NCBI GenBank assembly: GCA_945865815.1
Contig: CAMBFR010000001.1
Span: 69 to 64,068, forward strand
Length of the DNA: 64,000 nt
Origin: Candidatus Sulfopaludibacter sp. SbA3
GTDB taxonomy: Bacteria; Acidobacteriota; Terriglobia; 20CM-2-55-15
Direction: 5' to 3'
Shown here: piece after piece, positions 1 to 64,000 of the stretch
How the letters are laid out: every line of letters starts with the position of its first letter
How positions within the stretch are numbered: position 1 is the stretch's first letter
Notes under the pieces: model-generated
Told to the model about the DNA's origin: nothing
What the model saw: the letters and a program-made list of their open reading frames with translations, nothing else
Database searches by the model: none
Translations under genes and position numbers: made by a program

Positions 1-2
1 AA

Positions 3-998
3 ATCACAGTCAAGGCCGGGGATGGTGGCCATGGCTGTATCGCTTTCCGCCGCGAGAAGTTCGTTCCAAGGGGCGGGCCGAGCGGAGGCGATGGCGGCAA
101 TGGCGGCAGCATATTTCTGGTCACGGATACGCACCAGAACACTCTCCTGAAATTCCGTTTCAATCACATCTTTCGCGCCGAACGCGGCAGTCATGGCGAA
201 GGCAGCAAGAAGCACGGCCGCAGCGGCGAAGATCTCGAGATTGCGATTCCGATCGGAACAATCGTCTACGACGACGGTACCGGTGAGTTCGTCCACGACT
301 TCACACTTTCCGGCGAGCGCCTGGAAGTGGCAAAAGGCGGCCGCGGCGGCCACGGCAACGCGCATTATGCGACGGCCATAAACCGCACGCCGCAACGGGC
401 ACAGGACGGACTGCCGGGCGAGGAAAGGAATTTGCGCCTCGAGTTGAAGCTGCTGGCGGACGTAGGCCTGGTCGGATATCCGAACGCCGGCAAGTCGACT
501 CTCATTTCACGGCTCTCGGCGGCGCATCCGAAGATCGCCGACTACCCGTTCACCACTCTCGAGCCGCACCTGGGGGTTGTGCAGCTGGACCTGGACAGGT
601 GTTTCGTAATGGCGGATATTCCGGGACTGATTGAAGGCGCGCACATGGGCGCGGGCCTTGGCATTCAGTTCCTGAAACACATTGAACGCACGCACGTGAT
701 TCTTCACCTTATCGATGTTTCCGGGATGAGCGACCGCGATCCGGTGGATGAATTTCATGCCATCAATTCCGAACTTGCCGAACACAACCCCGAGCTGCCG
801 CTCAAGCCCAAGGTGATTGTGGCTTCAAAAATGGATTCGGCGATTTCCGAAAAGGTTCGCAAGCTCGAGCAATGGAGTAGACAGAACGATTTCGACTTCG
901 TTAAGATCTCGTCCGTAACCGGCGAGGGTCTCGAAGAGTTGAAAGAACTAGTGGTGAAAAAACTCTCTTCTGCAGACGAGGTATCCAAAGGATCGTGA
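3..998 (+). CDS. obgE: GTPase ObgE/CgtA (5' end outside window)
   Basis: Open frame from nt 3 gives [32 protein letters not shown] (Obg Gly-rich domain), then [15 protein letters not shown] and [10 protein letters not shown]-motifs. Confidence 0.97.
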
Positions 999-1624
999 GG
1001 ATTGCCATATTGGGCGGGACTTTCGATCCCATCCATAACGGACATCTCGCATCGGCGCAAACCGTCGCCGACATCTTTCAGGTCGATGAGGTTCACTTCG
1101 TTCCTGCGTTCTCTCCCCCCCACAAGCAAGCACGCGAGATCACTTCGCCTTTCCATCGTTTTGCGATGGTCGCGCTGGCCACCTTACCCTTCAGTGGTTT
1201 TCGAACCTCCACGATAGAAGTGGACGCACTGGAAAAGCGATATACGGTGGAGACGCTTGAAGAAATGGGCCGCCAGTATGCCGGCGCCGGTCTGCTGTTC
1301 ATCGTTGGAACCGACATGTACCAGGAGATTGGGACCTGGAAGGACTACAGGCATCTGTTTGACCTGGCGCACATCGTCGTCGTGAACCGGCCGGGATTTC
1401 CGTTTCGTGAAGATATCGCGCCATTCCGGGTCCTCACGGAAAAACACCCTGTCACGTTGCCTGAAGGGCCGTCCGCAGGCAATGCGGTTTTTTATCTGCC
1501 CTTCGTTCAACAGCCCATTTCATCGACTGAAATTCGTGAGGACTTGAAACGAGGCGGCGAAGTGCGGCAGTGGATACCGTCACAGGTGTGGAGCTACATT
1601 GAAAAAAACAAACTCTACTCGTGA
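995..1624 (+). CDS. nadD: Nicotinate-nucleotide adenylyltransferase
   Basis: [11 protein letters not shown] and ISSTEIR motifs; obg-nadD-rsfS synteny. Confidence 0.96.
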
Positions 1625-1658
1625 AAACAGCAACAACGGAAAAGAACAAAACCAATTA

Positions 1659-2024
1659 ATGGACAAAGAATATCAACTCAGCGAAGCGATCGAGGCTGCT
1701 CTCGATAAGAAGGCGCAGGATCCGGTTGTCATCGAACTTGGAGACATCTGCTCCTTTACCGATTACTTTTTGATTTGCACCGGCACTTCCGGCCGGCACA
1801 ACCAGTCGATCGCAGATGCGATCGAGGAAAGACTCAAACAGGAAGGCGTACGCCCGCTTCATATCGAAGGTCATGCCGAAGGGGAATGGATACTCATCGA
1901 CTACTTCGATTTTGTCGTCCACATTTTCTCGGCACGCGCCCGGGAGTTTTACGATCTCGAACGATTGTGGCGAACGGGCAAGCGGCGCGATGCGCAGGAA
2001 CTGCTCACACAGCGGACGATGTGA
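1659..2024 (+). CDS. rsfS: Ribosome silencing factor (Iojap)
   Basis: DKKAQD, DYFLICTG, WILIDYFDFVVHIF and REFYDLERLW motifs; ATG 1659 chosen as start. Confidence 0.95.
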   Translation: MDKEYQLSEAIEAALDKKAQDPVVIELGDICSFTDYFLICTGTSGRHNQSIADAIEERLKQEGVRPLHIEGHAEGEWILIDYFDFVVHIFSARAREFYDLERLWRTGKRRDAQELLTQRTM

Positions 2025-2986
2025 GCGCGCCAGAAACAGCAACGCCTCAGACTGCTGCTGTGATCCCGGCTTACCCCATGGTATTTGCGCCGGACTCGCC
2101 GGCCATAGCCGTTTACCGTACCCTCGAACGAGTTCGTGAAGGCACGACTACCGTACTCATCGAAGGTCCGAGTGGAACCGGAAAAGACGCTTTTGCGCAG
2201 TGGCTCCACTACAACAGCCCCCGCAAGGACGCTCCCTTTATCAAGATCGACTTCGGCTCGCTTCCCGAAGACCTTGTCGAATCCGAATTGTTCGGCTACG
2301 AACGCGGCGCATTCACAGGCGCAGTGAATTCCAAGCTCGGCAAGCTGGACATGGCACAGGGTGGCACCGTCGTCCTGGATGAAGTCGCGAGCATGGACTT
2401 GAACGTCCAGGCCAAGCTGCTCAACGTTGTCGAGGCCAAACAGTACTATCGCGTCGGCGGCACCAGGTCGATCCAACTGGACGCCCGGATAATCGCGCTC
2501 TCCGGCATCCCCCTGGCCCAGGCGGTGGAATCCCGGATTTTCCGCCAGGACCTCTTCTTCAGGCTCAACCTGATTACAGTGCGCGTGCCGCCTCTTCGAG
2601 AACGCCGATCCGAAATATTTCCGATGGCGGAATTCCTACTGGCCCAGCTCGATCGCAAATACAAAAGGAGTTCGCGGCTGCACAAGGATTGCGGGGCCGT
2701 CTTCGATGAATATGATTTTCCCGGAAATATCCGCGAACTTCGCAATGCGCTCGAGCGCGCGCTGCTGCTGTCCCCCGACGGTGAGATCACTCCGGATGTT
2801 CTGCCGTCGGGATGGCGCACTTCGAGAGGCACCTTCGCCAGGATGCTTTCACTGGAAGAGGTCGAGAAAGACTACATCGCCGAAGTTCTCAAACAGACGC
2901 GAGGCAAGAAAGTAAAGGCCGCGGAGATCCTCGGCATCAGCCGCAAGACCCTTCTCGAAAAGCGCAAGAAGTACGGCCTGGAATGA
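2021..2986 (+). CDS. Sigma54-dependent enhancer-binding protein (AAA+ plus Fis HTH) without N-terminal sensory domain
   Basis: GPSGTGKD Walker A, ESELFGYERGAFTGA, FRQDLFFRL, PGNIRELRN and C-terminal AAEILGISRKTL; GTG 2021 overlaps the rsfS stop. Confidence 0.92.
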   Translation: MSAPETATPQTAAVIPAYPMVFAPDSPAIAVYRTLERVREGTTTVLIEGPSGTGKDAFAQWLHYNSPRKDAPFIKIDFGSLPEDLVESELFGYERGAFTGAVNSKLGKLDMAQGGTVVLDEVASMDLNVQAKLLNVVEAKQYYRVGGTRSIQLDARIIALSGIPLAQAVESRIFRQDLFFRLNLITVRVPPLRERRSEIFPMAEFLLAQLDRKYKRSSRLHKDCGAVFDEYDFPGNIRELRNALERALLLSPDGEITPDVLPSGWRTSRGTFARMLSLEEVEKDYIAEVLKQTRGKKVKAAEILGISRKTLLEKRKKYGLE

Positions 2987-3441
2987 AATTCCGGGCGGTA
3001 TGGATCGGCAAAACGAAGAGCGCCCCTCTCTCGGCAGTCTGTCTTGACTACATCACTCGAATCCGCCATTTCCTGCCACTTGAAATCACCGAGGTCCAGG
3101 AACCCAAAGGCGATGGCGCACGCCGCATTCAGGCCGAAGGCGAGAAGCTGCTGGGGGCGCTGGATTCCTCCGACCGGGTAATCGTGCTGGACCCTAAGGG
3201 GAAGGCATGGAGTTCGGGGGAATTCGCGAAGTTTGCCGGCAAGCACATGTCGGAAGACCCCCGCAACCTGACGTTCGTGATCGGCGGCTACGGCGGACTG
3301 TCAGAAGCGGTCAAGGAGCGTGCCGACCTGTTGTGGTCGCTGTCGCCTTTGACATACACGCACGACCTCAGCCGCGTCATCCTTCTCGAGCAGCTTTACC
3401 GCGCGTTATCGATCATCCACAACCTGCCGTATTCGAAATAG
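2983..3441 (+). CDS. rlmH: 23S rRNA pseudouridine-1915 N3-methyltransferase
   Basis: FVIGGYGG, SLSPLTYTH and LLEQLYRA...PY motifs; ATG 2983 overlaps the upstream stop. Confidence 0.95.
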   Translation: MKFRAVWIGKTKSAPLSAVCLDYITRIRHFLPLEITEVQEPKGDGARRIQAEGEKLLGALDSSDRVIVLDPKGKAWSSGEFAKFAGKHMSEDPRNLTFVIGGYGGLSEAVKERADLLWSLSPLTYTHDLSRVILLEQLYRALSIIHNLPYSK

Positions 3442-3521
3442 AACGAGAATTAGCGGGCGCCCACGGGCTACGGCACGATGTTATACTTCCGCCGCCCTTT
3501 CGTTTTTCCCCTTCTACTGTC

Positions 3522-4244
3522 TTGATCGACGCGATTCTGAATCTCCTCTTCCCTGTTGCCTGCGTCTTGTGCGGGTCGCAAGTCTGCGAGCGCCGCTGGG
3601 GCGCGGCGTGCCCGGACTGCTGGTCGCTTCTGGCGCCGCTTGAGCCACCCTTCTGCCCACAGTGCGGGGAGCCCGCAGCGGCAATCGAAGGTCTTTGTGG
3701 GGCCTGCCGTAAGGGCGAGTACGCATTTGATCTCGCGCGATCGGCGTTCCTTTTCAACGACACGCTCCGCGAAATCATCCACCACCTGAAGTACTCGGAT
3801 CGCGTGTCGCTGGCACAGATGCTTGGAAAACTACTGAAGCAGTGTCTGGATCGAGAACCTTTTACCGGAGACACGATCATTCCAGTTCCTCTGCATCGCG
3901 CCCGCGAAGGCGATCGAGGCTTCAATCAGGCCGAGCTGATCGCCCGGCAACTCGGCCTGCCTGTGGACAGCCGGCTTTTGCGGCGGCGCAAGAACACGCC
4001 GAGCCAGACTGGCCTTAGCCGGAACGAGCGGCAAAGAAATCTTGCGGGGGCATTCGAGGTTCGAGCGGGGCCAAAGCTCCCGCGGACCGTCATCGTCGTA
4101 GACGACGTTTACACCACAGGCTCAACCATGCACGAAATCGCGCGGACGTTGAAACGGGCAGGCGCAGAGCGGGTGGAAGTGCTTACCGTGGCAAGAGTGA
4201 TCAGAGACGTTCAGGCGCGGGCCGGGATGGAGGTTTCGTCGTGA
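3522..4244 (+). CDS. comF: ComF family protein (double zinc ribbon plus PRTase domain)
   Basis: Repeated CxxC pairs, PVPLH, RGFNQA and VVDDVYTTGST; TTG start inferred. Confidence 0.9.
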   Translation: MIDAILNLLFPVACVLCGSQVCERRWGAACPDCWSLLAPLEPPFCPQCGEPAAAIEGLCGACRKGEYAFDLARSAFLFNDTLREIIHHLKYSDRVSLAQMLGKLLKQCLDREPFTGDTIIPVPLHRAREGDRGFNQAELIARQLGLPVDSRLLRRRKNTPSQTGLSRNERQRNLAGAFEVRAGPKLPRTVIVVDDVYTTGSTMHEIARTLKRAGAERVEVLTVARVIRDVQARAGMEVSS

Positions 4245-5089
4245 GCCGTGTCCAGAGTCCAATGAGAAGTGCTCTCGAGCAACTCGCCGACGAAGCGCGT
4301 GTGCAGCGCATGGCCCGCCCGGTCCGCAATCAGGCGTCCCAGCACCGGCTGGCCGATCAGGGCGAAATCGCCCAGCAGGTCGAGTGTCTTGTGGCGAACA
4401 AATTCGTCTTTGAATCGAAGGGGCGAATCGTTGAGCATGCCTGTTTCGGTCAGCACGATGGCATTATCGAGAGATCCGCCACGGATCAGCCCATTTGCCC
4501 GCAGCGTCTCGACTTCGTTATAGAACCCAAATGTCCTGGCAGGCCCGATCGACTCCGCATAATTCGCTGCAGTCATCTCGAAATCGAGCGCCTGCGTACC
4601 CACAAGCGGATGCGGGAAATCGATATCGTATTTGATGCTGAATGTGTTCGACGGAAGAATGCTCAGCGTCTTCTGTCCCTCGGTGAGCTTGAATTCCTTG
4701 AGAATCCGAATGTAACGGCGCGGCCGGGTCTCAGTGGTAATGCCCGCGCGGGCGATCGCATCGACGTACGGCAGGGCGCTGCCGTCAAGAATCGGCACCT
4801 CGAAGTTGTCGAGCTCCAGATAAGCGTTGTCGATTCCCATTCCGTAAAGGGCCGAGAGCAGGTGCTCGACAGTGGAAATCCAGACGCCCCGGTTCATCAG
4901 CGTGGTGGCGTAGGCGACCCGGGCTACGGATCCGACGTCCGCCCGAATTTCGAAATTATCGAGGTCGACGCGGCGGAAGATGATTCCTTTTCCGGCGGGC
5001 GCGGGAAGAATTCGCAGCGAAGCCGGCAATGCCGTATGCAGGCCGACGCCTTTGAATTCCACCGGAGCGGCTATGGTCCTCTCAAACAT
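4211..5089 (-). CDS. lpxC: UDP-3-O-acyl-GlcNAc deacetylase
   Basis: GVGLH, TVEHLLSAL, PILDGSA, ARTFG and HKTLDLLGD motifs. Confidence 0.97.
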   Translation of the reverse strand: MFERTIAAPVEFKGVGLHTALPASLRILPAPAGKGIIFRRVDLDNFEIRADVGSVARVAYATTLMNRGVWISTVEHLLSALYGMGIDNAYLELDNFEVPILDGSALPYVDAIARAGITTETRPRRYIRILKEFKLTEGQKTLSILPSNTFSIKYDIDFPHPLVGTQALDFEMTAANYAESIGPARTFGFYNEVETLRANGLIRGGSLDNAIVLTETGMLNDSPLRFKDEFVRHKTLDLLGDFALIGQPVLGRLIADRAGHALHTRFVGELLESTSHWTLDTAHDETSIPARA

Positions 5090-5208
5090 GGTTGGTCGTC
5101 ATAGCATTTGAACAGCCTAACGGGACCGCATGAGATCTGAAGAACTTAGCAAAGCGTAAGCTCGCAAAAACCGTGTACATTTGTGCACAAGTGTTGTGAA
5201 ACCGCATC

Positions 5209-7695
5209 ATGCTCAAACATCCCTCGTTTCTTATCATTGATGGAATGTCGCAGGCCTATCGCGCTTACTTCGCGATTCGTGGCCTCGCATCGAGCCATGG
5301 CCTGCCCACAAATGCGGTCTATGGATTCGCGCTCATGCTCAAGCGCGTGCTCGACAAGTTTCCGCCCGACTATATCTGCGTCGCGCTGGACAGCCCGGAA
5401 CCCACTACACGGCACGCGCAATACGACCTCTATAAAGCCACTCGAAAGAAGATGCCTCAGGACCTGGCGCAGCAGATTCCGTACATTCGACGATTCTGCG
5501 AAGCCATGCGGATACCGGTGCTGGCATTTCCCGGACACGAAGCCGATGACATCATCGGGACTGTCTGCACGGCGGCGGTCGGCGCCGGTCTTTATCCGGT
5601 CGTTGTAACGCTCGACAAGGATCTCTACCAGCTCGTCGACACGATCCTCGTTCTGAATACCTCCAGGGACGACATGCTTGTCGATCGCGAAAAGGTCCAG
5701 GAACTGTTCGGCGTCACTCCTGAACAGATTCCCGATCTGCTGGGCCTGTGGGGCGACACATCCGACAACATTCCCGGCGCTCCAGGCATCGGCGAAAAAG
5801 GAGCCCGCGATCTGATTCAGAAATTTGGATCCATCGAAGTTCTCCTGGACCGAACTGCGGAAGTGACCAATGCCAAACACCGAACTTCGCTGACTGAGAA
5901 CCGGCAGCAGATCGAGATGAGCAAACGGCTGGTCACGATCGACACCAGGTTGCCGATCCATGTCGACTGGAACGACTTCAAGGTGCAGCCGCCGGATCGC
6001 TTGGCATTGACGCCGTTGCTGCGCGAACTGGAGTTCACCGGCCTGATCAAGGAATACCTGCCCCCGGCGGCCGGACCGGTTATCGACGTTGTCCAAAGCG
6101 AAGAGCTGCCGGAGATCCGCGACCGGGTCGTGTTCGAGATTCAGGACGGCCGTGTCTCGTTGTGGACGGGAGAAAGTCCGGTCGTCGTCGTTCCTTTAGA
6201 CCAGCGCTTGAAGGCGCTCTTCACCAACGCCAATATTCGCAAGGTGACTTACGACGTCAAGAATGCCATCGCCAGGCTTCGGCGCGTGGCCATTGAACTC
6301 GCCGCTCCCTATGATGATCCGCAGCTCATGGCGTATCTGCTGTTCCCCAATCGCGGCAAATACGAACTTGAAGATGTTGTCTTCGAACTTGCCGGCCAGA
6401 CAATCGACGACGTCCGCGTTCCATGGATTGACCGGTTGTGGCAGGAGCTCGAACCGAAGGTCCGGGAGGAAGTTTCCACAGCCTACACCGACATCGAACT
6501 CCCGCTGGCGCCGGTGCTGGCGGAAATGGAATCCGCCGGAATCCGCATCGACGTGGGTGTACTCGAACGTATGTCGGGAGAGATGGGCACGCAGCTCGAG
6601 GATCTCACCCGGCAAATCTGCGAAATGGCCGGAGGTGATTTCAACATCAACTCGCCGCGACAGCTTGGTGAAATCCTGTTCGACAAGCTGAATCTGCCCA
6701 AGCCGCGAAAACTGAAGAAGTCCGGCCAGTATTCAACGGCTGTCGAAGTTCTGGAAGAGCTGGCCACCCAGCATGAACTTCCCCGGCTCGTGCTGGAGTA
6801 CCGGCAGTTGTCGAAGTTCAAATCGACCTACATTGACGTGATTCCAACGTTGCTCAATCCGGAAACCGGCCGCCTCCACACCACGTTTCATCAGGCCGCG
6901 GCGGCGACGGGGCGCCTCTCGAGCAGCAATCCAAATCTTCAGAACATCCCGGTTCGCACCGATCTCGGCCGGAAGATTCGCGGAGCATTCATTCCTGACG
7001 AAGGCTGGTGGTTCATCGCCGCGGACTACTCGCAGGTGGAGCTGCGCATCTTGGCGCATCTCTCCGGCGATGCACGGTTGGCCGAGGCATTTGCCGCCGG
7101 AGAAGACATTCACCGTCGAACCGCCGCGGAGGTTTTGGGATTGCCGATCGAGGCCGTCACTTCGGAACAGCGTAGCCGCGCAAAGGCCGTGAACTTTGGA
7201 ATCGTGTATGGCCAGACTCCGTATGGCCTCGCCCAGCAACTGGGCATCAGTAACGACGAGGCCGCCGAATTTATCGCGCGGTATTTCGCCCGTTACCAGG
7301 GCGTGCAGAATTACATCGAGAGTTGCCTGAGTGCGGCCCGCGATACCGGCGTAACCCGGACGCTCTTCGGCCGCATCCGTCAGCATCCGGAAATTAATTC
7401 TCGCAACGGCATGCGCCGCAGCATGGCCGAGCGCACGGCGATCAATTCGCCTATCCAGGGCACAGCCGCCGATATCATTAAACTGGCGATGATCCGAATC
7501 GCCGACGAACTGCGCGACCGGAATCTCCGCACGCGGATGGTCCTGCAGGTCCACGACGAGCTGATTTTCGAGGTCCCCGAAGACGAACTCTCCGTGCGCG
7601 ACCTCGTGCGCGACCGCATGCAATCGGTCGTAAAGCTGAATGTTCCCCTGACGGTCGATGTAAAGCAGGGCCGAACATGGGAACAGCTCGGTTGA
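5209..7695 (+). CDS. polA: DNA polymerase I
   Basis: 5'-3' exonuclease motifs (EADDII, GDTSDNIPG) and polymerase motifs (TGRLSSSNPNLQNIP, ADYSQVELR, KAVNFGIVYG, QVHDEL). Confidence 0.98.
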   Translation: MLKHPSFLIIDGMSQAYRAYFAIRGLASSHGLPTNAVYGFALMLKRVLDKFPPDYICVALDSPEPTTRHAQYDLYKATRKKMPQDLAQQIPYIRRFCEAMRIPVLAFPGHEADDIIGTVCTAAVGAGLYPVVVTLDKDLYQLVDTILVLNTSRDDMLVDREKVQELFGVTPEQIPDLLGLWGDTSDNIPGAPGIGEKGARDLIQKFGSIEVLLDRTAEVTNAKHRTSLTENRQQIEMSKRLVTIDTRLPIHVDWNDFKVQPPDRLALTPLLRELEFTGLIKEYLPPAAGPVIDVVQSEELPEIRDRVVFEIQDGRVSLWTGESPVVVVPLDQRLKALFTNANIRKVTYDVKNAIARLRRVAIELAAPYDDPQLMAYLLFPNRGKYELEDVVFELAGQTIDDVRVPWIDRLWQELEPKVREEVSTAYTDIELPLAPVLAEMESAGIRIDVGVLERMSGEMGTQLEDLTRQICEMAGGDFNINSPRQLGEILFDKLNLPKPRKLKKSGQYSTAVEVLEELATQHELPRLVLEYRQLSKFKSTYIDVIPTLLNPETGRLHTTFHQAAAATGRLSSSNPNLQNIPVRTDLGRKIRGAFIPDEGWWFIAADYSQVELRILAHLSGDARLAEAFAAGEDIHRRTAAEVLGLPIEAVTSEQRSRAKAVNFGIVYGQTPYGLAQQLGISNDEAAEFIARYFARYQGVQNYIESCLSAARDTGVTRTLFGRIRQHPEINSRNGMRRSMAERTAINSPIQGTAADIIKLAMIRIADELRDRNLRTRMVLQVHDELIFEVPEDELSVRDLVRDRMQSVVKLNVPLTVDVKQGRTWEQLG

Positions 7696-7720
7696 CAGGG
7701 CAACGGACGGAACTTATATT
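7692..7720 (+). promoter_or_regulatory. Sigma70 promoter for tRNA-Val
   Basis: TTGACA (7692-7697, overlapping the polA stop), 17 nt spacer, TATATT (7715-7720). Confidence 0.75.
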
Positions 7721-7749
7721 GGAAACGTCACTTGACGTCGTTTCTTGTC

Positions 7750-7823
7750 GGGCGCTTAGCTCAGTTGGAATGAGCGCTACCTTGACACGGTAGAGGTCAT
7801 CGGTTCGATCCCGGTAGCGCCCA
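7750..7823 (+). tRNA. tRNA-Val(GAC), CCA not encoded
   Basis: Acceptor stem GGGCGCT/AGCGCCC, anticodon arm CTACC-TTGACAC-GGTAG, T-loop GGTTCGATCC. Confidence 0.96.
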
Positions 7824-7842
7824 CTTGCAAATTCAATCAGTT

Positions 7843-7870
7843 AGGCGGGTCCAAAAGGCCCGCCTTTTTT
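7843..7870 (+). terminator. Rho-independent terminator after tRNA-Val
   Basis: AGGCGGGTCC-AAAA-GGCCCGCC followed by a T tract. Confidence 0.85.
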
Positions 7871-7889
7871 CAAGTTAAAGGACTGGAAA

Positions 7890-7950
7890 GTGCGCCTCAC
7901 CCCCTCAGATCCCGACATTGAAACTATCGTTAGCCGCATACGAAGTCGTC
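7890..7950 (+). pseudogene. N-terminal stub resembling DUF262 (GmrSD-type) proteins
   Basis: AAAGGA RBS plus GTG 7890 encodes MRLTPSDPDIETIVSRIRS, which I recall as a DUF262 N-terminus; similarity ends after about 20 codons. Confidence 0.45.
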
Positions 7951-7991
7951 GACCTCCTTCGCTCTCGAAATCCTGTCGATTCAAGCCGGGT

Positions 7992-8570
7992 CTACGTTGG
8001 ATAAGCAAGGCGGGTCAGGCGATCGATCAGGTCGATCAGGTACTGGCGCAATTCTACTGCTGACACGCCTCCGGGCGGGGTGAGTTCATCACCGATTTCG
8101 ATCTGGCTCAAAACCCATCCCAGCTGAGCTGGAGTCAACCCTCCATCCTTTTTCATAGCCGACGGAATCGCGACCTCGACACGGTAGCCGGCACGTTCCA
8201 GCGCACGCACATCGACCAGATCTCGAAGTTCTGACCTCGACAACAAGGTGCACAGCTTGTTCGCCAGAATCTCTTCCGGTGGATCCACGCGAATACCATT
8301 GATGACAGCTTTATCGATGCGGGCCTGCACACCGCGCTCACGGACCAAATCCACCACTACGGCTTCCTCGCCGCGACGGATCAAGAATCGGCGAAAATCC
8401 GGAGAGGTCTGGATGGGCTCAAAAGACGCTTTGAATTTGCGGGCGATTTCTGCCAGCGAGGCCATGAACCCAGCAAGGGCGGCGCCTCCCGTGAGGAAAA
8501 ACCGGGTCTCGCGTTCGAAAAACGCGTCCAGGACTTCCTGCTGTAAGCGGCTTAGCTTACCGGGTTCCAA
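7992..8570 (-). CDS. AbiEii/AbiGii-family nucleotidyltransferase (type IV TA-like toxin), apparently internally deleted
   Basis: LTGGAAL, EEILANKL and R..LRDLVD motifs are present; the HR.S.D.D segment that normally follows is missing. Confidence 0.8.
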   Translation of the reverse strand: MEPGKLSRLQQEVLDAFFERETRFFLTGGAALAGFMASLAEIARKFKASFEPIQTSPDFRRFLIRRGEEAVVVDLVRERGVQARIDKAVINGIRVDPPEEILANKLCTLLSRSELRDLVDVRALERAGYRVEVAIPSAMKKDGGLTPAQLGWVLSQIEIGDELTPPGGVSAVELRQYLIDLIDRLTRLAYPT

Positions 8571-8859
8571 TGAGACCTTCTTGTTGCCAGTGGCCGAGCA
8601 GGAATTCCCAAAAGCGGCGACGACGGCCGAGATGTGGGGAGAGCGACGGCCATCGGCTCCAAACCTCCATGGGAGAAACGAACGTCCAAACGTCCGTGTC
8701 GCGAGCCTCGCGGAGCAATTTGCCCATAAGCCGCAACTGCTCAGCTTGCGGGGCCGACCTCAGCCGCGCTTTGAACTCCGCCACGGTCATCGGATCGTCC
8801 CACAAAAAATAAGGAATTGCCGATGGATCGGCCAAATCAGTCGATAGAAAGGTGCTCAC
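8557..8859 (-). CDS. Small cognate partner (putative antitoxin) of the AbiEii-like gene
   Basis: 100 aa with PYFLWD...LLREARDTDVW..RRRRFWEFL; overlaps the toxin start by 14 nt. Confidence 0.7.
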   Translation of the reverse strand: MSTFLSTDLADPSAIPYFLWDDPMTVAEFKARLRSAPQAEQLRLMGKLLREARDTDVWTFVSPMEVWSRWPSLSPHLGRRRRFWEFLLGHWQQEGLIGTR

Positions 8860-8963
8860 TCAGAACTCCGATTGAAAACAATTCCTCTACATTCTACTAC
8901 CGCTGTTAACGGTCCGTCCCTATGAGGATCTCCGACGGTGCTACTTCCCCCGAGATTTGCTAA

Positions 8964-10319
<1,356 letters not shown>

Positions 10320-10331
10320 TTCCCGTCCTGT

Positions 10332-12968
10332 TCATTGTCCGCGCTGAATCAGCCGGATTGCATCTAGGCGGAGCCGCGCGTTCGTCAGGTGTTCGTCCAG
10401 CGCATGGCGCTGCGTGGCCAGCAACTCGATTTCCTCATTCCGAACACTGCGATTCACTTTCTGTAGTTCCGCCAGGCGCGTCATTTCGTGTGCAAGCTGC
10501 GCGGTCATTTCCTTGCGAGCCAAGGCGACGATGCCCTTCGCATGGCCACCCGCAATGCTCTCCGCCTTTTCGAGAAGAAACGGAAGCAGGTCCTCGCGCA
10601 ATTCCGGTTTCTCCAACAGCGCGTGCGGGTCAGCGATTTGCAAACATCGCGCCAGCATTTCAGGAGTGATGGAACTGCCGGCATCACTACCTTGATGATC
10701 CACCAGCACACGCAGCGGAGTCGGCGGCAGAAACCGGTCCACATGGAGATGTGGCGGAGCGACGCATTCAAGCAGGTAGATCGCTTCCACGTATATGCCG
10801 GCAACCCGGGTATCCGGCCAGTGGGCGAAGCTGCTGTTCCCTTTCTCGGACCCTAACAGAAGATCGAGCGCTCCGGTAACGAGTGGATGGTCCCAGGTCA
10901 GGAACTGAAGATCCTCGCGGGCAAGCGCCCGCTGCCGGTCGCAGGTGACTGTGAATCCCCCGGAAGGCAGGCCCGGAAAGGAATCCACGAGCACTCCGGC
11001 CGAGCCCAGCCTATACGTCCGTTGCGCCACCTCTTCGACAGCAAGCATGTAGTGATCGAAGACCGAAAGCATGAACGCTTCCAGGGACGCATCCGCATCC
11101 TGGCTTCGAATCTCATCGCCGAGCCTCGCGGCGGCCTCCGGGCGAAATGAATTCAGCTCGAGCAGTCGATCCCGGCCCTCGTGCAGTCGTGCCGCTATCT
11201 CGCTGTAAGCCTCTTGTGTCTCCTGAATCAGGTGATCCAGCCCGGCTTCACCCGGATTCTGCGCGAGGCCGTACACTCGCGCGCCAAACCGCTCGAGCAG
11301 TTCGTTACCGCCCTGCAGGTTTCTCTCAAACGCGCCCAGTCCTTCCTGATACCAGCGCGCCAGAACTTCCTGTCCGGTGCCTGCGATGAAAGGCACATGC
11401 ACCTGGATTTCAGAAGTCTGCCCGATCCGGTCGAGCCGGCCGATTCGCTGTTCAAGCAGTTCCGGATCGAGCGGAAGATCGAATAGAACCAGGTGGTGGG
11501 CAAACTGAAAGTTGCGGCCTTCACTGCCTATTTCCGAACAGACCAGAAGCTGCGCTCCGTGATCCTCCGCAAACCACGCCGCGTTGCGGTCTCGCTGCAC
11601 CAGCGAGAGCCCCTCGTGAAAGACGGCGATCCGTACATTCTTGATTCGTCGTCGAAGAGCGGTGTCGATGGCCGCGACCTTGGCCTGGGTGCGGCAGATC
11701 AAGAGCACCTTGGCCGGATCCAGAGTCCGCAACAGGCCGGCGAGCCACTCGATCAGTGGAGTCTCCGAAGGATGCGCGGCCAATGGATGCATTCGCACAA
11801 CGCGTTTCGGGAAATGCCCGATAGTCGCGCGCGTGTTTCGAAAGCTCACCCGGCCTGGCCCGTGCTGGTCGAGCAGGGCGTCAAGCTCTTCGATGTCGTG
11901 TAAATTCCCGGCGCGGCGCGCAACGTCGCGGTATTGATCCACTTCGTTGATGAATTCGCCAAGGTCGTAAAAGCGATCCGGATCCAGCAGGCGCAGGCGC
12001 GCGAAGTGGCCGGCAATGCCGAGTTGCTCCGGAGTCGCCGTCAGGAGTAGAAGCCCCGCAGTCTGCCTGCCAAGGGCTTCGACCAGCGCGTATTCCGGGC
12101 TGACGTTCTCCGGTGACCATCCCAGATGATGGGCTTCGTCGACCACGAGGATGTCCCATCCGGCCTCCAGCGCCTGACGGGTCCTCTGTTCGCCGGCGCT
12201 CAACAACCCGATGCTGCAAAGCACGAATTGATCTTCAAGGAATGGATTGTCTTCCGGATTGACGGCTTCGATGGATTCGCATCGCTCCTCATCGTAGATG
12301 TGGAACCAGAGGTTAAAGCGGCGCAGCAATTCCACGAACCACTGATGCACCAGCGATTCCGGCACGAGGATCAATACACGCTGCGCACGGCCCGTAAGGA
12401 TCAGCCGATGAAGAATCAAACATGCTTCGATGGTCTTCCCGAGCCCGACTTCGTCGGCGAGCAGGACGCGCGGGGCCAGCCGTGCCGTCACTTCGGACGC
12501 GATATAGAGCTGGTGTGGAATAAGATCGATCCGGCCACCCACAAATCCCCGGACCCTGGATTTACGCCGCCGGTGCTGATGCGTGAGCGCGGTCACTCTC
12601 AGATCGAAAACTTCCGGCGGATCCATTTGTCCGGCAAACAAGCGCTCTTCGGGCTCGTTGAAACTGATCGCATCGCTGAGCTCGGTTTCACACAGTTCCT
12701 GTCCACCGAAACCATAAAAAAGGAGTCCGTTTCGTTCGGTGACCGACTGGACGATCAGAGGAGTGTGGTCGTTCCTCTTGATTGTGTCGCCGACGCGAAA
12801 GTGCACCCGGCGAAGCGGCGCATTGGCGCGGGCGTACTCCCGCTTCTCGCCACTGACCTTGAATACGGCCGTGACCGTTCGATCGGTAACGCGCAGGATC
12901 GAACCCAACCCGAGTTCGGGCTCACTCTCGCTGATCCATCGCTGACCCGGATGAAAGTCGCTTCGCAT
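10332..12968 (-). CDS. rapA: RNA polymerase-associated SNF2 ATPase RapA
   Basis: GQRWISESEPELGLG N-terminus, LADEVGLGKT, DEAH, SEIGSEGRNFQFA and EQRIGRLDRIGQ. Confidence 0.93.
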   Translation of the reverse strand: MRSDFHPGQRWISESEPELGLGSILRVTDRTVTAVFKVSGEKREYARANAPLRRVHFRVGDTIKRNDHTPLIVQSVTERNGLLFYGFGGQELCETELSDAISFNEPEERLFAGQMDPPEVFDLRVTALTHQHRRRKSRVRGFVGGRIDLIPHQLYIASEVTARLAPRVLLADEVGLGKTIEACLILHRLILTGRAQRVLILVPESLVHQWFVELLRRFNLWFHIYDEERCESIEAVNPEDNPFLEDQFVLCSIGLLSAGEQRTRQALEAGWDILVVDEAHHLGWSPENVSPEYALVEALGRQTAGLLLLTATPEQLGIAGHFARLRLLDPDRFYDLGEFINEVDQYRDVARRAGNLHDIEELDALLDQHGPGRVSFRNTRATIGHFPKRVVRMHPLAAHPSETPLIEWLAGLLRTLDPAKVLLICRTQAKVAAIDTALRRRIKNVRIAVFHEGLSLVQRDRNAAWFAEDHGAQLLVCSEIGSEGRNFQFAHHLVLFDLPLDPELLEQRIGRLDRIGQTSEIQVHVPFIAGTGQEVLARWYQEGLGAFERNLQGGNELLERFGARVYGLAQNPGEAGLDHLIQETQEAYSEIAARLHEGRDRLLELNSFRPEAAARLGDEIRSQDADASLEAFMLSVFDHYMLAVEEVAQRTYRLGSAGVLVDSFPGLPSGGFTVTCDRQRALAREDLQFLTWDHPLVTGALDLLLGSEKGNSSFAHWPDTRVAGIYVEAIYLLECVAPPHLHVDRFLPPTPLRVLVDHQGSDAGSSITPEMLARCLQIADPHALLEKPELREDLLPFLLEKAESIAGGHAKGIVALARKEMTAQLAHEMTRLAELQKVNRSVRNEEIELLATQRHALDEHLTNARLRLDAIRLIQRGQ

Positions 12969-12983
12969 ATTCTCAGTCTACTT

Positions 12984-13391
12984 GTGGGCACGGGGCTGAA
13001 GCCCCGCGCCCTCGAGTTTGGACATTAGCATCTACGTCTTCAACCTCATGCTTCATGCACACGCATGTTGAGCAAGCGAAACGTGAGTCCAAGCTCCCCT
13101 CCTGTTTTAGGAGGGGTGGCTGCGCCACCAGGGAAATGGTCCCGTTCCTTACTGGCGCAGACGGGGTGGTACGGAATGACGCGAAGCCACGTTATGGATG
13201 CCCGCGCAGCGCTCATTCAAATCGGTGCGCTGCGCGAATATCTATAGGGTGGCTTCGCAGCATGTACACCACCCCGCCGTTCGCTGAAAAACGCGCGAAC
13301 GGCACCCCTCCTAATCCAGGAGGGGAGTTTTTGCGCTACCCTCCCACAAATGTCCAGACTCCGGTGCACGGGGCTGAAGCCCCGCGACCAC
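12984..13391. mobile_element. Nested non-autonomous repeat composite (REP - MITE-like TIRs - inner palindromic element - REP)
   Basis: GCACGGGGCTGAAGCCCCGCG at 12984-13011 and 13364-13391. TIRs GAGTTTGGACATT (13014-13026) and AATGTCCAGACTC (13349-13361). Inner IRs CTCCCCTCCT..AGGAGGGGTG (13094-13119) and CACCCCTCCT..AGGAGGGGAG (13303-13327). Confidence 0.75.
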
Positions 13392-13416
13392 AGGCCCTAA
13401 CTCAGGAGTTCCTCTC

Positions 13417-14862
13417 ATGTTATCTTTCTCGCGCATGGACGTTCTAAAAAAGCTCTTCGAGGAGCATTTCCACATGCCGGCCGAGCGGGTGCAGCCGCTG
13501 CAGGGTCAGCTTGGCGGCTCCGGACGTAACATCGTCCGGCTCTCAAGCGAAAGCCGCAGCGCGATCGGCATCATCTACCCTGTGCGTGAAGAGAACGTCG
13601 CATTTATAGAGTTTTCACGGCATTTTCGAAAACACGGGCTGCCTGTGCCGGAAATTTACGGGGAAGATCTGAGCCACGGCGCTTACCTGGAAGAGGATCT
13701 CGGGAACACGACGCTTTTCGAGTTCCTGTCGGACAATCGTGCCGGCGAAAACGTCGCTCCACAGGTGATCGAGGCCTATAGCAAGGTTGTCGCGGTATTG
13801 CCGCGGTTTCAGATCGAAGCGGGCCGCGATTTGAATTACAAGGTCTGCTATCCGCGCGACAGCTTCGATCGCCAGTCGATTGCCTGGGATCTGAATTACT
13901 TCAAGTACTATTTCCTCAGGCTCGCCGGCGTCGCCTTCAACGAGCAGGCGCTCGAAGATGATTTTGTTCGTTTGACTGATTTCCTGCTGACCGCCAACCG
14001 CGATTATTTTCTCTATCGCGATTTTCAGTCACGCAACGTGATGCTGCGAGATGGCCAGCCATTCTTCGTGGATTACCAGGGCGGACGAAAAGGCGCGCTG
14101 CAGTATGACATCGCTTCCTTGTTGTACGATGCCAAGGCCGACCTGCCTCCCGGCCTCCGCCAGCAATTGCTCGATCAATACATCGACACCATCGGCGAGA
14201 TGGCCGCGATCAAACGCCCGGCGTTCATGGAGCACTACTACGCCTATGTCTACGTCCGCATCATGCAGGCGATGGGCGCATATGGCTTTCGGGGCTTCTA
14301 TGAGCGCAAGCCTCATTTTCTGCAGAGCGTCCCGTACGCCCTGAAGAACCTGCGGTGGCTGCTTCATCATGCCGAGCTGCCGATCGCGCTGCCGGCCCTG
14401 GTCAGCGCGTTCAAGAGCATGGTGGGCTCCGGGAAGTTGCAGGGCCTGGCTTCCGAAACAGGAAACATGACGGTTCGGATTTTCAGTTTTTCATATCACC
14501 GCGGCCTGCCGAAGGACGAGACCGGCAACGGCGGCGGCTTCGTGTTCGATTGCCGGGCGCTGCCTAATCCGGGCCGGGAGGAGCGCTACAAGGATTTAAC
14601 GGGCAAGGACGAGCCGGTAATGGATTACCTCAATCAGCAGGAGAGCCTGCATCAGTTGTTTTCCAATGTCATGTCGCTCGTGGATGCAAGCGTGAGCACG
14701 TACCAGCGCCGCGGCTTCAAGAATCTGATGGTGTCGTTCGGCTGCACCGGTGGACAGCATCGTTCCGTATATCTGGCGGAACAGTTAGCGAAATATCTGG
14801 GCGGCAGAAGCGGTGTCGAAGTCGTGGTGCGGCATCTCGGGCTGGAAGCCCTCGGCAAATGA
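13417..14862 (+). CDS. AmgK/APH-like phosphotransferase fused to a RapZ C-terminal domain
   Basis: EEDLG, YRDFQSRN, DYQGGRKG, YDIASLL, then FSFSY..GLP, FVFDCRALPNP and FGCTGGQHRSV; start could be 13435. Confidence 0.85.
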   Translation: MLSFSRMDVLKKLFEEHFHMPAERVQPLQGQLGGSGRNIVRLSSESRSAIGIIYPVREENVAFIEFSRHFRKHGLPVPEIYGEDLSHGAYLEEDLGNTTLFEFLSDNRAGENVAPQVIEAYSKVVAVLPRFQIEAGRDLNYKVCYPRDSFDRQSIAWDLNYFKYYFLRLAGVAFNEQALEDDFVRLTDFLLTANRDYFLYRDFQSRNVMLRDGQPFFVDYQGGRKGALQYDIASLLYDAKADLPPGLRQQLLDQYIDTIGEMAAIKRPAFMEHYYAYVYVRIMQAMGAYGFRGFYERKPHFLQSVPYALKNLRWLLHHAELPIALPALVSAFKSMVGSGKLQGLASETGNMTVRIFSFSYHRGLPKDETGNGGGFVFDCRALPNPGREERYKDLTGKDEPVMDYLNQQESLHQLFSNVMSLVDASVSTYQRRGFKNLMVSFGCTGGQHRSVYLAEQLAKYLGGRSGVEVVVRHLGLEALGK

Positions 14863-15590
14863 AGGCGATGATTTTGGCAGCCGGGCTTGGCACGCGGTTG
14901 CGGCCGCTTACCGACAATCGTCCTAAAGCATTGGTGGAAATAGCCGGCCGTACGATGCTGGAGATTACGCTCGCGCGGCTCCGCGCCGTTGGGGTCGGCG
15001 ACGTGATCGTGAACGTGCATCACTTTGCCGACATGGTTGTTGATTACCTGAAGGCGAACGACAACTTCGGCATGCATGTCGAAGTTTCTCGCGAAGAGGT
15101 CCTGCTCGACACCGGCGGCGGCTTGAAGAAAGCCGGCTGGTTTTTTAGCGGCGGCGATGAACCGTTCATCCTGCACAACGTCGATGTCATCAGCACGATT
15201 GACCTCCAGCGGATGGTCCAATTTCATACGGACAATCAGTGCCTGGCAACGTTGGCGATGCAGCAGCGGAAGACCTCCCGCTACCTGCTGTTCGACGAGC
15301 AGCAACGGCTTTGCGGACGGCAGGCGGGGCCCGGCCGGCAACCTGAGCTTGTTCGATCGCCGCAGCATACCGAGGCGCTGGCTTTTTCGGGCATCCACGT
15401 TATTTCTCCCAGCCTTCTTCCGATGCTGACTGAAGATGGAGTCTTCTCGATCATTTCTGCATACTTGCGCCTCGCCGCCCGAGGAGAAAAGATTCTCGCC
15501 TTTCGAGCTGACGAATATTATTGGCGGGACCTCGGCAAGCCGGAAAATGTGACGCAGGCTGCCGAGGATTTGCGAGGTAAGGCCCTTTGA
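14859..15590 (+). CDS. MurU-like sugar-phosphate nucleotidyltransferase
   Basis: MKAMILAAGLGTRLRPLT..PKAL, LLDTGGG and HNVD; translationally coupled to the kinase gene. Confidence 0.88.
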   Translation: MKAMILAAGLGTRLRPLTDNRPKALVEIAGRTMLEITLARLRAVGVGDVIVNVHHFADMVVDYLKANDNFGMHVEVSREEVLLDTGGGLKKAGWFFSGGDEPFILHNVDVISTIDLQRMVQFHTDNQCLATLAMQQRKTSRYLLFDEQQRLCGRQAGPGRQPELVRSPQHTEALAFSGIHVISPSLLPMLTEDGVFSIISAYLRLAARGEKILAFRADEYYWRDLGKPENVTQAAEDLRGKAL

Positions 15591-15613
15591 GCTTACGGCG
15601 ACGGATTAGCTGA

Positions 15614-16243
15614 ATGAATCTACCGCTCACACACATATTCCAGCCGGCTCGCTCGCCGTCCCAACAACTCGTCATCGTCCTGCATGGCCGGGGTGATTCC
15701 GCCCAGGGTTTCCTTTGGCTGCAGGATGAACTGGCAATCGATTCCCTCGACTTCCTCTTGCTTAACGCGCCGGGCTCCTATTACACGGGCTACAGTTGGT
15801 ACGACCTTCCGCCGGATCAGCTTCCGGGAATTCTGCGGTCTCGAAAGCTGCTCGAAGACGTGTTTCAAGAGACGGAGAGCAGCGGATATCCGCCGGAGCG
15901 GACGTTTCTGCTGGGATTCTCGCAGGGCTGTCTCATGACATTGGAATTCGGAACACGGCATTCGCGGCGGCTCGCGGGTTACATAGGGATCAGCGGGTAT
16001 TCCAACGAACCCGAAGCGATCGTTCGAGAGCTGAATCCGGAAGTGAATCAAGGCGATTGGCTCATCACGCACGGCACTCAGGATGAAATGTTACCGGTCG
16101 AACGAACCCGAGCGCAGATGCAGTTGCTCCGCGACGCGGGTTTCAAACTGGACTATCGGGAATACAGGAAGACCCATACGATCGATTTTGAACGAGAACT
16201 GCCGGAGATCCGCGAGTGGATGCAGGCAAGAATACTGAGGTGA
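15614..16243 (+). CDS. Phospholipase/carboxylesterase (alpha/beta hydrolase)
   Basis: LHGRG, GFSQG nucleophile elbow, HGTQD and C-terminal His. Confidence 0.9.
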   Translation: MNLPLTHIFQPARSPSQQLVIVLHGRGDSAQGFLWLQDELAIDSLDFLLLNAPGSYYTGYSWYDLPPDQLPGILRSRKLLEDVFQETESSGYPPERTFLLGFSQGCLMTLEFGTRHSRRLAGYIGISGYSNEPEAIVRELNPEVNQGDWLITHGTQDEMLPVERTRAQMQLLRDAGFKLDYREYRKTHTIDFERELPEIREWMQARILR

Positions 16244-16246
16244 TAC

Positions 16247-17890
16247 CTACACGTACGCGGCATACTCCGGGTTGTACATCTCGTTACGGATCTGTGCCGC
16301 CAGATCATCCGGACGAACCATATCCGTGAGACCGCGCTGGAAAGCCACATCCGCGACAGCTGCAGCAATAGCGGCCGACACGTTTCGGATGTGTCGAAGT
16401 TCAGGATAAATGCGGCCATGCCGGACGTCTTCTTCCGTAACCAGCCCTGCCAGGGTCTTTGCGGCCACGAAAAACATTTCGTCAGTCACGCGCCTGGCCG
16501 CGCTGGCGATCACGCCCATGCCGACACCCGGGAATATGTATGCGTTGTTGCATTGACTTGGTTGATGACTGTGGCCGTCAATCGTGACTGGAGAGAATGG
16601 ACTGCCGCTGGCAAAGATGGCTCTGCCTTGTGTCCATGTATAGGCCTGCTCGGCCGTACACTCGGAGCGGGAAGTGGGGTTGGACAGGGCAAAGATAACC
16701 GGCCGCTTGTTCAGGCTTGCCATGGCTCTGACGACGGGTTCACTGAAAGTTCCAGGCATGCCGGAAGCGCCAATAAGCATATTGGGCTTGAGCGTCTCGA
16801 CAGCTTCGAGCAGGTCCGACACTGGCGCGTGATCGTGTGCAAAGTGAAGTTTGTGCTCTGCCAGATCGTTGCGGCTGCTGACGACCAGGCCTTTCGAATC
16901 CACAAACCAGCACCGGCGGCGTGCCGCGGCCTCGGAGACGCCCACAGTTTTGAGAGCTTCGACAATGAGATGGCCAATGCCGATACCTGCCTCACCGGCG
17001 CCAAAGAGCAGGAAAGTGCTGCTCGCGAGATCGGCGCCGGACACACGAAGGGCCGAGTAGAGTCCCGCCAGGGTGACTGAGGCAGTGCCCTGGATATCGT
17101 CGTTGAACGTGCAGGCCCGATCGCGATATCTCTCAAGCAACCGAAAGGCATTCGTGTTTCCGAAGTCCTCGAACTGGATACACACGTTGGGGAACACCTC
17201 CTGTGCAGCCGTGAAGAATTCCTCAACCAGTTCGTCGTACGCCGGGCCACGCAGGCGGTTTTGCGGCAGACCGATGTACATGGGGTCGGCGATCAGCTCC
17301 TCGTTGTTGGTTCCAACGTCCAACATGACCGGAAGACATTTCTGAGGCGCTACGCCAGCGCAGGCGGTATAGAGCGAGAGCTTGCCGACGGGAATGCCCA
17401 TTCCGTTGGCTCCAAGATCGCCCAGGCCGAGGATCCTTTCGCCATCGGTAACAACGATCATCCGAACGCCGGGTTCGGGCCAGTTCTGCATCACGCGTTT
17501 CACGCGTCCACGATCCTTCATCGATATGAAGAGTCCCTGTGGACGCCGAAAGATGAGCGCGTATTTCTGGCAGGCCTGCCCCACAGTGGGCGTATAGATG
17601 AGCGGCATCATTTCATCAAGATTGTCGATGACAACGCGATAGAAGAGAGCCTCGTTTCGTTCCTGAAGCGAAACGAGGTACGTGTATTTGTCCAGGTCGT
17701 TCTGTTTTCGCCGTATATGGCCCAATATCCGGGACAGCTGCTTTGCCTGAGTCGTTACCTTCGGAGGCACCAGGCCACGCAAACCCAACGCGTCGCGCTC
17801 CTCCTCCGTAAATGCTGTCCCTTTGTTCAAACGCGGGTCGTGCAACAGATCCACTCCGCGTTTTCCATGAAGATTAAGGTTCGCCGGCAT
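16247..17890 (-). CDS. NAD-dependent malic enzyme
   Basis: NKGTAF, IYTPTVG, VTDGERILGLGDLG, FNDDIQGT and LSNPT; ATG 17890 chosen as start. Confidence 0.95.
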   Translation of the reverse strand: MPANLNLHGKRGVDLLHDPRLNKGTAFTEEERDALGLRGLVPPKVTTQAKQLSRILGHIRRKQNDLDKYTYLVSLQERNEALFYRVVIDNLDEMMPLIYTPTVGQACQKYALIFRRPQGLFISMKDRGRVKRVMQNWPEPGVRMIVVTDGERILGLGDLGANGMGIPVGKLSLYTACAGVAPQKCLPVMLDVGTNNEELIADPMYIGLPQNRLRGPAYDELVEEFFTAAQEVFPNVCIQFEDFGNTNAFRLLERYRDRACTFNDDIQGTASVTLAGLYSALRVSGADLASSTFLLFGAGEAGIGIGHLIVEALKTVGVSEAAARRRCWFVDSKGLVVSSRNDLAEHKLHFAHDHAPVSDLLEAVETLKPNMLIGASGMPGTFSEPVVRAMASLNKRPVIFALSNPTSRSECTAEQAYTWTQGRAIFASGSPFSPVTIDGHSHQPSQCNNAYIFPGVGMGVIASAARRVTDEMFFVAAKTLAGLVTEEDVRHGRIYPELRHIRNVSAAIAAAVADVAFQRGLTDMVRPDDLAAQIRNEMYNPEYAAYV

Positions 17891-18161
17891 GATCAATACT
17901 CTCTTTCCTTGGTCGAGATGGACATGAGCTTTGAGAATATTCTCTGATCCACGAATGCGAAAGGGCAATTTGAGGGTTCCAGTGAGATCTTCGGGGGACA
18001 ATTCAGGATAATCGGATGACGTTAGCCGCATTCTGAACGACAGAATTCGGTCAACGTCACTCGATTACATAAAGACTCTATCGCCTTTATCGTTGCAGCG
18101 CGATCTTCCCGGTAGGTAAACTGCGCCCGCAAGAAATGACTATTTCCCTAAAGGAGTTCGA

Positions 18162-18470
18162 ATGCTTTTTCTCATTAAGGTTTCCATGCCTGTTGAATCG
18201 GGGAATGCCGCTGCTAAGGGTGGCTTCAAGATCATCCCGCAAATTCTGGAAGAGCAAAAGCCTGAAGCCGTCTACTTTGTGGCTGAAAATGGCGTGCGAA
18301 CGGCATTGATCTTCATCGACATGAAAGACGCCTCGCAGCTTCCAGCAATTGTCGAACCCTGGTTCCTCGGGCTGAACGCTTCGGTCGAGGCCACACCCGC
18401 GATGCGCCCCGAAGATCTCCAAAAGGCGGGCCCCGCCATTAAGCAAGCTGTCAAAAGATACGCCAGGTAG
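18162..18470 (+). CDS. Small conserved hypothetical protein (DUF3303/GYD-like)
   Basis: AAGGAG RBS; KPEAVYF..NGVRTA and P.IVEPWF..LNA.V...P.M..EDL pattern. Confidence 0.7.
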   Translation: MLFLIKVSMPVESGNAAAKGGFKIIPQILEEQKPEAVYFVAENGVRTALIFIDMKDASQLPAIVEPWFLGLNASVEATPAMRPEDLQKAGPAIKQAVKRYAR

Positions 18471-18752
18471 ATAGCCACACCGCTGGGCGTTCCGTGCCGA
18501 TTGCCGCTCATCGATGCCGGGGTGTTCGCTTGCCGCCACTTCGACTGCGGGTACAAGCGGAAGACTCCTATGAGCATCGGTCAATCGCCATAAGGCCGCC
18601 CAGCGTTTACGAATCCGGCGCCGATCAATGGCTCTACCCTTCGCGTTTCGCGACTAATGGCCGCGGACATGTTTTCCCCAGCGATCCACCATCTCGAAAA
18701 GCGCAGACCGTTACGTCCTTGCCCTCCTATGCCTTCGCGCCCGGACTGATCT

Positions 18753-19910
18753 TCACATCGTGAACATGAACATTACCGAGAAACGGTTCGATTTTAATGC
18801 CCCTGGCGGCACCTTCGTCTGCTTTGTGTAATCGACCGATACATTGATATTTCCGCGAACGTAAGCGATCAACGCCAGGGCCACCGATTGAGTCGAGGCC
18901 AGACCCGAATTGGACTGGACTGACTCGTAGCGGAACACCGGCACGACGGGCACGGGCGTCGGCGTTACGTAGAGAGTCTGGAAATACCAAGCGGCGTTTT
19001 TTTGGCTGCCGAGCGTCGTTGTGAGGTCCTCCTTCGCGCGGTACCACAGAGCATTGACCGTGAAACCGTGGCTGTCCACCTGCAGATCGGCTCCGGCGCG
19101 AGAGTATTGCTGAATTCGTGCCGGGGCGGCGAGTTGCTTATCACCAATGAGCGAGAACCCTCCAATGCTCACGCCGCCGGGCAAATCGTAGGCGGCCCGG
19201 AAAAGGTAGTCCTTTCTATCTGTCCCGGCGGGATCCCCCGCACCCGTGCCTGCACTGGCACTGTAGAAGAGCTCTCCAGCGCGTCCGTAGAAGGTCGCAA
19301 ACGGTGTCTCATCGCGAAACCGATAACCCGACTGGAACCTGGCGCCGTTCGGCGAGGGCCTGTCCTGGGTAAGGCGGCGGCTCGCAAAGGTGTTGAACGG
19401 GTCGGCGAAGGTTAGCGGCCCGTAGCCTCCGAGAAAGTTGACTTGCGCGCGCGGGTGCCACCCCGCTACAAGGTCCGACAGCTCCACCTCCCAACCTGCT
19501 TCGTCTTCGGCCTCCAGGTTCGCAAAGTACGAATAGTTGTCGACTGCGGAATCGGCTACATAAAGCTCCAACTCGTGAACAACCTGCATCCGATAACGCT
19601 GGTCGGTGTTGCGTTTGACAAACGGTCTGCCCTGGACCCGAAACGACATCGGTAGAACCCCGGGCAGCACCAGGCGGTCATCGATCACGACGTCGCCAGG
19701 GTCCGCCGTAGTCCTGGGCGCCCTATCCAGCCGGTAGCCATTCTCCTTGAAGGTCCGGCCGAACTCGTTGAGAAGCGGCCACGCAGAATGGCACTGATTG
19801 CACGCGAGTTGGTGTTTTCTCGAAAAGGCGGGAATTGCTTCAAGGTCCGCCGGAACCATCAGGAACCCAGCTAACATGATGCAAACTGTTATGATCTTTT
19901 TCATAATCAT
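18753..19910 (-). CDS. Cyc2-like monoheme cytochrome-porin fusion
   Basis: Signal peptide, then AIPAFSRKHQLACNQCHSAWPLLNEFGRTFKENGY; beta-strand-rich body ending FSVMFMFTM. Confidence 0.75.
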   Translation of the reverse strand: MIMKKIITVCIMLAGFLMVPADLEAIPAFSRKHQLACNQCHSAWPLLNEFGRTFKENGYRLDRAPRTTADPGDVVIDDRLVLPGVLPMSFRVQGRPFVKRNTDQRYRMQVVHELELYVADSAVDNYSYFANLEAEDEAGWEVELSDLVAGWHPRAQVNFLGGYGPLTFADPFNTFASRRLTQDRPSPNGARFQSGYRFRDETPFATFYGRAGELFYSASAGTGAGDPAGTDRKDYLFRAAYDLPGGVSIGGFSLIGDKQLAAPARIQQYSRAGADLQVDSHGFTVNALWYRAKEDLTTTLGSQKNAAWYFQTLYVTPTPVPVVPVFRYESVQSNSGLASTQSVALALIAYVRGNINVSVDYTKQTKVPPGALKSNRFSVMFMFTM

Positions 19911-19924
19911 TCCCCTCTCTCTTC

Positions 19925-20643
19925 CTATTTGGTTTGTCTACCGCTCATAATCGCCATATTGGCGACCCGTTCTTTCAACTCCAGCAAGTACTCAGCGACC
20001 GCACGAATCTGTTCGGCGCTGAGACGCCCGTTGTACGCGGGCATCACTTTGCCTTTGCCGCTTGCGATTGTGGCTTCGATCTCGTCAACAGGAGGCTTCC
20101 ACCCCGGATCAGTGAATCGTGGCGATCGTTTTGCGATCGGTTTTGGAGTTCCATTCTCACCGTGACACTTGGCGCAATGGTCGGCGTAGACCATTGTTGC
20201 GGACTCGGGAAATTCCGTATCCATTTGAATCGGTCGATCGGTGTTCCACATCGGCTGCCCATCGTGATCCCGAACGACAAAGACTGCGCTCGTCGTCCGG
20301 ACTTCACGCGCAAGCAGGATTTTGCGGGCCTTGACAACAACCTGCACTCCTAAAACCGTGAACATCCCGCCCGGCTTGAGTTTGAAGCCGCTGCGTTTAA
20401 CAAACTCTTTCGGGCCAATTTGTACTTCCATGATGTCGTCCGCTGTCTTGAAGGCAAAGTACAGAAGACCCTCGACATCGTTTTCTTTGCTTTCTACCGA
20501 ACCCTCAAACACCCGTTCGGCTAACACGTCGTATCGAAGGGCGTCGAGATCGCCAGCGGGCCGACCAAAGGCCCCGCTCCAATGGCCGTCAGCAGAAGCA
20601 TTGCTGAGGCGACGAAGGTAGCAAAGACAAGTTTTGTCTTCAT
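19925..20643 (-). CDS. Exported OB-fold (MamS/MamX-like) plus class I cytochrome c fusion, with a 1-nt frameshift near 20572-20575
   Basis: Signal peptide from ATG 20643 (MKTKLVFATFVASAMLLLTAIGAG) lies in a different frame from YDVLAE..FEGSV, VQIGP, LAREV, CAKCHG and MPAY. Confidence 0.7.
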
Positions 20644-20673
20644 AGCAGTGTCAATTCTTCTTGAGGTTTGGGA

Positions 20674-20690
20674 AGCAATTCACCTGCCAA
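20674..20690 (-). promoter_or_regulatory. Sigma54 -24/-12 promoter upstream of the cytochrome operon
   Basis: Minus strand reads TTGGCAG-GTGAA-TTGCT with canonical GG/GC spacing, about 30 nt before ATG 20643. Confidence 0.7.
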
Positions 20691-20831
20691 GATGCGGCAA
20701 TAGAGGCCCCACATACGCTAGGGGATTTCGACCGTCCATCTACAGCCGATTGCCACATTATCGCAATCACTGAAACCGGTGACTGGAGGTCAGCCAGAAT
20801 GTCAGAAGGAGCCGGAATAGGGCCTCCTCCT

Positions 20832-20860
20832 TTGACAGCCGTATTTCCGCCGACTATAGT
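20832..20860 (+). promoter_or_regulatory. Sigma70 promoter of the TAXI-TRAP operon (near-leaderless)
   Basis: TTGACA-17 nt-TATAGT, 9 nt before ATG 20870. Confidence 0.8.
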
Positions 20861-20869
20861 CTCGGCACG

Positions 20870-21841
20870 ATGCGCGGAAGAATCAGGCTTTCGGTTATTT
20901 TTCTATTGGCCATGCTGGTGGCGAGTTGCAGTTCCGAAGACACGGGCAAGACACGCCTGTCGATCGCGACGGGAGGCACGGGCGGCGTCTACTATCCTTA
21001 CGGCGGCGGTATCGCAAAAGTAATCACAGCGTATATCCCAAATGTTGAAGCCACCGCGGAGGTAACAGCAGCCTCCGTCGACAACCTCAAATTTTTGCGC
21101 GACCGGCAGGCCGACCTCGCGTTTACCACGGCCGATACTCTTGCCGACGCGGTGAACGGCGCCGACGCGTTCCAGGACGCGAAGCTGCCGCTTCGCGCGC
21201 TTGCCGTGCTATACGTCAACTACACGCACGTCGTGACGCTCGCATCGAGTCCGATCCGGACGCTCGCCGACCTCAAGGGCAAAGTGGTGTCTACCGGCTC
21301 GCCGGGCAGCGGAGGCGAGGTGACGGCGTTTCGCGTCCTCCGCGCGGCAGGGATCGATCCTGCAACGGACATTCAGATGCAGAGCCTGGGCGTCGCCCAG
21401 GCAGCCGATGCATTGAAAGACCGGAAGATCGATGCGTTCTTCTGGAGCGGCGGGGTTCCTACCGCGGCCGTTGTCGAACTCGCGCATACCCCCGGCATTA
21501 CGATTCGCATGCTGTCCAACAATGATGTTCTTTCCGCACTGCGTCAAACCTACGGACCGTCGCTCTATTTGCTGGGAAACGTCCCGAAAGCCACTTATGC
21601 CGGTCTTGAGGCCGACGTGCCGGTCGTATCGGTACCCAACATACTCGCGGTGCACGAAAGCATGCCCGAACAACTCGCATATGACATCACACGAACGCTT
21701 TTCGAGCATCAGGCGGAACTGGTAGCCATTCATCCTGAGGCGAAAAACCTGTCGCTCGCATCGGCCGTTGAGGGATCGCCGGCGCCATTTCACAGCGGCG
21801 CCATTCGCTACTACACCGAACGGAACGCCTGGCCTAAATGA
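20870..21841 (+). CDS. TAXI-family TRAP solute-binding lipoprotein
   Basis: Lipobox VASC, IATGGTGGVYYPYG, ASVDN and PFHSGA..YY.E. Confidence 0.93.
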   Translation: MRGRIRLSVIFLLAMLVASCSSEDTGKTRLSIATGGTGGVYYPYGGGIAKVITAYIPNVEATAEVTAASVDNLKFLRDRQADLAFTTADTLADAVNGADAFQDAKLPLRALAVLYVNYTHVVTLASSPIRTLADLKGKVVSTGSPGSGGEVTAFRVLRAAGIDPATDIQMQSLGVAQAADALKDRKIDAFFWSGGVPTAAVVELAHTPGITIRMLSNNDVLSALRQTYGPSLYLLGNVPKATYAGLEADVPVVSVPNILAVHESMPEQLAYDITRTLFEHQAELVAIHPEAKNLSLASAVEGSPAPFHSGAIRYYTERNAWPK

Positions 21842-23763
21842 ACACTCCGGCCGATCGGCCAATCGAAGCGCTGATCGAGACTTTCGAACCTGAGGCCGCT
21901 GCCCGCCCGCTCTCCGGCCGGCTGAATCTTCTTGCCACAACCCTTGCGACGGGTCTCTCGCTCTACGCGTTGTACTGGGTCATCGCCGTCATCCAGCCGC
22001 AGATCTATCGCGTAACCTTCCTGCTGCTCGCGCTGGTGCTCTCGTTTCTGCTGTTCCCTGCCGTCAAAGGAAGCCGCCGAAGCGTGACATGGCTGGACTG
22101 GCTGCTCATCGCAGTAACGATCGCGGCCCTGGCCTGGCCGATCGTGGATTTCGAACAGTTCGTCTACCGGGCTGCGGAACCGAACAGCTTCGACCTCATC
22201 TGCGGAACCTTAACCATAGTGGTAGTGCTCGAAGCAACGCGCCGGACAGTGGGCGGGATACTGCCGCTGACGGCGGCGGCGTTTCTCGTCTACGGCTATT
22301 ACGGACCGCTGTTCGATCGCATTGGGCTCGGATTGCTGGCCCATCGCGGATACAGCCTGGAACGGCTGATCGGCTCGCTCTACATGAGCCTCGAAGGCAT
22401 CTTCGGCGTACCGCTCGATGTCGCCGCAACCTACATCGTGTTATTCACCGTCTACGGCGCCGTGTTGCAGTTTTCGGGCGCGGGACGTTTCTTCCTGGAC
22501 TGGGCAATGGCCGTGAGCGGCCGCTCGGGCGGCGGAGCAGGCCCGGGACGCACCGTCACGATCGCAGGCTTTCTGCTTGGAACAGTCTCGGGAAGCGGTG
22601 TCGCCACGACGGTAATGCTGGGATCGGTTGCGTGGCCACTATTGAGAAGCGCGGGATACCCTGCCGAAGTTGCCGGAGCAATCCTGTCGGCGGGCGGCAT
22701 TGGCGCCATCCTCTCGCCCCCAACACTTGGCGCCGCGGCGTTCCTGATTGCGGAGTTCCTGCAGATTTCATACCTGCAGGTGCTCGTGATGGCGACCGTG
22801 CCCACACTGCTCTACTACATTTCGATCTTCCTGATGATCGAAGCCGACTCCCGCCGGCTGGGAACGAAAAGCGCGAGATTGAGCACCCTCTCCCTGGCGC
22901 AACTGACATGGAGGTACGGCTATCACTTCAGTTCGCTGGTCTCCATTGCAGGGTTCATGTTGATGGGCATGACGGCGTTCAGAGCCGTGTTCTGGGCAAC
23001 CTGCCTGGCCATTGCGTTGAGCTTCGTCCGGTCCGAAACTGCGCTTTATCCGCGAAAGCTTTTCCAGGCGATGGAAGCCGGCGGCAAGGGCGTCCTCTCG
23101 GTGGCGGCAACGACGGCGACGGCAGGCATCATTGTGGGTGTCGTCACGTTAACCGGACTCGGCTTGAAGATCGCCGGCATCATCGTCACGTTCGCCGGCG
23201 GCTCGCTGGCGCTCACGGTCGTGTACTCGGCTATCGCCGTGTGGCTGCTCGGTCTGGCGGTCCCCGTGACGGCGTCGTACATCATCGCCGCGGTCATGAT
23301 AGCGCCGGCGCTCACTCAGGTCGGGGTCGCGCCCGCGGCCGCGCACATGTTCATCTTTTACTACGCGGTGCTTTCGGAAGTGAGTCCGCCGACGGCCCTC
23401 TCCCCATTTGCCGCCGCAGCGATCACGGGCGGGAACCCGTTTCGCACGATGATGGTGACGTGGAAGTACACGCTGCCAGCGTTTCTGGTGCCTTTCGTAT
23501 TTACGCTGCGCGGCGAAGGAATGGGCATCCTGCTGCAAGGGCCGCCCAGTTTGATTCTGTGGACGTCGCTGACTGCCGCGATCGGCGTCTGCGCCCTGGC
23601 TGTGGGCGCCGGCGGCTGGCTTCGACGCAAAGCCACTCTCTTTGAACGGATGCTGGCCATAGCTGCCGGCATCCTGCTGATGTATCCGGCGGCAACGACG
23701 GATTTCGCGGGACTCGCATGTTTCGCCGCAGTCATCGCGTATCACTTCTGGCGCACCCGGTAG
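21838..23763 (+). CDS. TRAP fused permease (DctQM, TAXI type)
   Basis: LEATRR, EGIFG, GTVSGS, PP.LGAAAF and AHMFIFYYAVLSEVSPP; many TM helices. Confidence 0.93.
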   Translation: MNTPADRPIEALIETFEPEAAARPLSGRLNLLATTLATGLSLYALYWVIAVIQPQIYRVTFLLLALVLSFLLFPAVKGSRRSVTWLDWLLIAVTIAALAWPIVDFEQFVYRAAEPNSFDLICGTLTIVVVLEATRRTVGGILPLTAAAFLVYGYYGPLFDRIGLGLLAHRGYSLERLIGSLYMSLEGIFGVPLDVAATYIVLFTVYGAVLQFSGAGRFFLDWAMAVSGRSGGGAGPGRTVTIAGFLLGTVSGSGVATTVMLGSVAWPLLRSAGYPAEVAGAILSAGGIGAILSPPTLGAAAFLIAEFLQISYLQVLVMATVPTLLYYISIFLMIEADSRRLGTKSARLSTLSLAQLTWRYGYHFSSLVSIAGFMLMGMTAFRAVFWATCLAIALSFVRSETALYPRKLFQAMEAGGKGVLSVAATTATAGIIVGVVTLTGLGLKIAGIIVTFAGGSLALTVVYSAIAVWLLGLAVPVTASYIIAAVMIAPALTQVGVAPAAAHMFIFYYAVLSEVSPPTALSPFAAAAITGGNPFRTMMVTWKYTLPAFLVPFVFTLRGEGMGILLQGPPSLILWTSLTAAIGVCALAVGAGGWLRRKATLFERMLAIAAGILLMYPAATTDFAGLACFAAVIAYHFWRTR

Positions 23764-23781
23764 TGGGGGTCTGAGAATATG

Positions 23782-23866
23782 CCTGTGAGCACGGGGCTCA
23801 AGCCCCGCGCCCACAGGCAAGGCGGCGGAGCGGCGCCATTGTTTAGCCCACGGCGTCAGCCGTGGA
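23782..23866. repeat. Two adjacent REP-like palindromes between convergent genes
   Basis: CCTGTGAGCACGGGGCTCAAGCCCCGCGCCCACAGG (23782-23817) followed by AGCCCACGGCGTCAGCCGTGG. Confidence 0.75.
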
Positions 23867-23873
23867 TACGTGA

Positions 23874-24851
23874 CTACGCAGACAGGCCGGCCTTCTTCAA
23901 TTGGCCACAGGCGCCGGAAACATCGTCACCACGAGTCTTGCGAATGAAGGTGGTGACGCCGGCTTTCAGAAGGATTTGCTGGAAGCGAAGAATGTCCGCA
24001 TGATCGGCGCGCTCGAAGTTGAGGTCGGGTGACTGGTTCAGTGGAATCAGATTCATTTTGGTTCCAAGCCCCCCGAGTAATTTCGAAAGGCGCCCGGCAT
24101 CGGCGGCCGAATCGGTTACTCCTTTAATCATCACGTACTCGAACATCACGCGTTTCCGGCGGCTCACTGGCAGACCACGAACAAATCCGACAACATCTTC
24201 GATCGGGTACTTCCGATTGATCGGCATGAGTCGATCGCGAATCGTGTTGGTGGCGCCGGTCAGCGAGATGGACAGGTTGGGAAAGAGCGATTCCTTCGAC
24301 AGGCGCTCCAGTCCGGGCATTAGGCCCGCGGTGGAAAGCGTTATGCGGTGCAGCGGCACGGCGAGACCGTGATCGTCTGCCAGAATCTGAATGGCCTGTA
24401 GAACGTTTTCGTAGTTTTGAAGCGGCTCTCCCATTCCCATCAGCACGACGCTGAAGCGGCTGGCGCCTCCCGAAGGAATCTCTGCCCGCTGCACCAGCAC
24501 CTGCGAGACGATCTCTCCGGCCGACAAGTTCCGGGTGAGGCCAAGCTGCCCGGTTAGACAGAATTCGCAAGCCAGCGCGCAACCAACCTGTGAGGAAATG
24601 CAGAACGTGAACCGTTGCTTCTCCGGAATCAGGACGCCCTCCACGACCTCTCCGTCCGCAAGCTGAAAAAGGTAGCGCCGCGCCCCATCCGCGGATTCGA
24701 AGCAGCTCACAAGCGATGGCAGCGCCAGGTCGAAGTGCTCAATCGCAGTGACGCGGTCTCGATACACAGAGTGATAGAGCCGCGTGGCGCGCGCAATACT
24801 TCCCAAATGCCCCGCTAATTCCATCCGCGTAAAATCAAAGAAGCTCTTCAT
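23874..24851 (-). CDS. rlmN: Dual-specificity RNA methyltransferase RlmN
   Basis: CISSQVGCALACEFC, MGMGEP, FEYVMI and ACGQL; start at MKSFF chosen. Confidence 0.93.
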   Translation of the reverse strand: MKSFFDFTRMELAGHLGSIARATRLYHSVYRDRVTAIEHFDLALPSLVSCFESADGARRYLFQLADGEVVEGVLIPEKQRFTFCISSQVGCALACEFCLTGQLGLTRNLSAGEIVSQVLVQRAEIPSGGASRFSVVLMGMGEPLQNYENVLQAIQILADDHGLAVPLHRITLSTAGLMPGLERLSKESLFPNLSISLTGATNTIRDRLMPINRKYPIEDVVGFVRGLPVSRRKRVMFEYVMIKGVTDSAADAGRLSKLLGGLGTKMNLIPLNQSPDLNFERADHADILRFQQILLKAGVTTFIRKTRGDDVSGACGQLKKAGLSA

Positions 24852-24921
24852 TAGATAACCCACCCCAGCCATGTTGGCAGACCCATCTACCGGGTCTGCC
24901 CGTATGGCGCTAAGGAGACGG

Positions 24922-25422
24922 CTAGCCCATGCTGCCCTCGTCCGCGGAAGGTCCATAAATGGATGGCACGGACACGTTGAGTTGGCGAAGGTACACCGAG
25001 AGTTGCCCCCGATGGTGAATGACGTGGTTCATGACGAATGTGCGGACTACCGCGACCTTGGGCATCGTCATGAGCGTCTTTTCCCCGTTCTTCAACGCCC
25101 AGTTCTTCATGAACGTCTCATCGCTGCAGCCGGCAATTGCCGCGCGCGCTGCCGCGACGTTCTTGTCAAAAAGCGCCAGAAGTTCGGCCCGCGATCCGCC
25201 CTCGAATGGTTTATAGCCGCCGGCAAGATCCAGGGAATCCTGCGTGATGCCCGTGGTGGCCCATGCCGGCATTTCGGCGACGTGCGAGGCAAGACGGCCG
25301 GCCGTCATCGACTTTTCATGAGGCTTCCAGCCATATTTGTCTTCGGGGACGCGTTCAATGACCGTCCTCGATGTCGCCATTTCGTAGTCAAATTCAGGTA
25401 AAAGAGAAGCGCTGATTGCCAT
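24922..25422 (-). CDS. DinB/YfiT family protein
   Basis: WKPHEKSM..G.LASH and NHVIHHRGQLSVYLR..VPSIYGPSAD. Confidence 0.92.
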   Translation of the reverse strand: MAISASLLPEFDYEMATSRTVIERVPEDKYGWKPHEKSMTAGRLASHVAEMPAWATTGITQDSLDLAGGYKPFEGGSRAELLALFDKNVAAARAAIAGCSDETFMKNWALKNGEKTLMTMPKVAVVRTFVMNHVIHHRGQLSVYLRQLNVSVPSIYGPSADEGSMG

Positions 25423-25481
25423 TTGTTTTCCTCCAGTAAATTTCGAATGGTGGAATATTCTAACGGTTGTTCAAAGGAGGC

Positions 25482-26369
25482 ATGATGGAAACTCGCCAAA
25501 GGAGCATCTCAGGCATTTACCGTGGGGCGCCGTTCCACTGGGTGGGTGATGGCTTCCGGGTGACCAACTATTTTCCGTCTGGAACGGACTTCGGGCCGAA
25601 GATCAGCCCATATATCCTGCTGGACTATCACGCTCCGCACGTCTACCCGCCCACGGAAAGTCAACATCGCGGAGTCGGTCCGCATCCGCATCGTGGTTTC
25701 GAAACCGTAACGCTGGCATTCGAAGGCAGCATTGCCCACCATGACAGCATCGGCAACGGGGGCGTTATCGGCCCCGGCGATGTGCAGTGGATGACCGCGG
25801 CCTCGGGCATTCTGCACAAGGAATATCACTCCACTGAATTCGCAAGAACGGGCGGCACAATGCACATGATGCAGATCTGGGTGAATCTGCCGAAGGCCCA
25901 CAAGATGGATCCGCCCCGTTATCAGCCGATCGTCGCAAGCCAGATGGGACAAGTCGAACTGCCGAATGGCGGCGGCTGGGTTCGCGTGATCGCAGGATCG
26001 TATCAGGGCGCCAAGGGGCCAGCCGTTACATTCACGCCGATCAATATGTTCGACATTCTCCTCGAACCGCAGGGACGGATCGATCTTTCTTTCCCTGCGC
26101 ATGAAAACACTGCGGTGGCAGTGCTCAAGGGAGACGTGAAGATAAACGGCGCTACCAGTGCGGCCGCCCTGGATTTCGTGCTATTCGAAAACGATGGCCA
26201 GGACTTTTCCGTCGAGGCACAGACAGAGACGCACCTGCTGCTGCTTAATGGCGAACCGATTCATGAACCGGCCGTCCAGTACGGACCATTTGTAATGAAC
26301 ACGAAGCAGGAAATCCGCGAGGCAATCGAAGACTTCAACAGCGGCAAATTCGGGCATCTGGACGACTGA
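25482..26369 (+). CDS. Pirin family protein
   Basis: HPHRGFETVT, GDVQWMTAASGILHKE, QIWVNLP and YGPFVMN. Confidence 0.95.
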   Translation: MMETRQRSISGIYRGAPFHWVGDGFRVTNYFPSGTDFGPKISPYILLDYHAPHVYPPTESQHRGVGPHPHRGFETVTLAFEGSIAHHDSIGNGGVIGPGDVQWMTAASGILHKEYHSTEFARTGGTMHMMQIWVNLPKAHKMDPPRYQPIVASQMGQVELPNGGGWVRVIAGSYQGAKGPAVTFTPINMFDILLEPQGRIDLSFPAHENTAVAVLKGDVKINGATSAAALDFVLFENDGQDFSVEAQTETHLLLLNGEPIHEPAVQYGPFVMNTKQEIREAIEDFNSGKFGHLDD

Positions 26370-26373
26370 GCCC

Positions 26374-26652
26374 TCAAGTACCCGCTTTCTTCATAAAGTG
26401 CACGGCGATCAGTGCGGCAATCATTGCGCAGGCCGGGCTCAGAATGAACGGACCGATCACGGGCGGCCACCAACTCTCCGTAAACATGAATATGACGATC
26501 CCCGCAAACGAGCCCGCCACGCTCCATACAACAGGACTTCGGTTTGTCTGAAGAATATTGATTCCGGTCAAGGCGAGCGCCACCAGGATTCCAAATGCGC
26601 TCCCGATCAGGGCCGCCGGAAAAAACATCAGTGCTGCCAGAGTCCAGTCCAT
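26374..26652 (-). CDS. Small three-TM membrane protein
   Basis: 92 aa with three hydrophobic segments; fills the intergenic gap. Confidence 0.6.
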   Translation of the reverse strand: MDWTLAALMFFPAALIGSAFGILVALALTGINILQTNRSPVVWSVAGSFAGIVIFMFTESWWPPVIGPFILSPACAMIAALIAVHFMKKAGT

Positions 26653-26712
26653 GCCAGTTCATAATAGCGCCCGGGACGTGATTTGAACGCTCAGGCCCTA
26701 TAATTACTCGCG

Positions 26713-28971
26713 ATGAAAACGTTATTTAGTCTTGTAATCATTCTGCTCTGTTTATCTATAGCTCAAGCTCAAGATGTACAGCGTCCGGTAGTCGAGATAC
26801 CCAAAGTCGAACGTGCTCCGCGGCTGGAAGAATTCCTCGAAATGAAACTGCCTCCGGAATGGGAGGGGCGGCTTGCGCATGTATCGGGTTTGCTTCAGCG
26901 GCAACCGAGGGACGGGGAGCCGTCAAGCCAGCGCACCGACGTCTACGTCGGCTACGACGGCGACTTCATTTACGCAGTATTCATCTGCTTCGATACGGAT
27001 CCGTCCGGAGTGCGCGCGCGAATGAATCCGCGCGGCATGACCGATGGCGACGACTGGGTGCACATGATGCTGGACACGTTTAACGACCAGCGGCGCGCTT
27101 ACGTTTTCAGCTCAACGGCTCTGGGTGTGCAATGGGACGCGCTGTGGACGGAAGGCCCCGGTGGAGATCCGGCCTTCGACACGCTGTGGTACAGCAAGGG
27201 CGCATTGACCGACCAGGGCTTCGTCGCATGGATGGCGATTCCTTTCAAGAGCCTCCGGTTTCCGCCGGGTTCGGAGCAGCGGTGGGGAATCATGTTCGGC
27301 CGCAGTATACCGCGGCTGAACGAGCAGGCGTTCTGGCCTGAATATTCGAGCCGTGTTGAAGGCCGGCTGAATCAGGAAGGCACGCTGACCGGTTTGAGAG
27401 ACATCTCTCCCGGACGCAACATCCAGCTCCTGCCGTTTACCGGATTCCGGTCTTTTCGCGCGCTGGACCAGCGAGATCCACTCCGTCCACGGTTTGTCAG
27501 GGACCGCTCGGCCACGGATGCGGGGCTGGACGCGAAAATTGTTTTGAAAGGCAGTCTTGTTGCCGACATTGCAGTCAATCCGGACTTCAGCCAGGTGGAG
27601 TCGGACGAACCACAGGTGACGACGAATCAGCGCTTCGAAGTTTTCTTTCCCGAGAAACGTCCTTTCTTCCTGGAAAACGCGAACATCTTCCAGACACCGA
27701 TAAATCTGGTTTTCACGCGCCGAATCGCCGAGCCGCAGTTCGGCGGGCGGCTGACCGGAAAGGCAGGAGCATTCACCATAGGCGCCCTTGTGGCGGATGA
27801 CCAGTCGCCGGGAAAGCGGGTATTGGAAGGCGATCCGGCGTTCGACAAGAGAGCGCGATTCGGTATTCTTCGCGTCAGCCGCGATTTTGCGAGTCAATCG
27901 AATATCGGAATGATTTTCACGGACCGGAGCTTCCAATCCACATTCAATCGCGTTGGCGGCGTTGATGCGCGAATCAAGTTGACTCGAACCTGGGTAGCGC
28001 AATTGCAGGCCGTGACCAGTACAACGCGTTTCAATGATGGCGCGCGCCGCTCCGGACCAGCCTATGAAGCCAGGCTTACGCGGGCGGCGCGGCAGTTCAA
28101 CTTCAATTTGAATTACACCGACCGCAGCGCGGGATTTTTAACACTGGCGGGATTCAATCCCAGGACCGACATTCGCAATGTCAATACGACCGCAAGTTAC
28201 GCGTTTCGGCCGGAGGGGAAGTACTGGATTTCGATGACACCAAGCATCAACGTCAATCGCGTGGTGGCGCGCGACGGCCAGCGGCTGGAAGCGGCGTACA
28301 TGCCGGGCATCACATGGGAGTTCGCCGGCCAGACTTTTCTGGAGGTCTACCACAAGACCGAAGGCGTCGGGCTACGCCCGGGAGAGGCTCGCGTCCGAAC
28401 GGCGCGGGATTTCAACCGTCACACGGCCGGAGGCGCATTCAGGACTATGGTCGTCTCACAAATCCAGCTCGATGCGAAACACTATCGGGGCACCGACGTC
28501 AACTACACCCCTGCTCCAGGACGGGAACCTTCGCTGGAAAACTGGGCCAACACCGACGTCGCGATCACCCTGCGCCCAACCCGGCAACTGAGCATCTCAA
28601 ACCGTTATTTGTTCACGAAGCTTGGCGATCGCAGGACCGGCGCCACGATCTTCAACGATCATATTGTGCGCTCCCGCTGGAACTTCCAGTTCACACGCGA
28701 ACTCTCCGTGCGTTTAATCATGCAATACAGTTCGGTGCTCTCAAATCCACAGTTGACGAGTCTGGAAGCCAGAAAGGGCATCAATACGGATCTTCTGTTC
28801 GCTTATCAGGCCAATCCCTGGACGGCGCTATACGTCGGTTACAACAGTAATGCGCAAAACATGGAACTGGCGCCGACCGCCACGGGATCCCGGATCGTTC
28901 GGACACCCATGGGATTCATCAATGACGCTCATCAGTTTTTTGCAAAATTCTCGTATTTAATTCGATTTTGA
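26713..28971 (+). CDS. CBM9-like plus DUF5916 outer-membrane protein
   Basis: Signal peptide, IPFKSLRF, VNPDFSQVESD, FFPEKRPFFLE and C-terminal F.KFSYLIRF. Confidence 0.88.
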   Translation: MKTLFSLVIILLCLSIAQAQDVQRPVVEIPKVERAPRLEEFLEMKLPPEWEGRLAHVSGLLQRQPRDGEPSSQRTDVYVGYDGDFIYAVFICFDTDPSGVRARMNPRGMTDGDDWVHMMLDTFNDQRRAYVFSSTALGVQWDALWTEGPGGDPAFDTLWYSKGALTDQGFVAWMAIPFKSLRFPPGSEQRWGIMFGRSIPRLNEQAFWPEYSSRVEGRLNQEGTLTGLRDISPGRNIQLLPFTGFRSFRALDQRDPLRPRFVRDRSATDAGLDAKIVLKGSLVADIAVNPDFSQVESDEPQVTTNQRFEVFFPEKRPFFLENANIFQTPINLVFTRRIAEPQFGGRLTGKAGAFTIGALVADDQSPGKRVLEGDPAFDKRARFGILRVSRDFASQSNIGMIFTDRSFQSTFNRVGGVDARIKLTRTWVAQLQAVTSTTRFNDGARRSGPAYEARLTRAARQFNFNLNYTDRSAGFLTLAGFNPRTDIRNVNTTASYAFRPEGKYWISMTPSINVNRVVARDGQRLEAAYMPGITWEFAGQTFLEVYHKTEGVGLRPGEARVRTARDFNRHTAGGAFRTMVVSQIQLDAKHYRGTDVNYTPAPGREPSLENWANTDVAITLRPTRQLSISNRYLFTKLGDRRTGATIFNDHIVRSRWNFQFTRELSVRLIMQYSSVLSNPQLTSLEARKGINTDLLFAYQANPWTALYVGYNSNAQNMELAPTATGSRIVRTPMGFINDAHQFFAKFSYLIRF

Positions 28972-29037
28972 AAACATTCCCGCCGGGAAAGCGCAAAAAC
29001 CTGCGTCCTGTCCGTATTCTCGGGCTGAGATAGATCT

Positions 29038-29403
29038 ATGTTCGGAATGACGCCCAGAAGAGTCCTGATTTGGCTCTGTTTCGCAAGCTTGGTCCACGCG
29101 GCCTCACAGTACATTCCTGTCCTGTTCTATGCGTGGGAGTTTGACGACTTCGTCAGAGATGAGGTCCGGTTTACCCCGGTGCGCGAAAGTATCGAACGAG
29201 ATCATCTTGCCGATCACATTCTTCAGCAGGCGCGCCTATACAAGCTGATTCTCGACGATAAGGGCGTTCAGGTTACGAAAACTCGCGACCCCAGGCGAGG
29301 AATCCGAGTCCTGGCCGTCGAAGTAGGCTACCGGGCGCCGGTAGACCTTTACTATTTCGTTCACGAGATTCGATTCCAGGTCCGCGCCTCGACTTTCTAT
29401 TAG
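29038..29403 (+). CDS. Hypothetical membrane-anchored protein (DUF4845-like)
   Basis: N-terminal TM, YIPV...F.D and V.Y...VDL pattern. Confidence 0.55.
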   Translation: MFGMTPRRVLIWLCFASLVHAASQYIPVLFYAWEFDDFVRDEVRFTPVRESIERDHLADHILQQARLYKLILDDKGVQVTKTRDPRRGIRVLAVEVGYRAPVDLYYFVHEIRFQVRASTFY

Positions 29404-30869
29404 ATCGGTATCTCGATCGCGCCGCCATTGCGGTGAGCCGCCTTCTCGAGAAACATCCTGGTCCACTCGGATGTGCTCCGAATGTTGAGATCACCGTCAC
29501 CGGACGGCACAAGAAAAATGGCTGCGACGCCGTGTTCCTCAGCCCAATGAATACCGGCATCCGGACCCATTACATAGAGAGCCGTGGACAGGATATCGGC
29601 AACAACTGCGCGCGGATGCCATACAGAAACAGACACATCGGAAACAACAGGAAGGCCTGTGGCGGGATCGAGGAGATGGCCGATGCGCTGGCCGTCACGG
29701 TAAACATCACGTTCGGAGCCTCCACTGGTGGATATCGATCCGGATGTCAGCCGCACACTCAGCACAGCCTTGTCACGCTCGATGGGATGCGCCAGGTCCA
29801 CGCTCCAGGCTCGCTGCGAGGGGGGACTACCGTCGACGATAATCTGTCCTCCCAGGTCTATCAGAAAGGCGGTTGACGCGTTCGCGCGCGCATACTCCAG
29901 CACGCGGTCCAGGCCTTCGCCCTTTCCGAACGCTCCCACATCGATCGTGATATCGCGTTCCTTGATCAGTTGAAGACCCTCCGGATCGAGACGTATGTGC
30001 CCGATGCCGGATTGATGCCGCGCCAACCGTAACTCCTGAGGTTGCGGAATCCGGCCGCTCCCATGAATGTCCCAGGCGCGGGTAAGCATGCCGATTCCAG
30101 GATCAAAGGCGCCCGCGGTTTCCCTGCTCCAGAAAAGGAGGTCCTCGAAGAGGCGGGCCAGTTGCTTACTAAGAGGAAACGGCATTCCGGCTGGATGTTC
30201 ATTCAGCCTGCTGAATGCGCTATCGCTTCTCCAGGTACTCAGCTCCTGTTCCGTCTCTTCGAGGATGCGGATGAAATTCTCCAACTGCTCAAGGCCGGCC
30301 CGGCGGTCCGCGTTGTAGGTGGTAAGGCTCGCCTCTGTGCCCATCAGGTGTACCCGGCGAGTGACTTCAGAATGATCGCCTTGTCCGAAACTGATGCCCA
30401 GCAGCGCGCATAGAAACAGGGCCGCTACACCTGCCGCCTTCACGGCCGCATCCAGGCGAACGCTGATCAATTGGTGAATGATGTACGTCAAAAGAAACAA
30501 GCCGGAAGCCACGAGATGCGATACGAGAGCAATCTTGTTGATCGTGGAATTCGTGACAACCTGCAACGCGTAGCCCGAAACGACCATCGCAGGGAATGCG
30601 ACCATCGAGACCAGGCCTGAGCGCCGGTTATAAGGTGACGGCACGGCAAGCTTCTTCCGAATATGAGAGTTGATCATGAGACCCAGAACGAAAACGAGCA
30701 CGGGGGCCGTGACAATGTGAGCGCTCAGCATGGCAGGCTGCAACGGGTGATTCACGACGCTGAATGGGTCATCGGTCTCCATGAAATACTTCATCCAGAG
30801 ATAGATCAACCCGCTCAAACTGACGACGATCGTGGAAACGTGTGAAAGCCATCTTTCGGCGGGGCTCAT
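29400..30869 (-). CDS. His-rich multi-TM (cytochrome b-like) domain fused to ApbE FAD:protein FMN transferase
   Basis: N-terminal ~140 aa with 4 TMs carrying several His, then MGT, AFDP, IDVGAFGKG, STSG, HLLDP.TG and ADILSTAL ApbE motifs. Confidence 0.88.
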   Translation of the reverse strand: MSPAERWLSHVSTIVVSLSGLIYLWMKYFMETDDPFSVVNHPLQPAMLSAHIVTAPVLVFVLGLMINSHIRKKLAVPSPYNRRSGLVSMVAFPAMVVSGYALQVVTNSTINKIALVSHLVASGLFLLTYIIHQLISVRLDAAVKAAGVAALFLCALLGISFGQGDHSEVTRRVHLMGTEASLTTYNADRRAGLEQLENFIRILEETEQELSTWRSDSAFSRLNEHPAGMPFPLSKQLARLFEDLLFWSRETAGAFDPGIGMLTRAWDIHGSGRIPQPQELRLARHQSGIGHIRLDPEGLQLIKERDITIDVGAFGKGEGLDRVLEYARANASTAFLIDLGGQIIVDGSPPSQRAWSVDLAHPIERDKAVLSVRLTSGSISTSGGSERDVYRDGQRIGHLLDPATGLPVVSDVSVSVWHPRAVVADILSTALYVMGPDAGIHWAEEHGVAAIFLVPSGDGDLNIRSTSEWTRMFLEKAAHRNGGAIEIPI

Positions 30870-31417
30870 GGTCTCCTTTCGCCGGCAGTTGCGCCTGTCA
30901 CAACGCGATCGATCGCCAGGACCCGCCGTACGGCACGCGCCGTGGCGGCGCCGGTCAGCGTCGCTCCGGCAATCGGCCGGATTCCGCGGTTCAGATTCAG
31001 GTCATCATTCAACGGTTTCCCGCTGAACTGCGCGTACCACGCCGGCGGACCCAGATACTCCGGCGGTTCGAGAAACGCGGTCACCTCGATCCGTTTGACG
31101 TCGCCCTTCTCATCCAGGCAAATCAGCAGGCTCTCTCGTTTCGTTCGGACCACATGAGTATCGACGTAGGCACGGCCCACCACTCTGCCGTCAGCCACAG
31201 CGGAATAGAGAGCCACCAAAGCAGTCTCCACCTCCGTGCCGGCAAGAGCGCTGGCTGCCGCCATTTGATCGTTCCTCAGGAACAGCCTCTCCGCGCGAAT
31301 CGCCGCGCCGGGATAGACCCTTGCCAACGCTTCTTCGCGGCTGACCTGTGAAAAGCCGGACACGGAAAAGACCAGCACCAGGCCGAAAGCAAATGCCCAG
31401 GTCTTCCGCCAGGTCAT
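30866..31417 (-). CDS. Exported FMN-binding (flavinylation substrate) protein
   Basis: Signal peptide, F.EPPEY and IAGATLT flavinylation-like motif; start ATG 31417. Confidence 0.85.
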   Translation of the reverse strand: MTWRKTWAFAFGLVLVFSVSGFSQVSREEALARVYPGAAIRAERLFLRNDQMAAASALAGTEVETALVALYSAVADGRVVGRAYVDTHVVRTKRESLLICLDEKGDVKRIEVTAFLEPPEYLGPPAWYAQFSGKPLNDDLNLNRGIRPIAGATLTGAATARAVRRVLAIDRVVTGATAGERRP

Positions 31418-31421
31418 CGCG

Positions 31422-32726
31422 TTAGAACGAGTAGCCGAGCGCAATATTGAATTGACCGAGTCCGGTATTTGCGGCATTCCTGATCCATTGATAATCCGCC
31501 TTAACAACCACGTTCCGGATGGGCTGAAACTGAAGTCCGGCCGTGTGGTACTTGCGATCCATTGCAGCGTTAGCGGCGAAGCCCGCGGCAGGGCGCTTCT
31601 GCGTGTTGAACTTCTCGAACCGATAAAAGGGAGTCAAAGCGGCTTCGTCACGGGATTGAGAAAGTACGTTGTATCCAATCTGCAAATAACCGCCGTCCAT
31701 CTGCTCTGCAATCGCGTTGCCGCCGGTGAGGTTGCGAACCGCATTGAGTGCCGCGGCATCGTCCAGGACGGTACGCGCAAAAAGGCCACGAAAATCCACG
31801 CCTCTCATCTGAATCTGCGCATGGAGTTCCCCAACGGTGGTTTTCACATTGAGCTGCCGGCCGCCCAGGGTGAACTGATCCTGATCTGAGCCGCCGACGT
31901 AAAACGATCCACCGACCAGGGCGCCGGGAATTGGCGTGGCATCAAGCCGTCCCACGAACGCCGCATCGCTGACTCGCGCCCTGGATCCCCTTTGCCGTCC
32001 GCCACGCAGCCCGTCGCTGGTGAACCCCGCGGCGTTCATGCCATTCACGACATAGGCCCGGTAGCTGAATTTTCCGGCGGAACCAACGACCCCGAAACCG
32101 TTCTCTCGCCAGGTGGAAGGAATGATGCGGCTCTCGGTCTCGGTTCGACGCGCGCCCAAGAACGTATTCGGCTCATGAAATTCGTTGGTCAGTCCCATTG
32201 GAACAAGCAGGAGGCCACCGCGGACCGTCAGTGCAGGATGCGCAATGTAGTCGACGTATGCGAATTCCGTCCATATCTCGTTGGCGTGCTCCAATTCGAT
32301 TTCGGAATTGAACAGAAATTTGTCGTTGAAGCGGTAACCGAAGTACAGGACTGCGCGCAGAAAATCCAACTGGGCTCCCTGGTTCCTTGTTCGTCCGGCC
32401 TGATCCGCAGATGCAAAATTCTCGTACAGCATCTCGCCGTAGCCGGCAATCGAGACGCCCCGCTGCTTTCGATAAACTGACGCCGCGGAGAATCCAAGGC
32501 CCAGTGCCCGAGCCTGATCCGGAGTGACTTCGACTTCGGGTTCCCCGCTTCTCTGCTTCTCAACCTCTTCCGCCAGGACATCTACCTTCCGGCTCAACTC
32601 TTCCAATTCGGAAGCCGGGGTTTGCGGAGGCGCAGCCTGACCCTGGAATGCCCCTACATCGCCACCGTAAAACAGCAAACACGAAACAAACAAACCTGCG
32701 GCCCACCTGAACAACAATTTCTTCAT
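31422..32726 (-). CDS. Outer-membrane porin (OprO/P-like) with N-terminal coiled coil
   Basis: Signal peptide, GYGE..Y, R.VLYFGYRF, FNSEIELEH, HEP..F, IIPSTWRE.G and C-terminal LGYSF. Confidence 0.85.
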   Translation of the reverse strand: MKKLLFRWAAGLFVSCLLFYGGDVGAFQGQAAPPQTPASELEELSRKVDVLAEEVEKQRSGEPEVEVTPDQARALGLGFSAASVYRKQRGVSIAGYGEMLYENFASADQAGRTRNQGAQLDFLRAVLYFGYRFNDKFLFNSEIELEHANEIWTEFAYVDYIAHPALTVRGGLLLVPMGLTNEFHEPNTFLGARRTETESRIIPSTWRENGFGVVGSAGKFSYRAYVVNGMNAAGFTSDGLRGGRQRGSRARVSDAAFVGRLDATPIPGALVGGSFYVGGSDQDQFTLGGRQLNVKTTVGELHAQIQMRGVDFRGLFARTVLDDAAALNAVRNLTGGNAIAEQMDGGYLQIGYNVLSQSRDEAALTPFYRFEKFNTQKRPAAGFAANAAMDRKYHTAGLQFQPIRNVVVKADYQWIRNAANTGLGQFNIALGYSF

Positions 32727-32914
32727 GGTTCTCCCTACTGACTAATGGCAGGGGATGGATTGACGCTCCGCAGAGGAGAAACCTATACTCATGCCGGCGT
32801 TTCGAACGGTACCACCCAATTAGGAACGCTCCGGGGATGCGCTGGTCTCAGTCCAGCGCATCCCTTCCCACCACTTACCTTCCTGTTAAAAATCGTCTGA
32901 CTTTAACTGACTGC

Positions 32915-32945
32915 AATCTAATTGAAATTGAAAATCAATTTCAAT
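32915..32945 (-). promoter_or_regulatory. Fur-box-like palindrome overlapping a sigma70 promoter of the porin operon
   Basis: ATTGAAATTGA-AAA-TCAATTTCAAT (32921-32945) has perfect 11-bp arms; minus strand reads TTGAAA-18 nt-TAGATT. Confidence 0.75.
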
Positions 32946-33062
32946 AGAAGATTTTCGCCTTCGAAGGAATCCTTTGTCAATGGGATTTAGCGATATGGGA
33001 ATCACAAGAGGGCGAACCCATAGACTTCCTCTTCGGTATACTTCGTCTCGCGTGACGGGAAT

Positions 33063-34112
33063 ATGGCCAAAAAAATACTAGTCGTCGACGACGAAGTCGC
33101 GGTTCGGTCCGTGCTCAGGACATTGCTCGAAGACGAGGGTTACGAGATATTCGAGAACCGGACGGCGGAAGAAGCATTGCGAACGGCCACTGTGAACGAA
33201 ATCGACGCGTTTCTCCTGGATATCGACCTTGAAGGAATGAGCGGAGTCGAACTTTGCAGAGCACTGCGTCTCATGGAGCGATACCGCCTGACTCCGATAA
33301 TGTTCGTCACCGGTCATGATGAAGGAAGCGCGCTGGAAAGCGGGTTCAAGGCCGGATGTAACGATTTCCTGAAAAAACCAATTCAAACCGCAGTTCTGCG
33401 TGTCCGCCTGAAAGGTCACCTGGAGCGCATGGAATACATGTCGGAACTCGAAAAGGTGAGGCGGAATCTCAGCCGGTATGTTTCCACGCGTACGAAGGCG
33501 GTGGTTGAAACCTATTCCCGAACAGGGGAGCTGCCGGCGCCTCAGGAAAACGACGTATGCATCTGCTTCACCGATATCCGCGGTTTCACGGCGCTTTCCG
33601 AAGAGATGGAGTCCCACGTCCTGTTTTCGATCCTGAGCAAGTTTCTCGCTGAACAGGTGGACCTTGTGTATCAGTACGAAGGCTATATCGACAAGTTCGG
33701 CGGTGACGGAGTGATGGCAATCTTCGATGGTCCCGGCATGGCGGTGCGGAGTTGTCTGTGTGCATTGCGTGTCATGGAATCAGCGAAGAGGCTGGGCGAA
33801 GGAGAAGACGAGCGAGTCCGTCAGATCGGTATCGGAATAAATTTGGGCCGGGTGATCATTGGAAACATCGGATCGTCGGAACACTTCGACTATTCCGTGA
33901 TCGGAAGTTCAGTGAACCTGGCAGCGCGCCTTTGCGGCGTTGCGGCTCCAATGACGGTGGTAGTTTCCGAGGCCGTGCGCGACGGTGCGCAACACGACCC
34001 GAGGCTGCTGTTCCACGATCGCCAGGAGGTCGCCATTCGTGGATTCAGGCAACCGGTCTCGGTATACAGGCTCTCGCGTCACGAACCGGACGCGGCGCCC
34101 GGCACCAGGTAG
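33063..34112 (+). CDS. Response regulator receiver plus class III adenylate cyclase
   Basis: ILVVDD...LLD...KP, then FTDIRGFT, IDKFGGDG and DYSVIGSSVNLAARL. Confidence 0.93.
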   Translation: MAKKILVVDDEVAVRSVLRTLLEDEGYEIFENRTAEEALRTATVNEIDAFLLDIDLEGMSGVELCRALRLMERYRLTPIMFVTGHDEGSALESGFKAGCNDFLKKPIQTAVLRVRLKGHLERMEYMSELEKVRRNLSRYVSTRTKAVVETYSRTGELPAPQENDVCICFTDIRGFTALSEEMESHVLFSILSKFLAEQVDLVYQYEGYIDKFGGDGVMAIFDGPGMAVRSCLCALRVMESAKRLGEGEDERVRQIGIGINLGRVIIGNIGSSEHFDYSVIGSSVNLAARLCGVAAPMTVVVSEAVRDGAQHDPRLLFHDRQEVAIRGFRQPVSVYRLSRHEPDAAPGTR

Positions 34113-34119
34113 ACATACT

Positions 34120-34425
34120 CTAGGCTGCTGATCTCCACCACATTTTGAACACCAGGCCCTGGAGTGCGGACACGGCAATTAGAAGCGGATCATCAAGACC
34201 ATAAACAGTGATGAAGAATGGGGTGACGCGGCGGATCAGAAGAATCAGTATCATCGCAGCGAAAACGTTGGCGACGAGAAAGACAGCGCTCGTTCCGATA
34301 CATTCCAGTGCCTCCCCGGTGGCCCGGCGCAGTGAACCTGTGGCGCCCGCGGCGAACCGGCGGGCGATCAAGCAAGCTGCAATGGAAGTCGCGATCACCA
34401 AAACCGCGCCAAATGCGTTGTCCAT
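34120..34425 (-). CDS. Hypothetical membrane protein
   Basis: AGGAGG RBS; three hydrophobic segments. Confidence 0.7.
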   Translation of the reverse strand: MDNAFGAVLVIATSIAACLIARRFAAGATGSLRRATGEALECIGTSAVFLVANVFAAMILILLIRRVTPFFITVYGLDDPLLIAVSALQGLVFKMWWRSAA

Positions 34426-34439
34426 AACACCTCCTGATA

Positions 34440-35063
34440 CTAAATGTAGCCCGACAGCCTGTAGTAAATGAGGGCCGCGGATTCCTGTAAGACTCTCGTC
34501 ATCAGCCAGATCCGGTCCTCAGGAGTGAACACTTCTGCCGGATACCGATCCGAAGGCGCGGGCGAAACCTGGAAGCCTGCGCCTTCGAATACGCGCTTCG
34601 CTCGAAGCATGTGAAGGGACTCGGTAACCAGCAAGATATGGATCGCGCGGCGTGGATGCAGTAACCCGGCGATGCGTGTGGATTCCTCACGAGTGGTATT
34701 CGCATTCCTTTCAAGAAGGATTGCGTTGGCAGGAATGCCTATGTCGCGTGCGAGGCGGGCGCGAACCTCAGCTTCGGCGCCGCTGCCTGAAAACACAATC
34801 AACGGCGCCAAGCCGCGCTGATAGAGCCGCATCCCTTCAAAGGTCCGGCGCAGCGACTCTTCGCCGAGCGTCGACTCCCCGCCCATCCCCGCAGCGAGCA
34901 CGACAATCGCATCGGCGGAAGCGATTTCGGCGGCCGGTGACAATCTACGCGCGGCAAGGTTCCAGACAGGAGTGAACGCGGAACCCGCGAAGACGGCAAT
35001 CACGCCTATGCCCAAGATCCTGGTGAAGCGATTCCAGCTCATTTGCGCCATAGCATAAAGCAA
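34440..35063 (-). CDS. YdcF/DUF218 (ElyC-like) family protein
   Basis: DAIVVL, FSG, NTTREE and LVTESLHMLRA. Confidence 0.88.
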   Translation of the reverse strand: MLYAMAQMSWNRFTRILGIGVIAVFAGSAFTPVWNLAARRLSPAAEIASADAIVVLAAGMGGESTLGEESLRRTFEGMRLYQRGLAPLIVFSGSGAEAEVRARLARDIGIPANAILLERNANTTREESTRIAGLLHPRRAIHILLVTESLHMLRAKRVFEGAGFQVSPAPSDRYPAEVFTPEDRIWLMTRVLQESAALIYYRLSGYI

Positions 35064-35097
35064 CGGAACAACGGCGTGGAGAAACTCCGCTCTTTAC

Positions 35098-36891
35098 CTA
35101 CTTCTTGCTTTCGACTGCCTGCTGCGCGATAGCCAGGAACTCATCGACGGACTTCGATTTCAAGTCTTCGCCTGAGCGCAACCGCACGGACACTGCGCCG
35201 TTTTCCTGTTCCCGATCGCCGACCACCAGCATGTAAGGAATCTTCCGAAGCTGGGCGTTCCGGATTTTTGCGTTCATCCGGTCCACGCCACTATCGATTT
35301 CCACGCGGAGTCCGGCGGCTTTCAGCCGTTCGTGAACGACCTTGCCGTAATCGAAATGACGGTCTGCGATCGGAATGACCACCGCCTGCACCGGCGCCAG
35401 CCAGACGGGCAGCGCCCCACCGTGATGTTCAAGCAAAACACCGAAGAAACGCTCCATGCTTCCCAGCAGCGCCCGGTGAATCATGAACGGCCGATGCTGC
35501 GCGCCGTCCTCACCTATGAACGAAAGATCAAATCTCTCCGGAAGGTTGAAATCGAACTGCACCGTGCTCAACTGCCACGGACGGCCGATGGCATCCTTCA
35601 CAAGGATGTCGATCTTTGGGCCATAGAAGGCGCCGTCCCCGGCGTTGACCTGATACTTGATTCCGGAACGCTGCAGAGCCGCTTCCAATGCGGCTTCGGC
35701 AACGTCCCAATCCTCCTCGCGTCCAACACGCTTTTCAGGTCTGGTGCTGAGAAGAACTTCAAACGAATCGAAACCGAACGCCCGAAGGATATCGAGACTG
35801 AAGTTGAATGCCTTATCGATCTCCTGGGGCATCTGGTCCGGGCGGCAAAACAGATGCGCATCATCCTGGGTAAAACCGCGCACGCGCGTCAGGCCGTGCA
35901 GCACTCCGCTCCTCTCGAACCGGTATACGGTGCCCCATTCCGCGAAGCGCAGTGGCAGATCGCGATACGAACGCAGCCCGCTCTTGAAGATGTTCACGTG
36001 GAACGGGCAGTTCATCGGCTTCAGGTAATAGAGTTGCTCTTCGATCTTGATCGGCGCGTACATGTTCTCGGCATAAAAGCCCAGATGTCCGCTGGTTTCC
36101 CACAAGCTCGCGCGGCCGATATGCGGTGTGTATACAAAGTCATAGCCGGCCCGGAGATGTTCCTTCTTGCAGTACTCTTCTATGAGGTACCGGATCAGGC
36201 CGCCCTTTGGATGCCAGAGTATGAGTCCGCCGCCGATCGTATCCGGCTGGATGCTGAACAGGTCGAGTTCCTGCCCGAGCTTCCGGTGGTCCCGCTTCTT
36301 GGCCTCTTCGAGCCTGACGAAGTACTCTTCGAGCTCTTTCTTCGTATCGAAAGCGACGCCATACACTCGCTGCAGCTGCTCGCGAGCCTGGTCGCCGCGC
36401 CAGTAGGCGCCCGAAACGCGCGTCAGCCGGAAGCTGGCGGTGTCGATTTCGTCGGTGCAGTCCACATGGGGACCGCGGCACAGATCGGTAAAGCTCCCGG
36501 TCTTGTAAACGCTTACTTCGCTTACGCTTCCACCGACAAGGTTTGCGTCTTCAAGGTCGGCGACTGCCGTCGTACCGCGCGTTGCCAGGTCCCTGAGGAG
36601 TTCCACCTTGAAGTCCTGTTTCATCGTTCCGAACATTTCAGCGGCCTGAGCCATCGGAAATTCCGAGCGTTCGAAGCGAAGCTTCTGCTTCACCTTCTCT
36701 CGCATCCGGCTCTCGATCATCTGCAAGTCCTCGGGGACGAGCGACCGGTTCAGGTGGACGTCGTAGTAAAAACCGTCCTCGATCACCGGACCGACACCGA
36801 ACCTGGCTTCCGGAAAGATTTCCTGAATGCTGGCTGCCATCAAATGGGCCAGCGAATGACGTTTTGTATCCAAGCGTTCGTTTTTGGGCAT
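35098..36891 (-). CDS. thrS: Threonine--tRNA ligase (no TGS domain)
   Basis: RHSLAH, DLCRGPH, RDHRKLG, KPMNCP, RGFTQDDAH and HRALLGSMERF. Confidence 0.97.
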   Translation of the reverse strand: MPKNERLDTKRHSLAHLMAASIQEIFPEARFGVGPVIEDGFYYDVHLNRSLVPEDLQMIESRMREKVKQKLRFERSEFPMAQAAEMFGTMKQDFKVELLRDLATRGTTAVADLEDANLVGGSVSEVSVYKTGSFTDLCRGPHVDCTDEIDTASFRLTRVSGAYWRGDQAREQLQRVYGVAFDTKKELEEYFVRLEEAKKRDHRKLGQELDLFSIQPDTIGGGLILWHPKGGLIRYLIEEYCKKEHLRAGYDFVYTPHIGRASLWETSGHLGFYAENMYAPIKIEEQLYYLKPMNCPFHVNIFKSGLRSYRDLPLRFAEWGTVYRFERSGVLHGLTRVRGFTQDDAHLFCRPDQMPQEIDKAFNFSLDILRAFGFDSFEVLLSTRPEKRVGREEDWDVAEAALEAALQRSGIKYQVNAGDGAFYGPKIDILVKDAIGRPWQLSTVQFDFNLPERFDLSFIGEDGAQHRPFMIHRALLGSMERFFGVLLEHHGGALPVWLAPVQAVVIPIADRHFDYGKVVHERLKAAGLRVEIDSGVDRMNAKIRNAQLRKIPYMLVVGDREQENGAVSVRLRSGEDLKSKSVDEFLAIAQQAVESKK

Positions 36892-37295
36892 ACGATCCCT
36901 ATTTTATTTGAACTTCGAATCGCGCAGACTCGAACTACGTGAAAAGCGTCCGTTCTGTTTCGATCGTGGGGTGTTGTTTTCTGGGGAGTATCCCTCGGGC
37001 GCACCCGGAGAGCGAGCTATTGTGGCCAGACATGCCACTCGGATAGTCCGCCACAGAGCCCTTCTGGGGAACCTGAGCGCCGCAACCGGCCGACGCCAAC
37101 CCTATGGCCGTGGAAGCCGGAATCTGCGGACCGAACCGCGTATTAATGACTGCGTGACGCATGCTCGTCAGCCTAACCGAAACACCGGTTTTGCACAAGT
37201 TACGGAATGTTACGGAATAGGTTCGTTGAAAACAGGTGTTCTTCTTTGTTATCTTTAGCGTTTATCTCAACGGCAATGTTTCAGGAGGCTAGGCC

Positions 37296-37805
37296 ATCGA
37301 CAAAAACATAAGGGTGAACCATCGCATCCGGGCTCGGGAAGTTCGTGTCATCGACGACGAAAATGCGCAACTCGGAATAATGACGCCTCAGCAAGCGTTA
37401 AAGGTCGCTGAGGAACGGGGCCTGGATCTGGTAGAGGTCGCACCCACTGCGCAGCCTCCGGTTTGCAGGATCATGGATTATGGGAAGTACCTGTACCAGC
37501 TCAACAAGAAGCTTCATGAGGCAAAGAAGCACCAGAAGAACATTACAGTTAAGGAAGTAAAGTTTCGGCCCAACACGGATGATCACGATTACGAGTTCAA
37601 AAGGAACCACATCATCCGGTTCCTCCAGCAGGGGGACAAGGTTAAGGCGACGGTATTTTTCAGAGGCCGCGAAATCGTTCACCAGAGTATCGGCCGCGCG
37701 TTGATTGAGCGGTTGGTGACGGAACTGGCCGAAATCGGGGCCGTTGAGGCCCGGCCCAAAATGGAAGGGCCCAATTTAATCGCTATATTTGCTCCAAAAA
37801 AGTAG
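37296..37805 (+). CDS. infC: Translation initiation factor IF-3 (probable ATC start)
   Basis: [15 protein letters not shown] and KEVKFRP; AGGAGG RBS lies 7 nt before in-frame ATC 37296. Confidence 0.95.
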
Positions 37806-37814
37806 GAAGAAGTT

Positions 37815-38009
37815 ATGAAGTTAAAAACGCACAAAGGCGCGGCAAAGCGCTTCAAACTTACGGGAACCGGCAAGGTCAAACGTCGTCACGCATTCGCTCG
37901 GCATATTCTTACGAAAAAGGCCGCGAGCCGAAAAAGAAGACTGGGCAAATCCGCCATAGCGACTGACGCGGATACTCCCAAAATTCTCGCAATGTTGCCT
38001 TACGCCTGA
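37815..38009 (+). CDS. rpmI: 50S ribosomal protein L35
   Basis: KLKTHKGAAKRFKLTGTGK. Confidence 0.97.
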   Translation: MKLKTHKGAAKRFKLTGTGKVKRRHAFARHILTKKAASRKRRLGKSAIATDADTPKILAMLPYA

Positions 38010-38081
38010 AGCAGTAGCAGCAAATGAGCGGCTGCGAATGCAAGCCCGACAGGGCGCAGCCAATAAGTAAGGAGTTATAGA

Positions 38082-38447
38082 GTGCCTCGAGTTAAACGCG
38101 GAACAAAACGGCATAATCGCCGAAAGAAGATTTTGAAGCTTGCGAAGGGTTATTACCTGAGTAAGAGCAAGCTTTTCAAGTTTGCCAAAGAGTCGGTTCA
38201 GAAAGCACTGGGATACGCCTATCGCGACCGGAAAGCGCGCAAGCGCGATTTCCGGCGGCTGTGGATCATTCGAATTGGAGCGGCAGCCCGGCAGAATGGC
38301 CTGAACTACCATCAGTTTATCTTCGGGTTGAAGCAAGCGGGCGTCGACCTGGACCGCAAGGTCCTGGCAGACCTCGCCCTCAGCGATCCGGCCGCTTTCA
38401 CGCGTCTGGCGGAAACAGCCAAAACTGCCGCTACCAAGACTGCGTAA
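38082..38447 (+). CDS. rplT: 50S ribosomal protein L20
   Basis: MPRVKRG..AKGY and [18 protein letters not shown]. Confidence 0.97.
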
Positions 38448-38507
38448 AGCGGTGCGGCGCTCCCATGGACGGGTTGCGCACCCGGCCATGGAGGGTACAG
38501 TGAAAAA

Positions 38508-39545
38508 ATGGCTTCAAAAACCGGGATCGACCAGCTTCGAGCGATCGAGGAGCAGTTCGAGCGCGACCGCGCTTGCGTGGTCGATCTCCGGTCACTGGAA
38601 GACATCCGCACCCGGTATCTCTCCCGCAAGTCCGGTCTAATCACCACGCAACTTCAGAATCTGCGAGAGCTTCCTTCCAGCGAACGCGCGGAATTCGGCC
38701 GAGTCGGCAACGAACTGAAGACCAGGATCGAAGCTGCGATTGAGACGCTACAGACCACGATCGCGGAGCAAGAGAAGCTCAGCACACTGGAGCGCGAACG
38801 CCTCGACATCACGCTGCCTGGCAATCGCCGCCGCATCGGCCATCACCACCCCCTCACGATTGTCCGAAACGAAATCGAAGAGATCTTCGTTTCGATGGGT
38901 TATACGGTTGAGGACGGGCCGGAGGTCGAGAATACCTACTACAACTTCGAAGCGCTGAACATTCCCGCCGGACATCCGGCGCGGGACCCAAAAGACACTT
39001 TCTACATTTCGGATGATCTGGTGCTTCGCACGCACACCTCTCCGGTTCAGGTAAGAACGATGGAGAAGGTGCAGCCGCCGGTCCGGATTATCTGCCCGGG
39101 CAAGGTGTTCCGGCGCGACGCCGCGGACGCCACGCACTCGCCGATGTTCCATCAGGTCGAAGGCCTGCTCGTTGACGAAGGCATCACCTTCTCAGATCTC
39201 AAGGGAACCCTCGAGCGTTTTCACAGGGAATTCTTCGGTAAAGGCACCAAAACCCGGCTGCGTCCCAGTTTTTTCCCGTTCACGGAACCCAGTGCGGAAG
39301 TGGACGTGTCGTGCGTTTTCTGCGGGGCTGCGGGTTGCCGAATCTGCAAAAACACCGGATGGATCGAGGTGATGGGGTCCGGTATGGTGCATCCGAATTT
39401 ATACTCGTTTGTGAAGTACGATCCGGAAAAGTACACGGGCTTTGCGTTTGGCGGCGGCATCGAGCGCTACACGATGTTGAAGTACAACATCAGCGACATT
39501 CAGTCGTTTTTCCAGAACGATATGCGGTTCCTGGAGCAGTTTTAG
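38508..39545 (+). CDS. pheS: Phenylalanine--tRNA ligase alpha subunit
   Basis: [21 protein letters not shown] and FPFTEPSAE. Confidence 0.97.
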
Positions 39546-39555
39546 CGGGCCATCC

Positions 39556-41568
39556 ATGAAGATCAGTCTCGCCTGGCTCAAAGAGTTCGTAGAAGTGCCT
39601 GTTGAACCGGCCCGGTTCGGCCAGGACGTCACACTGGTCGGTCTTGCCGTGGACACAGCCGAAACCGTCGGCAGCGACACCATATTTGAGCTCGACATAA
39701 CAACGAATCGTCCAGACTGTCTGAATCACGCCGGTGTTGCCCGTGAGGTAAGCGCCATATACGGGAAACCGCTGCGCGCGCCCGAGTTTGACCTCAAGGA
39801 ATGCGACCGCCCGGCCAGCGGCATCTTTTCGATTTCAATCACCGATGTCGATCTGTGCGCCAGGTACTGCGGACGCTACATCGAAGGAGTAAAGATTGGA
39901 CCGTCGCCGGACTGGCTGAAACAACGGCTGGAAGCGCTGGGTGTACGCTCCATCAACAATGTTGCCGACGTGACGAACTACGTCATGCTTGAACTCGGCC
40001 AGCCGTTGCACGCGTTCGATGCAGATACATTACAGGGCCGTCAAATCATCGTTCGCCGGGCGAGCATCGACGAAAAGATCACCACCCTTGACGGAATCGA
40101 GCGCGCACTGAATCCTTCCATGCTGGTCATCGCCGACGCTAATCGCCCGGTTGCGCTTGCCGGAATCATGGGCGGACAGGATACGGAAATTTCAGGGAAA
40201 ACGACGAACGTTCTTCTCGAGAGCGCCACCTTCGCTCCCCTGTCCATTCGCAAGACCGCGCGGACTCTGGGTTTGGCTACAGAGGCTTCGTATCGCTTTG
40301 AGCGCGGGGCTGACATTGAGATGGCGCGCTTCGCCTGCGACAGGGCCGCGGCCATGATTCAGCAGCTCGCCGCGGGAACCATATACAGGGGCGTCATCGA
40401 CACCTACCCGGTTACCAGAAGACCCGTCGTGGTCACGCTGCGGCGAGCGCGGATCGCCGCTTTTCTGGGATCCCAGGTCGATGACCAAATCGTTGAGAGG
40501 ATCTTTGCAAAGCTCGGATTCCGCGTGGATCAGGCAGACGGAGGGTGGTCCGTGGAGGTTCCCACGTTCAGAGTTGACGTGAGCCGCGAGGAGGACCTGC
40601 TCGAAGAGATCGCGCGCCACCACGGCTTCGACAAATTTGCTCCAACATTGCCGGTGTGGTCGGGTTTTGGTTCGGGCCTGCCACAGTATTCGAGGGAAAA
40701 GTCGCTGCGTGCCCTGCTTACGGGCAGCGGATATTCGGAGATCTACGGTCTGTCGCTATCGGACGACAAGATCGAGCATCAATTCCGGCCGGATGTGAGC
40801 CTGGAGAGACTGACGAACCCGCTTACCGAAGACGCCTCCGTTCTGCGCGCGTCGTTGCTACCCGGCGTCCTCAAGGCAATTCAGTGGAATCTAAACCACG
40901 GCATTCGCGACTTGCAGTTCTTTGAAATGGGCAAGGTTTATAAGAAGGGATCGGAACGGCGCGAACTGATTCTCGCAGCCACTGGATATTTGCGGCAAAA
41001 ATCCATCCAGGAGTCCACCCGCGAGTTCACTTTCTACGATTTGAAAGGCGACGTCGAAATGATTCTCAAGGCCTTTGATCTGGAAATGACGATGGAAAAG
41101 ACCGGCGTGCCCTCGTCCTATCATCCCGGGCGCTCTGCCCGGAGCGGCAATATGGTGAAGATGGGGGAACTTCACCCCGATTACACCGAGTCCTTCAAAG
41201 TGCGTCAGCGCGTGTATGTCGCCGAATTCGATCTCGATGCCGTTTTGGAGTCTCGCGACAGGCGCCAGCTCCAACCGGTTCCCCGGTTTCCATCGATTCG
41301 CCGTGATTTCTCTCTCCTGCTTGATAGGTCCACTCGATTCTCGGACGTCAAGGCAGCCATCGAAAGCGCCGGAATCCAGGAGCTTGTTGAAGTTGGGCCC
41401 TTCGACCGGCTGGAAACGGGACCATTTCCTGAATCCAGGTACAGTCTCGCGGTTTCGGTCGTTTATCAATCTTCGGAACGCACACTCACGGACATTGAGG
41501 TCGAACAATTCGACCAGCAGATTTTGCATCTGCTCGGTCAGCGCCTCGGGGCGCAGTTGAGGAGTTGA
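39556..41568 (+). CDS. pheT: Phenylalanine--tRNA ligase beta subunit (short form lacking the B2 OB domain)
   Basis: [40 protein letters not shown] and RRDFS. Confidence 0.95.
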
Positions 41569-41787
41569 GTGATGGCCGCGGACAAGTTCGACAAACTGGA
41601 AGCGCGAATCATACAAACCATCGCGCTACTGAAGACGACGCGCAGGGAAAAGGATCTTCTAGAAAAAGAACTGGCCGCCGTTCGCCGCGAACTGACGGAA
41701 TTCAGGCGCGAGCGTGCCGTCGTTCAGGGTAAAGTCGAGTCATTGCTCGAAACGTTATCGGAACTGAGCGAGGAAAGTCTTGTCTAA
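41569..41787 (+). CDS. ZapB-like coiled-coil protein
   Basis: 72 aa heptad-rich protein between pheT and zapA. Confidence 0.7.
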   Translation: MMAADKFDKLEARIIQTIALLKTTRREKDLLEKELAAVRRELTEFRRERAVVQGKVESLLETLSELSEESLV

Positions 41788-42046
41788 GCGGCCGCGGAGC
41801 ATCGACGTCGAGATCTTCGACCAGAAGTACTCCATCTATTTAAAGAGCCCGTTGTCGGAGCCTGAAGTGCGCCGGCTGGCTGACGACGTGGACAACCGCA
41901 TGCGCGAAATTTCAGCCGCGGCCAATACCGCCGACTCGCTAAAAGTGGCGATTCTGGTGGCTCTCCACCTGGCTGAGGAACTGGCCGCGGTCCGCCGGAA
42001 GAGCGACGAGTGGACCCAGGCTTTGGAAGAGGTCTTGAAGAAGTAG
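41780..42046 (+). CDS. zapA: Cell division protein ZapA
   Basis: VEIFDQKY, VDNRMREI and KVAILVALHLA; followed by 6S RNA. Confidence 0.88.
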   Translation: MSKRPRSIDVEIFDQKYSIYLKSPLSEPEVRRLADDVDNRMREISAAANTADSLKVAILVALHLAEELAAVRRKSDEWTQALEEVLKK

Positions 42047-42071
42047 CCGCCCTTCCTCTAGAATCTTTGAA

Positions 42072-42251
42072 CCCTGCGAAGTGCGTGATGGTTCCACTAA
42101 TTTTGAACCAATGCTTATTTGATAGGGAGTCTGCGTTTCGTCGTGGTGTGCGGGCCTAACCCCTCGGGGTACCAAGGTCCCCTAAAGCGCGAATAGGACA
42201 CCCACCTGTGTAGCAGGTTCAAATAAGGTGAGCCACACGGCTTCTGCGGGG
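42072..42251 (+). ncRNA. ssrS: 6S RNA
   Basis: About 180 nt after zapA; ends pair (CCCTGCGAAG/CTTCTGCGGGG); TTGAACC/GGTTCAA helix; GGGAG and CCCACCTG conserved 6S elements. Confidence 0.85.
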
Positions 42252-42342
42252 CCAACTGTAACCAGTTGGATCGCGGCTGACCCTCCTTGGTGGCGTCCAA
42301 CCCATCCATAGGGATGCGGGTACGCCTTAGAAAGTAGCTTCC

Positions 42343-43119
42343 GTGAAAATCCTCTTTATTGGCGACACTGTCGCTCGTCCCGGGCGAGCGATTGTCCACG
42401 ACCATTTGCGGCACATCCAGAGGGAATACGAAATCGATTTCACAGTGCTGAACTGTGAAAACGCGGCCAACGGGTTCGGAATTACGCCGAAAATCGCCGA
42501 TGAACTCTTCGACTGGGGAATCGACGTACTGACATCCGGAAATCACGTATGGGACAAGAAGGAGATCCTTCCGTACCTTAACAACAACACGAGAATACTG
42601 AGGCCGGCGAACTATCCGCCCAACAATCCGGGGCGTGGAACCGCTGTCCTGAAAAGCCGAAACGGGGAGGAAGCCGCTGTCATCAACCTGCAGGGACGGG
42701 TATTCATGCCCGCAACCGATGATCCTTTTCGTGTCGTTGACGAGGAACTGACAAAAATTCCAGAGCACGTCAAAGTGATCTTCGTCGACATGCATGGTGA
42801 AGCGACTTCCGAAAAAGTCGCAATGGGTTGGTATCTCGATGGCCGCGTTTCGGCCGTCGTCGGCACTCATACCCACATTCCTACCGCCGATGAGACGATT
42901 CTTCCCGGCGGAACCGCTTATTTGACGGATGTCGGGATGTCGGGTCCGTTCCACTCCGTAGTGGGCGTCATGAAGGAGCAGGCAATCAACCGGTTCCTGA
43001 CGCAGATCAACGACAAGTTCGAGTCCGCTTCAGAGGACGTGCGCCTGAATGCCGTGGTAATCGGCGTGGACTCGAAAACGGGCAAAGCACAGACAATCGA
43101 GCGCATCCAACGGCGATAG
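42343..43119 (+). CDS. TIGR00282/YmdB metallophosphoesterase
   Basis: ILFIGD, N.ENAA, TSGNHVWD, RPANYP, DMHGEATSEK and GTHTH. Confidence 0.93.
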   Translation: MKILFIGDTVARPGRAIVHDHLRHIQREYEIDFTVLNCENAANGFGITPKIADELFDWGIDVLTSGNHVWDKKEILPYLNNNTRILRPANYPPNNPGRGTAVLKSRNGEEAAVINLQGRVFMPATDDPFRVVDEELTKIPEHVKVIFVDMHGEATSEKVAMGWYLDGRVSAVVGTHTHIPTADETILPGGTAYLTDVGMSGPFHSVVGVMKEQAINRFLTQINDKFESASEDVRLNAVVIGVDSKTGKAQTIERIQRR

Positions 43120-43143
43120 CCCGCCCGATATATACTGAAAACT

Positions 43144-44487
43144 ATGTTCGAAAACCTCTCCGAAAAACTTCAACGTGTCTTCAAGAACCTTCGCGGTGAA
43201 GGCCGGTTGACCGAGGAACACGTTCAAGAGTCGCTTAAAGAGATTCGCATCGCCCTGCTGGAAGCGGACGTCAATTTCAAAGTCGTAAAGCAATTTACGG
43301 ACGCGGTCAGGGAAAAGGCCATGGGACAGGAAGTGATGCAAAGCCTCAGTCCCGGGCAGCAGGTTGTAAAAATTGTCCGCGACGAGCTGGTCGAGATGCT
43401 GGGGGGATCGAACGTCAGACTCAATTTCGCCTCACAGCCCCCGACTGTAATCATGCTGGTCGGCTTGCAGGGTTCGGGTAAGACGACGTCTTCCGGAAAA
43501 CTGGCGAGGTGGCTGGAGAAGAATGGCCACCGACCCATGCTGGTATCGGTCGACGTGTATCGGCCCGCCGCGCGCGATCAGCTCAAGGTGATTGCGAAAG
43601 AGATTGGCGTAAAGCTCTACGAGGGTAATCCGGACGACAAGCCGCTGGCTCTGTGCGAAGGCGCTCTTCGCGAAGCGCGCAACACTGCTCATGATGTCCT
43701 GGTAATCGACACGGCTGGCCGTCTTCACATCGACGAACCGTTGATGAACGAGCTTCGCGAGATCCAGACGAAGCTTCACCCCAGTGAAATACTTTTCGTG
43801 GCGGACGCCATGCTTGGCCAGGACGCCGTAAAGAGCGCGCAGCAGTTCCATGAGCAGCTTGGCTTCAGTGGTTTCATCCTCACAAAGATGGACGGCGATG
43901 CCCGCGGCGGTGCAGCGCTTTCGATCAAGCAGGTCACCGGTCAGCCCGTGAAATTCGTAGGCACCGGCGAGAAATACGATGCGCTGGAATTGTTCCATCC
44001 CGACCGGCTGGTGTCGCGAATCATCGGGATGGGTGACGTTCTTTCGCTTATTGAGAAGGCCGAAGAGGTTGTCGATAAGAAAAAGGCGTTGGAACTCACC
44101 GAAAAGCTGAGAACGGACACCTTCTCGCTTGAAGATTTCCGCGACCAACTCACCCAGATTCGAAAGCTTGGCTCGCTGGAACAGATCCTCGGAATGCTTC
44201 CCAGCATTGGCCCATTCAAAGACATGCAGAAAGCAAAAGTTGATGAAAACGAACTGGTGCGGATCGAGGCGATCATCAACTCGATGACGCCAAAGGAGCG
44301 CCGAAATCATCAAATCATCAACGGAAGCCGACGCAAACGGATCGCCAGGGGGAGTGGAACGAGCGTTCAGCAGGTCAACCAGCTTCTGAAGCAGTATGTG
44401 CAGACCCGCAAGATGATGAAGGGGATGAAAAATTCATTCTTCGGAAAGCGGATGAAGGGGATGAAACTGCCGCAAATGCCCTTCTAG
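43144..44487 (+). CDS. ffh: Signal recognition particle protein
   Basis: GLQGSGKTT, DTAGR, TKMDGDARGG and SRRKRIARGSG. Confidence 0.97.
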   Translation: MFENLSEKLQRVFKNLRGEGRLTEEHVQESLKEIRIALLEADVNFKVVKQFTDAVREKAMGQEVMQSLSPGQQVVKIVRDELVEMLGGSNVRLNFASQPPTVIMLVGLQGSGKTTSSGKLARWLEKNGHRPMLVSVDVYRPAARDQLKVIAKEIGVKLYEGNPDDKPLALCEGALREARNTAHDVLVIDTAGRLHIDEPLMNELREIQTKLHPSEILFVADAMLGQDAVKSAQQFHEQLGFSGFILTKMDGDARGGAALSIKQVTGQPVKFVGTGEKYDALELFHPDRLVSRIIGMGDVLSLIEKAEEVVDKKKALELTEKLRTDTFSLEDFRDQLTQIRKLGSLEQILGMLPSIGPFKDMQKAKVDENELVRIEAIINSMTPKERRNHQIINGSRRKRIARGSGTSVQQVNQLLKQYVQTRKMMKGMKNSFFGKRMKGMKLPQMPF

Positions 44488-44567
44488 GCCGGAATTCAGA
44501 AATTCAACCTGCCTTTTGCGCTGCTTTTAGCTATACTTCAAAGGTTTTTCATAAGGAGGCTTATCTT

Positions 44568-44810
44568 TTGGTAGCAATGCGTCTGACCCGGATCGGGTCT
44601 AAAAAGCGTCCGTACTACCGGATTGTGGTTATTGATAAAAGGCGTGCCCGGAATGGCCGATTCCTGGAAGTCCTGGGCCAATACAATCCCATTGCGAATC
44701 CCGTGCAGATGGAAATCAACGCGGAACGCGCTCAATACTGGCTTTCAAAGGGTGCGGAACCGTCGGAGACTGTCCGCAGCATCCTTCGGAAAAAGGAGAT
44801 CGTGAAGTAA
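44568..44810 (+). CDS. rpsP: 30S ribosomal protein S16
   Basis: RL.R.GSKKRPYYRIVV and WLSKGA.PSETV. Confidence 0.96.
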   Translation: MVAMRLTRIGSKKRPYYRIVVIDKRRARNGRFLEVLGQYNPIANPVQMEINAERAQYWLSKGAEPSETVRSILRKKEIVK

Positions 44811-44909
44811 CAGCCGGGCAAGCCAGGGTCCTTCGGTCCCTCATCCAGTATTCATATTACTTGTAGCTCAATTTCGTAGCGCTAGGCACAAGTCGAGTGG
44901 AGGTGGCTG

Positions 44910-45140
44910 ATGAAGGAGCTTATTGAGCAAATCGCGAAAGCCCTGGTGGATAACCCCGAACAGGTCACGGTTCGGCCGATCGAAGGGGAACAAACAACCG
45001 TTCTGGAACTGAGAGTTGCGCAGAGCGACCTGGGCAAGGTAATTGGAAAGCAGGGGAGAACGGCACGCTCGATTCGAACCATTCTCAGCGCAGCGGGGAT
45101 GAAGCTAAAGAAACGTTTCACGCTTGAAATCCTGGAGTAG
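44910..45140 (+). CDS. khpA: KH-domain RNA-binding protein KhpA
   Basis: [17 protein letters not shown]; rpsP-khpA-rimM synteny. Confidence 0.93.
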
Positions 45141-45146
45141 TGCTTC

Positions 45147-45674
45147 ATCAGTCAACGAGAGGCTTCCTTCATTTCCATCGCCCGGATCACAAAGACTCAG
45201 GGTCTTAAGGGCGCCGTAAGAGTAGAAGTTACGCTCGAAGAGGACGAGGTATTCACCCCGGGCCGCCGGGTGGTTGTGACCGCCAAAACCGGCGAGAGAC
45301 ATACTGAAATCGAATTTTTCCGCAGGCAGCACGGGCGCTGCATTATCAAACTTCGCGGACTGGATGAGATTTCAGAGGCCGAAAAGTGGATAGGCGCCGA
45401 GATTAAAATTCCCGCCAACGAACTTTTGCCGGCGAAGGAAGGCTGGTTTTACAGGTTTCAGTTGAAGGGATGCGGCGTTTTCAGCGAGAGCGGCGAGTAT
45501 GTCGGTGACGCTGCCGACGTGCTTGACTCACGCGGCGCGCAGATTCTGAAAGTCATCCACGGCGATGAAGAACTGCTGATCCCATTCGCCGATGCGTATA
45601 TAAAGAAGATCGATGTGGATCAGCGGCGAATCGAAGTGTCGTTGCCCCAGGATCTGCGGGAACTGAACAAGTGA
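45147..45674 (+). CDS. rimM: Ribosome maturation factor RimM (no canonical in-frame start; ATC 45147 proposed)
   Basis: Frame gives FISIARITKTQGLKG...FYRFQLKG..LIPF; the conserved N-terminus lies upstream of the ORF-track GTG at 45270. Confidence 0.88.
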   Translation: MSQREASFISIARITKTQGLKGAVRVEVTLEEDEVFTPGRRVVVTAKTGERHTEIEFFRRQHGRCIIKLRGLDEISEAEKWIGAEIKIPANELLPAKEGWFYRFQLKGCGVFSESGEYVGDAADVLDSRGAQILKVIHGDEELLIPFADAYIKKIDVDQRRIEVSLPQDLRELNK

Positions 45675-46360
45675 CGTTTGACGTCGTTACTATTTTCCCG
45701 GAATTCTTCAAGGGCCCTTTCGATTTCGGTGTCGTCAGGCGGGGCCGCGAAAAGGGTCTCATCGAAACACGGATCCGGGATCTCAGGGAATTCACCTCGG
45801 ATCGGCATCGAACAGTCGATGATCGGCCTTTCGGCGGCGGCGAAGGAATGGTTTTCAAACCGGAGCCGATTTTCGATGCGGTCGAAGCGGTTCGGATGAG
45901 TGACCAGGCTGAAGTAGTCGTGCTCAGCGCAGCCGGCCGCAAATTCTGCCAGGCCGAAGCGCTACGGCTGTCCAAGGCGCCTCAGGTTATTTTGATCTGC
46001 GGACGCTACGAAGGAATCGACGAACGCGTTGCCGAGCATCTGGCAACGGCGGAAATTTCGGTCGGCGACTTCATTCTGTCGGGCGGCGAAATTGCGGCGG
46101 CGCTCGTAGTGGATGCCGTGTCGCGTTATGTGCCGGGTGTTGTCGGCAAGGAAGAATCGATATTGCGGGACTCTTTTTCAAACCCCGCGGAACTGAATCA
46201 GCGAGTGGAACATCCGCACTATACAAGGCCGGCGGATTTCCGCGGATGGAGAGTGCCCGACGTTTTGATATCGGGCGATCACGAGGCCGTCCGAAAGTGG
46301 CGCGATGAAGCCGCTCTCATAAAGACGGAAAAAAACAGGCCGGATCTATTGACGAGGTAG
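45671..46360 (+). CDS. trmD: tRNA (m1G37) methyltransferase
   Basis: [28 protein letters not shown] and YTRP. Confidence 0.97.
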
Positions 46361-46362
46361 TT

Positions 46363-46713
46363 ATGAATACATTGGACATGGTGGAGAAACCGCAACTTCG
46401 AACCGACCTTCCCGGGTTTAAACCTGGCGACACTGTCAAAGTTCACGTAAAGATCAAGGAAGGCGATAAAGAGCGCATTCAGGTGTTTGAAGGAGTCTGT
46501 ATTGCGCAGAAACACGGGGGAGTGCGCGCCACCTTCACGGTTCGGAAAATGTCCTTCGGACATGGAGTCGAACGTATCTTTCCTCTCCATTCCCGCACAA
46601 TCGACAAAATCGAGGTAGTGCGCTCGGGCCGCGTACGGCGCGCCAAACTGTATTACATACGTGAACTCCGCGGAAAAGCCGCGCGCATCAAAGAGGCCAA
46701 GGCCGCACAGTAG
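46363..46713 (+). CDS. rplS: 50S ribosomal protein L19
   Basis: [15 protein letters not shown] and VRRAKLYY. Confidence 0.97.
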
Positions 46714-46715
46714 AC

Positions 46716-46808
46716 ATTTCGGCATTCGAACTTTCGGATTTCGGATTCCGGCGCATTTTACCGTGCCCGCCGCTCCGAAATCCGATTGCCGAACGTCGAA
46801 ATCCGAAT
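46716..46808. repeat. Inverted arrays of degenerate TTCGGA(T)/TCCGAA(A) heptamers
   Basis: ATTTCGGCATTCGAACTTTCGGATTTCGGATT ... TCCGAAATCCGATTGCCGAACGTCGAAATCCGAAT. Confidence 0.65.
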
Positions 46809-46812
46809 TTTC

Positions 46813-47070
46813 ATGGGTCGCCTTCTTGCCATAGCCTTCATTCTCTTCTGCTTCGAAATTGGAATATTTCTCGTCTTCGTGCCCTGGTCGGCACTGTGGG
46901 AAAACAATTTCCTGCTGGATTATTCGCCCTTACTCCGTGGGATTCTCCTGAATAACTTCGTCAGGGGAGCTGTTTCGGGGCTCGGAGTCATCGACTTCCT
47001 GATCGGACTCGCTGAACTCGCGGGCTTCTGGAAGTCGCTCCGCATGGTCGATCACACTTCAACTGAATAA
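46813..47070 (+). CDS. Small membrane protein
   Basis: FEIG.FL...PW...WENN and RGAVSGLG pattern; two TMs. Confidence 0.7.
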   Translation: MGRLLAIAFILFCFEIGIFLVFVPWSALWENNFLLDYSPLLRGILLNNFVRGAVSGLGVIDFLIGLAELAGFWKSLRMVDHTSTE

Positions 47071-47108
47071 GTGAAAGCAAGCCCTATAGGGCGCAGCCAT
47101 CAAGAATA

Positions 47109-47642
47109 ATGATCCGCTACTACGTCACAGATCGCAGGCAGGGCGACATCATCGTCTTTGCGAGGCGGGCTATCGATGACGGCGTACACATGATTCAGGT
47201 CCGCGAAAAAGACCTTCCAGCCAAACAGCTCTTTGAAATCGTTTCTCAAATCCGCGATCTCGCCGGCAAGAGCAATACGAAAGTCCTCGTCAATGACCGC
47301 GTTGATATTGCGGTAACCGCAAGTGTCGGAGTTCATCTCCCGTCAAACGGCTTGCCGGCGGAACGTGTACGGCCGCTTGTGCAGGTTCTGGGCGTTTCCA
47401 CACACTCTGTCGAAGAGGCGATTCAGGCAGAGAAGGCCGGCGCGGATTTCGTCGTCTTCGGCCCGGTCTTCGAAACACCCGGAAAGACTCCTGCGGGCCT
47501 CGATACGCTGCGCCGCGTTGTTGCGGCTCTCAGACTCCCGGTCCTTGCCATAGGTGGCGTCACAATGGCAAATGCGGCGCAGATCCTCGATTGCGGCGCC
47601 GCAGGCATTGCGGGCATTCGACTATTCCAGACTTCAGGGTGA
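47109..47642 (+). CDS. thiE: Thiamine phosphate synthase / TenI family protein
   Basis: QVREKD, LVNDR.D, GVHL, STHS, FGPVF.T and AIGG. Confidence 0.82.
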   Translation: MIRYYVTDRRQGDIIVFARRAIDDGVHMIQVREKDLPAKQLFEIVSQIRDLAGKSNTKVLVNDRVDIAVTASVGVHLPSNGLPAERVRPLVQVLGVSTHSVEEAIQAEKAGADFVVFGPVFETPGKTPAGLDTLRRVVAALRLPVLAIGGVTMANAAQILDCGAAGIAGIRLFQTSG

Positions 47643-47657
47643 CCTGTGAGTGATCTG

Positions 47658-47694
47658 AAAAATAAGGGCGCACACCTGCGTGTGCGCCCTTATT
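47658..47694. terminator. Terminator between convergent thiE and TonB receptor genes
   Basis: AATAAGGGCGCACAC-CTGC-GTGTGCGCCCTTATT perfect hairpin. Confidence 0.85.
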
Positions 47695-47713
47695 ACTGGA
47701 CGGACCAGACGGG

Positions 47714-50700
47714 CTAGAAGAGGTACTTCAGCGCGAACTGCAGGATCCTTGGATCCTGCGCGGTTCGGATGATGCCGAACTGGGTCGGCTGACTCAAGTT
47801 CGTTGTAGGGTTTTGCGGCCGGAAGCTGTTTGTAACGTTGTACGCTTCGGCACGAAACTCAAGACGATTATCTTCCCTGAAACGGAAGGCCCGTGACAGG
47901 GCGAGATCGAAGTTCCAAGTTCCCAGGCCTCCAACGCTCAAGCGGCCCACGCTCCCGAACGTGCCTGTAGCGGGTACGGCAAATGCCGCGGAGTTCAGGA
48001 AAACTGTTCCGGGACGACCGGATTTGTCGAGGTAAGGGCTGGTCAATACCTGATTGGGCCGCTGGTTGTTGGTACCCGTCAGAGAGTTATCCACTCCCGT
48101 CGTAACGTTCAGATACGCCCCCGTTGCGTACCGGTAGATTCCCGATAGTCTCCAGCCCGATGCGAGCAATCGGACCGTGTTATTGGCAAATCGCGGCGTC
48201 TCGGCCACCGACGTCAGGTTAAACACGTGCCGGCGATCCGATACGCAGTTGGCGCGATCTCCATCCCGGTTGTTGGCATCCTGAACGTCCGTTCCCGGGT
48301 CCGGGCCCGAACCATTGAAGTCCGTGTAGTCACCAATGCAGTGAGACCATGTGTAATTGCCGGAAACCGTCACGCCGTTCGAGGCGCGGCGTTGCACATT
48401 CAAGAGCAAACCGTTGTAACTCATCGTTCCGCCATCATCGAACTCCGACATGACGCCGATGAACCGTCCTTCTGCCGGGTTCTCGAGAAAAAGTTTCCGG
48501 CGCTGGGTCAGGTTTGCAAGCGTTGCTCCAGGCGTAAGAATGCCGGGGTTCAACGCCTTCTGCGTCCAAAGGTGAACGGTCTGGCTGCCGGTGTAGGTAC
48601 TCGACACTAACCAGCTCTCGCCCAGCTGCCTTTGAACGCTCAGGTTCCAAGAACCCGCATACGTGTTGCCCGCATCGTAAGGAGTATTGTTAAAGGTACC
48701 TCCCTCCACGAATGGCGTGTCTGCATTGAACACGGTCGGGAACGGGTTTCCCCCAGGCCGGCCCAGCCACGGATTATCCAGGCCACCCGCCGGGGTGATC
48801 AAATTGACCTGATTGCCCCATGGCGGCGCGTTCGCCGTGTCGATGTGCCAGACGAGCGGTTTGAAGTTGTAAGCAATGCCGTATGACGCCCTGACCGATG
48901 TTCGGCCGTCACCATTGACATCCCAGGCCAGGCCGAGGCGCGGCTGGAAGACGTTGAAGTCGTTATAGCTGCCCGTATTGCCGGGGAATCCGGGATCGCC
49001 CGGATAGTAGAAGCCCGCGGGCGCATTTCGGAATACAGTGCTCTTGATGCCCTGCTTGAAGCGATCGTAGTTGAAGTTGTAGATCGTCTCGCCGTCAATT
49101 GCCTGCGGGAAATAGGGCTCCCAGCGAATGCCATAGTTCACCGTCACGGTCGGCGTAGCCTTCCAGGTGTCCTGACCGTACAGCCCGATATACCACCGAT
49201 GTGTCAGCAACAAGGCAGGTCCGGACTGTATGAACGTGTTTACCCGCCCCAACAGAAAATCTCCCAGTGCCGCACCGGTCTGCTGGGCTGAGATGGTAAA
49301 GCTGCCGGGCGAGCGAACGTTGGATACGCCATTGGAGTATCCGCGCGACACGACGCCTCCGAAAGCCATCTGATGGGACCCGCGAATAATGCTCAGATCG
49401 TCGCTGGCCTGGACATTGTAGTTATGGAATGTCGAGGTGGTGCATGTGCCGCACCCGACGCCAAATGCGCCTTGAACGCTCAAGATGGTGTACTTCGGCA
49501 AGTAACTATAAGTATTGATCCCGACCTCGTTAGGCGCGAAGATTTCGGCGCCCAGGCGCGCGACTTTTGTCAAACCACCAGCCGCGCGGAACGAGTTCAC
49601 CGTGTTTGGACCGAGCAGGTAAGTCGATCCGAGAGTCAAGGCGTGCGAAATGTTGCTGTAGCCCCGTTGATTCGACGCCAGCAGATCTTTCGTAATTTCA
49701 TAGGGAATTTTGACGTCGTACCACGTGGACAGAAACCGGCCGAAAATCGAGTGCTTGTCGGTCGCCTGATAATCGAGCCTGCTTACGAGCTGTCCGTCGT
49801 TTCGGGAGTTGATGACGCCGTACGAGATCTCGCCACAGGGACTGCCTGTGGTCGGAAGCTTGCTCGCGATGTTGAGCGCCGCTCTGCTGTACAGTGCGGG
49901 ATCGACGCGGTTATTGACGAACGGAGCTCTCAATGCAACCTGCCGTCCGCCATTGCATGCGGGCGAAGTGAATACGGTGAAGTCGCCGGCCAGCATTGCC
50001 GCAGTCGGAATGAAAGTCCGGGTATCGGACGGGTCCTCGCGGGTGGTCGTGCCCTGGTAGCCGCCAAACACAAACAGCTTATTCCTTACGATGGGCCCGC
50101 CGATCGTTCCGCCAAACTGGTTGCGTTTCAGCGTACTGCCCTTCGTCGCAAAATATTGCCGCGCGTTGAACAGGTCGTTGCGGACGAACTCAAAGAGGCC
50201 GCCGTGGAACTCGTTCGTGCCTGATTTCGTGACGGAGTTGACCCATGCGCCGGACTGGCCTCCATTCGAAGCCGTAACGCCGCTGGTTTCCACCTTGAAT
50301 TCCTGCAACGCGTCCGGGAACGGAAAGGGCTGGCCCAGTCCGCTGTATTGATCCGTATGCGGGGCGCCGTCGAGGTTGTATTGCACTCCGAACCCGAGCC
50401 CGCCATTCACCGAAATAAAGCGGCCCGAATCGAAACTCATCGCTGCCGGCGTACCAGACTGGACGGCTCCGGCGGTGAGCGTGATCAATTCAGTCACGTT
50501 CCGTCCGTTGAGTGGCAGCTCCAGAATCCGCTCATTCTCGATAATCTGCGAAACGCCGACGCTGCGCGTTTCCACCATCGCTGAATTCGCCTGCACTTCG
50601 ATCGTTTCGGAAACCTGACCAACCTCCAGCACCGGATTGATCACGGGACTGCTGTTGACCTGCAGGACTATCCCCGTCTGCAGAAACGTGCGAAATCCGG

Positions 50701-50953
50701 GCAGCGACGCTTCCAGCCGGTAGGGTCCCACCGGCAGGTTCGGCAGTGTGTAGGATCCGGTTTCATTGGTAATGGTCATCCGGCTGATGCCGGTGTCCGT
50801 TTGCGTCGCGGTGATCTCTACTCCCGGCAGTACGGCCGCGCTTTGGTCTCGAACCGTTCCACTGATCTCGGCCGTTGCCTGCGCCAGGACCATGCCGCAG
50901 CTCATTGCAGCCACCAGGAAAACACTCGACAGATACATTACGATGCGTCCCAT
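47714..50953 (-). CDS. TonB-dependent receptor with N-terminal carboxypeptidase regulatory-like domain (Oar-like)
   Basis: ISGTVRD..A.LPG, LPLNGRN, TKSGTNEFHG, RNQFGG.IGGP, QDTWK and C-terminal PRILQFALKYLF. Confidence 0.93.
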   Translation of the reverse strand: MGRIVMYLSSVFLVAAMSCGMVLAQATAEISGTVRDQSAAVLPGVEITATQTDTGISRMTITNETGSYTLPNLPVGPYRLEASLPGFRTFLQTGIVLQVNSSPVINPVLEVGQVSETIEVQANSAMVETRSVGVSQIIENERILELPLNGRNVTELITLTAGAVQSGTPAAMSFDSGRFISVNGGLGFGVQYNLDGAPHTDQYSGLGQPFPFPDALQEFKVETSGVTASNGGQSGAWVNSVTKSGTNEFHGGLFEFVRNDLFNARQYFATKGSTLKRNQFGGTIGGPIVRNKLFVFGGYQGTTTREDPSDTRTFIPTAAMLAGDFTVFTSPACNGGRQVALRAPFVNNRVDPALYSRAALNIASKLPTTGSPCGEISYGVINSRNDGQLVSRLDYQATDKHSIFGRFLSTWYDVKIPYEITKDLLASNQRGYSNISHALTLGSTYLLGPNTVNSFRAAGGLTKVARLGAEIFAPNEVGINTYSYLPKYTILSVQGAFGVGCGTCTTSTFHNYNVQASDDLSIIRGSHQMAFGGVVSRGYSNGVSNVRSPGSFTISAQQTGAALGDFLLGRVNTFIQSGPALLLTHRWYIGLYGQDTWKATPTVTVNYGIRWEPYFPQAIDGETIYNFNYDRFKQGIKSTVFRNAPAGFYYPGDPGFPGNTGSYNDFNVFQPRLGLAWDVNGDGRTSVRASYGIAYNFKPLVWHIDTANAPPWGNQVNLITPAGGLDNPWLGRPGGNPFPTVFNADTPFVEGGTFNNTPYDAGNTYAGSWNLSVQRQLGESWLVSSTYTGSQTVHLWTQKALNPGILTPGATLANLTQRRKLFLENPAEGRFIGVMSEFDDGGTMSYNGLLLNVQRRASNGVTVSGNYTWSHCIGDYTDFNGSGPDPGTDVQDANNRDGDRANCVSDRRHVFNLTSVAETPRFANNTVRLLASGWRLSGIYRYATGAYLNVTTGVDNSLTGTNNQRPNQVLTSPYLDKSGRPGTVFLNSAAFAVPATGTFGSVGRLSVGGLGTWNFDLALSRAFRFREDNRLEFRAEAYNVTNSFRPQNPTTNLSQPTQFGIIRTAQDPRILQFALKYLF

Positions 50954-50975
50954 TTCCCCCCCTTTTTGAAAACGC

Positions 50976-51010
50976 GAAAAGCCCGGAGCGCCGGTTCGAT
51001 CCGGGCTTTC
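50976..51010 (-). terminator. Hairpin/terminator upstream of the TonB receptor gene
   Basis: GAAAGCCCGGA...TCCGGGCTTTTC followed by T residues on the minus strand. Confidence 0.65.
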
Positions 51011-51023
51011 GTCTTACTACTTA

Positions 51024-51791
51024 TTACCTGTTTTGCACTCCGCCTGCGGGATTCCGCACCCTCTGGTTAAAGGCATCTTCAACCGAAGGCGCGCAGAGTT
51101 CCTCACGAAGCCCATACCACCCGTCGAATGTCAGTGACGCCTTTGAGGCCAGGCGGGAAACTTTCTTTTCGCTGACCCACGGCGCCGTGTACATCCTGGG
51201 ATCCGTCAGTTTCATTGTGAGTTCCAGAGTGTCACCCGCACGCCGGTATCGTTCCTCCAGACGCATTTCGCTGCTGAAAGGATTACCGAACTGATCGAGC
51301 CAGCTTCTGTCTTCAAAACCGCTGGATTCGACGACCAGCGTGTCCCCTTCCCACCTGCCGACCGAATATCCGTACCACCGGGGATCCGCGTCCTCGGGCA
51401 ATTTGCGTCCATCAGTCCATATGTCGCGCCATACGTGCGTCCACTCAAAGAACTGCACGACACGGTCGGGGAGGACGACCAATTCAAACGGTCTCGGAAA
51501 AAGGAGCAGACGAACCAAACCCAGCGGATCGCAATTGCCGACAGGATCGTTTCCCTGTGCGGGAGGAATGGCCCTGTCCCCGTAAGAGGGTTTCGTGGCG
51601 TTGAATTTCGCCTGGCCCTCGCGCGTCATCGCCGGAGCCTGATTGGTTATGGCCCGGCCACCGCCGAACTGATTCCAGACGCCATTCAGGCTGGCCGGAC
51701 CAGACTGTGGCGCAGCCTGCGCAAGAGCCATCGCCGGGAAAACCAGCACAGCCATGACTCCAAGGATCAAACTCATATACACGTATCGCAT
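51024..51791 (-). CDS. Exported hypothetical protein typical of DUF6152/TonB loci
   Basis: Signal peptide, L.GVW, DP...C.P.G, GYSVGRWEGDTLVVE and DP..YT.PW. Confidence 0.85.
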   Translation of the reverse strand: MRYVYMSLILGVMAVLVFPAMALAQAAPQSGPASLNGVWNQFGGGRAITNQAPAMTREGQAKFNATKPSYGDRAIPPAQGNDPVGNCDPLGLVRLLLFPRPFELVVLPDRVVQFFEWTHVWRDIWTDGRKLPEDADPRWYGYSVGRWEGDTLVVESSGFEDRSWLDQFGNPFSSEMRLEERYRRAGDTLELTMKLTDPRMYTAPWVSEKKVSRLASKASLTFDGWYGLREELCAPSVEDAFNQRVRNPAGGVQNR

Positions 51792-51840
51792 GGAAAAACT
51801 CCTTACCCTTGATTCGCGGCCGCTCGTTATGGGTAATCAG

Positions 51841-52236
51841 CTAGTCGTTTCTCTCTCGCGGCAGTGGCTTGCCGTTGAGGATAACGCCCTTCGACTGGTC
51901 CACAACTCCGACAGTCGCGCCGGCCTTGGAGGGGAAAACGGTGAGAGAGACCGCGTCGCCAACCTTGAACGTCCGCCTGCTCCACCCGGATCGGGCAAGG
52001 ACACCCGGACTGTTCAGTTCGCCCGCCCATTTGACGACTTTCCCGCTCGCATCCTTCACGTCAAAGTAAAGCTGCACGTGCGGATTGGACCAGGCAAATT
52101 CAGTGATGGTTCCCGTCAATGTGATCGGCTTGTCGTGATCGTATGAAATGTTGGTGCCGTGATGCGCAAGCAGGGTGCCGCAAGTCATAAGGAAGGCCAC
52201 AAGCAGCCCCAAGGACACTGATCGACTGGTTTTCAT
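51841..52236 (-). CDS. DUF6152 family protein
   Basis: AHH after the signal peptide, L.GT...W.NPH and W..E; AGGAG RBS before ATG 52236. Confidence 0.85.
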   Translation of the reverse strand: MKTSRSVSLGLLVAFLMTCGTLLAHHGTNISYDHDKPITLTGTITEFAWSNPHVQLYFDVKDASGKVVKWAGELNSPGVLARSGWSRRTFKVGDAVSLTVFPSKAGATVGVVDQSKGVILNGKPLPRERND

Positions 52237-52266
52237 TCGATTTCTCCTGAAAATTCCATTGGCCAG

Positions 52267-52296
52267 AAAATACGCCGGGCCGCTTTGTAGTGTCAA
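52267..52296 (-). promoter_or_regulatory. Sigma70 promoter for the DUF6152-TonB unit
   Basis: Minus strand reads TTGACA-18 nt-TATTTT. Confidence 0.55.
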
Positions 52297-52302
52297 CATT
52301 CA

Positions 52303-53688
52303 TCACCCAATACAGACGGTTTTGACGTTGGCGAACGATCGGATTCCCTGCACCCAGAGTTCACGGCCAAAACCCGATGCCTTGATGCCTCCGAATGGCA
52401 TCCTCGGGTCGGAGCGTGTCATCGAATTCACGAACACCATTCCCGACTCGATCTGCGAAGCAACGCGGTTGGCCCGGTCCATGTCCGCCGTCCAGAGCGA
52501 GGACCCGAGGCCAAAGCGGCTGTTATTTGCCGTGGCGATGGCCTCCGCTTCATCCTTCACCCGGATGACAGCAGCGACCGGTCCGAATGTCTCTTCGTGA
52601 AAAGCCGCGATCCCCGGCGTTACATCCGTCAGCACGGTCGGCGGATAGAAGGCGCCCGGTGACGCCGGTATGGATCCCCCTAACAAGACTTTCGCTCCGG
52701 CCTTGACCGATCGGGCAACCTGATCGTGCAACTCATCACGCAGGTCATGGCGGGCCATCGGCCCCACTTGCGTGTCTTTCTCAAGCGGATCGCCCATTTT
52801 CAGGGCCTTAATGTGAGCCGTAAACTTCTGGACGAATTCGTCGTACACGGAGTCGACGACTATAAACCGTTTGGCCGCAATGCACGATTGACCGGCGTTC
52901 TGGTTGCGTGCCCAGGCGCCCACCTTTGCAGCCTCTTCAATATTCGCGTCATCCAGGACAATGAATGGATCCGAGCCGCCAAGCTCGAGCACGCACGGTT
53001 TCAATTCGGCGCCTGCAGCCGCTGTAACCGCGCGTCCGGCCGGCTCAGATCCCGTGAGTGTAACAGCCGATACGACAGGGTGCCGGATCACGTTCGGGAC
53101 CTGGCGGGCAGTGATCTTCAGCGTCCTGAAAACATTCTTCGGCAAGCCCGCCCTGTTCAGGATTTGTTCGATCAAAATGGCGCATCCCATGACATTCGAT
53201 GCATGCTTCAGCACCATGGCGTTGCCGGCCATAATGATGGGACCGACGCATCGCAGCACCTGCCAGAAGGGAAAGTTCCAGGGCATTACGGCGAGCACAG
53301 TGCCCAGCGGCTGATAGCGAATAAGGGCCTGCTCCATCTGCAACTTTTCGTCAGCCAGGAAAGATGCCGCATGCTCGGCGTAGAAGTCGCAATTCGATGC
53401 GCACTTTTCAACTTCGGCGAGCCCCTGCGCCATGGGTTTGCCCATCTCGATCGCCATGGTCTTCGCAATTTCGTCGGCCTCCTTCCGGAGTTGAACGGCG
53501 ATCGCCCGAAAGTGCATGGATCTTTCCGGGAAGGGCACGCCCTGCCATTTCCGTTGCGCAATTCCAACATCCGCAAGAATTGCTTCGACCTCAGCGTCCG
53601 AATGGCCCAAATAAGTCGCAACTTCCTGTCCAGTTGCCGGATTGATAATTACAAAAGACGCGGCCGTTTCTTTCTGCGCGACCGTCAT
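52303..53688 (-). CDS. NAD(P)-dependent aldehyde dehydrogenase (succinate-semialdehyde dehydrogenase family)
   Basis: MPWNFP, TGSE.AG, LELGGSDP, NAGQSC.A.KR and EETFGP. Confidence 0.93.
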   Translation of the reverse strand: MTVAQKETAASFVIINPATGQEVATYLGHSDAEVEAILADVGIAQRKWQGVPFPERSMHFRAIAVQLRKEADEIAKTMAIEMGKPMAQGLAEVEKCASNCDFYAEHAASFLADEKLQMEQALIRYQPLGTVLAVMPWNFPFWQVLRCVGPIIMAGNAMVLKHASNVMGCAILIEQILNRAGLPKNVFRTLKITARQVPNVIRHPVVSAVTLTGSEPAGRAVTAAAGAELKPCVLELGGSDPFIVLDDANIEEAAKVGAWARNQNAGQSCIAAKRFIVVDSVYDEFVQKFTAHIKALKMGDPLEKDTQVGPMARHDLRDELHDQVARSVKAGAKVLLGGSIPASPGAFYPPTVLTDVTPGIAAFHEETFGPVAAVIRVKDEAEAIATANNSRFGLGSSLWTADMDRANRVASQIESGMVFVNSMTRSDPRMPFGGIKASGFGRELWVQGIRSFANVKTVCIG

Positions 53689-54911
53689 TAGTATGCCTCC
53701 TCAAGAATATTCAACAGGGCTGCCTGATCGAACTGTACCGGACTATTGTCGAGCAGGCGCTTGATGCCGGATGCAAGCTCCGCCATTTCATTCAGTTGTT
53801 CGCGCTTCATGCCGATCGCGTGAAGCCCGCGTGGGATCTGTACGCTGTCCCCAAGCCGGGCGACCAGTTCAGGAGCCTGGCGCGCGGCGTCTTCATCACT
53901 TGCCTGGTTCAGACGCGAATCCAGCGCGCGAGCGATAAATGCCATCTCCGGAACGCGCGATTGGAGTATGGCTCGCAGTACTGCCGGCATAAGGACCGCA
54001 TTGCCCAGACCATGCGACGTGTGGGTCGCCTCGCCCACCGGATACTGCAGCGCATGAACGGCGGCCGTGCCGGCGTTTGAAAACGCCATCCCCGCCGATA
54101 AACTTGCCAGCGCCATGTCCTCCCGGGCTTCTTTGTTACCCGGTTCCGAGACGGCTTTTGCAAGGGATCCGGCAATGAGTTGAATCGCCTGCTTCGCAAG
54201 ACTGTCGGAGATCGGGTTCTTTCCGACGAAGATGGCCCTCGGTGAGCGGTCAGTGGGAATTCGCGCGCAAAAGGATTCGATGGCGTGGCTCAGGGCATCC
54301 ATGCCCGAGTGGGCGGTAACGTGCGGCGGACAGGAAACAGTCAGCGACGGATCCACCAGCGCCCACTTCGGCGTGATGCGCCGGCTTGCGATGCCGACCT
54401 TCATAAAGCGGTCCGGATCGGCGACGACCGCTACCGGGCTGACTTCCGAACCCGTGCCCGACGTGGTAGGGATCGCGATCACGTCCACCACTGCTCCGGG
54501 CACGGCATTCTCGCCGTAGTACTTCTGTAGCGGCCCGGGATACCGAAGCAGAATTGCGACACATTTCCCGAGATCCAGGTTACTGCCGCCACCGACCCCG
54601 ACGATCACGTCCGGGCTGAATTGGCGAGCGGATTCCGCGGCGTCGGAAATGGTTTTGATATCGATTTCGGGACGGCCATCGGGGAAGACCAGAACTTCCG
54701 CACCACCTTCTTTCAACAGGGACTCGACTCTCTCCGCAATGCCGCTCTTAATAATGTTTCGATCGGTGCAGATCAGCGCCCGCTTCCCAATCTCCTGGCT
54801 GACATTGCGAAGTTCCTCCAGCACGCCCCAGCCAAAAAAGACACGCCCCGCCGTGGAAAAACCCCAATGGCGGTTACCTGCAGATTGTGGAATAGAGCCG
54901 CTCTGCCTCAT
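53688..54911 (-). CDS. Iron-containing alcohol dehydrogenase
   Basis: GGGSNLD.GK, PTTSGTGSEV, DALSHAIE and HA...HG; start uncertain. Confidence 0.92.
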   Translation of the reverse strand: MRQSGSIPQSAGNRHWGFSTAGRVFFGWGVLEELRNVSQEIGKRALICTDRNIIKSGIAERVESLLKEGGAEVLVFPDGRPEIDIKTISDAAESARQFSPDVIVGVGGGSNLDLGKCVAILLRYPGPLQKYYGENAVPGAVVDVIAIPTTSGTGSEVSPVAVVADPDRFMKVGIASRRITPKWALVDPSLTVSCPPHVTAHSGMDALSHAIESFCARIPTDRSPRAIFVGKNPISDSLAKQAIQLIAGSLAKAVSEPGNKEAREDMALASLSAGMAFSNAGTAAVHALQYPVGEATHTSHGLGNAVLMPAVLRAILQSRVPEMAFIARALDSRLNQASDEDAARQAPELVARLGDSVQIPRGLHAIGMKREQLNEMAELASGIKRLLDNSPVQFDQAALLNILEEAY

Positions 54912-55902
54912 GCCAGACCTCCTCGGGATGCGGAATCCCATTTACCAGGCGTTCTTCTCGCAGCTTATTCTCGGGATCACCGGGGGCAGATACCTGCTTA
55001 AAGCCCTTCCCGGGCTTCGATGCTCGTAATTCATCCAGGTAGCCCTTCACTCCCGCGACGAGCGTTTCACCGCCGGGGAATGCTTTCGGATCGAGAACGA
55101 TGAACAAGTCTCCAACCGTGCATCGATACTCGGTATCCAACGTGCCGAGAACGGCTTTCCCGATCTCTGTGCCGGGCAGCAAACCCGCGAGCATCGCTAT
55201 CGAGATGCCGAGCCCGTATCCTTTTGGACCACCTGCTGGAGTCAGCGAACCATGCAATGCCGCGTCAGGATCGGTCGTGGGATTTCCGTCTTTGTCGATC
55301 GCCCAACCTTCCGGAATCTTCTCGCCGCGGTGCTTGAAGGCGATTATTTTTCCCATGGCGCTGACCGAAGTGGCCATGTCCAACAAGAATGGCCGGGGGC
55401 TGCTGGGAATCCCGATCGCAATGGGGTTCGTTCCCACCAAAGCTTCCGATCCGCCAAAGGGATGAACGAGCACCTCGGTGGTTGTGAAAGCAATACAGAC
55501 CAGTCCTTCTAACGCACGGCGCTCGGCGTAATAGCCGACCATTCCAATATGAGCGGCGTTTCGAACGGTCAGCACCGCGACACCGTGCTTCCGCGCGGCT
55601 GGTGTGAGCTCTCTAAGGGAGGTCTCTGCGATGGCTGTGCCAAACCCATCCTTCCCATCGACATTCAACACAGAGTCCGTGGTCCATGTACGTTCGGGTA
55701 TAACGTTGACCTTCTGCAACCCTTTCTGAATGCGCGTGACCATAACAGGCAGCCGTTGCACGCCATGGGAGTGAATCCCCCTCAAGTCCGCTTCCGTCCA
55801 CACGTCCGCCTGGATGAAGCTTTCATCCTCGCTGGCACCCAAAGCACGAAGGACGGAAGTGGTGAGTTCGATTTGTTGCTTGTGAGAAACCGTTACGGAC
55901 AT
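54874..55902 (-). CDS. Ldh_2 (type 2 malate/L-lactate/sulfolactate dehydrogenase) family oxidoreductase
   Basis: ADLRG..SHG, H.G..GYY, GTNP, LDMATS and GGPKGYGL. Confidence 0.92.
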   Translation of the reverse strand: MSVTVSHKQQIELTTSVLRALGASEDESFIQADVWTEADLRGIHSHGVQRLPVMVTRIQKGLQKVNVIPERTWTTDSVLNVDGKDGFGTAIAETSLRELTPAARKHGVAVLTVRNAAHIGMVGYYAERRALEGLVCIAFTTTEVLVHPFGGSEALVGTNPIAIGIPSSPRPFLLDMATSVSAMGKIIAFKHRGEKIPEGWAIDKDGNPTTDPDAALHGSLTPAGGPKGYGLGISIAMLAGLLPGTEIGKAVLGTLDTEYRCTVGDLFIVLDPKAFPGGETLVAGVKGYLDELRASKPGKGFKQVSAPGDPENKLREERLVNGIPHPEEVWHEAERLYSTICR

Positions 55903-55948
55903 AACGATCGACTCCTTCCTTGTTTCTCTACGGTTGGAGTGAGACCTG

Positions 55949-55974
55949 CCGGGAACCCGCCAGGGGGTTCCCGG
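55949..55974. other. Intra-operon hairpin (attenuator or mRNA stabiliser) after the aldolase gene
   Basis: CCGGGAACCC-GCCAGG-GGGTTCCCGG. Confidence 0.55.
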
Positions 55975-55986
55975 TTTCTGGACGGT

Positions 55987-56832
55987 CTACATCAACGCTG
56001 TCGTACGGCGGACCCACGGCGCCTTGCCGGCTTCTTTCGAGACCTTCTCCATATCCGCAACGTATGCGGTCGACTGCGTCAGGATGTGATGCAGGTCATT
56101 TCCGATGCTGATGAGCGGGAACCCCTTGTTCAAGAATTCGCCAACTCGCGACGTTCCAAAGAGGAAGAGGCCGAGAATGACATTGTTCTTAGCTGCAGCA
56201 GCCTTTAACTTATCGGTCGCCTGCATCAACTCGGGGGACGTGTACATGTCGGGGAACTTGTACTTTTCGAAAAGGCCCATCGACATGCAGAGATCATTCT
56301 GACCGAGGAAGAGAAGATCCACGCCCTTCACCGCCGCAATCTCGTCAATGTTCTTGATGCAATCCGCAGTCTCGACCTGCAGCGCGGTGATCACATTGTC
56401 GTTGGCCGCGCCGGCATAACCCAGCAAGCCGGCCTTGTTCATACTGCGCTGCGGGAAATATACGGACCGGGTTCCGGCGGTTGGATAACGCGTACAACTC
56501 ACGGCCTGCCGGGCTTCCTCGGCAGTATTGATGTATGGCACGAGCACGCCGTCCGCGCCCATATCGAGCGACTGCTGAATACCCGAACGGTCGCTATAAC
56601 CACCAACTCGTACAAGCGACTTGGCGCCTCCGCTCGAAATGCCAGCCAGCATTGTTGACAGAGTTTCATTGCTCATCGGCCCATGCTGGGTATCAACCAG
56701 CAGCCAATCCAGGCCGCTGTGCGCCAACTGCTCTGCAACAGTTGAACTGTGCGAATTCAGAAACAAGCCCATCTTCGGGGTTCCCGCACGCAACTGCTTC
56801 TTAAACTCGGCTCCGCTTAAAGTCTCACTCAT
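55987..56832 (-). CDS. HpcH/HpaI class II pyruvate aldolase family protein
   Basis: DWLLVDTQHG, LVRV, LDMGADGVLVP, QVET and LFLG.NDL. Confidence 0.92.
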   Translation of the reverse strand: MSETLSGAEFKKQLRAGTPKMGLFLNSHSSTVAEQLAHSGLDWLLVDTQHGPMSNETLSTMLAGISSGGAKSLVRVGGYSDRSGIQQSLDMGADGVLVPYINTAEEARQAVSCTRYPTAGTRSVYFPQRSMNKAGLLGYAGAANDNVITALQVETADCIKNIDEIAAVKGVDLLFLGQNDLCMSMGLFEKYKFPDMYTSPELMQATDKLKAAAAKNNVILGLFLFGTSRVGEFLNKGFPLISIGNDLHHILTQSTAYVADMEKVSKEAGKAPWVRRTTALM

Positions 56833-57179
56833 TTAATTCTTCTCCTGTGCTTCTCGTTAAATTGAATTCCTGCCGAAAAAAGACCGTCTTCCCACCCATC
56901 GGCATACGACGCGTCTGCAACCGGACCTTTTTTTTTGGCACGCAACTCTACCTCATTTATGGAATTCATGAAAGTGGGAGGTTTCTTTCGGGTAGTGTCT
57001 ATCGGGCGTCTACGCTTTCCGATGAATCGCACCCTTATTCAACGCATTTGTGTAGCCGGTTACCCAATCCCCGGAACATGGCCATAGTAGTTTCAGCAAC
57101 TTACTGTTCACAACAAATTGGACAGCCGCGTGCAAAAGAAAGATACGTGCGATCGAAGGCAAACCGAACGGAGGAAGTA

Positions 57180-57437
57180 GTGGATTCCAGACAGGCACAA
57201 CCCGGAACACACATAATGTTCTTCAGCCTCCTCGGCGGTGTGACCGAACTGAAAAAAATCGGTTGCTCCATGGGCCAGGCAGACCATTACATTCTGCGTC
57301 ATCATGCCAAATCGCAGACACCAGCCGAAATCATAAAAATTGGATCGGTCATGGACTCAATGTCGTGGACAGGCTTTCGTTATCAGGACGATCACTTCAG
57401 CTTCGTCAAGGGAACACATTCAGTCCGGTTTGACTAG
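57180..57437 (+). CDS. Small hypothetical protein (85 aa)
   Basis: GGAGG RBS before GTG 57180; no recognisable motif. Confidence 0.4.
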   Translation: MDSRQAQPGTHIMFFSLLGGVTELKKIGCSMGQADHYILRHHAKSQTPAEIIKIGSVMDSMSWTGFRYQDDHFSFVKGTHSVRFD

Positions 57438-57460
57438 CACTCATAGATCGAGTTGCTGCT

Positions 57461-57620
57461 GTAGCCAGGGACGGCCGTCAGTTGCTCTTGGACCAGGACG
57501 GCAGCGGAGGGAAGGATACCGGAGGTCAAGGACGCCTCATCGCAACCAGAAGTAGCCGACGGACAGGCAAAACGGCAAAGCGCCTCACCGCTCAGGACGA
57601 GTTGTGAGGCGTTGTTATTT
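57461..57620 (+). ncRNA. Candidate CsrB/RsmZ-like GGA-rich small RNA
   Basis: Ten GGA motifs in 57469-57597, several in short hairpin loops, closed by a CGCCTCAC/GTGAGGCG hairpin with a T-rich tail. Confidence 0.6.
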
Positions 57621-57640
57621 ATGGGGTCAATTCCCGCTTC

Positions 57641-58336
57641 TCATTTCAGGGACTCCATCATCGCCTCCAATGCCTTTCGCGGACTCGGATCCTCTGTCAC
57701 TGCACGGCCAACCACAATGAAGTCCGCACCAGCCTCGATGGCGGAGCGCGGCGTAGCTATGCGCTGCTGATCATGAATGGACTGCTCCGGCATGCGGATT
57801 CCGGGCGTGACGATTCGAAAATCCGGCTTCACGGCCTTCCGGAGTAGTTGAATCTCCTGCGGCGAACAGACTACCCCGTCAATGCCGCAATCCTGGGCAA
57901 GCAGGGCCAGACGCCGCACTTGACTCTCGACAGCGTCCGGCACGCCGACCTCTCGGAGCGTGGGTTCGTCGATGCTCGTCAAGACCGTGACCGCCACAAC
58001 GACAGGCCTCGAACCCCCGGAATTTTCCTGCAGGCCGCGCGCAACGGTCTCCATCATATTCCGGCCGCCGCTTGCGTGGATTGTCATCATCGAAACGCCC
58101 CGCTTTGCCGCCTCGATGGCCGCCTGCTTAACCGTATTTGGAATATCGTGAAACTTGAGATCCAGGAAGACTTTGCCCCCATTGTCGATAATCTCCTTCA
58201 CAATTGCGGGGCCGGCAGCCATATATAACTGGCTGCCCACTTTGAACATCCCTGTGAGGGATTTCAATTCCCTGACGAGATTCAGCGCCTGATCCCGGGA
58301 ACTGACGTCCAGGGCGATGAGAATTCGCTCCTTCAT
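57641..58336 (-). CDS. pyrF: Orotidine-5'-phosphate decarboxylase
   Basis: FLDLKFHDIPNTV, VTVLTS, TPGIR and VVGR. Confidence 0.96.
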   Translation of the reverse strand: MKERILIALDVSSRDQALNLVRELKSLTGMFKVGSQLYMAAGPAIVKEIIDNGGKVFLDLKFHDIPNTVKQAAIEAAKRGVSMMTIHASGGRNMMETVARGLQENSGGSRPVVVAVTVLTSIDEPTLREVGVPDAVESQVRRLALLAQDCGIDGVVCSPQEIQLLRKAVKPDFRIVTPGIRMPEQSIHDQQRIATPRSAIEAGADFIVVGRAVTEDPSPRKALEAMMESLK

Positions 58337-58385
58337 TTCCTTGATGGCCGCGCCCAATCGGGCATGCATTCGCGTCCGCTCATTT

Positions 58386-59309
58386 CTATGATGGCTTCAT
58401 CTTTCCGATAAGACCTGTTACCGAGCTCAGGCCACGCCTGGCCAGAAGCCTCTCGAGGCCTTCGAGGACGTGGAGCGGCGCGCGCGGATCGTAGAAATTC
58501 GCGGTGCCGACCTGAATCGCGGAAGCACCAGCAAGCAGGTACTCGGCCGCATCCTCTGCCTCCACGATGCCCCCCAGCCCGATAACCGGAATCTTCACTC
58601 CGCGAACACATTGATAAACCATGCGCAACGTAATTGGGCGGATGGCTGGTCCCGACAGCCCTCCGGTCACTGTATATATCCGCGGCTTGAATGTCTCGGT
58701 ATCGATAGCCATCGCGAGATACGTATTGGCTACGGTCAAGGCATCGGCCCCGCCGGCTTCCGCGGCGCGAGCAAGTTCCACGATGTCGGTAACATTTGGC
58801 GAGAGTTTAACGATCACAGGGCGCATCGACCTGTCTTTCAGCCTTCTCGTAAGGGCTTGAGTCGCTGCCGCGCTCGTTCCGAATACCATTCCACCATGTT
58901 TGGTGTTGGGGCAGGAAATGTTCAGCTCATATGCTGCGATGCCGGCACACGCATTCAGCTTCTCGATTACTTCCAGGTATTCGTCTTCGCTGAATCCAAA
59001 CACATTCACGAAGACCGCCAGGCCCATGTTGCGAAGAAACGGCATTTTATCGCGGATGAACGCATCGACTCCGACGTTCTCCAGGCCGATCGAATTGAGC
59101 ATTCCGGAGGCGGTTGGAAAAAGCCGGGGTGGCAGGTTGCCTTCGATGGGTTGGGCTGACGTTCCCTTTACGGCGATGGCGCCGATTCGCCGCAGGTCGA
59201 CGAATCGTTCAAACTCTTCTCCATATCCGAAGGTGCCACTCGCGGCAATTACAGGATTGCGAAGGTGGATTCCCGCTAGTTCTATGGAGAGGTCGGGAAC
59301 CTGACTCAT
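58386..59309 (-). CDS. pyrD: Dihydroorotate dehydrogenase (family 1)
   Basis: ASGTFGYG, MLNSIGLEN.G, ELNISCPN, KLSPNV and GGLSGPAI. Confidence 0.94.
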   Translation of the reverse strand: MSQVPDLSIELAGIHLRNPVIAASGTFGYGEEFERFVDLRRIGAIAVKGTSAQPIEGNLPPRLFPTASGMLNSIGLENVGVDAFIRDKMPFLRNMGLAVFVNVFGFSEDEYLEVIEKLNACAGIAAYELNISCPNTKHGGMVFGTSAAATQALTRRLKDRSMRPVIVKLSPNVTDIVELARAAEAGGADALTVANTYLAMAIDTETFKPRIYTVTGGLSGPAIRPITLRMVYQCVRGVKIPVIGLGGIVEAEDAAEYLLAGASAIQVGTANFYDPRAPLHVLEGLERLLARRGLSSVTGLIGKMKPS

Positions 59310-59343
59310 ATCCGGACGAACATAGCATATAATTTCCGCCGCA

Positions 59344-59886
59344 ATGACATTGAAGCTCAACTATCAACTGATGACGACCCAGGACGTGCGCGGCACGCTG
59401 GACCGTTTGACTGACGAAATCCTGCACGCGAATGAAGGGCGCCCCGTGGTACTCCTCGGCATCCAGAGGCGCGGGGTTCCGATGGCGCAGCGCATGGCCG
59501 AAATGATTGCGAAAAAGACGGGAAAGCATCCTCAGATTGGAACGCTCGACATTAACCTGTATCGGGACGACCTGACGCGAGTCGCTTTCCAGCCCGTCGT
59601 ACGCAAGACTGATCTTCCCCAGGATATCGATGACAAAGACGTCATTCTGGTGGATGACGTACTCTATACAGGCCGCACCATACGCGCGGCCCTCGATGCG
59701 CTCTGTGATTTTGGACGAATGCGCACGATTCAACTGGCGGTCTTCATCGATCGTGGCCATCGCGAATTGCCGATCGAGGCCAATTTCATCGGCAAGAAAA
59801 TCTCAACTAAGGACAATGAAGTCGTTGAGGTAAAACTGATGGAAATCGATGGCGAAGACGCGATCTACGTAATGGAAAAAGCCTAG
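59344..59886 (+). CDS. pyrR: PyrR regulator / uracil phosphoribosyltransferase
   Basis: [21 protein letters not shown] and DRGHRELPI. Confidence 0.95.
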
Positions 59887-59897
59887 AAATATCCCTC

Positions 59898-60830
59898 ATG
59901 CTCAAGCGCAAGGACCTGCTGGGAATCCAGGAACTGGGCTGCGACGAAATCCTGGAGATACTCGACACCGCGGAATCGCTACAGGAAATCTCTTCGCGTC
60001 CCATCAAGAAAGTCCCCACGCTGCGTGGGAAGACGGTGATCAACCTCTTCTTCGAAGCCTCCACGCGCACTCGGACGTCATTCGAGATCGCCGGAAAAAG
60101 GCTGTCGGCCGATGTCGTCAATATTTCGGCTTCGACAAGCAGCGTCTCCAAGGGCGAAACGCTGATCGATACAGCCAGAACCCTGGATGCCATGGCAGCA
60201 GACTGTGTCGTAATCCGGCACTCTTCATCAGGCGCACCGGCCACGATTGCAAGAATGACAAAAGCTGCAGTCATCAATGGCGGAGACGGCGCCCACGAGC
60301 ACCCGACCCAGGCGCTGTTGGACGCGCTCACCATCCGGCAGCGCAAAGGTCACCTCGACGGTTTGAAAGTCGCAATCGTCGGAGATATCACTCACAGCCG
60401 CGTGGCTCGATCCAACATTCACCTTTTGACAAAATTCGGATCGCACGTGTGGCTGTGTTCGGCGCCGACGCTAATGCCTGTCGGCGTCGAACAAATGATC
60501 TGCGACAACAGCCAGTTCCTGCACACGACGAACTCAATTGACGAAGCGGTGGCTGATGCAGACGTCATCATGATGCTGCGTGTGCAGTTCGAGCGCATGA
60601 GCGAGTCGTTCTTTCCATCGGTCCGCGAGTACTTCCACTACTTCGGACTGAGCAGGGCCCGCGTCCATCTGGCAAAACAGGATGTAATCATCATGCATCC
60701 CGGCCCGATGAACCGCGGAGTGGAGATCTCCAGCGAGGTGGCGGACGGTCCTTATTCGGTAATCTTTGACCAGGTTTCCGCAGGCGTCGCGGTTCGAATG
60801 TCGGTTCTCTATCTCATGCTGGGGGCGTAA
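59898..60830 (+). CDS. pyrB: Aspartate carbamoyltransferase catalytic subunit
   Basis: [17 protein letters not shown] and HPGPMNRG. Confidence 0.97.
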
Positions 60831-62092
60831 TGGATCTGCTTATAAAAAACGGACGAGTCGTTGATCCGGAACGGAAGATCGACCGGATCACCGACGTGGT
60901 CATCCGCGACGGAAAAATCCGATCCATCGGAACCGCAAACGACGTCGAACTGCCCGTATTCGACGCCACCGGCCTGGTCGTCGCGCCGGGTTTCTTCGAC
61001 ATTCATGTGCACCTGCGCGAACCGGGCACGGAGGAGGCCGAGACCATTCGGACCGGCGGCAACGCCGCGGTAGCCGGAGGCTTCACGGCCGTGGCCGCGA
61101 TGCCGAACACGAAGCCGCCGAACGACAACCCGTCGATCACCAGCTACATTGTGTCCGAAGCCAGGCGCTCATCCCCGGCTCGCGTGTTTCCAATAGGCGC
61201 CATTACGAAGGAACAGAAAGGCGAAACCCTCGCTGAAATCGGAGAGATGGTGCAGGCCGGTATTACGGCCATTTCCGACGACGGCAAACCGGTGATGGAT
61301 GGGCAGCTCTTCCGGCGCGCCCTCGAATACGCCCAAATGTTCGACATTCCCGTGATTGAACACTGCGAAGACCTTCATCTATCGAAGGGCGGCGTCATGC
61401 ACGAAGGGGTGTATTCAACGCGGCTTGGCCTCAAGGGAATCCCCGGCGCCGCGGAAGAAGCGATGTTGTCCCGCGACCTGATCCTCGCCGAAATGACAGG
61501 CGGAAGGTATCACGTCGCTCACCTCAGCACGCGGGGATCGGTCCAGATGGTTCGCGAGGCAAAAGCGCGCGGTTTACAGATTTCCGCCGAAGTGACTCCC
61601 CATCATTTCACGCTTACCGATGCCGCCGTCGCCGACTACGATACCAACGCGAAAATGAATCCGCCGTTAAGGTCCAGCGACGACCTCGCCGCATTGATCG
61701 AAGGAATTGAAGACGGCACCATAGACGCGATCGCGAGCGACCACGCGCCCCATCACATGAACCTCAAGATGCTGGAATTCGACAGCGCGCCGTTCGGAAT
61801 CACGGGGCTTGAAACTTCTGTGGGCCTGGCTATTACCCAGCTCAAACTTTCGATGAAACGCCTGATTGAAATGTTGTCGATCAACCCCCAAAGGATCATG
61901 AGAGTGAAGCCGTGGGGTCTGTTTGAAGACAGTACGGCGGACTTGACAATCCTGAACCCTAAACGCAAGTGGACCTTCGACGTAAAACACTCGCGTTCGC
62001 TGAGCCGCAACTCGCCGTTTCATGGGTGGGAGATGACGGGAAAGGCCGTGGCGACCATAGTAGGGGGCAAAATCGTTTATGAAGATCGCTAA
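60830..62092 (+). CDS. pyrC: Dihydroorotase
   Basis: DIHVHLREPG, MPNT, KMNPPLR and ASDHAPH. Confidence 0.95.
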   Translation: MDLLIKNGRVVDPERKIDRITDVVIRDGKIRSIGTANDVELPVFDATGLVVAPGFFDIHVHLREPGTEEAETIRTGGNAAVAGGFTAVAAMPNTKPPNDNPSITSYIVSEARRSSPARVFPIGAITKEQKGETLAEIGEMVQAGITAISDDGKPVMDGQLFRRALEYAQMFDIPVIEHCEDLHLSKGGVMHEGVYSTRLGLKGIPGAAEEAMLSRDLILAEMTGGRYHVAHLSTRGSVQMVREAKARGLQISAEVTPHHFTLTDAAVADYDTNAKMNPPLRSSDDLAALIEGIEDGTIDAIASDHAPHHMNLKMLEFDSAPFGITGLETSVGLAITQLKLSMKRLIEMLSINPQRIMRVKPWGLFEDSTADLTILNPKRKWTFDVKHSRSLSRNSPFHGWEMTGKAVATIVGGKIVYEDR

Positions 62093-63350
62093 CTGGATAC
62101 TCGCATTCAGCGTGTTCAGCGGAATCGCCCTGGCGCAGGGCGCTCAGGCGCCGGCCGATCGGATACTCGCAAATCCGAGGTTCAAGGCCGCACAGGAATA
62201 CGTCGAAAAGGATCACGATCGGATCGTCCGCGAGATAGTTCAAATCAACGAAATCGAAGCGCCGCCTTACAAGGAAACCAGGCGCGCCCGCGCATTCATG
62301 GCAATGCTCCGTGAGCACGGCCTCACAAACGTGGAGATGGACTCCGAAGGCAATGTCATGGGACTGCGCAAGGGAACCGGTAATGGAGCCCTGCTTGCCG
62401 TCGCCGCACACCTCGATACGGTTTTCCCCGAAGGCACCGACGTTAAGGTGAAACGTGAAAACACCCGGCTGCTGGCTCCGGGCATCGGCGATAATTCGCG
62501 GTCGCTTGCCGTGCTGCTTGCGATGATTCGGGCGTTCAACAGCGCGAATATCCAGACTGCCAGCGACATTCTGTTTATCGGCAACGTCGGCGAGGAGGGG
62601 CAGGGAGATCTTCGAGGCATGAAGTATCTGTTTCACGAGGGACCCTACAAAGACAGAATCCGGACGTTCATTTCCATGGACGGATCCGGCGGCGGCGACG
62701 TAATCACCACCGGGGCATTGGGCAGCAAGCGGTATAAGGCGACATTCACGGGCCCCGGCGGCCACAGCTATGGCGCGTTCGGCCTGGTGAATCCTGCCTA
62801 CGCCCTGGCAAAGGCGATGAACAAGATCTCTGCGATGAATGTCCCGCAGAGACCCAGGACCACGTTCAACGTCGGTGTCATCGGGGGTGGAACATCGGTC
62901 AATTCGATCCCGTTCGAATCCTGGATGGAAGTCGACATGCGATCCGAATCTAACCTCGAGTTGGATGAGACGGTCGCAACGTTCAGCCGCCTCCTTAACG
63001 AAGCTGTTAACGAGGAAAACAGGGAACGTTCAACCGCGCAGGGCCGGATTGAACTCGATCTTAAGTTGATCGGCGACCGCCCTTCAGGCGCGACTCCGCT
63101 CAATTCATCCCTTGTTCAGGCGGCCGGCGGAGTTGTCAGAGCATTCGGCATGACGCCCATTTACAGCATCGGCAGCACCGACTCCAACATTCCGATCAGC
63201 ATGGGCATACCGGCAATAACAATAGATTCCGGCGGAAGAGGCGGCCGCTCCCACGCTTTGGACGAATGGATCGACGTCGAAAAGACCTCCAGCGTTCGAG
63301 GAATCGCACTCGGAATGGCAATCGTGCTGGCAGCCGCCGGAGCCCAGTAG
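62079..63350 (+). CDS. Exported M20/M25/M40 metallo-hydrolase
   Basis: Signal peptide, AHLDTVFP, PGIGDN, VGEEG.GDLRG, GGHS and STDSN. Confidence 0.9.
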   Translation: MKIANWILAFSVFSGIALAQGAQAPADRILANPRFKAAQEYVEKDHDRIVREIVQINEIEAPPYKETRRARAFMAMLREHGLTNVEMDSEGNVMGLRKGTGNGALLAVAAHLDTVFPEGTDVKVKRENTRLLAPGIGDNSRSLAVLLAMIRAFNSANIQTASDILFIGNVGEEGQGDLRGMKYLFHEGPYKDRIRTFISMDGSGGGDVITTGALGSKRYKATFTGPGGHSYGAFGLVNPAYALAKAMNKISAMNVPQRPRTTFNVGVIGGGTSVNSIPFESWMEVDMRSESNLELDETVATFSRLLNEAVNEENRERSTAQGRIELDLKLIGDRPSGATPLNSSLVQAAGGVVRAFGMTPIYSIGSTDSNIPISMGIPAITIDSGGRGGRSHALDEWIDVEKTSSVRGIALGMAIVLAAAGAQ

Positions 63351-63356
63351 AGTATT

Positions 63357-63449
63357 CCTGTGGGTGCGGGGCTTCAGCCCCGTGCCAGGTTCTAACAGAA
63401 AGAACAGTTTCTCGATCCTGGCACGGGGCTGAAGCCCCGCACCCACAGG
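63357..63449. repeat. REPIN-like doublet: perfect 33-bp inverted pair of the GGGGCTGAAGCCCC palindrome
   Basis: CCTGTGGGTGCGGGGCTTCAGCCCCGTGCCAGG (63357-63389) and its reverse complement (63417-63449). Confidence 0.85.
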
Positions 63450-63468
63450 CGCCTCACAGGAAGTGAAA

Positions 63469-64000
63469 ATGAGTGAAGAACATCGGCACGCAGGAAGCGC
63501 CAGAGCAATCGGTGAGCAGCGTACCGGTACGCAGGTCGACGAGATAAAACGAGCCCTGCTCGATAATCTGTTTTACGTCCAGGGGAAGTTTCAGGAAGTT
63601 GCGACCCGCAACGACTGGTATATGGCCGCTGCGTATACCGTGCGGGACCAGCTCTTACGCCATTGGCTGCAATCCGTGCAGGACTACTACGAGCGCAGAG
63701 CGCGGACGGTCTGTTACGTTTCCGCGGAATTCCTGATCGGCCCTCAGCTCGGTATGAATCTGCTCAGTCTCGGTATTCAGAACGAATTCCGGCAGGCTGT
63801 TACTGATCTTGGCCTGGATCTCGACGATTTGATCGAACACGAAAAGGAACCGGGCCTGGGTAACGGCGGTCTCGGGCGCCTTGCCGCGTGTTTCATGGAA
63901 TCGCTTGCGACGCTCGACGTTCCGGCCATCGGCTACGGAATCCGCTACGAATTCGGAATTTTCAGCCAGGAAATCCACAATGGCTGGCAGGTCGAGGTCG
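63469..64000 (+). CDS. glgP: Glycogen/starch phosphorylase (3' end outside window)
   Basis: From ATG 63469: YVSAEFLIGP and EPGLGNGGLGRLAACFMESLATL..PA.GYGIRYEFGIF. Confidence 0.95.
   Translation, partial: MSEEHRHAGSARAIGEQRTGTQVDEIKRALLDNLFYVQGKFQEVATRNDWYMAAAYTVRDQLLRHWLQSVQDYYERRARTVCYVSAEFLIGPQLGMNLLSLGIQNEFRQAVTDLGLDLDDLIEHEKEPGLGNGGLGRLAACFMESLATLDVPAIGYGIRYEFGIFSQEIHNGWQVEV

Follow-up and report, generated by a model that had tools for sequence, protein, structure and literature searches.

The 64,000-nt stretch of "Candidatus Sulfopaludibacter sp. SbA3" DNA analyzed here (hereafter, the window) carries a short GGA-rich element, referred to below as the A-type element, between a small open reading frame (ORF) and the convergent gene pyrF. 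The ORF (positions 57180 to 57437, + strand) encodes a conserved hypothetical protein of 85 amino acids and has a GTG start codon behind the sequence GGAGGA; pyrF (OMP decarboxylase; 57641 to 58369, - strand) lies outside the element and is accompanied on that convergent side by pyrD. The element starts by position 57455, 18 to 25 nt past the ORF stop at 57437, with no terminator in between, and the sole terminator-like hairpin that could serve both the ORF and the element is found at 57582 to 57612. The initial annotation described a multi-hairpin GGA RNA that ends in a hairpin with a T-rich tail, downstream of pyrF in a probable acidobacterium. The RNA element with its terminator and the assignment of the host (class Terriglobia) both stand, but a free-standing gene in the gap behind pyrF is not what is found, since the element directly follows the 85-aa ORF.

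On sequence grounds, this ORF is a real gene. Three relatives with 72 to 100% identity are present in the protein collection, and tblastn detects homologs with 29 to 47% identity in two other genera (g7 and g11) of the same family; the conserved motif reads W-[TSI]-G-F-x-[YF]...H-[WF]-S-F. The protein matches no Pfam family and has no usable match in the protein atlas, and its AlphaFold2 model (pLDDT of 49) is too poor for a structure search.

A count of motifs over the window bears out the ten GGA triplets within 129 nt, with no TCC counterpart, that the initial annotation had reported for positions 57461 to 57620 of the + strand. They start at positions 57469, 57490, 57496, 57506, 57510, 57514, 57521, 57530, 57561, and 57595. 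This is the densest spot of the window, in which the mean is 2.5 GGAs per 130 nt and the maximum of 10 is reached solely here; the corresponding maximum for TCC is 8. Still, 84 strand-specific regions with at least 10 GGAs per 130 nt exist in the 4.34-Mb genome. In single-sequence folding, the region from 57438 to 57625 has a minimum free energy of -67 kcal/mol with a z-score of -1.61, which is not significant, as 13 of 200 shuffled sequences are equally stable (the opposite strand has a z-score of -0.90). Given these comparable regions and a fold barely better than that of shuffled sequences, the GGA count by itself is weak evidence, and we consider the A-type element to be beyond chance on the basis of its conservation and homology.

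All four small hairpins named in the initial annotation are found in the sequence, as is the terminal hairpin with its T-rich tail. The labels P3 to P5b used here refer to equivalent parts of the RNA family discussed below. The hairpin GCC-AGGGAC-GGC (57464 to 57475), an ANGGAX hexaloop on a 3-bp stem, is the equivalent of P3, and its GGA has an unpaired probability of 0.82. A long-range helix formed by approximately 57476 to 57491 with 57546 to 57562, the counterpart of P4, encloses the internal GGA sites. These include CC-AGGAC-GG (57493 to 57501), which corresponds to the yAGGA site that the family conserves between P4 and P5; GGGAAGGAUACC (57509 to 57520), the counterpart of P5a (GGG-ACGGAA-CCC in the paralog B), with an imperfect stem in the window; and the P5b counterpart GAGG-UCAAGGACG-CCUC (57522 to 57538), whose loop GGA has an unpaired probability of 0.90. 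Another of the four named hairpins, GCC-GACGGACA-GGC, lies at 57555 to 57568. The whole is closed by pairing of UGCUGU (57457 to 57462) with ACGGCA (57572 to 57577), a helix predicted by RNAalifold from the copies in this genome (G000), in a genome of the same genus (G001), and in one of another genus (G011). All these features are on the + strand. In single-sequence folding, the mean unpaired probability of the GGAs is 0.65, compared to 0.42 for other purines, and it is at least 0.80 for those at 57469, 57514, 57530, and 57595.

The element ends with the terminator-like hairpin CGCCUCAC...GUGAGGCG followed by the tail UUGUUAUUU (57582 to 57620, + strand). Its stem CGCCTCAC/GTGAGGCG pairs 57582 to 57589 with 57605 to 57612 and is followed by TTGTTATTT, and the inner CUC-AGGAC-GAG (CTC-AGGAC-GAG in the DNA) occupies 57591 to 57601. 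A simple terminator scan misses this hairpin owing to the interruption in its T-tail. The same hairpin could also terminate the convergent pyrF transcript. At the 5′ side, we found no convincing sigma-70 or sigma-54 promoter element upstream of the window copy.

The element was said to be unannotated, and it matches no Rfam family, the models for CsrB, CsrC, RsmX, RsmY, RsmZ, and RsmW included. A cmscan of the whole window at the gathering thresholds returned only 6S RNA and tRNA; relaxing the E-value to 10 for positions 56800 to 57800 added merely a chance snoRNA match on the other strand, and seven related loci (the B and C RNAs and A-type relatives, all described below) gave no match at E-values up to 1. 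Signal recognition particle RNA was considered as the identity of the element and dropped, as the proper SRP RNA is located elsewhere in the genome.

A blastn search with the intergenic stretch finds counterparts in the congeneric genome G001 (89% identity), weak matches (74%) in another genus, and a second locus in the same genome. The block conserved in G001 spans 57372 to 57620 (+ strand), i.e., the last 22 codons of the ORF and the whole RNA element. The 89% identity of the element exceeds that of the third codon positions in the flanking genes (68% in pyrF and 64% in the HpcH gene), which shows purifying selection on it; the remaining intergenic part is 78% identical. G001 has lost the segment corresponding to 56983 to 57371, which includes the start and approximately 64 codons of the ORF and is replaced by 86 unrelated bases; the element has been retained. 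Of the ten GGAs, G001 lacks those at 57490, 57561, and 57595 (the last, in the terminator loop, reads ATGA there), and the one at 57521 is shifted.

The A-type orthologs in G001 and G011 lie directly 3′ of the same small ORF. Behind the ORF homolog of another genome (G007), there is a minimal version of approximately 50 nt that consists of the P3 hairpin, an GGCGGAACGGCAAAC box, and the terminator, and in two more genomes (G016 and G031), nothing but a plain terminator hairpin comes after the ORF homolog. The three full A-type copies (G000, G001, and G011) share the UGCUGU/ACGGCA helix, the long P4-like helix, and the terminator, which is suggestive of a common structure as far as three sequences allow. 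The P5b stem reads GAGG/CCUC in the window, GAA/UUC in G011 (GAA-[ACGGAU]-UUC), and GCGAA/UUCGC in B, and the loop GGA is kept in each; a U-G pair of the closing helix in the window is replaced by C-G in G011, a weak sign with only three sequences. Three matches to a 20-nt A-type pattern in metagenomes were discarded as chance, as they are GC-rich and have flanks unlike the element.

The second locus in the same genome is an RNA gene of approximately 205 nt, here called B (contig C34, positions 5402 to 5639, - strand). It is GGA-rich as well and has a promoter-like element (TTGCAA-N17-CAGAAT), a 5′ hairpin, the closing helix UUCCUAG/CUAGGAA, GGA-loop hairpins, and a terminator. Relatives of B are detected by blastn in 30 of the 35 genomes of the family, often in 2 to 4 copies per genome and sometimes in tandem. 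A covariance model built from B and its relatives (R1; 42 aligned copies, 145 positions, and 28 base pairs) matches the + strand of the window at 57463 to 57563 with a score of 35 bits over model positions 27 to 131. The E-value is 9.5e-8 for the window and 6.3e-6 for the whole genome, where B is the sole other match.

Full-length members of the R1 family are encoded in 31 of the 35 genomes of this Terriglobia order, which comprises a single family, so that the order-wide search repeats the family set; the model finds nothing in the 26 genomes surveyed from ten other families of the class. These full members score 93 to 149 bits (57 matches at or above 93 bits), as opposed to 35 bits for the window copy. 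A species-level genome collection was scanned for an exact 19-nt core pattern, and the resulting 43 stretches were passed to cmsearch, which gave 42 matches. The 33 strongest of these (97.7 to 143 bits, in 31 stretches) all come from Terriglobia, Solibacteraceae, or Acidobacteria MAGs, whereas the 12 stretches from other phyla were rejected as chance, having either no match or scores of at most 28 bits. Altogether, the family amounts to about 60 copies in 31 genomes and comprises three subtypes and two promoter classes.

The helices of the family are supported by compensatory changes. Among 61 R1 matches (48 of them distinct), aligned by fitting to the model structure, which biases such counts upward, standard pairs fill 94.6% of the cells, compared to 85.8% after column shuffling (a level of pairing reached in none of 500 shuffles) and 30 to 49% when the strands are slid by one to three columns. 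Sixteen of the 28 pairs vary on both sides. Thus, CG in 20 sequences corresponds to UA in 23 in P1, CG in 28 to GC in 18 in P2, CG in 33 to AU in 11 in P5, and CG in 29 to UA in 13 in P5b. The strands of P4 cannot be aligned by column; cognate strands pair with a mean energy of -11.1 kcal/mol, as opposed to -7.6 for non-cognate and -6.2 for shuffled ones.

Against this background of changing stems, the GGA loops are kept in the relatives, as the initial annotation had expected of a genuine element. Five sites retain the triplet in nearly all of the 48 distinct sequences: the P3 loop C[AGGGAC]G (45 sequences), the internal loop yAGGA (46), the P5a loop, e.g., G[ACGGAA]C (47), the P5b loop, e.g., A[ACGGAU]U (46), and a GAAGGAG box that is partly paired in P2 (47). 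Three of the five are hairpin loops of the ANGGAX type. The high-affinity site of CsrA/RsmE-type proteins is a hexaloop ANGGAX atop a stem (PMC4005645), and SELEX gave the core CA-R-GGA with the consensus RUACARGGAUGU (PMC7652899); the P3, P5a, and P5b loops fit both descriptions. Two boxes of approximately 15 to 20 nt, GCCAGGGACGGUAGUC and GAUGAAGGAGACUAG, are near-invariant across genera. In single-sequence folding, the GGAs of B are no more exposed than its other purines (0.42 versus 0.49).

The window copy shares with the family the R1 match, the P3 hairpin GCC-AGGGAC-GGY, and the GGAs at J4/5 (57496), P5a (57514), and P5b (57530). It has neither P1 (CUAG.../...CUAG) nor P2 (CUCC/GGAG), and the GAAGGAG box and the box GAUGAAGGAGACUAG are missing as well. 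Because of these absences and the use of another closing helix, we regard it as a divergent subtype rather than as a typical member. It is very probable that the window element is a real RNA feature under selection and, as such a divergent member, belongs to a new family.

Members with their own promoters fall into two types. Type 1 copies are divergent to a DsbA-like gene at seven of eight loci checked, in six genera, and of their 30 distinct upstream regions, 28 contain a sigma-70-like element. Type 2 copies are found in genera g2, g4, and g10 and form tandem arrays; all 17 of them have instead a TGGC-N8-TGC element of the sigma-54 type, at a distance that does not vary. This element is absent from all 30 type 1 regions and has a background frequency of 0.004 per 36-nt window. 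No gene for a regulator or an enhancer-binding protein was found beside the sigma-54-type arrays at the three loci inspected.

When the genome was scanned for clustered A(N)GGA(X) loops, one more intergenic RNA came to light, designated C (contig C5, approximately 75730 to 75990). It has about seven A(N)GGA(X) hairpins, including GCC-ACGGAA-GGC, GCC-AGGGA-GGC, GGGC-AGGAA-GCCC, and AGC-AGGAA-GCU, and a strong terminal hairpin. Conserved copies of RNA C with compensatory stem changes (GGGC/GCCC versus GAGC/GCUC) occur in G001 and G031, and blastn located it only in these two genomes and G000. It matches neither R1 nor any Rfam family; the loop motif CCAGGGA is common to RNA C and the B/A family, which are otherwise unrelated. 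Of the three RNAs, C most resembles a classic Rsm RNA, and its presence supports the use of GGA-hairpin RNAs in this lineage. The scan does not single out A or B, as clusters of at least three loops number 52 in the genome and B has three; of the three top hairpin clusters examined, two sit in long open frames. Upstream of RNA C, there is an inverted repeat, CGTCA-N6-TGAC, with 12 sites in the genome.

The natural candidates for a partner of such RNAs are proteins of the CsrA family. A search for csrA and fliW, which the initial annotation had suggested, showed that the genome (98% complete) encodes a single CsrA-family protein (PF02599; 62.9 bits), a paralog that we call CsrA2, and neither FliW nor flagellin nor canonical CsrA (CsrA1) was found in it. 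Unlike this genome, most of its relatives in the order do have FliW, located beside canonical CsrA. A CsrA-family gene occurs in this genome and in 32 of its 34 relatives (33 of 35 genomes in all), CsrA2 in 28 of the 35, and FliW in 28 of the 34 relatives; FliW adjoins CsrA1 (79 bits; IYRxEIYEAI) wherever coordinates were compared. In ten other families, CsrA is found in only 2 of 26 genomes, both times beside FliW.

The CsrA2 cluster includes 528 protein matches from Terriglobia/Acidobacteria. CsrA2 keeps the beta-1 residues Leu2, Ile4, Arg6, and Lys7, but it reads IHTRLK where RsmE/CsrA have VHRE, which aligns Thr with Arg44 and places Arg at position 45. In place of the C-terminal helix, it has a Pro-rich linker and a conserved ...PLEGLPAAAGxxKRR tail. 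For the binding of RNA, R44 is reported to be especially critical (PMC7652899). Canonical GGA binding by CsrA2 is therefore uncertain.

CsrA2 and the RNA family are found together in 27 of the 35 genomes and are both absent from three (G013, G020, and G024, all from genus g3). A single genome, G032, has CsrA2 and lacks the RNA; it carries a truncated RNA copy. The reverse combination occurs in four genomes, namely, G016, G017, and G025 (88, 68, and 92% complete, respectively) and G003. Since nearly all of these genomes belong to one clade, this co-occurrence is not independent evidence. G003 is the clearest point against a strict dependence of the RNA on CsrA: this complete, one-contig genome has no CsrA match and contains a diverged 48-bit copy of the RNA, in which the P3 GGA is lost and four of the five sites are kept. 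The genome studied here also encodes Hfq.

The best reading of the A-type element, which we hold with moderate confidence, is that of a CsrA-type decoy. Positions 57455 to 57620 would then encode the A-type member of a family of GGA-hairpin sRNAs confined to one order of Terriglobia. The RNA would most likely form the 3′ portion of the message of ORF 57180-57437, or else start at a promoter of its own, and would end at the hairpin 57582 to 57612. It would fold into a closed multi-helix body that exposes GGA in an internal loop and at the tips of short hairpins. Together with its paralog B, and perhaps RNA C, it would most likely bind and titrate a CsrA-family protein, in this genome the orphan CsrA2, which would lift the hold of CsrA2 on mRNA leaders that contain GGA. 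This reading is supported by the R1 homology, the selection on the element, the covarying helices with fixed GGA sites, the presence of CsrA2 in the genome and its co-occurrence with the RNA, the existence of RNA C, and the independent promoters of family members. Several observations count against it: Thr at the Arg44 position and the lack of the C-terminal helix in CsrA2; the family member retained in the CsrA-less G003; approximately 20 nt around P3 and the box GAUGAAGGAGACUAG that are near-invariant, beyond what a GGA decoy needs; one conserved GGA inside helix P2 and the unremarkable exposure of the GGAs in B; and, for the window copy, the missing P1 and P2, the loss of 3 of 10 GGAs in G001, and a z-score of -1.6.

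As in the CsrB, CsrC, and RsmX/Y/Z systems, these are terminator-ended non-coding RNAs of 150 to 250 nt with GGA in ANGGAX loops and unpaired linkers, and sometimes in the terminator loop, and several paralogous RNA genes occur in genomes that encode a CsrA-family protein. In contrast to those systems, the body is closed by long-range helices and contains two near-invariant boxes, the promoters are sigma-70-like or sigma-54-like, there is no Rfam match, the lineage belongs to Acidobacteriota, and CsrA2, the putative partner, carries Thr at the position of Arg44. Unlike Gammaproteobacteria, for which fliW is reported to be absent (PMC7652899), the order has FliW together with a canonical CsrA in most of its genomes.

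More tentatively, the order as a whole might run a two-branch CsrA system, in which CsrA1 is checked by FliW in the control of flagellin and the Arg44-less CsrA2 is titrated by decoy RNAs. The decoy set would include the sigma-70 type 1 and sigma-54 tandem type 2 members, the ORF-attached A-type RNA, and the hairpin chain of RNA C, and the RNA-controlled branch alone would be left in the genome studied here. In that case, RNA decoys that titrate a protein of the CsrA family, of which we found no report in the phylum, would coexist with a protein antagonist; in general, if binding is true, both types of antagonists can coexist, split between paralogs, and the RNAs would offer a handle on post-transcriptional control in abundant and poorly tractable soil bacteria. 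A search of the open-access literature by title found no Csr-type sRNA in Acidobacteria. What is new here is a conserved, covarying sRNA family with CsrA-type ANGGAX loops that is absent from Rfam, belongs to a phylum with almost no described sRNAs, and is accompanied by a CsrA paralog specific to the lineage and, in the majority of relatives, by FliW. Even with a binder other than CsrA, the family is a new structured RNA that is clearly delimited, and its model is ready for curation.

As the main rival reading, the same family could work in another mode, by base-pairing with mRNAs via GCCAGGGACGGUAGUC and GAUGAAGGAGACUAG, possibly with Hfq, or by docking of some other protein, with the GGAs serving as part of a seed or of the tertiary fold and not as CsrA sites. 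Near-invariant boxes of approximately 15 to 20 nt are typical of seed regions, and the closed body with its long-range P1, P2, and P4 differs from a simple string of hairpins. Hfq is encoded in the genome, the partner CsrA2 has no Arg at position 44, and the RNA persists in G003. The type 2 members (the window copy is not one of them) add a further argument, being multi-copy and tandem, with sigma-54-type promoters in 17 of 17 cases. The Qrr sRNAs of Vibrio are RNAs of approximately 100 nt that act by Hfq-dependent base-pairing and are encoded in multiple copies with sigma-54-type promoters. Type 2 members resemble them in copy number, occasional tandem arrangement, promoter class, and a highly conserved block, and differ from them in that Qrr RNAs have no GGA-loop hairpins. 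However, the conserved boxes are purine-rich and similar to Shine-Dalgarno (SD) sequences, whereas repressing sRNAs usually carry C/U-rich anti-SD seeds. Moreover, it is specifically GGA that is kept in three loops while the stems change freely, and RNA C, though unrelated, has the CCAGGGA loop motif too. We consider such a mode of action somewhat unlikely.

Less probable still is a role chiefly in cis, in which the window element would form the 3′ untranslated region and terminator of the mRNA of the small ORF and affect the stability or termination of that mRNA (perhaps via CsrA), with the terminator shared bidirectionally with pyrF. The distance of 18 to 25 nt from the ORF stop without an intervening terminator is consistent with this, as are the absence of a convincing promoter directly upstream, the same order of ORF and element in G011, the mini-version in G007, and the plain terminator hairpins behind the ORF homologs in G016 and G031. 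However, G001 deleted the ORF start and approximately 64 codons and kept the element at 89% identity, and the element is homologous to free-standing sRNA genes that have promoters. A position behind an ORF is, in any case, compatible with decoy action. RsmW of Pseudomonas aeruginosa, whose binding of RsmA in vitro is reported in PMC4950607, is thought there to be processed from a 3′ untranslated region. RsmW is GGA-rich (7 GGAs, compared to 10 here) and lies less than 30 nt behind a small hypothetical ORF (74 amino acids, compared to 85) with no terminator in between. By sequence, the two RNAs are not related, and neither are the ORFs as far as a Pfam search, which gave no family, can tell.

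Finally, the element could be a decaying, non-functional duplicate of B whose richness in GGA is inherited and not selected, as its match is limited to model positions 27 to 131 with 35 bits (versus 93 to 149), P1 and P2 are missing, and 3 of 10 GGAs differ in G001, but this is highly improbable in view of the 89% identity to G001 (versus 64 to 68% at synonymous-like sites), the position and architecture shared with a second genus, where the P5b stem and the closing helix show compensatory changes, and the intact terminator.

The A-type RNA element, the copy of the B family of GGA-hairpin sRNAs in the window, lies directly 3' of a small ORF (57180-57437) that encodes a conserved, order-specific protein of 85 aa, and it follows this ORF in three genera. 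The protein matches no Pfam family and is predicted, with low confidence, to be all-beta. Upstream, at 56913-56965, a hairpin is followed by T9 and the block TTTGGCACGCAACTCTACC, which is kept in the same-genus genome G001; in G016, another genome of the order, the version TTTTTGGCAC is found upstream of the ORF homolog. A TGGCAC in this region resembles a -24 element, but no proper -12 GC accompanies it. The Rfam scan of the window matched a 6S RNA (42068-42256; 76 bits) and one tRNA (7750-7823), and nothing else.

Type-2 copies of the family form tandem arrays in the genera g2, g4, and g10 (loci L063 to L073, e.g., L069:582-1644). Each array consists of 2 to 3 copies, every one with its own terminator, and a sigma-54-type -24/-12 element is present at each copy (17 of 17); none of the three arrays inspected adjoins a gene for an enhancer-binding protein. 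The only family copy found in G032, of type 1 (contig C386:6740-6813; L062), stops after about 100 nt and gives way to unrelated sequence, and therefore appears to be a disrupted gene.

The Sulfopaludibacter genome encodes a third GGA-hairpin RNA, RNA C, in an intergenic region (contig C5:75730-75990, plus strand; locus L206:1130-1400). It carries about seven loops of the A(N)GGA(X) type, its terminal hairpin is strong, and neither the family covariance model R1 nor the Rfam models match it. RNA C is conserved in G031 and in G001, where it is split across two contig ends, and the inverted repeat CGTCA-N6-TGAC lies upstream of it in all three genomes.

The sole CsrA-family protein of this genome, the orphan paralog CsrA2 (contig C38:33049-33300; L001:1501-1755), has Thr at position 44 and a conserved basic tail, and lacks the C-terminal helix. 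The protein collection contains 528 relatives of CsrA2, and those with names come from Acidobacteria or Terriglobia.
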